From a bacterium (GTDB taxonomy: Bacteria > Patescibacteriota > Minisyncoccia > UBA6257 > JAGOQP01), in NCBI GenBank assembly GCA_021814445.1, contig JAKAIF010000003.1:1-44189 (forward strand): a stretch of DNA of 44,189 bases. The letters run 5' to 3'. The notes below the pieces were generated by a model. That model made no database searches. It was not told the origin of the DNA and worked only from the letters and a program-made list of their open reading frames with translations. The position numbers and the translations under genes are program-made. This document shows, one piece after another, positions 1 to 44,189 of the stretch. Within the stretch, counting starts at the first letter, position 1, and every line of letters begins with the position of its first letter.

Positions 1-4
1 ATCT

Positions 5-25
5 ACGATCGTCAAAAACTTTGGC
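5..25. repeat. Partial copy of the 44-bp palindromic repeat (right arm)
   Basis: ACGATCGTCAAAAACTTTGGC is identical to the centre and right arm of the copies at 14889-14932 and 30363-30404. Confidence 0.85.
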
Positions 26-48
26 CTTTTGGCCTTAATTTATTTTTA

Positions 49-1005
49 TTATTGTGTTTGTTTTTCTATATACGCACGAATAGCGCTGTACTTTTCAAAT
101 CCCTCGGTGGGAATAAGCACCGAAGAATATAGCGTTGAGGTTGGTCCTTGCACGGGAACAAATGAGGTGATGAATAACTTTGTCGTAAAATCAAGCACTA
201 CATTCTTTGTTTTAATACTGGATAATTTTCCCACCTCAGAAACATAGGGCATCATGCGCGAAATCCCAATATTCGCATGACTAAATAAATTACTATCAAT
301 AACAAATTTCTTCACCAGCGCGAGTCTATCTCCCGTTGACATCGCCTTTATCTTCTTGAGTACGCTATCAATGATCTCTTGTTGATTCCCCTCACGGAAA
401 AAATCTCCTTGGGGATTGTATCTATTACGCATCAACCACACGGCGTCTTCTCCATTCAGATGGTGCGGTCCCACATTCAATGTATATCCCGACACCCAAT
501 CAGTCGCGGGTTCTTTTAACGTGATATCAACTCCGCCTACTGCGTCCACCACCTCTTTTGCGATAGCGAGATCAATCACCACATACCCATCCATATCAAA
601 TCCTGTCATTTCGTGAGCTCGTTCTAATACCAAATCAATTTTGTTCTTTCGTAACGCTTCGTTAATTTTAAATTGTTCAGAATCACTGGCAATCCAAAGA
701 TCACGAGGAATAGAAACCAAAAATACTGTGCTTTGATCAGGATCAAAACGTACCACCATAAGAGAGTCGGTGAGAGTCCCTCCGTTATAGGCAACGCCGG
801 GTCGCCCTAACACTAAAAGCGTGATGGGTTGGGGGGAAAATATAGTATTAAAAAATCGTCCAATGCGTTGTAATCCTGTCTCCCCACTCCACGACGCATT
901 GCGCGGGGGAACCGAAAGGAGCCCAATAATAATTGCGCAGATAATTGCGGCAAGAGCAAACCATCCTAAATGTCTATTGGTAATTTTTGGATGTAAATCA
1001 CGCAT
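49..1005 (-). CDS. LCP (LytR-CpsA-Psr) family cell-wall glycopolymer transferase
   Basis: N-terminal TM helix; motifs TDSLMV, SIPRDLW, KIN, VVDAVGGVDI, LNGEDA..R.R, GDFFR..NQQ. Start placed at ATG 1005 (ORF track extends to 1026). Confidence 0.9.
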   Translation of the reverse strand: MRDLHPKITNRHLGWFALAAIICAIIIGLLSVPPRNASWSGETGLQRIGRFFNTIFSPQPITLLVLGRPGVAYNGGTLTDSLMVVRFDPDQSTVFLVSIPRDLWIASDSEQFKINEALRKNKIDLVLERAHEMTGFDMDGYVVIDLAIAKEVVDAVGGVDITLKEPATDWVSGYTLNVGPHHLNGEDAVWLMRNRYNPQGDFFREGNQQEIIDSVLKKIKAMSTGDRLALVKKFVIDSNLFSHANIGISRMMPYVSEVGKLSSIKTKNVVLDFTTKLFITSFVPVQGPTSTLYSSVLIPTEGFEKYSAIRAYIEKQTQ

Positions 1006-1819
1006 GTGCTGAAAAAATATTTTCAAATAAACTTGCCACTAAGATAGGACCCGTGCCTCCCGGAGTGGGTGTGTATAATCCTATATGATCTATAGAATCT
1101 TTTGTAACATCAAAATCTCCCACCAATTTTCCATCTGTTGTTTTACTATATCCAAAATCAATAACCCATGCGCCAGGCGCAGTATCCTTTCCTTGTATCA
1201 GAGCTCCCGCCCCTGTTCCCAATATAACCACATCACTGTTCTGTATTTCCTTTCTATTAAATCCCTTATCCAAGACTTTTACACATGGAACTTTTCCCAT
1301 AAACCATGTGCTGAGAGGACGTCCCACTAATACTCCTTGCCCAATAACCGCAACAGAAGAGATGGTTTGTATATCTTTCTGGTGTGTTTGAAAAATATGC
1401 TGTATTACCCGTACTACCGGAGGGACTATAGAATTTTTTTCCTGAAAAAACCCGCCTAAATTTCGTGCCCCTAAACAATCGATATCTTTTTGAGGAGGAA
1501 TAGTATTTGCAACATATGAAATAGAACAACCTATCGGGAGGGGAAGTTGTAGCACCACGCCTATACATCGTTTTGCCATAGCAATTTTTCGTACCCGTGC
1601 GCGCAATACATCATTCGTATCAATATCACGTACTTCGTATTTTCTCACTTCTATCCCTAACTCGCGAGCAACAGACTCTTTTTGTTTTACAAACGACTGC
1701 GCAATCATATCCGTTGAAGATACAAATATAGCAAGAAAACCCTTCGGGGTGGGTTTTTGTTTTAGATTTTCAATAATTGTATGGGCAATACCCTTGCCAT
1801 CAACAACAATGGGGTTCAT
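998..1819 (-). CDS. folD: Bifunctional methylene-THF dehydrogenase/cyclohydrolase
   Basis: DGK N-terminus, LQLPLP, KDID, VIGQGVLVGRP, VIDFG, GDFD, TPTPGGTGP. Confidence 0.93.
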   Translation of the reverse strand: MNPIVVDGKGIAHTIIENLKQKPTPKGFLAIFVSSTDMIAQSFVKQKESVARELGIEVRKYEVRDIDTNDVLRARVRKIAMAKRCIGVVLQLPLPIGCSISYVANTIPPQKDIDCLGARNLGGFFQEKNSIVPPVVRVIQHIFQTHQKDIQTISSVAVIGQGVLVGRPLSTWFMGKVPCVKVLDKGFNRKEIQNSDVVILGTGAGALIQGKDTAPGAWVIDFGYSKTTDGKLVGDFDVTKDSIDHIGLYTPTPGGTGPILVASLFENIFSAHA

Positions 1820-1839
1820 GAGTCAAAGTATATCACGCT

Positions 1840-3060
1840 TTATCGCGTAATAGGAAAAGTGTGTGTGAGTTTTTTAACTTCTTCTTTTATTTGGTTTGAT
1901 ATTTTTTTCTCCGCAAGAATAGTATGCACAATCCATGCAATACGTTTCATTTCTGGTGCTCCCATGCCTCGTTGTGTGACCGCATAGGTCCCAATACGTA
2001 TTGCAGATGGGCTTTGCACCGATATATCGCCCGCAATAGCATTTCTATTTGCTAAAATTTCCACTCGTTCAAGGAGGGATTCTGCCTCTCCCCCGTGCAT
2101 GCCAAACGGTCGCACATCAAGCAACAAAAGATGGCTTTCGGTTCCATCGCCCACCAGAGAACACCCTAATTTCTTAAATTCCTGCGCGAGAGTATAGGCA
2201 TTTTTTGCCACACGTATATAATATGCTTTTGATTTCTTTGCGAACTCCAATCCGACCGCAATACCGGCTATGGTATTTATGTGAGGACCTCCTTGCATAC
2301 CAGGAAATACAGACTTTTGTATTTTTTCTGAGAGTGCTACACGAGACCAGATAATTGCCCCCCGAGGACCAAAAAGTGATTTATGGGTTGTACTCATTAC
2401 CACATCTGCATACGGAAATGGAGAAGCGTACACGCCCGCAGAAATAAGCCCTGCATAATGAGAAATATCGGCAAGGTGATAGGCTCCCGCTTTTTTTGCA
2501 ATAGCTCCTATCTTTTTAAAATCAATCTGAAACGGATAAGCAGAGGCTCCGGAGATAATAAGTCTTGGTTTATATTTCTTCACTAAGGATTCAAGCTCTG
2601 TATAGTTAATACGATAATTTTTATCAATGCCATAATGATGCACGGTATAGAGTTTTCCAGTAACACTCACTCTTGAACCATGTGATAAATGCCCCCCAGA
2701 GGCAAGATCAAGCGCAACAATACTATCTCCAGGAGTTAAGAGTGCCGCGTATATTTCAGCATTTGCAATTGCTCCTGAATATGCTTGTACATTCACCCCC
2801 CATTCTTGTGCAGACAAATGAAATAATTGTAACGCCCGTTGTTGCGCGCATCGCTCAACCGCATCTATAATTTCGTTCCCTGGATAATACCGTTTCGTGG
2901 GGTACCCTTCACTATATTTATCGGTAAGCACAGAGCCAAGCGCATCTAATACCGCCTGAGGGGCGTACGATTCAGATGCAATCAAATCAATCTGTGTTTG
3001 CTGTATCGCTTTTTGGCGGTGTATCAGTTTTTGTATTTCTAAATCTTTTTGCTGTTTCAT
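1840..3060 (-). CDS. glyA: Serine hydroxymethyltransferase
   Basis: LIASES, DKYSEGYP..RYY, GGHLSHG, STTHKSLFGPRG (PLP lysine), FPGMQGGP. Confidence 0.98.
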   Translation of the reverse strand: MKQQKDLEIQKLIHRQKAIQQTQIDLIASESYAPQAVLDALGSVLTDKYSEGYPTKRYYPGNEIIDAVERCAQQRALQLFHLSAQEWGVNVQAYSGAIANAEIYAALLTPGDSIVALDLASGGHLSHGSRVSVTGKLYTVHHYGIDKNYRINYTELESLVKKYKPRLIISGASAYPFQIDFKKIGAIAKKAGAYHLADISHYAGLISAGVYASPFPYADVVMSTTHKSLFGPRGAIIWSRVALSEKIQKSVFPGMQGGPHINTIAGIAVGLEFAKKSKAYYIRVAKNAYTLAQEFKKLGCSLVGDGTESHLLLLDVRPFGMHGGEAESLLERVEILANRNAIAGDISVQSPSAIRIGTYAVTQRGMGAPEMKRIAWIVHTILAEKKISNQIKEEVKKLTHTFPITR

Positions 3061-3110
3061 AATAAGAATGAATCAATCCTACTCTTTCACACAAAAAACT
3101 CAAGAAAAAT

Positions 3111-3137
3111 AAAATGCCTCTTGGAAAAGGGCGTTTT
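3111..3137 (-). terminator. Probable intrinsic terminator after tatD
   Basis: AAAATGCCTC...GGGCGTTTT imperfect hairpin with A/T tracts. Confidence 0.45.
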
Positions 3138-3138
3138 A

Positions 3139-3924
3139 TTAAAAATCTAATTTAAAAACTCTCTTTGTATTCTCCAATAAAATTCCCCCCATTTCTTCTT
3201 CTGGTACGTTCTTAATTTTTGCAAGCCATTCCACAACTTCTGGAATATATGAGGGTTCATTTTGTTTACCTCTATATGATTTTGGCGCAACCCACGGTGC
3301 ATCAGTTTCAGCTAAAATCCTCTCAAGAGGAATAGACGTAAGAATTTCATCAAATGATCTATTAAATGTAACGAGCCCTCCAAAAGTAAATGAGAAACCA
3401 AGCTTGAGTAATGCACGCGCATCCTCAATAGTTCCAGTAAAGAAGTGGAGAATCCCCGCTTCGGGTAATAATATATCTTTATGTTTTTCTAATATCTCAA
3501 TCACATCCGGAAACGCTTCACGACAATGGATCACCAGTGGTTTTTTTAACTCATGTACCAAGCTTATATGTAATTCAAATAATTCTTTTTGTTTCCTTTT
3601 TGTTTCACTCCCGTTTTCTTTATCTAAATTGAAATAATCCAATCCACATTCTCCTATTCCTACCACTCGTTCATCGCGCGCAAGGTTTTTTAATAGATCT
3701 ATGTCTAATTTTTTTAACGCTTCATGGGGATGATATCCGACTGTTGCCCAAACTCCCTGCGTATACGCACGCGCAAGTTCCACGGCGCGTAGAGATGATA
3801 CTTCATCTGCTCCCGCGTTAATAATTCCTATTTCTTTATCAAGAGCCCGTTGAATAACCGCGCCTTGTTGCGCGGTCTCCATCATATTTACATGCGTATG
3901 AGCGTCAATAGTATGTATGTTCAT
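3139..3924 (-). CDS. tatD: TatD family deoxyribonuclease
   Basis: IDAHTH, GYHPH, IGECGLDY, VIHCREA, HFFTG, ETDAPW. Start at ATG 3924. Confidence 0.95.
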   Translation of the reverse strand: MNIHTIDAHTHVNMMETAQQGAVIQRALDKEIGIINAGADEVSSLRAVELARAYTQGVWATVGYHPHEALKKLDIDLLKNLARDERVVGIGECGLDYFNLDKENGSETKRKQKELFELHISLVHELKKPLVIHCREAFPDVIEILEKHKDILLPEAGILHFFTGTIEDARALLKLGFSFTFGGLVTFNRSFDEILTSIPLERILAETDAPWVAPKSYRGKQNEPSYIPEVVEWLAKIKNVPEEEMGGILLENTKRVFKLDF

Positions 3925-3928
3925 AAAA

Positions 3929-4062
3929 AATTTCCAATTTCTAATTTGCAATTTTCATTAAATTATTAATGTAAAATTTTATACCCCTAGACAAAAATGA
4001 TCCATTGCATACATTAGATCAATAGAAAATTAATAGAAATTAGAAATTAAGAATTAAAAATT
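3929..4062. repeat. Heptamer-repeat inverted element, copy 1
   Basis: Left arm AATTTCC-AATTTCT-AATTTGC-AATTTTC; right arm 4030-4062 is 33/33 identical to 11991-12023. Confidence 0.8.
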
Positions 4063-4063
4063 G

Positions 4064-5545
4064 CTATTCTGCAGCCTCTATTCTCGGGAATAACCTCTGC
4101 GCTTCTTTAATTCCAACATTCTTTCCCTTGAATGAAATATTTTTAGTTATCTTTTTTGAGGTCTCGGGCATAAATGGCTCAAGCAACACCCCCACACTAT
4201 TTACTAACATAAGTAAATTAAAAAGTGTCTTTTCGTTCTCTACAGAAGGATTCTCGGCAGACCATGGTTTTTTATCATTCACATAATAATCCGCAAACGA
4301 AATAAGAGACCAAAGTTCAGCGAGCGCGTCATTAAACCGAAACGCTTGCATATATTCATCTATAGATTTTTGAATTGCTTTTATTTTTTGTTCAACCACG
4401 AGGTCCATCATCTTGAAATCATTCCTGATGGGCTTATGAAATTTTAACGCTACCCCCGTTACCCGCGCGCATAGATTGCCCAACCCATTCGCCAAATCAG
4501 CATTGTGCCGCTCTATAAATCGCTCCTCGGTGTAGTCTCCGTCTTGCACAGAAGAGATTTCCCGCAAGAAATAGTATCGCACCGCATCGGTACCAAATTT
4601 TTCAACGAGCGTGCGGGGATGAATTACATTTCCTAAGGACTTAGACATCTTTTCTCCACTTGTGTTCACAAACCCATGTACAAATAATTTTTTGGGAAGG
4701 GGTAATTTTGCCGACAGTAACATCGCAGGCCAAATAGCTGCATGAAAACGTAGAATGTCTTTTCCAATCACCTGCACATCAGCGGGCCACCACTTCTTAA
4801 ACATTTCACTGTCTCTCCCATATCCAATAGCTGAAATATAGTTGATAAGCGCATCTGCCCATACATACATGGTTTGCGATGCATCTCCAGGAACAGGAAT
4901 CCCCCACGATAATTTTTCTGACGAGCGAGAGAAGCTGACATCATCAAGTCCTCTATCCATAAGCGCTAATATTTCTTTTGCGCGGGATTGTGGAATTATT
5001 TCCAATTCTCCAGAGCGAATCTTCTGTTTTAGAGTTTTTGTATATGCAGAGAGTCTAAAGAAATAATTTTCTTCTTCTACAAGTTCTGGTTCTCGTTGAT
5101 GAATGGGACACTTTCCTTCTACAAGATCCTTTTCAGTCATGAATAATTCACATCCTGTACAATAGAGCCCCCGATAGGTGCGCTTATATAAATCCCCGGC
5201 TTTGTCTAACTCTTTCCACATTTTAATAACTCCTGGCCAATGTTTCTTTCTATCCTCTGTGCGAATAAAATCATCCCATGATAAGTTGAGTTCCTTTTTG
5301 AGCCTCCGAAATGCCTTACTATTTGCTTCGGCAAATTTTTTAACGGCTATTCCATGCTGTTGAGCTGTTTTAAGAACCTTGATGCCATGTTCATCGGTTC
5401 CCGTAAGAAAAAAAACGCTCTTCCCCTGTAAGCGTGCATAGCGGGCAATAACATCCGCCTGTATCTTTTCCAACATGTGCCCAATGTGTGGCTCACCATT
5501 GGTGTAGTCAATTGCAGTCGTTACATAAAATTTTTCTTTCGGCAT
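4064..5545 (-). CDS. metG: Methionine--tRNA ligase (short form)
   Basis: YVTTAIDY, HIGH, TGTDEHG, YVWADALINY, GKDILRFH, KMSKS. Confidence 0.98.
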   Translation of the reverse strand: MPKEKFYVTTAIDYTNGEPHIGHMLEKIQADVIARYARLQGKSVFFLTGTDEHGIKVLKTAQQHGIAVKKFAEANSKAFRRLKKELNLSWDDFIRTEDRKKHWPGVIKMWKELDKAGDLYKRTYRGLYCTGCELFMTEKDLVEGKCPIHQREPELVEEENYFFRLSAYTKTLKQKIRSGELEIIPQSRAKEILALMDRGLDDVSFSRSSEKLSWGIPVPGDASQTMYVWADALINYISAIGYGRDSEMFKKWWPADVQVIGKDILRFHAAIWPAMLLSAKLPLPKKLFVHGFVNTSGEKMSKSLGNVIHPRTLVEKFGTDAVRYYFLREISSVQDGDYTEERFIERHNADLANGLGNLCARVTGVALKFHKPIRNDFKMMDLVVEQKIKAIQKSIDEYMQAFRFNDALAELWSLISFADYYVNDKKPWSAENPSVENEKTLFNLLMLVNSVGVLLEPFMPETSKKITKNISFKGKNVGIKEAQRLFPRIEAAE

Positions 5546-5574
5546 ACATTCAATACAATAGTCTTAAAATAATA

Positions 5575-6600
5575 TTACTCAACGCGTGATAGTTCTCTCC
5601 CATTTTTCTTTTTTTCGGACCAATCGTCCATAACCTCTTGAATAATGATGGCTACGGGGATCGCAATAACCGCCCCCACGAGTCCATCAATTTGAGATCC
5701 CGCTAAAATAGCGAGTACCACCATAACCGGATCAATCCCCACCACCCGTCCCACGATCAAGGGAACTAAAATATGATTTTCAATCTGATGGATAACAAAG
5801 AATAAGATAATCGCACCAACTGCAAGTGAGGCTGATTGAGGCACAATCATAATAAATGCCACAATTCCTGTTGCAATGGGTCCCGCATAAGGCACGATTT
5901 CTAGGAGTGCGGCGAAGATACCAATCACCAACGCATATTCCGTTCCCATAATAAGAAGTCCTGCAAACGTCATGGATCCCACAATAATACTTAAAATAAT
6001 TTGACTCGTAAGCCACTTCCCTAACTTGTGTTGTGTGCGTCTATATAAGTCAATGATGTATGTTTCCTTATCTAGTGGCACCATGTCGCGCACAAATCGT
6101 TCTATAGAACCCTTGCTAATGGAAAGATACAGCGAGAGAACAATTACCACAAATACTAAGACCGCATTCCCCGCAACAGCCCCTAATACATCTAAAATAT
6201 TAGACCCCCCATAAAAGAAGTTCCCAATCCAACCGCTAATATTCTGATCGAGGTTTGTAATCACCTGTGCTCCCCCAAGACTCTCTAGAAATGGAATGTG
6301 AATATCTGAGATATTCGTCATCACATATTTCATCTGAATCAACACAATAGGAACAATGGCATATAATATTAAACCAATTAACGCGACCGCGATGAGAAAA
6401 ATCATTAACACACTTAGGATGCGCGGGATGCGTTTTGATTCTAGATAATCAACAGGGCGGCGGAGCGCAGAAGAAATAATAAGCGCAATAAATGCCACTA
6501 CAAAAGTATCGCGCGCATAAAATGCGGCAATAAGTAGAACTCCCACCACAACGATTCTCCATAATGAAGCCCACGATAATTCAATGCGTCTGATTTCCAT
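5575..6600 (-). CDS. AI-2E family transporter (PerM-like)
   Basis: Multi-pass membrane protein with LEIVPYAGP, QIENHILVP, G.VGAVIAIP. Confidence 0.88.
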   Translation of the reverse strand: MEIRRIELSWASLWRIVVVGVLLIAAFYARDTFVVAFIALIISSALRRPVDYLESKRIPRILSVLMIFLIAVALIGLILYAIVPIVLIQMKYVMTNISDIHIPFLESLGGAQVITNLDQNISGWIGNFFYGGSNILDVLGAVAGNAVLVFVVIVLSLYLSISKGSIERFVRDMVPLDKETYIIDLYRRTQHKLGKWLTSQIILSIIVGSMTFAGLLIMGTEYALVIGIFAALLEIVPYAGPIATGIVAFIMIVPQSASLAVGAIILFFVIHQIENHILVPLIVGRVVGIDPVMVVLAILAGSQIDGLVGAVIAIPVAIIIQEVMDDWSEKKKNGRELSRVE

Positions 6601-6683
6601 AATTGTTTATATCATACTACAAAACAGAAAATAAAAAAGGGCGTCATATCTAGATGACTATAGTGATGACCACCGCCCCTACG

Positions 6684-7967
6684 CTATGCGCGTAGCATCT
6701 TTCTAAACCGAGACTCTTCTGTCTTTTTATAAGGACCCACAATAGAGAACCGCATGGTGTCCAATTTCAAAAATTCTTTTGCGACCGAATGGATGTCTTC
6801 AGTAGAAATTTGTTTCAACCTCTTGATAGTATCTTGTGGGGATTCTATCTTCCCCATGATTGTTTCTTGTTGCCCGTAATAAAATCCTAAATCACTTGAA
6901 GACTCTAGAGAAAGTAGAAACGTACCAATAGAATAGTCTTGCGCCCGACGCAATTCTTCTTTCGTGACTCCCTTGTCTACGATAGAACGCACTTCTTCAA
7001 TAATAGCCTTAATAACCTCTTGAGTTTTTCCATGATTGGTTCCTGCGTATATATCTATGAATCCATGCGTGGCATACATATTATTTGAACATCCAATATA
7101 ATACGCCGCCCCTAAATCTTCCCGCACTTTTTGAAAGAGGCGAGAGCTCATGCTCCCCCCTAATATTTTTGCAAGCATGGAAACCTGAAATCGTCTCTGA
7201 GAACTGAGGGGGATGCCATAAAATCCCATTGCGAAATGAGTTTGATCTAATTTTCGTTCAATAATAGAAATTTGTTTTCCTCGTTCTCTTATTTTAAGAG
7301 CAGGGGCCACAGGAGCACTCTTGTGGGAGCTCACCATAGAGCCAAATGCTTGCTGTACTATATGAGAAACCTTTCGTGCATCAAATGCGCCCGCTACAAC
7401 CACAATAGTATTGTGAGGCGTATAGCGCGCCTTCCGATATTGCACAAACATATTTCGTGTTGTCTGAGTGATGTGTTTTGGTGTTCCCGCAACACTCCAC
7501 CCCGCTGGCTGATCTCCATACAATCCAAGCTCAAGCGTCTCGGAAACCTTTGAGCGTGGATCGTCGTCATACATATGAATCTCCTCAATAATCACTCCTT
7601 TTTCTTTTTCCATTTCTTGCTCATCTATATGAGGGTGTAAATACAAATCAGACACCACATCAAACGCGCGTGAAAAATGTTGTGGGGCGGTTTTTGCATA
7701 ATATCCAGTTAAATCGCGAGAGGTAAATGCGTTGCTTGCCGCGCCAATCTTTTCTAACTCAATAGCAATATCAATGGGACGAGGATATTTTTCTGTTCCT
7801 TTAAAGCACATGTGTTCCAAAAAGTGGGAGATGCCACTATTTTTTTGTGTTTCATATGCCGATCCCGCGCGTACAAATACCGCCACAGCGACCGAGGGAC
7901 TTTCTGGCATGGGAACCATCAAGAGACGCAATCCATTTTTGAATTTTTTGAGTTTTGGTTTCATCAT
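6684..7967 (-). CDS. M16 (pitrilysin) family zinc peptidase
   Basis: GISHFLEHMCFKGT inverted zinc motif, NAFT, GGSMSSRLFQKVRE. Start at ATG 7967. Confidence 0.94.
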   Translation of the reverse strand: MMKPKLKKFKNGLRLLMVPMPESPSVAVAVFVRAGSAYETQKNSGISHFLEHMCFKGTEKYPRPIDIAIELEKIGAASNAFTSRDLTGYYAKTAPQHFSRAFDVVSDLYLHPHIDEQEMEKEKGVIIEEIHMYDDDPRSKVSETLELGLYGDQPAGWSVAGTPKHITQTTRNMFVQYRKARYTPHNTIVVVAGAFDARKVSHIVQQAFGSMVSSHKSAPVAPALKIRERGKQISIIERKLDQTHFAMGFYGIPLSSQRRFQVSMLAKILGGSMSSRLFQKVREDLGAAYYIGCSNNMYATHGFIDIYAGTNHGKTQEVIKAIIEEVRSIVDKGVTKEELRRAQDYSIGTFLLSLESSSDLGFYYGQQETIMGKIESPQDTIKRLKQISTEDIHSVAKEFLKLDTMRFSIVGPYKKTEESRFRKMLRA

Positions 7968-8054
7968 ATGCGCATTATTATGACACACAATGTGTAATAA
8001 AAAAATGTGCCCTTCATCATTGTATCTGACGATAGAGCACAAAACTTAGGAGGT

Positions 8055-8300
8055 CTAGGTAGAAACGCTCTGGCGAGGTTTATAAAATCGTATAACCCTT
8101 AGGTGTTCTTTTTTACTCATAACACCTGCGCACATGAGCTTACTGGTTGATTTCTTTACCTCTCTTAAAACCGGAGTTCTTGTTTTATTAATCATCTCAT
8201 CCATGAACTCCTCGCTTTTCCTGTGTTTTGAAAGATCTATAACAGGAAGAGCTTCTTGAGAGATATCTTCTACAATAAGAATAATAATTTTATTATCCAT
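8055..8300 (-). CDS. Hypothetical protein (81 aa)
   Basis: Fills the intergenic gap, co-oriented with neighbours; upstream TATAAT and purine-rich AAAGGGA before ATG; no family recognised. Confidence 0.55.
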   Translation of the reverse strand: MDNKIIILIVEDISQEALPVIDLSKHRKSEEFMDEMINKTRTPVLREVKKSTSKLMCAGVMSKKEHLRVIRFYKPRQSVST

Positions 8301-8404
8301 TATGATTCCCTTTCTTGTTTGCTAACCCTTTTATATCTCACTTTATTATAAAAAACAAGAGAGCTACACACTCCCCCGTTTTTATTCTTCATACACATTA
8401 TTTT

Positions 8405-9847
8405 CTACCGAGCCTTCATTTTCTCTTCCAAGAATGCGCGCGCGTGTGCAATAGCAATACGCTCTTGTTTCATGGTATCTCTATCGCGCACGGTTATGGT
8501 GTCATCTTCTAATGTCTGGAAATCTACGGTAAAACAATACGGGGTACCAATCTCATCTTGCCGACGATATCGTTTTCCAATATTACCACTCTTATCAAAT
8601 ACCACGGGGAAAAATCCGGGCCAGCTTCCTTGCAAAACTTTACGCACCTCCTGTGCTTTTTCTACAAGCTCTGGCTTGTTAGATAAAAGCGGAAACACTG
8701 CCGCCTTGTAGGGCGCCATACGCATAGGTAGATCAAGCCATATTCTTTTTTCCTGTTCACTCGCCTCGCTGGGTGTAGCCTCCAGCGGGTCTTCACGAAA
8801 GGCGCTCGCAAGTATTGCAAGCATCATGCGTTCCACCCCCATACTTGGCTCAATCACATGCGGCACCATACGCTCTTTCGTTTCTTCATCAAAATATTCC
8901 AATTTTTGTCCGCTCCCTTTTTGATGACTTTGTAAATCAAAATCTCCCCGATACGCGAGTCCAAATAATTCTTTTCTACCAAAAGGAAATTCAAATTCCA
9001 CATCAACCGTACGCTTGGAATAATGCGCAAGCTCCTCCTTGGGAACATCAAGGTTGTGCACTTTCTGCATATCAATACCAATAGAAGCCATCCAGCCATT
9101 CATCTCTTTGAGCCATATTTCAAAATGCTCATTCCATTTTTCGCTATCTTTTATAAAATATTCAATTTCCATTTGTTCAAACTCGCGCGTGCGGAAAATA
9201 AAATTACCCGGTGTGATTTCGTTACGAAACGCTTTTCCTATTTGCGCGATACCAAATGGCAATTTTGGCGCGTAGGTGTCCACAATCTGTTTAAAATCTA
9301 CAAATATTGCCTGCGCGGTCTCAGGACGAAAATAAACCATGTTCGCTTCTTCTTCTGCGGGACCCAAGAAAGTTTTCAGCATTAAGTTAAACTGTTTTGG
9401 CGAAGACCAATCAACAATATCACACGATGGACATTTAATTTTTTCATTCATTAACAATTCTTTCTGTGTCTCTGGGTCAGCTGGGAGTATAAGGGTGGCG
9501 ACCCCTCCTTTTTTGTTCAACTCTGCTTCTGCTAATAAAATATCCGCCCGGACTCGCGCGTGACAATTCTTACATTCCACCAATGGATCAGAAAAGGTAC
9601 TCTCATGTCCACTTGCTTGCCACACCTTACGATTCATTAAAAGCGCCGCATCAAGTCCATATATATCATCTCGTTCTTCTACAAATGTCTGCCACCAGGA
9701 ACGCTTGATATTATTTTTAAGCGCCACACCCAATGGACCAAAATCCCACGCATTTGCGAGTCCTCCATAAATTTCAGAACCAGGGAAAATAAACCCGCGA
9801 CGTTTACAGAGTGATATCAGCTGTTCCATTGAGACGTTTTGTTGCAT
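8405..9847 (-). CDS. glyQS: Glycine--tRNA ligase, homodimeric (alpha2) type
   Basis: LCKRRGFIFPGSEIYGG, RPETAQ, FRNEITPGNFIFRTREFEQME, IEPSMGVER, IGKRYRRQDEIGTP. Confidence 0.97.
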   Translation of the reverse strand: MQQNVSMEQLISLCKRRGFIFPGSEIYGGLANAWDFGPLGVALKNNIKRSWWQTFVEERDDIYGLDAALLMNRKVWQASGHESTFSDPLVECKNCHARVRADILLAEAELNKKGGVATLILPADPETQKELLMNEKIKCPSCDIVDWSSPKQFNLMLKTFLGPAEEEANMVYFRPETAQAIFVDFKQIVDTYAPKLPFGIAQIGKAFRNEITPGNFIFRTREFEQMEIEYFIKDSEKWNEHFEIWLKEMNGWMASIGIDMQKVHNLDVPKEELAHYSKRTVDVEFEFPFGRKELFGLAYRGDFDLQSHQKGSGQKLEYFDEETKERMVPHVIEPSMGVERMMLAILASAFREDPLEATPSEASEQEKRIWLDLPMRMAPYKAAVFPLLSNKPELVEKAQEVRKVLQGSWPGFFPVVFDKSGNIGKRYRRQDEIGTPYCFTVDFQTLEDDTITVRDRDTMKQERIAIAHARAFLEEKMKAR

Positions 9848-9875
9848 ATATGAAATAATACCGTAAAAGGTGAAT

Positions 9876-9951
9876 AAAAAAAAGCCGGGTAGTGAAAGTT
9901 CGCATATTTTATTTTTCTGTCACATGGTGACAGGCGAACTTCTACTACCCG
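9876..9951 (-). other. Extended structured RNA element or terminator upstream of glyQS
   Basis: Nested stems CGGGTAGT/ACTACCCG, AAGTTCGC/GCGAACTT, CTGTCAC/GTGACAG followed by a U-tract on the minus strand. Confidence 0.55.
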
Positions 9952-10004
9952 TAAGCCCCCTCGATTTATAAGTGGCCTCATGCTTGCATATAATTATAAT
10001 TCTT

Positions 10005-11918
10005 TTATTTTGGAAGTACTCGGTAGTATCCTTCAGGCAATTTTTCATCTTGCAATTGACGCGAGGTAATACCTTTTACTGAAGTGCTTATTTGTTTTTG
10101 AGACACCACCTCTGTGGACGTGATGCGCGCATCTGAGATAATTTCAAAGGTGCTCCCGCTATTTTGAGTTGAGGGAGTAAAGGTGACTTGAAACACTGCT
10201 TCGGGAGTGGTAGATGCCATACTCGTTGCGGTGAGTAAAGGAATACTCCATACAATTTCTTGTGTGCGCGTATTATAGGTGGGGACCACATCTGTGCCCG
10301 ACACCTTTAACTTTCCCGTCCACGAAACTCCCGGAGAAAGAGTTGCGCGCACCGTTGAATTACTAAAATCTCCCATGCCATCTAATTTCCAATGCAGAGT
10401 GTATTGAATAGGAGAACCCACACGCGGAGGAAGTGATCCATTATTGGTAATATCAGAGAGCGGTTCTTTAAAATATGCTTGTTGAGAAAATCCAAGCGCA
10501 CCTCCTAATTTTGATTCAACCTGGCTCACCCCAATTGTTTCCTTTGCGCTTACGAGTGGAGATACGGTAGGAGAAGTCACCTGCGCGCGAATGCGAATAT
10601 TTTTTTGTTGTAAAATATCTTGTGTCTGTATATTTTTCAACATGATTGAAAATGGAATGGAGAATGCGGTATGAGGGGTAATTGCCTTTAATGCCTCAAC
10701 TTGTGCCGCCGTCCACGTATAGAGCTTTGTTCCTTCGTCAAAAGATCCGGTTCCTTGTATGGAGGGTATATCAAACAGAGAATTATCCAATGTTATTTGA
10801 GCAATAGCATCAACGAGAGGAATGTCGCCCGTGTTTTCAATTCGTATTTGATAGGAAATACGATTACCCGCATAGACCACATCAGGTGTAGTTGCTCTAT
10901 CTCGCGTTATGGTCACCGCGAGCGGCGAAGGAAGAATAGAAATTGAAATTGTTTTGCTCATCAATGGGACGATGATACCTCCTATTTGTGCCCGCGCATC
11001 TACTTGAGTAGTAAAGTAAGAATATTCATCTCCCACCATATATCCCGACACGGTTATCATTCCTTCTCCATGAGCTGGAATAGTTTGTATAGACACTGTG
11101 GTATCTTTCCCAAGCGGAACACTGCTTCCTGTTATTATAAATCCTTTCGGAAGAGTAAAGGCAATAGTGGTGCTGGCAAGATCATGATCGCTCGTGTTTT
11201 GATACCGAGTGTTGATATCAAATTCTTCTCCATTTATTGTTTTTTCCGGAGCGGTCACCTCTAACCCTAACACCGTATCCATCGCCACCAAAGAGGTAGA
11301 AACACCCTTATCAAAACGGCTCGCAAGAGATGCAGACTCATATCCATACGAAACACTTCCATCTAGTTCATACGCCTGTTGTGACTTCCCTACCACCAAG
11401 AGCGCATATTCCATTTGGATTGTTTCTTGTGGATTCACATCGTGGATATCTGCTTCTTGAGTTCGTTTGTCTGGGGAGTCTACAAACACCACCCCCTCGG
11501 GAAGTGCAAGTGAAATTTTAGGAGCAATAAGTTTTTTCGTGGAAATATTTTCAAACGACAACTTCGCGGTGAACGGCTCTCCCACAGAAATTTTTTCTGG
11601 GGTAGCAATAGAAAGCACAATATCCTTTGTGGTGAAATATTGATAGAGATAATACCCCGCAAATCCCATGAGAACCAGCAACACAATAATTCCTCCCAAT
11701 AGAATCCCCCGCCCCATCACTCCCGTTTTTTGTGTCGAATTTGTGTGTGGCGCGTTCGTATCACGTGATAACGTTGTTTGTGCTCCTCCGGTTCCCCACG
11801 GATCAAACCGCGAAGGGTTGCTTGTGGGCGTCTCTTTGTTTTGTGAAACAGGGTTTGGTGTAGAGGTATGCGTTGGACGCTGACCATATAATTCTTTTTC
11901 AAGATCTTCTAGGGACAT
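10005..11918 (-). CDS. Membrane-anchored surface protein with tandem Ig-like/DUF11-like beta domains
   Basis: Disordered N-terminus, one TM helix, repeated beta modules of the G....Y.I...N.G type. Confidence 0.7.
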   Translation of the reverse strand: MSLEDLEKELYGQRPTHTSTPNPVSQNKETPTSNPSRFDPWGTGGAQTTLSRDTNAPHTNSTQKTGVMGRGILLGGIIVLLVLMGFAGYYLYQYFTTKDIVLSIATPEKISVGEPFTAKLSFENISTKKLIAPKISLALPEGVVFVDSPDKRTQEADIHDVNPQETIQMEYALLVVGKSQQAYELDGSVSYGYESASLASRFDKGVSTSLVAMDTVLGLEVTAPEKTINGEEFDINTRYQNTSDHDLASTTIAFTLPKGFIITGSSVPLGKDTTVSIQTIPAHGEGMITVSGYMVGDEYSYFTTQVDARAQIGGIIVPLMSKTISISILPSPLAVTITRDRATTPDVVYAGNRISYQIRIENTGDIPLVDAIAQITLDNSLFDIPSIQGTGSFDEGTKLYTWTAAQVEALKAITPHTAFSIPFSIMLKNIQTQDILQQKNIRIRAQVTSPTVSPLVSAKETIGVSQVESKLGGALGFSQQAYFKEPLSDITNNGSLPPRVGSPIQYTLHWKLDGMGDFSNSTVRATLSPGVSWTGKLKVSGTDVVPTYNTRTQEIVWSIPLLTATSMASTTPEAVFQVTFTPSTQNSGSTFEIISDARITSTEVVSQKQISTSVKGITSRQLQDEKLPEGYYRVLPK

Positions 11919-11928
11919 GGTGTAAGAT

Positions 11929-12023
11929 AATTTTAAATTTCTAATTTTAAATTTTTATTCTTGTAGATAATAAAATAATTCTTTAGACATTTAATAGAAA
12001 TTAGAAATTAAGAATTAAAAATT
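11929..12023. repeat. Heptamer-repeat inverted element, copy 2
   Basis: Left arm AATTTTA-AATTTCT-AATTTTA-AATTTTT; right arm identical to 4030-4062. Confidence 0.8.
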
Positions 12024-12028
12024 ACCAT

Positions 12029-12577
12029 CTATATCTCTAATACTAACGCATCCGTGGGTAATTGAGAAGTACATGATGCACATATAAAGCGATCACTTCC
12101 AACCACAAATCCATGCACGGGTTTTTTTCCACACACCCCACACGTCGCGTGTTCTGGATTAAATCCCAAAATATGCAACATCACGCGTGCAACATCATGA
12201 CCCGCATACGGTTCTTTACATGCTGTTTCTAAAAGAGTCCACAACTGTGATTCAACTTGAGCCTCTCCGAGAAGCGCATCCAGTGCACGAACAATAGGAA
12301 GGAGCACTCCGCGGGTCTGAGGTGATACTTGTGGTATATCTTCATCCCACAATACATCCATAATAATAAATCCTCCTCCTTTTTTTGATGATACAAAACG
12401 TATCTGCACAAACTGAAGGAGCTGGAGATGAGCCGAGGATTTTGAGGTTATTTTCCGTAGACTTCGAGCCCGAGCCACTACTTTTCCATACTTCTCTGTA
12501 AAAAGATGAATAATACTATCCATTTCACCCACCTCCTCTCTCCCTATCACAATCGCTCGGCTATAAAATTCAGTCAT
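12029..12577 (-). CDS. recO: DNA repair protein RecO
   Basis: GEMDSIIHLFTEKYGKV...ARSLRKITSK OB-fold N-terminus; C-terminal CxxC...CxxC. Start ATG 12577. Confidence 0.9.
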   Translation of the reverse strand: MTEFYSRAIVIGREEVGEMDSIIHLFTEKYGKVVARARSLRKITSKSSAHLQLLQFVQIRFVSSKKGGGFIIMDVLWDEDIPQVSPQTRGVLLPIVRALDALLGEAQVESQLWTLLETACKEPYAGHDVARVMLHILGFNPEHATCGVCGKKPVHGFVVGSDRFICASCTSQLPTDALVLEI

Positions 12578-12708
12578 AATACACCCATTATACCCTAAAA
12601 TGGGGACAAGTGAAACTAGTACCAATTAGAATAATGGCTTATTTCCTTATCTATTGTCATATTTCTCTCTTTTTGGGTATAACGGGCCAAAACACTACCC
12701 GGCAAAAC

Positions 12709-12762
12709 TTATCCACAGCCACCCCGTCTCGTCCTTGACTTCCTGACAAAGGGGACTATAAT
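12709..12762 (+). promoter_or_regulatory. Sigma70 promoter preceded by a perfect DnaA box
   Basis: TTATCCACA 12709-12717; TTGACT 12735-12740, 16-bp spacer, TATAAT 12757-12762. Confidence 0.7.
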
Positions 12763-12934
12763 TGTAATACAGTTCCGCAGAGGCGGAATTTTGCGTTATA
12801 TAGAGCCTTTTAAAGAGGCTTTCTATAACTCCCCAGATTGAAAAACATCAAAATAGTGGCTTAATATGTGACGAAAAATACACAGGCCCCTATCACCATG
12901 TGTCGCAATCTGAAACTATACTAACTATACATAT

Positions 12935-13468
12935 ATGGGTAAACGTCTCGCATTATTAGTTGCACTTATCGCTTCAATTACCACCTCTTTTGTAGGGCTT
13001 ACTTCGGGGAACGGAGGCGAAACAAGCGCATTGAATGAGTTATACGCACTTCATACACAAGCGCAGGGATTTTCTGCTATTACTGCCGCTCACATAAATC
13101 AGGTAGTACATAATGACGCAGTAATGGAAACACCAACTATCGTTGGACAAACCTTTGTGGCTCCTGTGGTAAAATCACAACCTTTGGATGTGTGGGTCAC
13201 CGCATATTCAAGTAGTCCTGATGAAACCGACGATACTCCATTCGTCACCGCATCAGGAAGCACCGTGCGTGATGGAGTTGCCGCCGCAAACTTTTTACCA
13301 ATCGGTTCAAAGTTTCGTATTCCAAAAATGTTCGGAGATAAAATCTTTACTGTTGAAGATCGCATGAATCCTCGATACGATGGAGTCCAAATCGTTGACG
13401 TGTGGATGGGTAGTAAAGAACAAGCAATTGATTTCGGAAAGCGCCCTCTTAAGATTGAGCTTCTGTAA
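12935..13468 (+). CDS. 3D (Asp-Asp-Asp) domain cell-wall protein
   Basis: Signal/TM N-terminus; VTAYSS..ETDDTPFVTASG, VEDRM, VDVWM. Confidence 0.9.
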   Translation: MGKRLALLVALIASITTSFVGLTSGNGGETSALNELYALHTQAQGFSAITAAHINQVVHNDAVMETPTIVGQTFVAPVVKSQPLDVWVTAYSSSPDETDDTPFVTASGSTVRDGVAAANFLPIGSKFRIPKMFGDKIFTVEDRMNPRYDGVQIVDVWMGSKEQAIDFGKRPLKIELL

Positions 13469-13485
13469 TATAAATTTCACCGACG

Positions 13486-13521
13486 AATACAAAACCCCCG
13501 CATGTGCGGGGGTTTTGTATT
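13486..13521. terminator. Bidirectional intrinsic terminator
   Basis: AATACAAAACCCCCGCA-TG-TGCGGGGGTTTTGTATT between convergent genes. Confidence 0.85.
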
Positions 13522-14806
13522 ATCTGGTTGCGTTATAAAGTGCCGTAATCTCTGATCTAGAAAGTACTCTATTATAAATACGAATATCATCCATTACATC
13601 ATTATATGCATACCCCGATTCTCTGTGAATAGCCACCACATGGTTGCTTATTGGAAGACTCCCAGAATATGAACCAGATGTAATTAATAATCCGTTTATA
13701 TATATGTATCCCGTCTTGGTATTGGAGTCGTGAACTCCCACTAGGTGATACCATGTATTTCTTGGAATGTTATTTACAAAATTTAAATAAAGAGGGGTCC
13801 CAGATCCCGAGAAAAATCTTCCTTCTGCCAACTGATACCCAGAAGTATACGTTGTTCCGATAAGTATCCCCGTCCAGTTCGCATCAATTCCTGTGGGGAC
13901 ATAAAACCAACCAGAAATAGAAAAATCTTTATTATCAATATCAAATAAATTAGTCGCGTTCGTTATCACAGACTTGTTGTTGGATCCAAATAATAAACAT
14001 CTCCCCACCTTACAATTAGATGGATCCTGCCAGGTTGGACTATTAATTAACGTCCCCGTATTCCCATTCCCACTAGAATCCATCGCTTGTGTCCCTGTTC
14101 CTTCATCAAACTTCCAGTAGCCGACGAGTCCTGTATCAGTGAGAGGACTTAAGGAGAGATTGGTTCCTTTTTCATAGGTATAGGAGGTATCTCCGCCATC
14201 ACTAGAGACTTTATCTGAGGATCCTCCCAGTCTATATTTGATAGATTCTAGAATACTGGTGAGTTCATAGGTTTGCGTTATAGGATTGGGGGTATAGGTA
14301 TAATACAGAGAAGTCGAAGAGGTATTCGAGGGATCTATCGGAAGCTTCGCCATAGATTGGATAGCTGAGGTGAAGTCTATAGGAAGCCAGCCTGAGCTAT
14401 TGATCAGGGTCGAAGAGGCTTGAGGCACACAACTATAGGTATAGCCAGACGGTAAGGAGGGAAGACCCAGGTTGGCACAAGTAGAGGAGGTATCCGGGAG
14501 AGAGACGTAGACGGTAGACGCCGTGCCTAAGGAGAGAGAGGGATTCTGTGTCAACAGAAGCTGTATGGTTTTATGGAGAGAAGCGAGATCCGTCATACGG
14601 GTACTATCTCTGCCTTGTTTTAAGAGTTCTGAGGGGTTTAACACGAGGACAACTGCGGCGGTGAGGATAGCGAGGATGCCGATGACAACTAATAATTCTA
14701 TCAGAGTAAATGATGCAGAGGATGCCGACTTGCCTCGCCATAGTGAACGGAGTGAACGAAGGCGGGTGAGGGTGAAGGAAGAACGATGGTTAACAAAAGA
14801 TTTCAT
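13520..14806 (-). CDS. Type IV prepilin-like protein with C-terminal LamG (concanavalin A-like) domain
   Basis: SFTLIELLVVIGILAIL methylation motif, RD..R..DL helix, LPIDP, GLVGYWKFDEGTG...DSSGNGNTG, WYHLV, MDDIRIYNRVLS. Start ATG 14806. Confidence 0.9.
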   Translation of the reverse strand: MKSFVNHRSSFTLTRLRSLRSLWRGKSASSASFTLIELLVVIGILAILTAAVVLVLNPSELLKQGRDSTRMTDLASLHKTIQLLLTQNPSLSLGTASTVYVSLPDTSSTCANLGLPSLPSGYTYSCVPQASSTLINSSGWLPIDFTSAIQSMAKLPIDPSNTSSTSLYYTYTPNPITQTYELTSILESIKYRLGGSSDKVSSDGGDTSYTYEKGTNLSLSPLTDTGLVGYWKFDEGTGTQAMDSSGNGNTGTLINSPTWQDPSNCKVGRCLLFGSNNKSVITNATNLFDIDNKDFSISGWFYVPTGIDANWTGILIGTTYTSGYQLAEGRFFSGSGTPLYLNFVNNIPRNTWYHLVGVHDSNTKTGYIYINGLLITSGSYSGSLPISNHVVAIHRESGYAYNDVMDDIRIYNRVLSRSEITALYNATR

Positions 14807-14888
14807 ATGTTGGTATATGCATATATAGTATACATTAAATAAGAATGAGGAGTAATACAGAAGAGAAGTTAAATTAAAGTTCTTCAGA

Positions 14889-14932
14889 ACAAAGCCAAAG
14901 TTTTTGACGATCGTCAAAAACTTTGGCTTTGT
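14889..14932. repeat. 44-bp perfect palindromic repeat
   Basis: ACAAAGCCAAAGTTTTTGACGATCGTCAAAAACTTTGGCTTTGT. Confidence 0.95.
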
Positions 14933-14959
14933 GAATATGCACGGACATCAAAAACAAAA

Positions 14960-14988
14960 CAGCAGCTCCTTCCTTGAGAGCTGCTGTC
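14960..14988 (-). terminator. Intrinsic terminator after pnp
   Basis: CAGCAGCTC/GAGCTGCTG stem followed by a U-rich tract on the minus strand. Confidence 0.7.
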
Positions 14989-15017
14989 TGTATAGTATAT
15001 CGTTTTTGTAATTATGT

Positions 15018-17189
15018 TTACAACTCTGGCTTTGCCGCATGTGGCGTGTGTGCCGCAGGAGTGGCTGGGCCCAGTGCTTTAATAGAAAGTCCAATCTTCC
15101 CTTCTTCAACTTTCACCACTTTTGCGGTTACCATTTGATGCATTTTCAGTACATCAGTAATCTTGTCCACAAATCCATTTTTCACTTCCGAAATATGAAT
15201 CATACCATCCTTTCCACCACCCAAATCTACAATGGCACCAAAGTCTAATAGTTTTATAACCTCTCCGCTCACTACTTCTCCCACCACAAATTCTTTCGTA
15301 AGTCCCTTAATATATTCCACGGCTGCTTGTACTTTTTCACGATCAGATCCAGCCACAAAGACTCCCCCATCGTCATCAATATCAATCGTTTCTAAACCAT
15401 ATTGCTCAATAATGCCATTGATCATTTTACCTCCCGCTCCAATCACCAATCCAATTTGATCTGGGTTAATTTGTAAAATACTAATAATAGGCGCAAATGG
15501 AGAAAGTTCTTTACGAGGAGCTGGGATCACATTTTGAATCACATCCAAAATTTTCATGCGAGCATCTCGCGCTTGACGAATTCCTTCTGCAAAAATCGCG
15601 GGAGTAATTCCTTGTATTTTTAAATCCATTTGAATTGCGGTGATGCCGTCTTTGGTTCCTGCAATTTTTAAATCCATATCACCGTAGTGATCTTCAAATC
15701 CTTGTAAGTCAGTAAATACCTTAAATTCATTTGAGGTGTGGGTAGGATTGTATCCTTGATGAGTTGCGAGTCCTAACGCAATACCAGCTACTGGTTTTTC
15801 AATGGGAACTCCCGCATCCATCAGTGATAACGTTGCCGCGCACACCGATGCCATAGACGATGATCCATTTGAAGAAACAATTTCTGATACCACGCGAATC
15901 GTATACGGAAATACTTCTTTTGTCGGAATCATGGCGCGTAACGCTTTTTCTGCCAATGCGCCGTGTCCCATCTCCCGACGTCCGGGTGCTCCCACACGTC
16001 CCACCTCTCCGGTCGCATAGGGAGGAAAATTATAATGCAACATAAACCGACGCTTGCTGGTGCTCTCAATGGTTTCCACTAATTGTTCTGCTCCGGGAGC
16101 AGCCAATGTGGTCACGGCTAATGATTGTGTTTGTCCGCGGAAAAACACCGCTGATCCATGTAATCTTTTTAAAAGACCAACTTCCGCATACAACGGACGA
16201 AGCTCATCTATTTTTCTTCCATCTGGCCTCTTTTCTTTTTCAAGAATATTTATATGAACCACCTCGTTGATAAGTTGTTCTAATATGCGATCAGCTCCGT
16301 CTTTGTCTTCAAATCCTAAACCCGTGAGATGCGCATACAATCCCTCTTTCACTTCTTTCATCTGCACGCCCCGTGTTTCTCCATCTTTCGCATACACCGC
16401 AGTCTGTAATTTATCATACGCAAACGAACGAACCGCTGTTGCGAGGGCGGCATCATCTTGCACCAAGGCAACTTCAGTTTTAGTTTTACCAACTTCTTTT
16501 ATAATGGTCTCCTGGAATGCCACAAGCTCTGTGATGTGTTTCTGAGCTTCTTCAAAAATAGTTTGTACCTGCGTATCAGGAATTTCTCGTCCTTCCAACT
16601 CAATCATATTTATTTTATTTGCAACTCCCGCAAAAAATGCTTCGCTTGTTCCTTTCTGAATAAGTAATTCTTGTACTTGCGTGCCTGTAGGATTTATCAC
16701 CATATCTTTACCGGTGTATGCCACACGCACCCCTGCCACAGGACCCGCCCACGGGATATCGGAAATAGAGAGCGCGGTTGAAGCGGTCAATAATGCAATA
16801 AAATCAGGGTCATTTTGCTCATCATAGGAAAGCACGGTAATAACCACCTGTACATCGCGACGCAATCGCTCATTAAATAACGGGCGAATGGTTCTGTCTA
16901 TTAAACGTCCCGAAAGGATTCCATCAAGCGACGGACGTCCTTCACGACGCATAAATCTGCTTCCTAAAATTTTTCCTGCAGCATAAAACCGTTCTTCGTA
17001 ATCAACAGTGAGAGGAAAAAAATCAATTGCCCGATCCTCCTTTCCCATTACGGTGGTTACTAATACGGTGGTGTCTCCATATTGACCAATCACTGCCGCA
17101 TTTGCTTGTCCCGCTAAATCAGAAACCGTCATGGTGATGTCGCGACCGAAGAATGGGATACTAAATTCTTTTTTATTTTTTAGGTTCAT
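15018..17189 (-). CDS. pnp: Polyribonucleotide nucleotidyltransferase
   Basis: FFPLTVDYEER, RLIDRTIRPLF, HYNFPPYATGE, SNGSSSMASVC, GDMDLK, KH and S1 domains. Start ATG 17189. Confidence 0.98.
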   Translation of the reverse strand: MNLKNKKEFSIPFFGRDITMTVSDLAGQANAAVIGQYGDTTVLVTTVMGKEDRAIDFFPLTVDYEERFYAAGKILGSRFMRREGRPSLDGILSGRLIDRTIRPLFNERLRRDVQVVITVLSYDEQNDPDFIALLTASTALSISDIPWAGPVAGVRVAYTGKDMVINPTGTQVQELLIQKGTSEAFFAGVANKINMIELEGREIPDTQVQTIFEEAQKHITELVAFQETIIKEVGKTKTEVALVQDDAALATAVRSFAYDKLQTAVYAKDGETRGVQMKEVKEGLYAHLTGLGFEDKDGADRILEQLINEVVHINILEKEKRPDGRKIDELRPLYAEVGLLKRLHGSAVFFRGQTQSLAVTTLAAPGAEQLVETIESTSKRRFMLHYNFPPYATGEVGRVGAPGRREMGHGALAEKALRAMIPTKEVFPYTIRVVSEIVSSNGSSSMASVCAATLSLMDAGVPIEKPVAGIALGLATHQGYNPTHTSNEFKVFTDLQGFEDHYGDMDLKIAGTKDGITAIQMDLKIQGITPAIFAEGIRQARDARMKILDVIQNVIPAPRKELSPFAPIISILQINPDQIGLVIGAGGKMINGIIEQYGLETIDIDDDGGVFVAGSDREKVQAAVEYIKGLTKEFVVGEVVSGEVIKLLDFGAIVDLGGGKDGMIHISEVKNGFVDKITDVLKMHQMVTAKVVKVEEGKIGLSIKALGPATPAAHTPHAAKPEL

Positions 17190-17715
17190 ATTTGTTTTTG
17201 TTTCTATGCGCACCGCCACGGATTAACAAGCGATTGCTTTCTTCTAAATTAATATACAAATCCGCTGATTCTTTGAGTTTTGAGGAGGTACTTCTGCCAA
17301 ACGACGCCACCTCCACATGGCATCCGTTGCCCCATTTGAGATATTCCACGAGTGGCACAAAATCGCCATCGCCCGTGACTAAAACCACCACATCAAGCGA
17401 CTGAGCCATACGGATTGCATCAACGGCCAATCCCACATCCCAATCTGCTTTTTTACTTCCATCCACAAATATCTGTAGGTCTTTAATACGAAGTTCAATT
17501 CCCGCTTTTTCCAATGCATCAAAAAACGACTGCTCGCCCAGCGAGGTGTCGCTTTTTACTACATAGCCAATAGCCCGAATAAGTTTTCTATCCCCCAGTA
17601 CTTCTTTTAATAATGCCGCAAAATTTACCCGCGCCTTATACAAATTCTTGGCGGAGTGATATAAATTTTGGATATCAATGAATACACCGACCCGTTGGTC
17701 GCGGTTATAGAGCAT
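17173..17715 (-). CDS. NYN domain (LabA/DUF88, PIN-like) protein
   Basis: VFIDIQNLY, KKADWDVGLAVD, VTGDGDFVPLV. Confidence 0.92.
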   Translation of the reverse strand: MLYNRDQRVGVFIDIQNLYHSAKNLYKARVNFAALLKEVLGDRKLIRAIGYVVKSDTSLGEQSFFDALEKAGIELRIKDLQIFVDGSKKADWDVGLAVDAIRMAQSLDVVVLVTGDGDFVPLVEYLKWGNGCHVEVASFGRSTSSKLKESADLYINLEESNRLLIRGGAHRNKNKYEPKK

Positions 17716-17718
17716 GGC

Positions 17719-17985
17719 TTATTTTTTGAGCCCCAGTTTTTTGATCAATTTACCGTATGCTTTCTCATCAGTACGCGCTAAAAAGTCAAGTAATTTGCGG
17801 CGTTTTGAGACCATCTTCAAAAGTCCTCGGCGAGAACTATTGTCTTTCTGATTTTTTTTGAGATGGCTGGTAAGTTCTTCTATGCCGCGTGACAAAAGAC
17901 CAATCTGCACTTCTGCTGAACCGGTATCTGTGTCATGTTTCTGGATCTCTTTTATAACATTTTGCTTTTTTCGAGTAGTCAACAT
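17719..17985 (-). CDS. rpsO: 30S ribosomal protein S15
   Basis: DTGSAEVQI, HLK..KD.SSRRGLLKMVSKRRKLL. Confidence 0.98.
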   Translation of the reverse strand: MLTTRKKQNVIKEIQKHDTDTGSAEVQIGLLSRGIEELTSHLKKNQKDNSSRRGLLKMVSKRRKLLDFLARTDEKAYGKLIKKLGLKK

Positions 17986-17993
17986 ATGTGAGT

Positions 17994-18022
17994 AGTGTAC
18001 CGTAAAGAGAGCTAAAAGTCAA
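17994..18022 (-). promoter_or_regulatory. Sigma70 promoter of the rpsO operon (near-leaderless)
   Basis: TTGACT-17 bp-TACACT, 8 nt upstream of the ATG. Confidence 0.75.
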
Positions 18023-18089
18023 TATAATTATACCGCATATAATAAATGTCCCCGCTTGCAACGGGGACGGAAAAAAACAAAAAACAAAA

Positions 18090-18635
18090 CTAAATAGCCT
18101 GAAATATCATCCTATCTTTTGGGCCCATGGGATCATTAAGGGATATCTCTTTAGGGATCCAATTCTCCCCGTTATATACCATACAAGTGAGAATGTCTTG
18201 ATTCTTGAAGTATGTACCAGTGGCTATATAACGAAATTCCTTGTTCCATGAATTAATAAGATATTGATAGAGACAGAAAAAATGTGCATGATACCATCCG
18301 TATGCGAGACAAGGAACGTCCTCTGGAACTTTTCCTATAAGTATTCGTATAGGACTTGTCCTATATTCTTCGGGGAAATCATTAATGGATATAAGGTGAA
18401 TTTTAGATTCATCAAATACTTTCAGCCCACTATACCATGAATCATACGCAATGTTCTCTTCGCTTAATGGCCTTATAAATTCTATTGGACCAATTTCTAC
18501 CTTTCTGATTCCATCCAACCAACTCACAAACATCTTCAAGTTTTCTGGAGAGAAAAGACGTACTATCGTTGAGTCGTCTAATTCCGCCTCTTTAATTGAT
18601 TTAAAAATATGTTCCCCAAGAACCAGGCTTTTCAT
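18090..18635 (-). CDS. Hypothetical protein (181 aa)
   Basis: Long ORF with SD-like AAGGGAG and downstream hairpin GTCCCCG..CGGGGAC (18048-18068); no family recognised. Confidence 0.65.
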   Translation of the reverse strand: MKSLVLGEHIFKSIKEAELDDSTIVRLFSPENLKMFVSWLDGIRKVEIGPIEFIRPLSEENIAYDSWYSGLKVFDESKIHLISINDFPEEYRTSPIRILIGKVPEDVPCLAYGWYHAHFFCLYQYLINSWNKEFRYIATGTYFKNQDILTCMVYNGENWIPKEISLNDPMGPKDRMIFQAI

Positions 18636-18838
18636 AAAATTCTCCCTTTATTTATGACCTATTTTGTGAATTAAAATTCTAAGGCAAGACTAACTCTTTT
18701 CACCACACTTGTAAACTTACCCAACCTCTTTCTGTCGCACAATAATTGTGATAAAATTTATCACAATAGTATTAAGGGGTTTGTATTAAGTAGTAAGGAC
18801 TTTCCATAATACATAATACATACTACTTACTCCTTTTT

Positions 18839-19753
18839 ATGAATATAAAAAACCTTATTCAAGACTATATTGATTACCTTGAGGTAGAAAAAAACCGTTC
18901 CCCCAAAACCGTACTGAATTATCGTCGCTATCTTGAAACATTTGTAAAAGATCAGAACATCAAAGACCTCACAGATATTACCCAACATACCGTAAAACAA
19001 TTTCGTCTTTCTCTGGCGCGCAAAAAATTAAATGCCGATGCCTATTTAAAGCGCAACACGCAAGCTTATTACAGTATTGCAATCCGCAATTTTCTCAAAT
19101 ACCTTATTAAACAAAATATTTCTGTTTCTGTGCTTCCCGAACAAATAGAACTCCCCAAAGTGCCTCAACGCCAAATAGAAATTATTGAATATGCTGATTT
19201 AGAAAGATTTCTCAGTGCCCCTCAAGGTGATTCCCTGCGCGTGCTTCGTGATCGCGCTATTTTAGAAACACTTTTTTCTACCGGACTCCGTGTTTCAGAA
19301 CTCTGTTCTCTCTCGCGGTATATAGACATAGAACGAGGAGAGCTCACTGTACGTGGAAAGGGAGCAAAACTTCGGGTTATATTTCTTTCTCCACGCGCGC
19401 AAACAGCCCTGCGCGCCTATCTTGATAAACGTGGGGACGCAGACGAAGCATTATTTATAAGCCTGAGTAAAGCAAAAAATCCAAAAGTGTTGGGACGCAT
19501 TATCCCCCGAACCATTCAACGACTCGTACGTTTCTATGCTACCAAAGCAGGCATATTAGGAAAAGTGGTTCCCCATCAACTCCGCCATCAATTTGCGACC
19601 GACCTTCTTTCTAATGGCGCAGATTTGCGATCGGTGCAAGAACTTCTTGGTCATGCAAATATTGCTACCACACAAGTGTATACTCACATCACTAACAAAC
19701 AACTCCGAGATATACACAAAGCGTTTCATGGCAAACGCAGAGGAACAAAATAA
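18839..19753 (+). CDS. XerC/XerD-family tyrosine recombinase
   Basis: SAM-like N-terminus; RDRAILETLFSTGLRVSEL, GKG, HQLRH, LLGH, TTQVY catalytic residues. Confidence 0.95.
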   Translation: MNIKNLIQDYIDYLEVEKNRSPKTVLNYRRYLETFVKDQNIKDLTDITQHTVKQFRLSLARKKLNADAYLKRNTQAYYSIAIRNFLKYLIKQNISVSVLPEQIELPKVPQRQIEIIEYADLERFLSAPQGDSLRVLRDRAILETLFSTGLRVSELCSLSRYIDIERGELTVRGKGAKLRVIFLSPRAQTALRAYLDKRGDADEALFISLSKAKNPKVLGRIIPRTIQRLVRFYATKAGILGKVVPHQLRHQFATDLLSNGADLRSVQELLGHANIATTQVYTHITNKQLRDIHKAFHGKRRGTK

Positions 19754-19816
19754 ATAAATTTGCATTCTGGCTCCATCCACAGTATGCTTTTTATAGAATA
19801 TTAAATGAGGTGTAAG

Positions 19817-19945
19817 ATGAAATCCTTAGGAAACATCCTTTTTTGGGGAGGAATATTCCTCGCTTTTATAATTTCTTGCATCCTCTATATCGTAGTAAGA
19901 GGGGTAGAAATTATTTTTGGAATAGACCCTAAAAAAACTTGTTGA
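19817..19945 (+). CDS. Small hydrophobic membrane peptide (42 aa), below the ORF-track cutoff
   Basis: MKSLGNILFWGGIFLAFIISCILYIVVRGVEIIFGIDPKKTC; promoter TTGCAT-17-TATGCT, SD GAGGTG, downstream GC hairpin. Confidence 0.6.
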   Translation: MKSLGNILFWGGIFLAFIISCILYIVVRGVEIIFGIDPKKTC

Positions 19946-19963
19946 GAAAATCAACTCAGTCCT

Positions 19964-20023
19964 GTGCCGCCTCGCGCGGCATTTTGTTTATAAAAAGACC
20001 GCTCGATTACAAGTGGTCTTTTT
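19964..20023. terminator. Two adjacent terminator hairpins (small ORF and hppA)
   Basis: GTGCCGC..GCGGCATTTT and AAAAAGACC..GGTCTTTTT. Confidence 0.65.
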
Positions 20024-20050
20024 CATTTTTATACCGTGTGGAAATATCTA

Positions 20051-22105
20051 TTAGAGGAACGGCACAATTAACAATGCCACAATCATCACCACTTTAATAA
20101 GCGGATTGATTGCAGGACCCGCCGTATCTTTATACGGATCTCCCACGGTGTCCCCCGTGACCGCCGCCTTGTGCGCATCCGATCCTTTTCCTCCATAATT
20201 TCCATCTTCAATATATTTCTTTGCGTTATCCCACGCGGCTCCTCCTGAGGTCATGGAGATTGCCACAAACAATCCAGAGAGAATCGTTCCAATTAAGAGT
20301 CCTCCTAATGCTTGTACGCCAACCACCATGCCTACTTGTGGTCCCGCTGAACCAAAGAGTAACGTCGCAAGATATTTAAATCCAAATCCTACAATCAACA
20401 CCGCCACAATAGGCAATAACGCAGGCACAATCATTTCTTTTAGTGCCGCCTTCGTCACAATATCAACCGCTTTATCATATTCTGGTTGTGCGCTCCCATT
20501 CATAATTCCTTTTATCTCTTTGAACTGTCTGCGAATTTCTACCACCAAAACTCCCGCCGCCTTTCCAACCGACTTCATCGCAATAGAACTAAACAAGTAT
20601 GGAATAGAAGCACCAATCAACAACCCCACTAATACAAACGGGTTGGTAATATCAAACAATCCCGCCAATGCATCAGCGCTCGGCGCGCCAAATAATTTTG
20701 CAACTTCTCCGGTGAATCCCGCAAACAATGCAAGTGCCGCAAGTCCCGCAGAAGCAATCGCATATCCTTTCGTGACTGCCTTGGTTGTGTTTCCCACTGC
20801 ATCTAATGCATCGGTAATTTTTCGCACATCTTCATGCGCCTTTGTCATTTCTGCAATACCACCCGCATTATCAGTCACCGGACCAAACGCATCAATCGCC
20901 ACAATAATTCCTGCTACAGAAAGCATCGCGGTTGCCGCAAGCGCAACTCCATACACTCCAAAACTTAAGAAAGAAACCAAGATGCCCGCAGAAATAATAA
21001 GAATAGGAATAAAAGTTGACTTCATCCCCACAGAAAGTCCCATGATAATATTTGTACCATGTCCTGATTCTGATGCTTCTGCAATACCACGCACAGGTTT
21101 ATATTTTTTCGCGGTATAGTAATCGGTGACCACCACCATAAGCGCAGTCACCAACAATCCCGTAAGCGCTGGAATAAATACACTCCATGTCATATCAGGG
21201 AAGAAGATTGCCGATGCTGCATAGAATAATGCCGCTGAAACCGCAAGCGATACCGCCAATCCTTTATACAACGCATTCATGATTGCCTCATGCTTATCAG
21301 TACGTACAAAAAATGTTCCAATGATGGAGGCGATAATGGCGGCGCCACCCAATACTAACGGAAAGAGCACTTGTTCTCCTTTGATATAGGTAAAGGTGGA
21401 ACCCAAAAGAATTGCCGCCGCTAAGGTGACCGCATAGGTTTCAAATAAATCAGCCGCCATACCCGCACAATCTCCCACATTATCTCCCACATTGTCTGCA
21501 ATAACGCCAGGATTGCGAGGATCATCTTCTGGAATTCCTGCTTCTATTTTTCCTACTAAGTCTGTTCCCACATCTGCCGCTTTGGTAAAAATTCCCCCTC
21601 CCAAACGAGCAAAAATAGAAATTAAACTTGCACCAAATCCAAGACCAATCAACGCATTCGCGTTATAGCCCGTTATAATATAAAATCCCGCGACCGCTAA
21701 AAGTCCCAAAGCAACCACAAGCAATCCAGTCACTGATCCTGCCTTAAACGCAAGAGAGAGCGCTTTTCCAATTCCCTTGTGAGCCGCTTGTGCTGTTTTT
21801 GTATTCGCACGGACTGACACATTCATACCGATATATCCCGCAAGCGCAGACATAAGCGCTCCTACGAGAAATCCAAGTGCCATAACCCATCCCAGCGCCA
21901 ACGCAATAACCAAGAACAATACCACCGCAACAATTCCTACGGTGCGATATTGTCTATTCAGATAGGCACGTGAGCCAACTTGAATTGCTTTTGATATTTT
22001 CTGCATCTCTTCATTGCCTGAAGACTGCTTATTGAGCCATCCCATAAGAAACGCCGTATAAATCACCGCGATTCCAATCGGAATAAAAATAATGTAATAC
22101 AACAT
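20051..22105 (-). CDS. hppA: Membrane-bound ion-translocating pyrophosphatase (K+-independent H+-PPase signature)
   Basis: [58 protein letters not shown]. Start ATG 22105. Confidence 0.96.
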
Positions 22106-22219
22106 TGATTTATTAATTAATGATAAAACGAATATGACCACTATATCATCACGGAGTATTTTTTCAACCTTATGCTGCTTGAAAACAAATCAAAAAGAGG
22201 TAGAATCCAATAATTATAC

Positions 22220-22301
22220 GGGGGCGTGGTGAAACTGGTATACACGCAGCGCTTAGGACGCTGTGCCGCAAGGTGTGAGAGTTCGAGTCTCTCCGCCCCC
22301 A
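22220..22301 (+). tRNA. tRNA-Leu (anticodon TAG)
   Basis: Acceptor GGGGGCG/CGCCCCC, anticodon arm CAGCG-CTTAGGA-CGCTG, long variable arm, GTTCGA T-loop. Confidence 0.96.
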
Positions 22302-22352
22302 CCCCGTAAAAAACGCGCACCGCCCAAAAGGCGGTGTTTACGTTTCACGGGG
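22302..22352. repeat. CCCCG...CGGGG palindromic element abutting the tRNA-Leu 3' end
   Basis: CCCCGT...ACGGGG termini with inner CACCGCC/GGCGGTG stem. Confidence 0.7.
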
Positions 22353-22428
22353 TTGGAACGTGATAAAATTGGAACAATTTTATTTTACGTTTCACTGCTT
22401 TATACTGTTATAAAATAATTTTACTACT

Positions 22429-22692
22429 ATGTTTTTTGTGTATGTTCTTCATAGTAAAAAAGATAATAAATTGTATATTGGATACTCGTCTAATTTGAAA
22501 GAGAGATTAAAGACTCATATTGATGGGCGAGTTATTTCAACAAAAAACAGACGACCACTCATTCTCATCTACTATGAGGCATATATACATATACAAGACG
22601 CAAAGAAGAGGGAGGACTTTCTTAAAAGTGGTTCGGGGCACAGATTTCTTAAAAATCAGCTGAATAATTATTTTATTTATAAAGATATATAA
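22429..22692 (+). CDS. Stand-alone small GIY-YIG endonuclease
   Basis: FVYVLHS...LYIGYS.NLKERL..H, YYEAY, A..RE..LKSG.G. Confidence 0.92.
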   Translation: MFFVYVLHSKKDNKLYIGYSSNLKERLKTHIDGRVISTKNRRPLILIYYEAYIHIQDAKKREDFLKSGSGHRFLKNQLNNYFIYKDI

Positions 22693-22755
22693 AATCACCT
22701 TATTTTAAGCCATTTCCTGCTTATTCCCCTCTTATCCACTCTTTCTGTATGGACG

Positions 22756-22859
22756 TTGACAAAATGCTATATTATATGCTATAATATAGTCAGTTACTTT
22801 GACAACTCTGTTTAATTATTCACCCAGAACATTCCGTGTTTTGGGTGAATAATTAAACA
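22756..22859 (+). promoter_or_regulatory. Consensus promoter with extended -10 and a 23-bp leader hairpin
   Basis: TTGACA 22756-22761, TGcTATAAT ending 22785; hairpin 22809-22859. Confidence 0.75.
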
Positions 22860-22893
22860 ATAAAATGTAAAATAAAAACGTACGGAGGTACAA

Positions 22894-24153
22894 ATGGGAA
22901 ACAAACAATCATCACTTCTTGACCGATATTTGGAATATCGAATTAGAATGAGGGAAATGAAAGAATCTAGAAGAATAGAGAGTGGAAAACTAGATCGAGA
23001 TAAGTACCTCAGAAAAATGGATTACAAAGAAACAAAAAGAAGAGAAAAACAGGCAAAGAAATCTGCAAAAAAACAGGCAAAAGAAACTAAAAAGTTAGTG
23101 AAAAAGAACAAACCGCGTAGAGTCTCTACGTCTACAAAATTTGTATTCTTTTTCATTCTGCCTGTAATATTTCTTATTCTTCTTGTCGGCACATCGTTCA
23201 TTTTCGGAGAACTCCAGCTTTTCATTCCTATAATGATTTCGCTGGGAATAGTAATAGTACTAACAGCTTCTGCATTAAAAGAAACCACCACATATCCCAA
23301 CTTTTTCATTAAAAGAATTCTCGGCGTATATGAACGTAAGGGATATAGTCTCCATACGTATGTTCTGGACAAGGAGTCTATAAAAAATGATGTGGAAATT
23401 CCCTACTACAAAGGAGGACTCGCTTTTGTGTGGTTTTGGGAAGAAATAGTTCCTGTTTTTGGAGGAGAAGAAAAAATAGTCAGAGAGATAAAAGATGTTC
23501 TCTATCCGAATGACGGGGTTAGTATTAGAACAAACCTTGGAATAGCAACAAGTTTTTCTCCAAACAATATGTCTGAAACTCTTCGTAAGTGTGGAAAAGT
23601 TGAAAAGGAGGTCACTAAAGAACATCTAAAAACTGTTTCCGACCTGTTTTTCAATATGGTAGAGCCTGAATTCAAGGCCACTATCAAAGACTTTGCTAGC
23701 ACCAACAAAAATTCAACATACGAAACCTTGATCAACTCCACAAAAACAATTGCAACAGATTTAAAAAATAATGTTGAGGCTCTCACCGATGTCCAGGGAA
23801 CTGTTAATGGCGCCCATCTAGTTGAAAAATTCGGAATAATTGTCTCCGATTACAATCCAGAGATGAGACCAGACGCTAAGGTTGAAGAAGCCAAAGAAGG
23901 AATAACAATAGCAAGAATGAATAAGGAAGCTGCGTTGAACGAAATAGCTGTAAAAAAAGATGTTCTTGTGGCAATAGGAACAGCAATAAAAGAAACAACC
24001 GGCGACGATCCTTCACAAGAAGCCATGGGAAATCTCGCCCTGTCCATGTTTGGAAATAGTAACAATGTTCTATTCATGGGAAACAGTGGTGGAAAAAATC
24101 CCGCCGTTGCAATTAATACAAATAACTCTAAGAAGGGAGGACCTAAACCATGA
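22894..24153 (+). CDS. Membrane protein, divergent SPFH/band-7-like
   Basis: Basic N-terminal helix, two TM helices, GGLAFVWFWEEI, FGIIV...RPDAKVEEA followed by an Ala/Glu helix; SD GGAGG. Confidence 0.55.
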   Translation: MGNKQSSLLDRYLEYRIRMREMKESRRIESGKLDRDKYLRKMDYKETKRREKQAKKSAKKQAKETKKLVKKNKPRRVSTSTKFVFFFILPVIFLILLVGTSFIFGELQLFIPIMISLGIVIVLTASALKETTTYPNFFIKRILGVYERKGYSLHTYVLDKESIKNDVEIPYYKGGLAFVWFWEEIVPVFGGEEKIVREIKDVLYPNDGVSIRTNLGIATSFSPNNMSETLRKCGKVEKEVTKEHLKTVSDLFFNMVEPEFKATIKDFASTNKNSTYETLINSTKTIATDLKNNVEALTDVQGTVNGAHLVEKFGIIVSDYNPEMRPDAKVEEAKEGITIARMNKEAALNEIAVKKDVLVAIGTAIKETTGDDPSQEAMGNLALSMFGNSNNVLFMGNSGGKNPAVAINTNNSKKGGPKP

Positions 24154-24665
24154 AAGGACTAAAAAAAACAATAACAATCATCGGCATAATTATCCTCCTT
24201 GTTGGGCTTTTCTTCCTCGGAAAGAAAGCTAATGAAAAAGACGGTGCAAACCGTCAGAATGATTACAAAGAACGGGTAGCGGCGAAACAGCAGAGCGAAC
24301 CACCAGCCCCACCTCCCCTAGGGAGTCTCTGGAATCCAATATCACTCAACAAAATCATTGGTAACTTCGGTGGAGTATATGTCATCAACCCCGGAGATTC
24401 AGTGTTTGTTGAGTTCGGAGATTTAAGATTCATCGGTTATACACTCAGGTATTCTGATCCTAGTGGCAAAAGCCGCATAACCAGAATAAATAAAGGAAGA
24501 ACATTAAAAGATCTGGAGGAGACTCCTGGAAGGAGAATCTCAAATTCAAAGATGGATGGCATAGATAAAATCTGTGTCAAGAATCTTGGCGAAAATGAGA
24601 TTCGTATTTACGCCTGGTACGGATACAAATCAGCCGCAAGATTTGCAGAACTCGGCGGCTACTAA
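24150..24665 (+). CDS. Membrane-anchored hypothetical protein
   Basis: ATGA overlap with the upstream gene, SD GGAGG, N-terminal TM helix, poly-Pro linker. Confidence 0.75.
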   Translation: MKGLKKTITIIGIIILLVGLFFLGKKANEKDGANRQNDYKERVAAKQQSEPPAPPPLGSLWNPISLNKIIGNFGGVYVINPGDSVFVEFGDLRFIGYTLRYSDPSGKSRITRINKGRTLKDLEETPGRRISNSKMDGIDKICVKNLGENEIRIYAWYGYKSAARFAELGGY

Positions 24666-24691
24666 TAAACAATTTACATTTTATACAAAAC

Positions 24692-24721
24692 AAAAACCCC
24701 GCTGGACGCGGGGCTTTTTTT
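24692..24721. terminator. Bidirectional intrinsic terminator
   Basis: AAAAACCCCGC-TGGAC-GCGGGGCTTTTTTT between convergent operons. Confidence 0.75.
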
Positions 24722-24738
24722 ATTTTTGACTCAATTTT

Positions 24739-25119
24739 TTAGTAGGTCAACTGGTTTGTAACTGAATTCTGTACAAATGACACAATTCCGTATGAAAGTA
24801 ATGCAACGGCGATTCCCACGATTGCATATAACAATTCACTCTTTGCAGTCTTTGTTTTTGTAGCATCTCCCTTACTGGTCACAAAATGGAACGCGGCAAG
24901 TAATATCATCGCGATAGCAACGATAAAGATGATGGTGTAGAACCATTTTACAACGGTCAATACAACACCCACCCATCCGGTCACGCTATTTGGTCCCGTC
25001 TGCGCGATTCCCACATCTTTTGGGGTTGGGATACTTCCTGGTCCGATAGCTAACACTGCTGGTGCAAACATCACTCCTAAAACGAGTGCCATTGCGATTG
25101 ATACAAATATTTTTTTCAT
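24739..25119 (-). CDS. VirB2/TrbC-like pilin family protein
   Basis: Signal peptide plus two hydrophobic helices joined by FVTSKGDATKTKTAK. Confidence 0.8.
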   Translation of the reverse strand: MKKIFVSIAMALVLGVMFAPAVLAIGPGSIPTPKDVGIAQTGPNSVTGWVGVVLTVVKWFYTIIFIVAIAMILLAAFHFVTSKGDATKTKTAKSELLYAIVGIAVALLSYGIVSFVQNSVTNQLTY

Positions 25120-25180
25120 ATGTTATTTAATAATTATATTTTTATTATATACCGTTTTATTTAAAAATCCAACTCCTGCC

Positions 25181-25645
25181 TTATGTGGTCGGTAATGGAG
25201 GCAATGTTGGTGTCGGCGTTGGTGTTGATGCCGGCGCTGAAGATTGTCCTCCCGTAACGAGAAAATCTTGTACCACCATACTTATTCCCGTTGCGACTAA
25301 AGCAACTGCGATTGCAACCACCGCCCATTTCAATTGTTTTTTTGCGGTCTCTACAAGCTTCTCATTACTTCCTCCTTGCACAAAGTTATACGCCGCCAAT
25401 AAAATCATCGCAACCGCCACAATAAAGAACAGTGTATACATCCATTTTATAATCACCACAATCAACCCAATGACTCCGGAACCCTGATCCCCCACAGTGG
25501 TGATGGGTGATTTCATATTTGGATCATTCTCAAATGGATTAATAACACTCGCTTGTGCATAACCAGGAGAAAGCAGTTGGGGAACATGTAATACCACCCC
25601 GAGACTTATTACAAGAAAGAATGAAATAAATAAAAGTTTTTTCAT
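25181..25645 (-). CDS. VirB2/TrbC-like pilin family protein with Pro/Thr tail
   Basis: Same architecture (GGSNEKLVETAKKQL); C-terminal TPTPTP. Confidence 0.8.
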   Translation of the reverse strand: MKKLLFISFFLVISLGVVLHVPQLLSPGYAQASVINPFENDPNMKSPITTVGDQGSGVIGLIVVIIKWMYTLFFIVAVAMILLAAYNFVQGGSNEKLVETAKKQLKWAVVAIAVALVATGISMVVQDFLVTGGQSSAPASTPTPTPTLPPLPTT

Positions 25646-25654
25646 AAAAATATA

Positions 25655-25996
25655 TTATTGAGTTCTTAAAATAGAATCCACAATAGATGAAACACCCGCT
25701 GATACTAATGCAATTGCAATAGCAATAACTGCGTTTTTGAGAGATGCAGTCGCTTTCTTCACCTCTGTTTCATTATCCTTTGCCATCAAATATTTATAGG
25801 CGGCGAGGAGAATAAATCCCACTGCGAGGATAAAGAAAACCCAAAATCCCCATTTGGTAATTCCCACAAGCCAATTTTCCACATCACCCGCACTCTTAAT
25901 AGGAGACGTGGGCGCTGGATTATTACCGAGCGCATAGGTGGCATGAGCCAACATAAACACCCCGACGGAAAAAAAGATTGTCTTTAAATACTTCAT
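25655..25996 (-). CDS. VirB2/TrbC-like pilin family protein
   Basis: Same architecture (YKYLMAKDNETEVKKA). Confidence 0.8.
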   Translation of the reverse strand: MKYLKTIFFSVGVFMLAHATYALGNNPAPTSPIKSAGDVENWLVGITKWGFWVFFILAVGFILLAAYKYLMAKDNETEVKKATASLKNAVIAIAIALVSAGVSSIVDSILRTQ

Positions 25997-26000
25997 ACAA

Positions 26001-26363
26001 TTATGTTAATGATAATATACTTTGTACCACATAGAGAACTCCGTCCGCCACAATAACCACTGCCGCTCCGAGTGCCGCGTGCTTCAATGTTTTTACTCCA
26101 TTCTCAAATTTTGTTGCATTATCTTGAGCCACCAACATCTGAAACCCTCCATAGAGCGCCATAATGGTAATTATCGGAATAGAAATCATGGTCAAATAGG
26201 AGATGATTTTACTCAAGAGATCAGAGAGTGTACCCGTACCATTGGGATCAAGTGGGTTGGTAAGCATGGTCACGTTTTGAGCTCCCACAGAGAGCGCGCC
26301 AAGAAATAAGAAGATAAATAGTATATATATACTCCGTGCTTTGTTTTTTATAGAAAAATACAT
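26001..26363 (-). CDS. VirB2/TrbC-like pilin family protein
   Basis: LTNPL motif; GGFQMLVAQDNATKFENG. Confidence 0.8.
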   Translation of the reverse strand: MYFSIKNKARSIYILFIFLFLGALSVGAQNVTMLTNPLDPNGTGTLSDLLSKIISYLTMISIPIITIMALYGGFQMLVAQDNATKFENGVKTLKHAALGAAVVIVADGVLYVVQSILSLT

Positions 26364-26383
26364 GTCTTTATTTAATACCTATA

Positions 26384-26749
26384 TTAATTTGTAGTCAAAC
26401 CTAAGAATGAAATAATTGTTTGCACCACAACCCACGCAAGCAATGCAAATCCAAATCCCCACACCACTCCTTTTATCATATCAAGGCCGCTCTTATATTT
26501 TGATTCATTCCCTGCGGCAGTGAGCATTTTAAATCCCCCAATAATAATGAGTATGGTGAGTATAGGAATAACAATAAACATCAATCCCTTATTGATAATG
26601 TTATTGATTGTGGGGATAACGTCATTATAGGTACACTCAGGTTGGTTGTATCCCCCACAGATAACCAGCCCCTCTTCTGTTTGCGCAAACACAGACAGAG
26701 CAGAAAGCCCCAAAAACAGCGCGGTGATACCAAATATAAATCGTTTCAT
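26384..26749 (-). CDS. VirB2/TrbC-like pilin family protein with N-terminal Cys pair
   Basis: GLVICG.....C; GGFKMLTAAGNESK. Confidence 0.8.
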   Translation of the reverse strand: MKRFIFGITALFLGLSALSVFAQTEEGLVICGGYNQPECTYNDVIPTINNIINKGLMFIVIPILTILIIIGGFKMLTAAGNESKYKSGLDMIKGVVWGFGFALLAWVVVQTIISFLGLTTN

Positions 26750-26795
26750 AAATATTATCTTTAGTATAGCAAATCTAAAAACGAGTCGCTAGTTT

Positions 26796-28124
26796 TTAGT
26801 TTCCATTAATTTCTTCCTGCGCCGCCCGCGCTCCCTGCGACAACGTTGTCTTTCCTGTTGCGACGTTATCAATCATGCGTCCGAGAACATCCTTCATTTT
26901 CTCATCATCTGGTCGTATCCATGTGCGCGCGATTAAAAAGCTTTTTAGAAACGCTCCATTCTCTCCATTTTTATCGGCATCTATCAAAGATAAAAGGGCG
27001 GGAAGTTTTTGTGTCGCTTGAACATACGCCTTACTTACGTCTGGAGTCATGGTTGCAAACCGTATAAAGTGCCATGCCACATATGCCTGTTTTGATTGAC
27101 GAGAAACCCCTAATCCCCAATAGGATGCTAACGTTTGAGCATCTTGTGGTCGAGCAGAAAGTTGTGGCACGGGAGCAACTCCAATCTGAATAAAATTATT
27201 TTTTGATTTAATTTCTGCAAGCGCGCTGTGAGTATCAATGAGCATACTCACCTTTTGCGCCGCGAATGCATCACGCGCAGAACCCATGGTGTCGCTCCAT
27301 GAATAATAGGGATTCACTGGATTCGCAAATTGTAAATAAAAAGAAGTTGCTTTCTGAGCTGGATCATCAAACACCACTCCGTTTGCAGTATTGAGCGTTG
27401 CCCCCGATTGCATCATAAGGAGTGGTAAAATATCATCAAAATTAGAAACGCCTCGCGCCGTTCCCAGAGCGATTGGAGATGCTTGTATATTTTTCTGCGC
27501 ATCCATTTCCCGCAGTGTAGGAATAAGCCCCACTACCTCATCCCATGTTTTTGGAGGATAAATTATCGCTTTCGTGTTGAAAATGTCTTTATTGTAGAGT
27601 AGTGCAAGCGCGTCAAAATGAAGTGGGAGCGCAAATACATATGCTTGATTGTCGCTTGCGGTGAGTACCATGTCTTTATATACCGCTTGCGGGAATGCCT
27701 GGCTCACCATAAGAGGAGACACCATGCCCACTGGGGCAGGTTGCAATTTTGCCGCATCTTTCTGAAGCCAAGAATTTTTCACCATAAAAATATCGGGGCC
27801 TTGTCCTTCGGCAAGCGCGGTCACTAATGCTTTTTCATATGCAGTCACAGAATCAAATTTTGTATATTGTACTGAAACACTTTTGGAAACTGGTTGGGCC
27901 TGATATGACTCAGAAATTCCCTTAAAAGCAGCCGCTTCATCCCCCACCCCCCATACCTGCAAGGTAATTTTTCCCGTGGGGAAATTCGGATCAAGTGATT
28001 GACTTGATTTAAAAATAGGAATAATTCCCGTAAGACCCAGTATCACCAACAGAATGAGTATTCCTACGACCCCAATGATAGTAAGTTGTTGTTTATTCAA
28101 ACCGCTAAAAAAATCTGCATTCAT
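26796..28124 (-). CDS. Extracellular solute-binding protein (sugar ABC family 1-like), TM-anchored
   Basis: ITLQVWG, ALAEGQGPDIF, LLYNKDIF, PPKTWDE, AWHFIRF. Start ATG 28124. Confidence 0.85.
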   Translation of the reverse strand: MNADFFSGLNKQQLTIIGVVGILILLVILGLTGIIPIFKSSQSLDPNFPTGKITLQVWGVGDEAAAFKGISESYQAQPVSKSVSVQYTKFDSVTAYEKALVTALAEGQGPDIFMVKNSWLQKDAAKLQPAPVGMVSPLMVSQAFPQAVYKDMVLTASDNQAYVFALPLHFDALALLYNKDIFNTKAIIYPPKTWDEVVGLIPTLREMDAQKNIQASPIALGTARGVSNFDDILPLLMMQSGATLNTANGVVFDDPAQKATSFYLQFANPVNPYYSWSDTMGSARDAFAAQKVSMLIDTHSALAEIKSKNNFIQIGVAPVPQLSARPQDAQTLASYWGLGVSRQSKQAYVAWHFIRFATMTPDVSKAYVQATQKLPALLSLIDADKNGENGAFLKSFLIARTWIRPDDEKMKDVLGRMIDNVATGKTTLSQGARAAQEEINGN

Positions 28125-28400
28125 ACCCAGTATATCAACAACGATATGTGCAACGCACACCCATTGTTATGATTAAAAATAATTTTAATTTCTGTCTGTT
28201 AGTATACTCGATTACATACGTGATTAGTAATTTAAATCGTTGTTGTATTACCGGGCATACCCAGTAACATTAATTCTCTTTATTATATTCTATATACTAT
28301 ATATATGGAATAGGCGCCGCATCTCTCATTTGAATTTCGCGGTATTCTGAGTTACAGTAATGTGGTTATCGTCCGTAGTAAGACTAAAAATTTATATCAC

Positions 28401-30251
28401 ATGCGTATTTTATTTAAATCATTTATCAAAAACATCCTTATCGTAATACTCGCCTTTGTGGGTATTATGATTGTGTTTGCGTCTTTATTTTCTTCCTCAA
28501 CCGCTCCAAGAGATATCACCTTAAACGAGCTTGCGAATAAAATAAACTCACAAGAAGTAACTCATATCACCGTTGAAGAAAACACAGTCACCGCAACATT
28601 TAAAGATGGGACCGAGGGAACAACAAAAAAAGAAACCGAAGCGGGACTCTCTGAAACACTCAAAAACTATGGTGTGGAGGCAAAAACACTGCAACAAATT
28701 CCCCTTGAGATGAAGGATCCTTCAGGATGGAAACTTTGGATGAATATTCTTCTTCCTTCGCTCCTTCCTATTATTCTTATTGGCGTGTTCATTTGGTTTA
28801 CCTTCCGCCAAGCGCGCGCGGGCGCATCACAAGCTATGAACTTTGGGCGTTCAAATCTAAAATTATTCTCTCCTTTTAAAGACAAGGTTACGTTTGCCGA
28901 TGTGGCAGGACTCAAGGAAGTAAAACAAGAATTAATTGAAGTCGTGGACTTTTTAAAGAATCCCAAAAAATACGCAGACGCGGGAGCTCAAATTCCTCGG
29001 GGTGTTCTTTTGCTCGGTATGCCAGGAACAGGAAAAACACTCTTGGCGCGCGCCGTTGCAGGAGAAGCGGGCGTTCCTTTCTTTCATATCTCTGCTTCTG
29101 AATTTGTGGAGATGTTCGTGGGGGTGGGAGCTTCCCGTACCCGCGATGCATTCCTCACCGCAAAGAAAGCCTCTCCGTCAATTTTATTTATTGATGAAAT
29201 AGATGCGATTGGACGCGAGCGTGGTGCGGGTGTGGGAGGAGGTCACGATGAGCGTGAACAAACCCTCAACCAGATTCTCGTAGAAATGGATGGGTTTGAA
29301 AAAGAATCACGCGTGATTGTGCTTGCCGCAACAAATCGTCCCGACATTTTAGATCCCGCACTTCTCCGCCCTGGACGTTTTGATCGTCGCGTTACCCTTG
29401 ATCTTCCCGACATTAATGACCGTGAGGCGATCCTCCGTATTCACGGACGCAATAAGTCACTCGCAAAAGATGTTGACTACAGACAAATTGCCGTGCGCAC
29501 ACCTGGTTTTTCTGGCGCCGATCTTGCCAACCTCATGAATGAAGCCGCCATCCTTGCCGCGCGAGAAAATAAAACAGTTATAGAACAATCACATTTATAT
29601 GAAGCGATTGAAAAAGTGCTTCTTGGACCTGAACGCCGATCACGCACTCTCTCCACACAAGAAAAAGAAATCACCGCATATCACGAAGCGGGACATGCGC
29701 TTGTTGCCGCATCATTAAAAGACGCCGATCCCGTGCATAAGATTTCTATTATCGCGCGCGGACAAGCGGGCGGATATACCCTCAAACTTCCTATTGAAGA
29801 TAGATATCTACACACACGTAAACAATTTCTCGCTGACCTTGCGATGACCCTGGGTGGATATGCAAGCGAAGAAAATACGTTTAAAGATATCAGCACCGGA
29901 GCTTCAAATGATCTAGCGGTTGCCTCAGAGGTTGCGCGCCGTATGGTCACGCGATATGGGATGAGTAAATTTGGTCCCATTACGTTTGGAAAAACACAAG
30001 AATTAATTTTCTTAGGAAAAGAAATTTCTACAGAACGAAATTATTCCGACAAGGTTGCTTCTGAGATTGATGCTGAAGTAGAGCACCTACTCGCTTCCGC
30101 GCACAAAATGGCAAAAGATATTCTGCATAAACACAAAGAAGCACTTGATGCACTCGCGCAAAAATTAATGACCGAAGAAACAATTGAAAAAGAATCATTT
30201 GATGCGCTTATAGAAGAATTCAAAATAAAACCAACAACGTTTTCACTATAA
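28401..30251 (+). CDS. ftsH: ATP-dependent zinc metalloprotease FtsH
   Basis: Two TM helices, GMPGTGKT Walker [22 protein letters not shown]. Start ATG 28401. Confidence 0.98.
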
Positions 30252-30263
30252 ATCATCTCTCAC

Positions 30264-30309
30264 AAATAAAATAAAACACTCTATATATATAGAGTGTTTT
30301 ATTTTATTT
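30264..30309. terminator. 46-bp perfect AT-rich palindrome after ftsH (probable terminator)
   Basis: AAATAAAATAAAACACTCTATAT|ATATAGAGTGTTTTATTTTATTT. Confidence 0.7.
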
Positions 30310-30362
30310 AGTTGCGTTGTAGATAGATAATATTTCCGCGGCAGAAAGAGCACGATACAAAG

Positions 30363-30404
30363 CAAAGCCAAAGTTTTTGACGATCGTCAAAAACTTTGGC
30401 TTTG
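30363..30404. repeat. Second full copy (42 bp) of the palindromic repeat
   Basis: Identical to 14890-14931. Confidence 0.95.
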
Positions 30405-30574
30405 TGTATAGGCGCGGATATCAGAATATAAAAAACAATAATCCATTAATCCATCATGGAAGAATTATTGTTCTAACACAGAATACTTGGACTAGTTCAT
30501 GCCCCATATCAACACTTCGTGTGATACGGGGAGTGCCTACTCCACTACTAATTGTGGACGATACAGGATTTTCA

Positions 30575-30675
30575 CCCCGTTAGATAATTTACAAGGTGTT
30601 AATTACCTAATATGTGGAGTTATTATATTCTTGTCTATAGCTATAGACAAGAACAAATTAAATATCTTTACGGGG
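30575..30675. repeat. MITE-like CCCCG...CGGGG element
   Basis: Termini CCCCGTTAGATA / TATCTTTACGGGG; internal perfect 26-bp palindrome 30628-30653. Confidence 0.65.
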
Positions 30676-30752
30676 CGTGCCTGTGACCTTTGGTGTAAAC
30701 GGATAAAACGTCCCTATGGACGTTTTATCCTCTAACCAGCAAACAAAATTTG

Positions 30753-30826
30753 TGCACCCTGTAGGATTCGAACCTACGACCCCTTCAGTGTAAATGAAGT
30801 GCTCTAACCAGCTGAGCTAAGGGTGC
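30753..30826 (-). tRNA. tRNA-Val (anticodon TAC)
   Basis: Reverse complement GCACCCTTAGCTCAG...CTTCA-TTTACAC-TGAAG...GGTTCGAATCC...GGGTGCA. Confidence 0.96.
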
Positions 30827-30883
30827 TGAATCTATGTGTGATAGATATATCAAAATACTATCCAAAACACAAGTTACAAATGC

Positions 30884-31492
30884 TTATTTATGTTCTCCAG
30901 TTCCCCCATTCAGTTTTGCAGAAAATATCTTATCAACAATTTTTCTAATGTAGCGTTCAAATACCATAAGAAGAATGAGAATGCCCGCCACACCCAATGC
31001 AATAACCTCAAGTCTCTGTTTAAAGATGTTTGTTTGATCGGCAAACATATATCCAATACTCATATATAATGAAGGCCACAAGAGCGCGGTTATGAACGAA
31101 TACCGCATCACTTTTTTGAGAGGAATTTTTACATACCCCGTTGAGATCAAAATAATGCGGTTAAAGTTCCACGCAAATTTTGAGAAAACTACCACCAGTC
31201 CTGCAAAAGGGCGGTACCGTTCCATAAATCCAGCAAATTTATCCAAATCAAAATAAAAGTATTTTTTCTTTTCGCGTTTTGCAAGCCATTCCCCCAATCG
31301 CCAAAAAATCATATCGTGAATCAAGGTGGCAACAAAAGCAATAAAGAATAAAGTTGAAAAACTCAGATATCTCCCCCGACTCAACGCCCCAAATAATAGG
31401 AGGGAAACGTCTCCCTCAAGAAACATCATAAGAAATGCAACTCCGTATACGAGCAACTCATGGTTGTGACCAAACGCGATAAGCCAATCCAT
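30884..31492 (-). CDS. DedA/VTT family membrane protein
   Basis: FLEGD, D...F..G helix, V..SKF.....R....I..G, ALLW......GY. Confidence 0.8.
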   Translation of the reverse strand: MDWLIAFGHNHELLVYGVAFLMMFLEGDVSLLLFGALSRGRYLSFSTLFFIAFVATLIHDMIFWRLGEWLAKREKKKYFYFDLDKFAGFMERYRPFAGLVVVFSKFAWNFNRIILISTGYVKIPLKKVMRYSFITALLWPSLYMSIGYMFADQTNIFKQRLEVIALGVAGILILLMVFERYIRKIVDKIFSAKLNGGTGEHK

Positions 31493-31621
31493 AAATGGTT
31501 AGATATTAGTGGTTAGTAGATAGTATCTAGTATACTATACAACAAACATAAAAAGAAAACGTGAAAAAGGTAAGCCTTGTTGAATTTTTCATAAAATACG
31601 CTAGTGTTATAAAATAATTAT

Positions 31622-31662
31622 GCGCCCATAGCTCCCCGAAATATACTTCGTATATCACGGGG
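31622..31662 (+). repeat. Duplicated tRNA-Ile 5' end fused to a CCCCG...CGGGG hairpin
   Basis: GCGCCCATAGCTC (tRNA nt 1-13) running into CCCCGAAATATAC-TTCG-TATATCACGGGG. Confidence 0.8.
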
Positions 31663-31725
31663 CAAGATATGAATAGACAACGATAGCGCTACGAGTGTAT
31701 TTTAAAAACATTTAAAGATAGATAT

Positions 31726-31799
31726 GCGCCCATAGCTCAGTTGGTTAGAGCATCGAGCTTATACCTCGAGGGTCCTAGGTTCGAGTCCTAGTGGGCGCA
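31726..31799 (+). tRNA. tRNA-Ile (anticodon TAT/UAU)
   Basis: Acceptor GCGCCCA/TGGGCGC, anticodon arm TCGAG-CTTATAC-CTCGA, discriminator A. Confidence 0.93.
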
Positions 31800-31850
31800 C
31801 GAAGTAATAATTCAAAAACTCCTGGAGTTTATTCTAAAAGAAAAAAATCT

Positions 31851-32717
31851 ATGGAAAAGCCAACAATAATAATAACTGGTTGCGGATATAAGCCCATAGC
31901 CCACGTATATTCATATGAAGGGAAACCAACCCACAACGGCATAAACATAGACGGAATTGAACATAAAATGAACGTTGGTGCCGCAGTAGCATTTTATTTT
32001 CTTCAGAAAAATATTGAAGTAATAATGATTTCTAGAACAGAGGAGAATCTAAAGAAAATCAAAGAGGGGTTTATAAAATTAGGATGTAGAGAAGAGTTAA
32101 TCCATTATATTACTACAGACATTACTACCGATGAAGGCGTGAACACATTGGTCACTAATTTGCCACAAAGAGAATGTTTTTACTGGGTCCAGTCTATTGG
32201 TATGGGAGGAGGAGCATATAAAGTTCCAAATGATAATATTTATCTTCCTTTTGAACAAGTACAGCCCGAATTAATTGACGCTGAATCTAAAATAGTCTCC
32301 GCAACACACAGGTTGTTATTGAAATTAATACCAATCTTTCGCAAGCAGATACAAAATGGCAATAAATCAAAAATTTGTATTATTACTTCTATGTCTGGAG
32401 AGAGAGGATATCATTTTGGAACAACACATGTCGCGGCTAAACATGCTTTAGTTGGATATATCAAAGGGATTGAAAAAGAACTAGAAGATGAAGGGATAGA
32501 AATCTATGACGTGAGGCCTGGGGGAATTGACACGGGAATGTATGATAATTCTCACACCAGAGAAGCGGTTGAGGAGATAAGTCAACGAACTAAAATGTGG
32601 GGAGGGGAAAAACCAATATATGCAGAACCAATTAAAGTCGCGGAGGCTGTTTATGATTCACTCTTTGGTGAACATCCACAAAAGGTGTATAGGGTTCTAG
32701 CCCCTAAGCAGATGTAG
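31851..32717 (+). CDS. Atypical SDR family oxidoreductase
   Basis: IIITG, MISRTEENL, DIT, IITSMSG, HxxxK, VRPGGIDT. Start ATG 31851. Confidence 0.8.
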   Translation: MEKPTIIITGCGYKPIAHVYSYEGKPTHNGINIDGIEHKMNVGAAVAFYFLQKNIEVIMISRTEENLKKIKEGFIKLGCREELIHYITTDITTDEGVNTLVTNLPQRECFYWVQSIGMGGGAYKVPNDNIYLPFEQVQPELIDAESKIVSATHRLLLKLIPIFRKQIQNGNKSKICIITSMSGERGYHFGTTHVAAKHALVGYIKGIEKELEDEGIEIYDVRPGGIDTGMYDNSHTREAVEEISQRTKMWGGEKPIYAEPIKVAEAVYDSLFGEHPQKVYRVLAPKQM

Positions 32718-32767
32718 TCCCAGACTTCATCTAAGTCAATATTTTATAAGACGAAGTAATGTGAGGT

Positions 32768-32805
32768 TCCTAGTGTCTGCCTGCCGGTGGGCAGGGGCGC
32801 ACGAA
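32768..32805 (+). mobile_element. att-like duplication of the tRNA-Ile 3' end, interrupted by a 20-bp palindrome
   Basis: TCCTAGTG[TCTGCCTGCCGGTGGGCAGG]GGCGCACGAA versus TCCTAGTGGGCGCACGAA at 31786-31803. Confidence 0.75.
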
Positions 32806-32847
32806 ACATAAAACCCGCTCCGATATATCGGAGCGGGTTTTATGTTT
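32804..32847. terminator. 44-bp perfect palindrome, bidirectional terminator
   Basis: AAACATAAAACCCGCTCCGATA|TATCGGAGCGGGTTTTATGTTT between convergent genes. Confidence 0.8.
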
Positions 32848-33358
32848 ACGCCGCCTTTCTTTTTTCAAATGGATTCTCTTTTTTCACATAGAGATCATTT
32901 ATCTCTTTCTGTTTCTTTTTATTTCTCTCTCGTTTTTCTTCTAATGAAAGCTTTCTCCACTCATTGCCTGGGAGCGCATATTTCCGCTTAATTTTATATA
33001 TTTCTTTTGGCAAGAAATTTTTGTTCACGGAAGTAAATTCCCCTTTCTTATTGAACTCATCTCGTGATGCATCCTCTTCATCCTCATTTTCATGTTGGTG
33101 CGCATCAATATCTTCTAAAATAAGATCCTCAAAATTTTCAGTCTCCAGATCCATAAGTTCATTTTCTGGAATAAACGAGGTTCCTTTTTTATCTTTAAAT
33201 CTTTTCTCACTCGCAAGGCGATTGAGTTCATCGTCCTCTATCTCCTTCTCAGGAATGAGCGGGCTCTTATCTACCGCCCAGCCCTCACGATCTTCCCCTT
33301 CATGAATGTGTGTGCGTGCTGATTCTTCCGAATCAAACAAAGGTGATTCTTTTTTCAT
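32846..33358 (-). CDS. Highly charged hypothetical protein
   Basis: 170-aa ORF with acidic middle and basic C-terminus ending KRKAA. Confidence 0.7.
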   Translation of the reverse strand: MKKESPLFDSEESARTHIHEGEDREGWAVDKSPLIPEKEIEDDELNRLASEKRFKDKKGTSFIPENELMDLETENFEDLILEDIDAHQHENEDEEDASRDEFNKKGEFTSVNKNFLPKEIYKIKRKYALPGNEWRKLSLEEKRERNKKKQKEINDLYVKKENPFEKRKAA

Positions 33359-33432
33359 ATGTATGTATATGATATTTACTTATCTTTTATTATATCACAT
33401 TTCCACGAATAATCAAGCTCATTCTCAATCCC

Positions 33433-34407
33433 CTATACGGTGCTTGTTTTTTCTTTCTGCACTTCTTCTAATATATGTTTCACGTTTTTAATACTTCCCT
33501 CATCAAGCACCGAGAGGGGCACGGCGTTTATTTTATGCCGCTTGAATTGTTTTAATTTTTTAGAAATTTCATCTGGAGATACTTCGTCGCTCTTACTTAA
33601 AAATACATACTCTCTCTTCTTCATTAATTCTTTGTTGTATTTTTTTAATTCATCGCGCACGGTTTTATAGTCCCCCACCGCATCTTCTGATTGAGCTGAC
33701 ACCAAATGGAATAATACCTTGGTGCGTTCCACATGTTTTAAAAATTTAATTCCCAATCCTTTTCCATCAGAGGCTCCTTCAATGAGTCCCGGAAGATCAG
33801 CGAGAATTAAATCGTAATACACTCCCAAGTTTGGCTCTAGCGTAGTGAAGTGATAATTTGCCACTTTTGTTTTTGCGTGTGTGAGTTCGTTTAACAAACT
33901 TGATTTGCCTACATTCGGAAGTCCAATAAGTCCCACGTCGGCGATATATTTTAATTCAAATTTAAACGTGAATTGCTCCCCTGGTTTTCCTGGTTGTGCT
34001 TCTTTGGGTGAGGTGTTCGTCGATGACCGAAAAAGAAAATTTCCTTTCCCTCCATGTCCGCACCGTGCAATACAAATTTTTTCTCCAATCTGTAAAACTT
34101 CTATGTCTTCGCTGGTATCTAAATTATGGAGTACGGTTCCCACGGGAACTCGCACCGTCACATCTTCACCGCGAGATCCATCTATAAATTGCATGCGACC
34201 ATCTCCCCCGTCTGGGGCAATAATTTCTTTTTTGAATCTGAATTGATTTAAGAGGGTGAGGTCAGAAGATCCCTCCACATATACGCTCCCTCCGGTTCCC
34301 CCGTTTCCTCCTGTTGGCCCCAACTCCATTAAATTTTTATTGAATGCGACAAAACCACTTCCTCCATTTCCCGCTTTCACTTTTATAATAACTTCGTCTA
34401 TTAACAT
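33433..34407 (-). CDS. obgE: GTPase Obg/CgtA
   Basis: Gly-rich Obg domain, GLPNVGKS, YHFTTLEPNLG, DLPGLIEGA. Confidence 0.97.
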   Translation of the reverse strand: MLIDEVIIKVKAGNGGSGFVAFNKNLMELGPTGGNGGTGGSVYVEGSSDLTLLNQFRFKKEIIAPDGGDGRMQFIDGSRGEDVTVRVPVGTVLHNLDTSEDIEVLQIGEKICIARCGHGGKGNFLFRSSTNTSPKEAQPGKPGEQFTFKFELKYIADVGLIGLPNVGKSSLLNELTHAKTKVANYHFTTLEPNLGVYYDLILADLPGLIEGASDGKGLGIKFLKHVERTKVLFHLVSAQSEDAVGDYKTVRDELKKYNKELMKKREYVFLSKSDEVSPDEISKKLKQFKRHKINAVPLSVLDEGSIKNVKHILEEVQKEKTSTV

Positions 34408-34717
34408 ATAGCGGTACTATATCATGAAACGCCACACACGCAACTATCCCACACCTAAAAATTCTTATCCTGTTTTGGTTTGTTTTATGTCTTTGTTTAT
34501 ATACCGAATTTACTATTTTCTAATTTTCCGCATTTCCGGATTTTTCCGGAAATGCGGAAACGCTCTTTGCCAGAACTCACCTACGGCTCTAATACTATGC
34601 ATTTTTAGTGTGAAACAAGTGTGAAACATTTTACAAAAATGTTTCACACCTCACCTATGGCTTAAAACCTAGACCATTTAATTGCCAGACCCTTTTGCCA
34701 GATTATTTAATAAAAAA

Positions 34718-34733
34718 TGTTTCACGTGAAACA
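34718..34733. promoter_or_regulatory. parS site
   Basis: TGTTTCACGTGAAACA, exact ParB/Spo0J consensus. Confidence 0.92.
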
Positions 34734-34770
34734 TTTTGAACCATATTTTGGGGGTCATTTCCGTAACAAA

Positions 34771-34786
34771 TGTTTCACGTGAAACA
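34771..34786. promoter_or_regulatory. parS site
   Basis: TGTTTCACGTGAAACA, exact consensus. Confidence 0.92.
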
Positions 34787-34878
34787 TTTGTTGTAAAACA
34801 GAACCATAAACTAGTATAATTATATAAAATTTTTATAAGTTTTCTGTTATTAGTCATACTTATTTTAAATATACCCAT

Positions 34879-35304
34879 ATGAGTACAAGAAATAACAATA
34901 GAATTGGTTCTATTGGCGAGAGTATTGCCTGTGGATATCTTGGTGGCAATGGCTATAATATTCTGGCAAAGAACTTTAGAACCACCTTTGGTGAAATAGA
35001 CATAGTAGCAAAATCACCGCTTAAAACCTTGACGTTTATAGAAGTTAAGACCATGCTTGAGGCCCCCTCTTTTCCTCAACGATTTCCGGAAAGTTATCCA
35101 CATATTTCCGGAAACGAATCCAGAGCTCTTATTCCAGAAGATCAGCTATCTAAAAACAAGCTTATTAAATTCAGACGTATTGCCGAATGGTATGCAAATA
35201 ACAACCCAGAACTTTCCAAACGGGGGTACCAACTTGATGCCATATGTATTGTGCTTTCTCACGAAGAAAACATACTCTCACTCAAGCACTTTAAAAATAT
35301 ATAA
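34879..35304 (+). CDS. yraN: YraN (UPF0102) family nuclease-fold protein
   Basis: G..GE..A..YL...GY.IL..N....GEIDIVA.....FIEVKT. Confidence 0.9.
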   Translation: MSTRNNNRIGSIGESIACGYLGGNGYNILAKNFRTTFGEIDIVAKSPLKTLTFIEVKTMLEAPSFPQRFPESYPHISGNESRALIPEDQLSKNKLIKFRRIAEWYANNNPELSKRGYQLDAICIVLSHEENILSLKHFKNI

Positions 35305-35330
35305 AAGCCGCCTGATGGCGGCCTTCTAAA

Positions 35331-35600
35331 TCAAACCTCAACTTCTATGAGGATGAATTTTTTCTCCTTTAAAATTATTCTTTCCTTTCCACATTCAAAA
35401 CACTCTAGGTGTTTTTCGGTAAAGTTCTTTTTTTGATCTCCTTGTTCGGTATATTCATTATCTAAAACTTTTAAAAACACATAACTCCCACAAGAACACT
35501 TTTTTACAAAAATAGAGATAGGGGAGAATGCTCTCCACACCATCCACCCGCCCAGGCTGATAAAAATAAAAAATCCGATAATGATAAACGTGGACCACAT
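35331..35600 (-). CDS. Small membrane protein with putative zinc ribbon
   Basis: N-terminal TM helix, CSCG...CFECG; SD GGAGG; own promoter. Confidence 0.6.
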   Translation of the reverse strand: MWSTFIIIGFFIFISLGGWMVWRAFSPISIFVKKCSCGSYVFLKVLDNEYTEQGDQKKNFTEKHLECFECGKERIILKEKKFILIEVEV

Positions 35601-35760
35601 GGAGCCTCCAACCTTTATAAAGAGTTTAAAAAAAATAGTTATCTCAAAGTTACTGTTTTATATAATACCGTATTATATAATTAAGTCAACATCTCTTTTA
35701 CTTATAGATTGAGTTGTTGCAATTTTTTCTATACACTACTTTTATACTTCAATACTCATT

Positions 35761-36300
35761 ATGTCTGGTCATAATAAATGGACACAAATAAAACATAAGA
35801 AAGCGGCGAGCGATCAAAAGCGCGCGATTATGTTTTCAAAATTACTCAGGGCTATTTCTGTTTCTGCGCAACAAGATCCTCATCCGCAAAACAATGCAAC
35901 CCTGCGGAGTGCTATCACCAAGGCAAAAGAATTTAACGTACCGCTTGAAAATATTGAACGTGCCATTCGTAAATCTCAAGAAACGAAACAGGCATCAGAA
36001 CTCATTATTGAGGCGTACGGACCAGATGGCGTTGCGCTTCTTATTACCGCATTCACCGATAGTAAAAATAGAACTGTCGCTGAAATAAAAAAGATACTTT
36101 CAGATCATCAGGGAAAATGGGCAGATCCCGGAAGTGTGCTATGGGCATTTGAAAAGAAAGAGGGGGAGTGGTCTGCGCGATTTCCCCAAACACCCTCGGC
36201 TTCTACCCAAGAACACCTTGTAGCCCTCATGGATGCGCTTGATGATCATCCCGATGTGTCTGATATATATACCACCGCGGAGTTATCCCTTTCTGAATAA
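35761..36300 (+). CDS. yebC: YebC/PmpR family protein (short form)
   Basis: MSGHNKWTQIKHKK, NIERAI, EAYGPDG, NRTVAEI, LDDHPDV. Confidence 0.93.
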   Translation: MSGHNKWTQIKHKKAASDQKRAIMFSKLLRAISVSAQQDPHPQNNATLRSAITKAKEFNVPLENIERAIRKSQETKQASELIIEAYGPDGVALLITAFTDSKNRTVAEIKKILSDHQGKWADPGSVLWAFEKKEGEWSARFPQTPSASTQEHLVALMDALDDHPDVSDIYTTAELSLSE

Positions 36301-36327
36301 TTTTAATTTATCTTTATCCAACTCTCT

Positions 36328-36822
36328 ATGAAAATTTTAGGCATTGATCCAGGAAGTACCCGTGCAGGATATGCGGTTATTGAGTATGAATCCTCACATA
36401 AAAAACCAATCCTTATCACCGCGGGAATTTTACATACCCAAAGTGCCAACAAGAACGAACTCCTTGCCGATTTATTTACTTCATGCACCCACCTCATAGA
36501 AACACACCACCCCGACATTGCTGGTATTGAAACCCTCCGATTCGCAAAAAATGTAAGCACAGGAATTGAAGTCGCTCAATCGCGTGGCGTACTTATTTGC
36601 ACAATCGTGCAACACCAGATTCCTCTCTATGAATTCTCTCCGTTAGAAATAAAGCAGGGGATGACGGGGTATGGAAACGCAGACAAACACTCCATCACCC
36701 GCGCCGTGCAACAAACCCTTGATGCCTCCCTGTGCGCAGGGCAACCAGATGATGTTTTTGATGCCATCGCAATTGCGCTCGTGACAGCATACGCGTATAA
36801 AAATCTAAAACAAAGAAAATAA
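36328..36822 (+). CDS. ruvC: Holliday junction resolvase RuvC
   Basis: ILGIDPG, AQSRGV, IK..TGYGNADK, DD..DAIAIA. Confidence 0.96.
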   Translation: MKILGIDPGSTRAGYAVIEYESSHKKPILITAGILHTQSANKNELLADLFTSCTHLIETHHPDIAGIETLRFAKNVSTGIEVAQSRGVLICTIVQHQIPLYEFSPLEIKQGMTGYGNADKHSITRAVQQTLDASLCAGQPDDVFDAIAIALVTAYAYKNLKQRK

Positions 36823-36958
36823 TACACACATTATTTTTCAGCTACCCACAGACGCCTTGATAGGGTTGACAATAAAAAAATTTTGACTATATTGCTATCA
36901 TTATTATCAAATTATTATATGGGAGTGTATTTTATATCACTCCACAGCACCACACACC

Positions 36959-37234
36959 ATGACTACAGACATATTATCTCCCGTGCAACTTCGCACCCCT
37001 CTTACTCGTAACATCGCAGATGATGACGAAGACAACGAAATGGATCGCGAAGACACCACGCGTGACGAAGAAGATGAAGATGATGATGGATTGTTACACG
37101 ACATCAACGACGATCAAAAATTCAAAGATGAGGATGACCTTATAGATGGAGATATTGATGATGAAGATGAGGAGGTTATTGAAGAAGACGAGAGTGATAC
37201 AGAAGATGATTATGGAGATGGAAGAGAAAAATAA
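36959..37234 (+). CDS. Extremely acidic small protein
   Basis: About 43 of 91 residues are Asp/Glu; upstream TTGACA-16-TATATT; downstream hairpin AAAATCGCTGG..CCAGCGATTTT. Confidence 0.7.
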   Translation: MTTDILSPVQLRTPLTRNIADDDEDNEMDREDTTRDEEDEDDDGLLHDINDDQKFKDEDDLIDGDIDDEDEEVIEEDESDTEDDYGDGREK

Positions 37235-37300
37235 AAATCCATATGATAAAATCGCTGGCAACCCCAGCGATTTTTGTTATATACTGAATGCACACATACT

Positions 37301-39385
37301 ATGGATACACATACCCCACACCATCGCCCTGTTTGGCGATATATAGGATTTATTGCGCTTGCACTCGCGCTTGCAATTGTTGTTGAAATTATTCTTGTGA
37401 TTAAAGACCTCCCTCATCCTGAAAAACTCAACACCTTTCAACCTGCACAATCAACAAAAGTATATGATCGCACCGGAACCGTTCTCTTATATGAAATACA
37501 CGGAGATCAAAGCCGCACCGTGGTAGATATTAATAAACTTCCTCCGTATATAAAACAAGCAACCATCGCCGCAGAAGATCAAACATTTTATGAACATTCT
37601 GCGCTTGATTGGAGGGGAGTTATCCGCTCGCTTTTTGTGGATATTACCACAGGAGACTTTAGCCAAGGAGGGTCAACCATTACCCAACAACTCGTAAAAA
37701 ATGTATTCCTCACTAATGAGAAAACTATCCAGCGTAAAATAAAAGAAGCGATTCTTTCATATTGGCTTGAACAACAATATACCAAAGATGAAATTCTTTC
37801 CTTCTACTTAAATCAAATACCCTATGGGTCAAATAGTTATGGTATTGAATCTGCAAGTATGCGTTATTTTGGAATCCCCGCATCATCACTCTCTATCACC
37901 CAAGCCGCAACACTTGCTGCAATACCCAAATCTCCTACCTATTATTCACCGTGGGGGACTCATGCCGCAGAATTAAAACAGCGCGCAGATTATATTATTG
38001 GAGAGATGCACACCCTTCATTATATAACCGACCAACAATTCACTGAGGCACAAAAAGAAAAGTTAACATTCCTCCCTCAAAATATCGGTGTTATTAAAGC
38101 CCCTCACTTTTCTCTCATGGTAAAAGATCAACTTTCACAACTCTATGGAGATGAGGTGGTTGAAAAAGGAGGATTAAAAGTACTCACCACGCTTGATTGG
38201 AAGTTACAACAAATTGCCGAGCAGGCGGTACAAGATGGGGTAAAGCGTAATACTGAATTGTATGCCGGCACTAATGGTTCATTTGTTGCGCAAGATCCTA
38301 AAACAGGACAAGTGCTCGCGCTCGTGGGATCAGCTAATTATTTTGATAAAACAATTGATGGAAATTTTAACGTAGCCGCGCAAGGATTACGACAACCAGG
38401 ATCTACCTTCAAGCCATTTGTATATCTTTCCGCATTTGAAAAAGGATATACCCCTGACACGATTGTGTTTGATGTCCCCACAAACTTTAATACAAATGGA
38501 GATCCTCACTACGACTACACACCAGAAAATTATGACGGCACATTTCGTGGCCCTATTTCTTTAAAAGAGGCTCTTGCTCAATCCATCAACGTACCTGCGG
38601 TAAAGACGCTATATCTTGTAGGCCTTCCCACCGCATTACAAACCGCTCATACACTTGGTATATCTACTCTACAAGATCCGTCCCGCTATGGACTCTCACT
38701 CGTGCTCGGAGGAGGGGAAGTAAAACTTATTGATATGGTTGAAGCATACTCGGTATTCGCCCAAGATGGCATTAAACACGCTCAATCACTCATTCTCTCG
38801 GTACAGAATACAAAAGGAGAGTCTTTATATACCTACAAAGACTCCGCAGAGCAAGTTGTTGACCCCTTATATCCTCGCATGATTAATGCAATCCTCTCAA
38901 GCGCCTCTCTGCGCTCTGGGTTGTTTAGCGCGAGCCTTCCCCTTACGGTGTTTGATCCATACACCGTAGCGCTCAAAACAGGTACCACAAACGACTATCG
39001 TGATGCGTGGACTGTGGGATACACTCCTTCACTCGTCGCAGGTGTATGGGTGGGAAACAGTAATAATAAACCCATGCAACAAAAAGGAGGAAGTATTCTT
39101 GCCGCACTTCCTATCTGGAGCGCGTTTATGAAACAAGCGCTTCCTGAGTATCAACCAGAATCATTTCCAACTTATACCCCAACCCCCTCAGATGTTCCTA
39201 TGGTAAATGGAACATATGACGCCTCTAAACAGGTGCACAATATTTTGTATTATATTAATAAAGACAAGCCCTCTGAATTATTACATACCCCTTCACAGGA
39301 TCCACAATTTTATAATTGGGAACAACCCGTGCTTCAATGGGCACAACAAAATATTCCAAACTTCACTACGGAATATAACAAATAA
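37301..39385 (+). CDS. Class A penicillin-binding protein (PBP1A family)
   Basis: AAED..FYEH, GGSTITQQLVKN, RKIKE, QPGSTFK (SxxK), SIN, KTGT. Confidence 0.95.
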   Translation: MDTHTPHHRPVWRYIGFIALALALAIVVEIILVIKDLPHPEKLNTFQPAQSTKVYDRTGTVLLYEIHGDQSRTVVDINKLPPYIKQATIAAEDQTFYEHSALDWRGVIRSLFVDITTGDFSQGGSTITQQLVKNVFLTNEKTIQRKIKEAILSYWLEQQYTKDEILSFYLNQIPYGSNSYGIESASMRYFGIPASSLSITQAATLAAIPKSPTYYSPWGTHAAELKQRADYIIGEMHTLHYITDQQFTEAQKEKLTFLPQNIGVIKAPHFSLMVKDQLSQLYGDEVVEKGGLKVLTTLDWKLQQIAEQAVQDGVKRNTELYAGTNGSFVAQDPKTGQVLALVGSANYFDKTIDGNFNVAAQGLRQPGSTFKPFVYLSAFEKGYTPDTIVFDVPTNFNTNGDPHYDYTPENYDGTFRGPISLKEALAQSINVPAVKTLYLVGLPTALQTAHTLGISTLQDPSRYGLSLVLGGGEVKLIDMVEAYSVFAQDGIKHAQSLILSVQNTKGESLYTYKDSAEQVVDPLYPRMINAILSSASLRSGLFSASLPLTVFDPYTVALKTGTTNDYRDAWTVGYTPSLVAGVWVGNSNNKPMQQKGGSILAALPIWSAFMKQALPEYQPESFPTYTPTPSDVPMVNGTYDASKQVHNILYYINKDKPSELLHTPSQDPQFYNWEQPVLQWAQQNIPNFTTEYNK

Positions 39386-39426
39386 GTATTAGGTAGTACG
39401 TATTAAGTATTAAGAAAACCACTCCT

Positions 39427-39456
39427 ATAAAAAATCACCTTATGGTGATTTTTTAT
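39427..39456. terminator. Bidirectional terminator flanked by heptamer repeats
   Basis: TATAAAAAATCACC-TTAT-GGTGATTTTTTATA between convergent PBP and dnaN genes. Confidence 0.7.
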
Positions 39457-39495
39457 ACTCATACCTCACAACTAAATCCTATATACTCATTTAGC

Positions 39496-40617
39496 TTAAT
39501 TGCTTTTTATTGATGTAAGGATGTATGTGTACGAGGTATCGTCGGGAATCCGTATCACACTTGGTTTCTGTTCATTATTCAACCCAACAAATATATTTTC
39601 TGTTTTTATGTTTCGTATTCCATCTAAAATAAATCGCCAGTTAAATGATATTTGCATGGGTTGTCCTTTCGCTTTTACCGAAAGCATATATTCACTTTCA
39701 CCAAATTCGTGACTTGAAGATATAAGCTTCATATATTTCATATCTTCATCAAGAATTAAACGTACTTCATATAACCTATTTGAAAGTGAGCTGGTTAATT
39801 TCAATGCTGAAATAATATCTTCTTTCTTCACGGTCATTTCCACATCATATGAAGAGGGAATCACCATTTCATAATCAGGGAATTTTCCATTAATAAGCCG
39901 CGAAATAACTGTTGTTTGTTCATTCGCAAACATAATTTGATGTTCATCTACTGCGACCGTAATGGTGTCTTGTTTCTTTCCTGAAAAAATACGTAACACT
40001 TCTTGAATAGTACGCAGGGGAACGATAAACGAAAATTCACGATTAAGATTTGTTTTTATTTTTTTATTTATAATTTCTTGTTTTGCAAGACGAAAACTAT
40101 CCGTTGCCACAATTCTCATATTCCCTTCTTTAAAGTGAAATAAAATTCCACTTAATTCAGGACGAAAATCAGATATCTGACACGCCACACTTACACTCGC
40201 GAGTGCATCCAAAAGCACTGAGGGGTCTAAGGTAAATACAGAATCTTGTGTAGTAGCAATATGAGGGATAATAGGAAAATCATCTGGGGGAGTTGTGGTG
40301 ACTTTCGCTTTATAATTATCAGCGGTAATAAGAAATGAAGTCCCTTTTAATTCTAGGGTAACTCGTTCAAATGCAAGATTTGAAATAATTTGAGTAAATA
40401 CTGAATAAGGAACCGTCACAACTCCTTTTTGAATTATCTTTCCTGGAATCTTGTGCACCACTCCAATTTCTAAATCAGTTGAAGAAATATAAATACCATC
40501 ATCTTTTGCGTCAATAAGAATATTTTTTAAAATAGGAAGTTGTGTATTCTCTCTTTTAATTCCTCCAAGAATCGCAAGCGCCTCTTTTAAATTATTTTTT
40601 AAAATAATGATATTCAT
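39496..40617 (-). CDS. dnaN: DNA polymerase III beta clamp
   Basis: LPILKNI, TDLEIG, RPELSG, VATDSFRLA, SRLINGKFPDY. Confidence 0.97.
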   Translation of the reverse strand: MNIIILKNNLKEALAILGGIKRENTQLPILKNILIDAKDDGIYISSTDLEIGVVHKIPGKIIQKGVVTVPYSVFTQIISNLAFERVTLELKGTSFLITADNYKAKVTTTPPDDFPIIPHIATTQDSVFTLDPSVLLDALASVSVACQISDFRPELSGILFHFKEGNMRIVATDSFRLAKQEIINKKIKTNLNREFSFIVPLRTIQEVLRIFSGKKQDTITVAVDEHQIMFANEQTTVISRLINGKFPDYEMVIPSSYDVEMTVKKEDIISALKLTSSLSNRLYEVRLILDEDMKYMKLISSSHEFGESEYMLSVKAKGQPMQISFNWRFILDGIRNIKTENIFVGLNNEQKPSVIRIPDDTSYTYILTSIKSN

Positions 40618-40703
40618 ACCAGGTTATAATTTGTTTACTATTTTTATTTTTTCTTAAAAGTTTTTATTAGATACCCTATAAAAGAGTGCCGTAGTGTGTC
40701 TTC

Positions 40704-40839
40704 TATATAGTATATTAATATAATTAGTAGTAGTTGTAGTAGGGGGGTGTGGATAAGTGGATAACGTGTATAAAGCTTTATTTTCCGCTGATTTTTGAAT
40801 ACTTTTGTGTATGCGATTTGTGTATAACTCTGTGAATAT
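40704..40839. other. oriC unwinding region (AT-rich tract, DnaA-trios, G-tract, DnaA boxes)
   Basis: TAG TAG TAG TTG TAG TAG (40725-40742), GGGGG, TGTGGATAA 40748-40756, GTGGATAA, TGTGTATAA 40819-40827. Confidence 0.9.
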
Positions 40840-40848
40840 CTTTGGGAA

Positions 40849-42231
40849 TTATGAGGATTGATTTTTGTTAATCATTTCCTTTAATAAGATGATTTTTTGG
40901 TTCAATGCCTTATTTGTCGTGATTTCAAGCGCTACTTTCTCATATGAGTGGATTGCGGTGGTATGATCACGCTTACCCATCTTATCCCCAATATCAGGGT
41001 AGGACATCCCCAACATATCCCGGAGAAGAAACATGGCTACTTGGCGTGGTCCCACTACTTCTTTACGGCGGGATTTATTAATAAGTTCACTTGCACTAAT
41101 ATCAAAGAACTGAGACACACACTTCAAAATTTGGTTTGGGTTGATGTTTGCCATAGTTTGTTGGATAGTGTTGGTGATCATTTCTTCCGCGGTTTTTACA
41201 TCCACCTCTTGTCCACGCACTTCTTTATAAAATTGTAGTTTATTAATAATCCCTTCTATTTCGCGTATATTCCTCTGTATTTTTGAAGCAATCACATTAC
41301 ACACTTCGTCTGAGAATGAAAGATTTTTTTCTTGTAATTTATTTTTTATAATTGCAAGTTTCATTTCATAATCGGGATACGTCACATCTACAATCATACC
41401 TCCTTCAAAACGGGAGCGGAGACGATCTTCTAAGGTAGGGATAGCCGAGGGCGCGCGGTCGGACGATATGATAATTTGTTTATTGTTCTGGTAGAGAATA
41501 TTAAACGTGTGGAAAAACTCTTCTTCACTACGTTCTTTTCCTCCAATAAACTGAATGTCGTCAATAATAAGTACGTCTATATTACGATATTTGTTCTTCA
41601 CATCATCCATGCGTTTGGAACGAATAGCCCACACCACATCATTCACAAAGCGTTCTGAAGGGACATACTTTACGCGTACTCTATTATGATAGTTCTTTAT
41701 GATTTCGTTGCCAATTGCCTGAATCAGGTGGGTTTTTCCTAGTCCGGTGCTTCCATATACAAATAGAGGATTGTATTTCTTTCCAATGTCTTTGCTTACT
41801 GCGGTAGATGCCGCAAACGCAAGTTCGTTTGAAGATCCCACCACAAACGTATTGAAGGTATATTTTGAATGAAGATTTGTTTCTGGATCTGCGGCAAATT
41901 CTATAAATCCAACCTGTTGCTCGGGGTGTGGTTTTTTTTCTTCTTTTTCTTTTTCAAATATTTTTTTCTCAAGCGCCTCTCCAGTGAGCACAATATATTC
42001 AACACGATGGATGGTATTATCAAGAGTCTGGAGAATATCAAGAATGCTCTTGTTATATTTTGATTGAATCCACTCTTTCGCGAAATTATTATGTACTCCC
42101 ACAATAACCGTGCCGTTTTCTGGGTTTCTTTCCACAAGACGGCTATTTTTAAACCAGGTAAGAAAATTTGGTTTTGATATTTGTAATTCTATTTCTCCCA
42201 ATGTTTTCTCCCACAGTGTTTTTAGTTCCAT
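40849..42231 (-). CDS. dnaA: Chromosomal replication initiator DnaA
   Basis: YTFNTFVVG, YNPLFVYGSTGLGKTHL, IIDDIQF, RLRSRF, RDHTT. Confidence 0.99.
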   Translation of the reverse strand: MELKTLWEKTLGEIELQISKPNFLTWFKNSRLVERNPENGTVIVGVHNNFAKEWIQSKYNKSILDILQTLDNTIHRVEYIVLTGEALEKKIFEKEKEEKKPHPEQQVGFIEFAADPETNLHSKYTFNTFVVGSSNELAFAASTAVSKDIGKKYNPLFVYGSTGLGKTHLIQAIGNEIIKNYHNRVRVKYVPSERFVNDVVWAIRSKRMDDVKNKYRNIDVLIIDDIQFIGGKERSEEEFFHTFNILYQNNKQIIISSDRAPSAIPTLEDRLRSRFEGGMIVDVTYPDYEMKLAIIKNKLQEKNLSFSDEVCNVIASKIQRNIREIEGIINKLQFYKEVRGQEVDVKTAEEMITNTIQQTMANINPNQILKCVSQFFDISASELINKSRRKEVVGPRQVAMFLLRDMLGMSYPDIGDKMGKRDHTTAIHSYEKVALEITTNKALNQKIILLKEMINKNQSS

Positions 42232-42341
42232 ACGCGGTTTTTTGGCTATATTATATTGAATTTTTTATACAAATCCAGCACTCAAAATAGGAATCTTTTG
42301 TAAATCGTTTCTATTGTAGCAGAACGAGTTTTTTTAGATAG

Positions 42342-42379
42342 TGTGGATAAATAGGGTGAAGTGGATAACGTGTGTACAA
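42342..42379. promoter_or_regulatory. DnaA boxes upstream of dnaA
   Basis: TGTGGATAA 42342-42350, AGTGGATAA 42360-42368, TGTGTACAA 42371-42379. Confidence 0.8.
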
Positions 42380-42478
42380 AGTATATAGCGCACCGCACTT
42401 TTTGTTTTAATGGGTATCGTGGGGTGTTTATTTTACAGACCTGTTGAAATTGTTGTTTTTATTTGCTACTCTCTTTGC

Positions 42479-42625
42479 ATGTCAGTAACCTATCAGCCAA
42501 AAAAGAAAAAGCGAGCACGCACGCATGGATTTTTGAATCGTATGCAGACTCCTACGGGACGAGCGGTATTAAGCCGACGTCGCGCAAAAGGAAGAAAGAA
42601 ACTCACAGTCACCAAGTCAAAGTAG
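42479..42625 (+). CDS. rpmH: 50S ribosomal protein L34
   Basis: [34 protein letters not shown]. Start ATG 42479. Confidence 0.97.
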
Positions 42626-42651
42626 ACGGGGTAATTTAAATCTTCTCTCAT

Positions 42652-42975
42652 ATGCTCGCAAAGAAAAACCGCCTTACTGCAGGATTTTTTCGCACTCGTG
42701 TGCGTCACATAGCCTCGTTTGTATGTGGTTCCGTTTCAGTTCGGGTGTATCCTGCGAGCACAAAATTGTTTCGATGCGCGGTCGTGGTTCCGGTTCGTGT
42801 TGCAAAAACCGCCGTTTTGCGCAACTCTATTCGCCGCAAAATATATGAGTTAGTACGAGGACACATAGCGGAGCTTCCTACTGTTGATGTGACTTTCTTT
42901 GTTTCTCGTGCTGATACCGTGTATGATGATACACAGAGTGCTATAAAAAAGATCATATCTGAACTTAATACTTAA
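42652..42975 (+). CDS. rnpA: Ribonuclease P protein component
   Basis: ML.KKNRL; VAKTAVLRNSIRR (RNR-like motif); synteny. Confidence 0.9.
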   Translation: MLAKKNRLTAGFFRTRVRHIASFVCGSVSVRVYPASTKLFRCAVVVPVRVAKTAVLRNSIRRKIYELVRGHIAELPTVDVTFFVSRADTVYDDTQSAIKKIISELNT

Positions 42976-42995
42976 TACCTAATACTTAATACTAA
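42964..42995. repeat. Heptamer tandem repeat (CTTAATA)n
   Basis: CTTAATA CTTAATA CCTAATA CTTAATA CTAA; reverse-complement relative at 39383-39414. Confidence 0.7.
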
Positions 42996-43002
42996 TTCTT
43001 TC

Positions 43003-43734
43003 ATGTCTTCACTTTTTCATAATGTCTTATATCTTCCTCTTTTGAATTTGTTGTTTTTTATATACAACATTTTCTTTTCTGATTTGGGTATCGCTATTAT
43101 CATCTTAACTATTATCATCCGTGTGATACTACTCCCCATCTTTTATAAGGGAGCGAAAGATCAGACTATTATACAGAAATTAGCTCCTAAAATTAGAGAA
43201 ATTCAGCAAACTCATAAAGACGACAAGCAGGAACAAACCAAGAAAATGCTTGCGTTATACAAGGAGCACAAAGTGAATCCATTTTCTAGTATTGGGTTGT
43301 TGTTATTACAGCTCCCTATTTTATTTGCTCTGTATCGTCTCTTTTTGGGTGGATTTGGCGATGATGTATTATCACAATTATATTCATTTGTGGCTCGTCC
43401 TGGGGTAATTAATTATCATTTTCTTGGGGTTATTGCATTGAATGAAAAAAACATTATACTCGTACTTATCGCGGCGGTATTTCAATACTTACAGACGTAT
43501 TATCTTATGAAGGCGGCGGCAAGTAAAACGCCTGCGGTACCCGACGAGAATCCTGCGATGGCAATGGCGCAAAAAATGTCTAAACGCATGATGTATTTTG
43601 CTCCTATTCTTACGGTATTGATTTTATCAGGACTTCCTTCGGCGATTGCGTTATACTGGCTAACAACTTCTGCGTTTTCTACCGTACAGCAACTCGTTAT
43701 CAATAAGAAGATTCAAACAAATCCAATTTCATGA
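43003..43734 (+). CDS. yidC: Membrane protein insertase YidC
   Basis: GIAIIILTIIIRVILLP, LYKEHKVNPF, QLPIL, ALYW. Confidence 0.95.
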   Translation: MSSLFHNVLYLPLLNLLFFIYNIFFSDLGIAIIILTIIIRVILLPIFYKGAKDQTIIQKLAPKIREIQQTHKDDKQEQTKKMLALYKEHKVNPFSSIGLLLLQLPILFALYRLFLGGFGDDVLSQLYSFVARPGVINYHFLGVIALNEKNIILVLIAAVFQYLQTYYLMKAAASKTPAVPDENPAMAMAQKMSKRMMYFAPILTVLILSGLPSAIALYWLTTSAFSTVQQLVINKKIQTNPIS

Positions 43735-44183
43735 GCACTACTGAAAACACATTTCAAGAAATCAGAGAACTCATAGAGACGCTGGTGCGGACTATGGGGT
43801 TTCGCGACGTTTCTATTTCGTTATATGAAGAGGGAAAACGATTCTCAATATTTATTAATGACGCGCCATTTCTTGAACGGTATCTTTCTTCCTTTGTATC
43901 TGATTTGGATTATATGTTGAAGATGGTTCTTAAGAAGAAAGGATATGAATTTGTGTTTATTGATGTAAACAATCACCGTAAAGAGCGGGAAGATTTATTA
44001 ATAAAACTCGCGCGCGCCGCGGCAAAAAAAGTTTCTATTACCAAAAAAGAAATTACTCTTCCTGCCATGAATGCATTTGAACGAAGAATTATTCACGCAG
44101 AATTAGCAACGAACCCAGATATAAAGACAGAAAGCATGGGAGAGGGGAGGGACAGAAAGGTGGTGATAAAACCATTAGAATAG
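43731..44183 (+). CDS. jag: Jag/EloR-like R3H domain RNA-binding protein (short)
   Basis: DVNNHR, LPAMNAFERRIIH, TESMGEG..R.VVI; synteny after yidC. Confidence 0.85.
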   Translation: MSTTENTFQEIRELIETLVRTMGFRDVSISLYEEGKRFSIFINDAPFLERYLSSFVSDLDYMLKMVLKKKGYEFVFIDVNNHRKEREDLLIKLARAAAKKVSITKKEITLPAMNAFERRIIHAELATNPDIKTESMGEGRDRKVVIKPLE

Positions 44184-44189
44184 CCGATA

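Follow-up and report, generated by a model that had tools for sequence, protein, structure and literature searches.

The window, by which we mean the whole stretch of 44,189 nt analysed here, carries genes for tRNA-Leu, tRNA-Val and tRNA-Ile, hairpin elements at each of them and, behind tRNA-Leu, a small gene for a GIY-YIG nuclease (Table 1). An Rfam search of the whole window found the three tRNAs and nothing else, thus the nuclease gene lies without an intron around it, as the first-pass annotation of this DNA had stated.

Table 1. Features at the three tRNA loci of the window (z, folding stability relative to shuffled sequences)
Feature	Position	Strand	Remarks
tRNA-Leu(tag), anticodon UAG, intact	22220-22303	+	Rfam agrees but puts the 3′ end at 22301
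Hairpin 1, left end of the GIY-YIG cassette	22302-22352	+	z -3.8
Hairpin 2, AT-rich	22353-22395	+	z -4.3
Promoter-like site, upstream of the nuclease gene	22391-22419	+	consensus 9/12
Gene for 87-aa single-domain GIY-YIG nuclease	22429-22692	+	Pfam PF01541
30-nt hairpin, resembles ATAC-type hairpins	30502-30531		z -2.5
Leftover 3′ end of older tRNA-Val allele (3′ part of T loop, T stem, acceptor strand)	30554-30574	-	
101-nt hairpin element	30575-30675		z -4.9
Leftover tRNA-Val, anticodon loop to 5′ T stem	30676-30703	-	
tRNA-Val(tac), anticodon UAC, current allele	30752-30826	-	different acceptor stem
Promoter-like site, now ahead of the tRNA-Ile fragment	31586-31615	+	conserved in congeners
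Displaced 15-nt copy of tRNA-Ile 5′ end (2 upstream nt and tRNA positions 1-13)	31620-31634	+	
ATAC-type hairpin at D-arm break	31634-31662	+	z -3.5
Remainder of 89-nt insert	31663-31723	+	no ORF; weak promoter-like site 31674-31703; absent from G001 and G002
tRNA-Ile(tat), anticodon UAU, intact	31726-31800	+	Rfam agrees

The hairpins were folded as DNA and each was compared with 200 shuffled sequences. All five were more stable than their shuffles, thus the hairpins that had been noted at all three tRNA genes are real. Hairpin 1 starts at 22302, the base directly 3′ of the tRNA-Leu discriminator, in agreement with the earlier claim that an element begins on the first base after this tRNA, and the second hairpin reported behind it was also recovered. 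CCCC(G) and CGGGG termini had been described as shared, but the 30-nt hairpin starts with CCCCA instead of CCCCG. BLASTN against the 695-kb genome detected no further copy of four window hairpins; being single-copy, they do not form a repeat family by sequence. The CCCCG...CGGGG motif itself had 45 matches in the genome, 41 of which fold closed, 26 of these in non-coding DNA. Six of these non-coding hairpins are no more than 150 nt away from a gene for tRNA or tmRNA, a zone that makes up 8% of the non-coding DNA (binomial p = 0.015), and many of the others are short and have T runs alongside. The motif is common in the genome, largely as ordinary terminators with T runs, and its CCCCG/CGGGG ends are no family marker; the REP-like multi-copy family proposed from them is not supported. 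A test for enrichment of hairpins had been proposed; besides the excess near tRNA and tmRNA genes, the 150 nt upstream of the ORF contained a GC hairpin in 24 of 69 GIY-YIG ORFs compared with 58 of 513 controls (p = 2.5e-6).

The 87-aa protein matched PF01541 with 52.2 bits (cut-off 22.6) over residues 1-69 and contained no second domain, which agrees with its earlier description as a GIY-YIG protein free of a DNA-binding extension. Y5, Y16, R26, H30 and E62 are present in columns conserved in 69-72 of the 72 family members and, as far as the sequence can tell, the catalytic residues are intact; the catalytic roles among these five are presumably those known from I-TevI. By profile, the best relatives of solved structure were the UPF0213 proteins BH0048 and EF2693 (PDB 1ZG2 and 1YWL, E = 2e-21 and 3e-17), while the SLX1 nuclease domain matched with 2e-8.

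Two hairpins lie upstream of the nuclease ORF and none downstream, and together with the gene they make up an insert of about 400 bp immediately behind tRNA-Leu. At the same locus, the congener G001 carries 125 nt of different hairpins and the congener G002 another GC-rich element with a 3′ tRNA copy; the nuclease gene is absent from both. No 3′ copy of tRNA-Leu was found in the flanks of the window cassette. A counterpart of the cassette is linked to the tmRNA gene of G006, which belongs to another genus. The two align with 78% column identity, the outer stem of hairpin 1 and also hairpin 2 being conserved, and where the interiors of the hairpins differ they stay self-complementary. The two proteins are sisters in a quick tree (support 98). 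This tree places the window protein in a group of 13 members, eleven of which have no tRNA gene within 200 nt and the twelfth of which (G006) follows tmRNA; the tRNA-Leu gene could thus be one landing site of many.

At tRNA-Val, the spacer between ftsH and the tRNA gene measures about 490 nt compared with about 60 nt in G002, where it holds a single CCCCG...CGGGG hairpin with A and T runs on either side. The longer spacer contains two leftover pieces of an older tRNA-Val allele. One is colinear with tRNA-Val positions 28-58, a score equalled in 4 of 500 shuffles, and the acceptor strand of the other complements a 5′ leftover in genome G003. The 101-nt hairpin lies between them and appears to interrupt the T loop of the leftover tRNA. 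By eye, the flank of the 30-nt hairpin resembles a D-arm.

The hairpin at tRNA-Ile forms the head of an 89-nt insert, and 15 nt are duplicated there, 31620-31634 being identical to 31724-31738. The duplicate of the tRNA-Ile 5′ end had been reported as 13 nt; this is its tRNA part, and the full length is 15 nt with the two upstream bases. In both congeners, G001 and G002, the site is empty and the 15 nt occur once, thus the proposed search for empty alleles found the inserts missing at both the tRNA-Leu and the tRNA-Ile loci of close relatives, although the 15-nt direct repeat also permits precise loss and the empty sites are compatible with either direction of the event. No ORF-bearing homologue of the insert was found in 150 genomes of the order, nor did tblastn detect a nuclease remnant in it. 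The anatomy of its junction suggests that the insert is a relic: on contig C9 of the genome, a 15-nt copy of the 5′ end of tRNA-Ile(gat), a CCCCG...CGGGG hairpin, a GIY-YIG ORF and the intact tRNA follow one another, and the junction is the same as that in the window.

This anatomy recurs across genomes. Nine of the ten PF01541 matches in the genome are small stand-alone genes encoding 79-111 aa; four of the nine abut a tRNA gene (p = 0.006 against a gene-neighbour null) and one lies inside the 23S rRNA gene. In 19 genomes of the family, which as members of one family are non-independent samples, 30 of 63 small GIY-YIG ORFs abut a same-strand tRNA or tmRNA gene: 23 are directly upstream of the tRNA (≤102 nt), six directly downstream (≤195 nt) and one is behind tmRNA. 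An exact partial copy (at least 10 nt) of the same tRNA was found near 20 of the 23 upstream cases. At nine of 11 loci that encode relatives of the window protein, a tRNA gene on the same strand is no more than 80 nt away from the ORF; the record titles name Roizmanbacteria, Paceibacteria, Bacteroidota and Planctomycetes. As had been suspected, small GIY-YIG genes thus do occur together with hairpins and pieces of tRNA, both in this genome and in its relatives, and the tRNA fragments, read earlier as scars of cut and repair, are borne out as traces of replacement events, namely overwritten tRNA alleles and partial copies near nuclease genes. The hairpin modules move along with their nuclease clade. 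Common hairpins at different tRNAs were seen in two sister pairs, L087/L098 and L050a/L093, and among the 50 of 72 cassettes usable for this comparison the similarity of the upstream DNA grows with protein identity (from the highest identity band to the lowest, 4 of 15, 5 of 117 and 16 of 1083 pairs).

REP elements are hairpin-forming palindromes with RAYT (HUH/Y1) transposases, and the phage protein SegB is longer than the GIY-YIG proteins of the window type. A free-standing GIY-YIG homing endonuclease like SegB would carry a separate DNA-binding domain behind its catalytic one; the 87-aa protein, of which Pfam covers residues 1-69, has no such part, and this speaks against the cassette reading given below. 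Like REP/RAYT, whose pairing of a nuclease gene with palindromes is discussed in PMC11893778, the cassette joins a nuclease gene to hairpin-forming palindromes; it differs in catalytic fold and in that the window hairpins are not multi-copy, though other palindrome families of the genome are, and the genome (94.8% complete) gave no match to the RAYT/Y1 transposase profile PF01797. The closest published kinds are the hairpin-specific Ssn nucleases and SegB. The earlier view that hairpin-linked nucleases are HUH enzymes and not GIY-YIG has been overtaken by the Ssn family, published in 2025 and represented by Neisseria meningitidis SsnA, which has NTS/SRM hairpin repeats (Chenal et al., PMC11893778). 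According to this paper, an Ssn enzyme is a GIY-YIG protein of 94 aa with one domain; it cuts single-stranded DNA only and modulates transformation, and the authors liken the system to insertion sequences and REP/RAYT. The window protein shares with them its single domain of about 90 aa and the lack of a DNA-binding domain; hairpin repeats flank the Ssn genes, and here two hairpins lie on the upstream side of the ORF only. Unlike the Ssn repeats, the window hairpins are single-copy, and the unit occupies a place within or beside tRNA or tmRNA genes and comes with partial duplicates of tRNA, while the word "tRNA" occurs 0 times in the main text of PMC11893778. T4 SegB is described as a free-standing GIY-YIG homing endonuclease of a tRNA gene cluster, which recognises a 27-bp site including the conserved T-psi-C stem-loop motif, promotes its own inheritance along with that of the tRNA genes next to it and is missing from related genomes (PMC2330249; PMC13096335). 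Here too, a GIY-YIG nuclease gene is found with tRNA genes, and close relatives lack it at the corresponding locus; in contrast to the phage enzyme, the genes here are chromosomal and bacterial, and the abstract of PMC2330249 describes neither split or duplicated tRNAs nor hairpin plugs. SLX1, in turn, is a structure-specific nuclease that needs a partner, and a passage on it in PMC7017083 mentions no tRNA link. A nuclease-hairpin cassette lodged in tRNA genes was not found in the literature searched.

Considering these results, we think that the window probably contains one full cassette and two footprints lacking an ORF, all from a family of miniature selfish cassettes which reside in tRNA, tmRNA and 23S rRNA genes of a small-genome lineage; its related MAG records bear the titles Paceibacteria or Patescibacteria. 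In its anatomy, a complete cassette consists of a gene for a single-domain GIY-YIG protein of about 80-110 aa with at least one stable hairpin ahead, seated within or directly beside a tRNA gene. It brings along either a whole tRNA or a segment that replaces part of one, leaving an intact tRNA beside a partial copy, and the latter usually has a GC-rich hairpin within its D, anticodon or T loop. A causal role of the nuclease in this spread is suggested by analogy. The enzyme may break the DNA in or next to a conserved tRNA gene, perhaps on single-stranded DNA at its own hairpin, as the Ssn enzymes would lead one to expect, or perhaps at a conserved tRNA arm after the manner of SegB, and recombination would then copy the cassette into the break. 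ORF-less inserts such as that at tRNA-Ile may be decayed or non-autonomous derivatives, and hairpin 1 may also terminate the tRNA-Leu transcript, which the insert would have cut off from its own terminator. More tentatively, a bare GIY-YIG domain and its own hairpin could already be a complete self-spreading element of a new design, which recognises folded single-stranded DNA (its hairpin or the cloverleaf loops), cuts it and is copied in with a replacement tRNA segment. If so, tRNA, tmRNA and rRNA genes in several phyla have repeatedly been overwritten by foreign alleles.

It seems unlikely that the hairpins are independent small palindromes, moved otherwise or formed by replication errors, which merely share the safe havens of dead tRNA copies and spacers with the nuclease genes. 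Several unrelated palindrome families do lie side by side in the genome, such as a perfect 42-nt palindrome (30363-30404; about 15 copies, and at least 12 places in G002), no copy of which was seen tied to a nuclease gene; CCTGCC...GGCAGG palindromes vary between 0 and 22 copies per genome in 20 genomes, and tRNA leftovers that have no nuclease gene close by can also contain ATAC-type hairpins. However, sister nucleases share hairpin modules at different RNA genes and in different genera, the DNA ahead of nuclease ORFs is enriched in hairpins, and two of the eight CCTGCC palindromes of the genome lie 80-90 nt upstream of such ORFs, with four others at leftover tRNA copies or, in the case of C18:11702, in a tRNA-flanking spacer. 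A domesticated, non-selfish host enzyme that trims single-stranded DNA, incoming or replicating, at its hairpins and controls recombination at tRNA loci is a rather improbable alternative. The Ssn enzymes, hairpin-flanked and modulating transformation by single-strand cutting (PMC11893778), are the precedent for it, and PF01541 matches occur in 20 of 20 family genomes. Their number, however, ranges between 1 and 10 per genome, and internal stops interrupt 5 of 92, as expected for decaying selfish nuclease genes; moreover, congeners differ in whether they have the cassette at a given locus, tRNA alleles have been overwritten, and the published degenerate SRM motif had 0 matches in the genome (average of 20 Markov controls, 1.15).

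A further reading takes the hairpins as no more than signals that end or process tRNA transcripts, and the nuclease gene as a chance neighbour of tRNA-Leu. Such a reading suits hairpin 1, whose core (22317-22337) resembles a terminator whichever strand is read, the lone A- and T-flanked hairpin of G002 and the many short T-flanked CCCCG hairpins in non-coding DNA, but the 30-nt, 101-nt and tRNA-Ile hairpins do not combine a GC stem-loop with a T run behind it. The comparison with the congeners, the tRNA-Ile hairpin upstream of its tRNA, the 101-nt hairpin inside the leftover T loop and the conservation of hairpins 1 and 2 with a nuclease gene behind tmRNA in another genus largely refute it, and the 30 of 63 nuclease genes of relatives that abut a stable-RNA gene speak against coincidence; we consider it very improbable. 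Least credible is that the partial tRNA copies are att scars of integrase-driven islands since deleted. Integrating elements leave partial tRNA gene copies (bioRxiv 10.1101/2022.07.05.498093), such copies adjoin intact tRNA genes here as well, and in a BLAST search 17 of 33 tRNAs were followed on the same strand, at a distance of 20-221 nt, by a partial copy of their 3′ end, resembling the att repeats of integrases. Yet no integrase linked to the tRNA repeats was found in the genome; its sole tyrosine recombinase is Xer-like (18839-19753), and its one serine recombinase lies on a different contig. The inserts, moreover, measure only 90-400 bp and contain hairpins, and both 5′ and 3′ pieces with breaks in the loops were found, many of the duplicates being 5′ pieces that break off in the D loop.

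The window is contig C5 of a genome of 694,876 bp (46 contigs, 39% G+C, 33 tRNA genes), and its three tRNA genes, five hairpins, 87-aa GIY-YIG ORF and duplicate of the tRNA-Ile 5′-end all lie where the first-pass annotation had placed them; the duplicate measures 15 nt rather than the 13 nt read originally. The five hairpins fold better than their own shuffles (z between −2.5 and −4.9), and an Rfam search of the window assigned them to no family.

Coordinates of the features in the window (bare numbers) and in other loci
Feature	Position	Description
42-nt palindrome family	5–25	member
42-nt palindrome family	14889–14950	member
Hairpin 1	22302–22352	between tRNA-Leu(tag) and GIY-YIG ORF
Hairpin 1 core	22317–22337	terminator-like on either strand
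Hairpin 2	22353–22395	between tRNA-Leu(tag) and GIY-YIG ORF
GIY-YIG ORF	22429–22692	87 aa
Promoter and long inverted repeat	22756–22860	perfect TTGACA-18-TATAAT, then repeat; before gene at 22894
AT-rich palindrome	30264–30309	46 nt, perfect; immediately after ftsH
42-nt palindrome family	30363–30404	perfect palindrome
15-nt duplicate, copy 1	31620–31634	
ATAC-type hairpin	31634–31662	
15-nt duplicate, copy 2	31724–31738	
tRNA-Ile	31726–31800	anticodon TAT
L059 (same genome)	C16:175–510	111-aa GIY-YIG ORF inside 23S rRNA gene
Short palindrome (same genome)	C6:2469–2486	18 nt, CCTGCC...GGCAGG; apparently within a protein-coding frame
GC-rich tRNA-linked element	L001:4195–4340	example
L031 (congener)	G003:C1:49614–52652	tRNA-Val to tRNA-Ile segment
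L074 (relative)	G016:C8:63943–66080	tandem GIY-YIG ORFs

At the tRNA-Leu locus, the order of proton pyrophosphatase gene, tRNA-Leu(tag) and the conserved promoter of the next gene was found in three congeners, and the homology with two of them, G001 and G002, stops just past the discriminator base of the tRNA. Behind the tRNA, G001 carries 125 nt of different hairpins, and G002 a terminator followed by a GC-rich element in which the tRNA 3′-end is repeated as the last part; the nuclease gene is missing from this place in both. The closest protein relative of the 87-aa nuclease (70% identical, its sister in the tree with a support of 98) is encoded in G006, a genome of a different genus of the same family, immediately behind the tmRNA gene as located by aragorn and Rfam. 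In an alignment of the two loci, with 78% column identity, the ORF and hairpin 2 proved to be kept along with the outer stem of hairpin 1, the interior of which differs, yet is self-complementary in both. Thus, the hairpins belong to a nuclease-carrying unit, hereafter cassette, and this unit has reached the 3′-ends of two stable-RNA genes, tRNA-Leu and tmRNA. The ORF is preceded by a promoter-like site, and hairpin 1 probably also terminates the tRNA-Leu transcript, which the insert cut off from its native terminator. A tmRNA-like 3′ copy suspected at the right end of the window cassette was dropped, since the same stretch occurs in the cassette-free G001. The promoter and inverted repeat beyond the cassette are kept in G001 and G002 and possibly represent a leader or operator.

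Nine small GIY-YIG genes were found in this genome, four of them adjoining tRNAs and one lying within a 23S rRNA gene, where Rfam model positions 1611–2478 are stretched across 1881 nt. According to BLAST, 17 of the 33 tRNAs are followed on the same strand, 20–221 nt downstream, by a partial copy of their 3′ part, and four are preceded by a 5′ partial copy, which together make 19 different tRNAs. The PF01541 matches listed for the family, 92 including those of this genome, extend to 19 other genomes, in the fetched loci of which a profile search identified 63 small GIY-YIG ORFs, a count that leaves out matches with internal stops and one short match at a contig end. Twenty-three of these are directly upstream of a same-strand tRNA, six directly downstream, one is behind tmRNA and one is 72 nt from an opposite-strand tRNA; around the other 32, the nearest 200 nt contain no stable-RNA gene. 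An exact partial tRNA copy is nearby in 20 of the 23 upstream cases, and in most of these copies, as judged by eye, a GC-rich palindrome breaks one of the loops (D, anticodon or T). In a quick tree that leaves 28 of its 69 forks unresolved, nuclease clades track the tRNA concerned (one clade unites five tRNA-Ser(gct) cases, another unites three tRNA-Cys cases), and the partners in three sister pairs at different RNA genes have hairpin modules in common. A collection of species genomes yielded 11 loci for relatives of the window protein, and nine of them have a same-strand tRNA within 80 nt; of the remaining two, one has such a tRNA at 354 nt and the other is ended by the contig edge.

L074 carries two near-identical GIY-YIG ORFs in tandem, each preceded by a partial tRNA-Glu copy, with the intact tRNA-Glu afterwards. 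Many tRNAs, about a dozen as counted by eye, are followed by GC-rich elements of approximately 100–170 nt and at least two sequence types (contigs C3, C9, C18, C19, C22, C28, C29, C35 and C43 of this genome). Each element is framed by the T-arm of the tRNA in inverted orientation and by the tRNA 3′-end in direct orientation. They vary among congeners at the tRNA-Leu and tRNA-Ile loci, and those on four other contigs matched no Rfam family.

At tRNA-Ile, G001 and G002 have the promoter followed directly by the tRNA, with the 15-nt stretch single, whereas this genome has an 89-nt insert, in which the hairpin comes first and the second 15-nt copy follows. Having no T run and standing ahead of the tRNA, this hairpin is not a terminator; a weak promoter-like site is found within the insert. 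The same type of junction is present on contig C9, there with a nuclease ORF, in the order 15-nt 5′ copy of tRNA-Ile(gat), CCCCG...CGGGG hairpin, further hairpins, GIY-YIG ORF and intact tRNA. Tblastn with nine nuclease proteins revealed no nuclease remnant in the ORF-less spacers (best E 0.13), and a search of 150 genomes of the order for homologues of the insert, taken as 95 nt, gave only short AT-rich matches and the relative of its hairpin on contig C40. As neither an ORF remnant nor a homologue was found, we infer rather than observe that the insert is an ORF-less derivative of the cassette. The filled allele was confirmed in contigs of four sequencing runs from one study; none of the joints listed skips the tRNA-Leu or tRNA-Ile insert, but contigs drop rare variants, so these joints are uninformative on empty alleles. 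The tRNA-Ile of the window, with anticodon TAT, occurs besides tRNA-Ile(gat) elsewhere in the genome and is an uncommon bacterial means of reading AUA.

The spacer between ftsH and tRNA-Val is about 490 nt long here versus about 60 nt in G002, where it consists of one hairpin flanked by A and T runs. On the tRNA strand, the sequence leading up to the 101-nt hairpin matches positions 28–58 of tRNA-Val (4 of 500 shuffles reached an equal score). The sequence immediately behind the hairpin matches positions 58–75, which is not significant alone (76 of 500 shuffles), but is colinear with the former alignment and matches in the T stem. The acceptor strand of this leftover is unlike that of the current tRNA-Val, and complements the acceptor strand of a leftover 5′ tRNA-Val copy in the congener G003. 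From the colinear alignments and the differing acceptor strand, an older tRNA-Val allele appears to survive here as a remnant with the 101-nt hairpin in its T loop. Eleven nucleotides from one end of this hairpin recur beside the G003 leftover, and the segment from tRNA-Val to tRNA-Ile, via a membrane-protein gene, is inverted in G003 relative to the window; for these reasons an inversion junction may be part of the history of this side. The inverted G003 segment (L031) bears hairpin-carrying leftover tRNA copies at both ends, and the acceptor stems of its tRNA-Val and tRNA-Ile both differ from those of the window.

The first-pass annotation had regarded the CCCCG...CGGGG hairpins as a tRNA-associated family and a candidate mobile system. 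As a sequence family they could not be upheld, since blastn of the three hairpin regions of the window against the genome gave zero second copies. CCCCG-N(4–120)-CGGGG occurs 45 times genome-wide; 41 occurrences fold closed, and a crude mask of coding sequence leaves 26 of these 41 as non-coding. Many of them are ordinary terminators, being short (15–20 nt) with T runs alongside. For six of the 26, a tRNA or tmRNA is no more than 150 nt away, an approximately threefold excess over the 8% of non-coding DNA that lies in this range (p 0.015). A narrower family, the ATAC-type hairpins, is real. Besides the window member it has two members in G003 and one on contig C40, within a decayed tRNA-Thr copy, which has 4 differences in 27 nt from the window member, two of them forming a compensating pair. 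Another member, which lies on contig C29 and interrupts a 3′ copy of tRNA-Gly in the T loop, was assigned by eye and is absent from the pattern matches; in every member except this one, the hairpin directly follows the D-stem of the leftover tRNA copy.

The feature itself is real, and the mobile-element reading is partly right. A unit of hairpins and nuclease gene is gained and lost at stable-RNA genes, a functional tRNA remains next to an incomplete one, and tRNA alleles get replaced. The insertion event would be initiated by the nuclease, which is reasonable in view of two precedents. SegB, a GIY-YIG homing enzyme from phage T4, promotes its own inheritance and has the T-psi-C motif of tRNA genes as its recognition target (PMC2330249), and the single-domain Ssn enzymes bind a hairpin in single-stranded DNA and cut alongside (PMC11893778). 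The insertion points seen are the three cloverleaf loops, which would fit recognition of folded single-stranded DNA by the nuclease; selection against insertions in the working copy can explain the loop positions instead.

Both a bare GIY-YIG domain with hairpins (Ssn, 2025) and a tRNA-directed GIY-YIG homing enzyme (SegB) are thus already published. In the main text of the Ssn paper (PMC11893778), tRNA receives no mention, and the published SRM motif of Ssn has 0 matches in this genome; the nearest solved structures to the profile of these nucleases are UPF0213 proteins and SLX1. The literature searched contained no GIY-YIG cassette that splits or duplicates bacterial tRNA genes, though the supplement of PMC11893778 might list tRNA-adjacent homologues. 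Nor did it contain a cassette lodged in a tRNA gene that combines a spare piece of the tRNA with a leftover plugged by a hairpin.

If the reading holds, the essential single-copy tRNA genes of reduced genomes are not static but hot spots at which very small nuclease cassettes insert, scar the locus and exchange the tRNA allele for a foreign one; the acceptor stems of the current and leftover tRNA-Val are unlike each other. Supplying a spare part would be a third way, beyond introns and inteins, in which a selfish nuclease gene avoids harm to the gene that hosts it. The hairpin-specific single-domain GIY-YIG nucleases, newly described and of interest as single-stranded-DNA tools, would be extended to a large natural set of nucleases and hairpins with readable target context. 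On the practical side, assemblies of such genomes break at the hairpins and partial tRNA copies, both of which can also lead tRNA annotation astray.

Other palindromes were recorded as well. The AT-rich palindrome behind ftsH, similar to one in G001, is probably the ftsH terminator, and a short palindrome was noted on contig C6 (Table). The 42-nt palindrome belongs to a separate REP-like repeat family without a visible link to a nuclease gene, with approximately 15 copies over the contigs of this genome and at least 12 places in G002.
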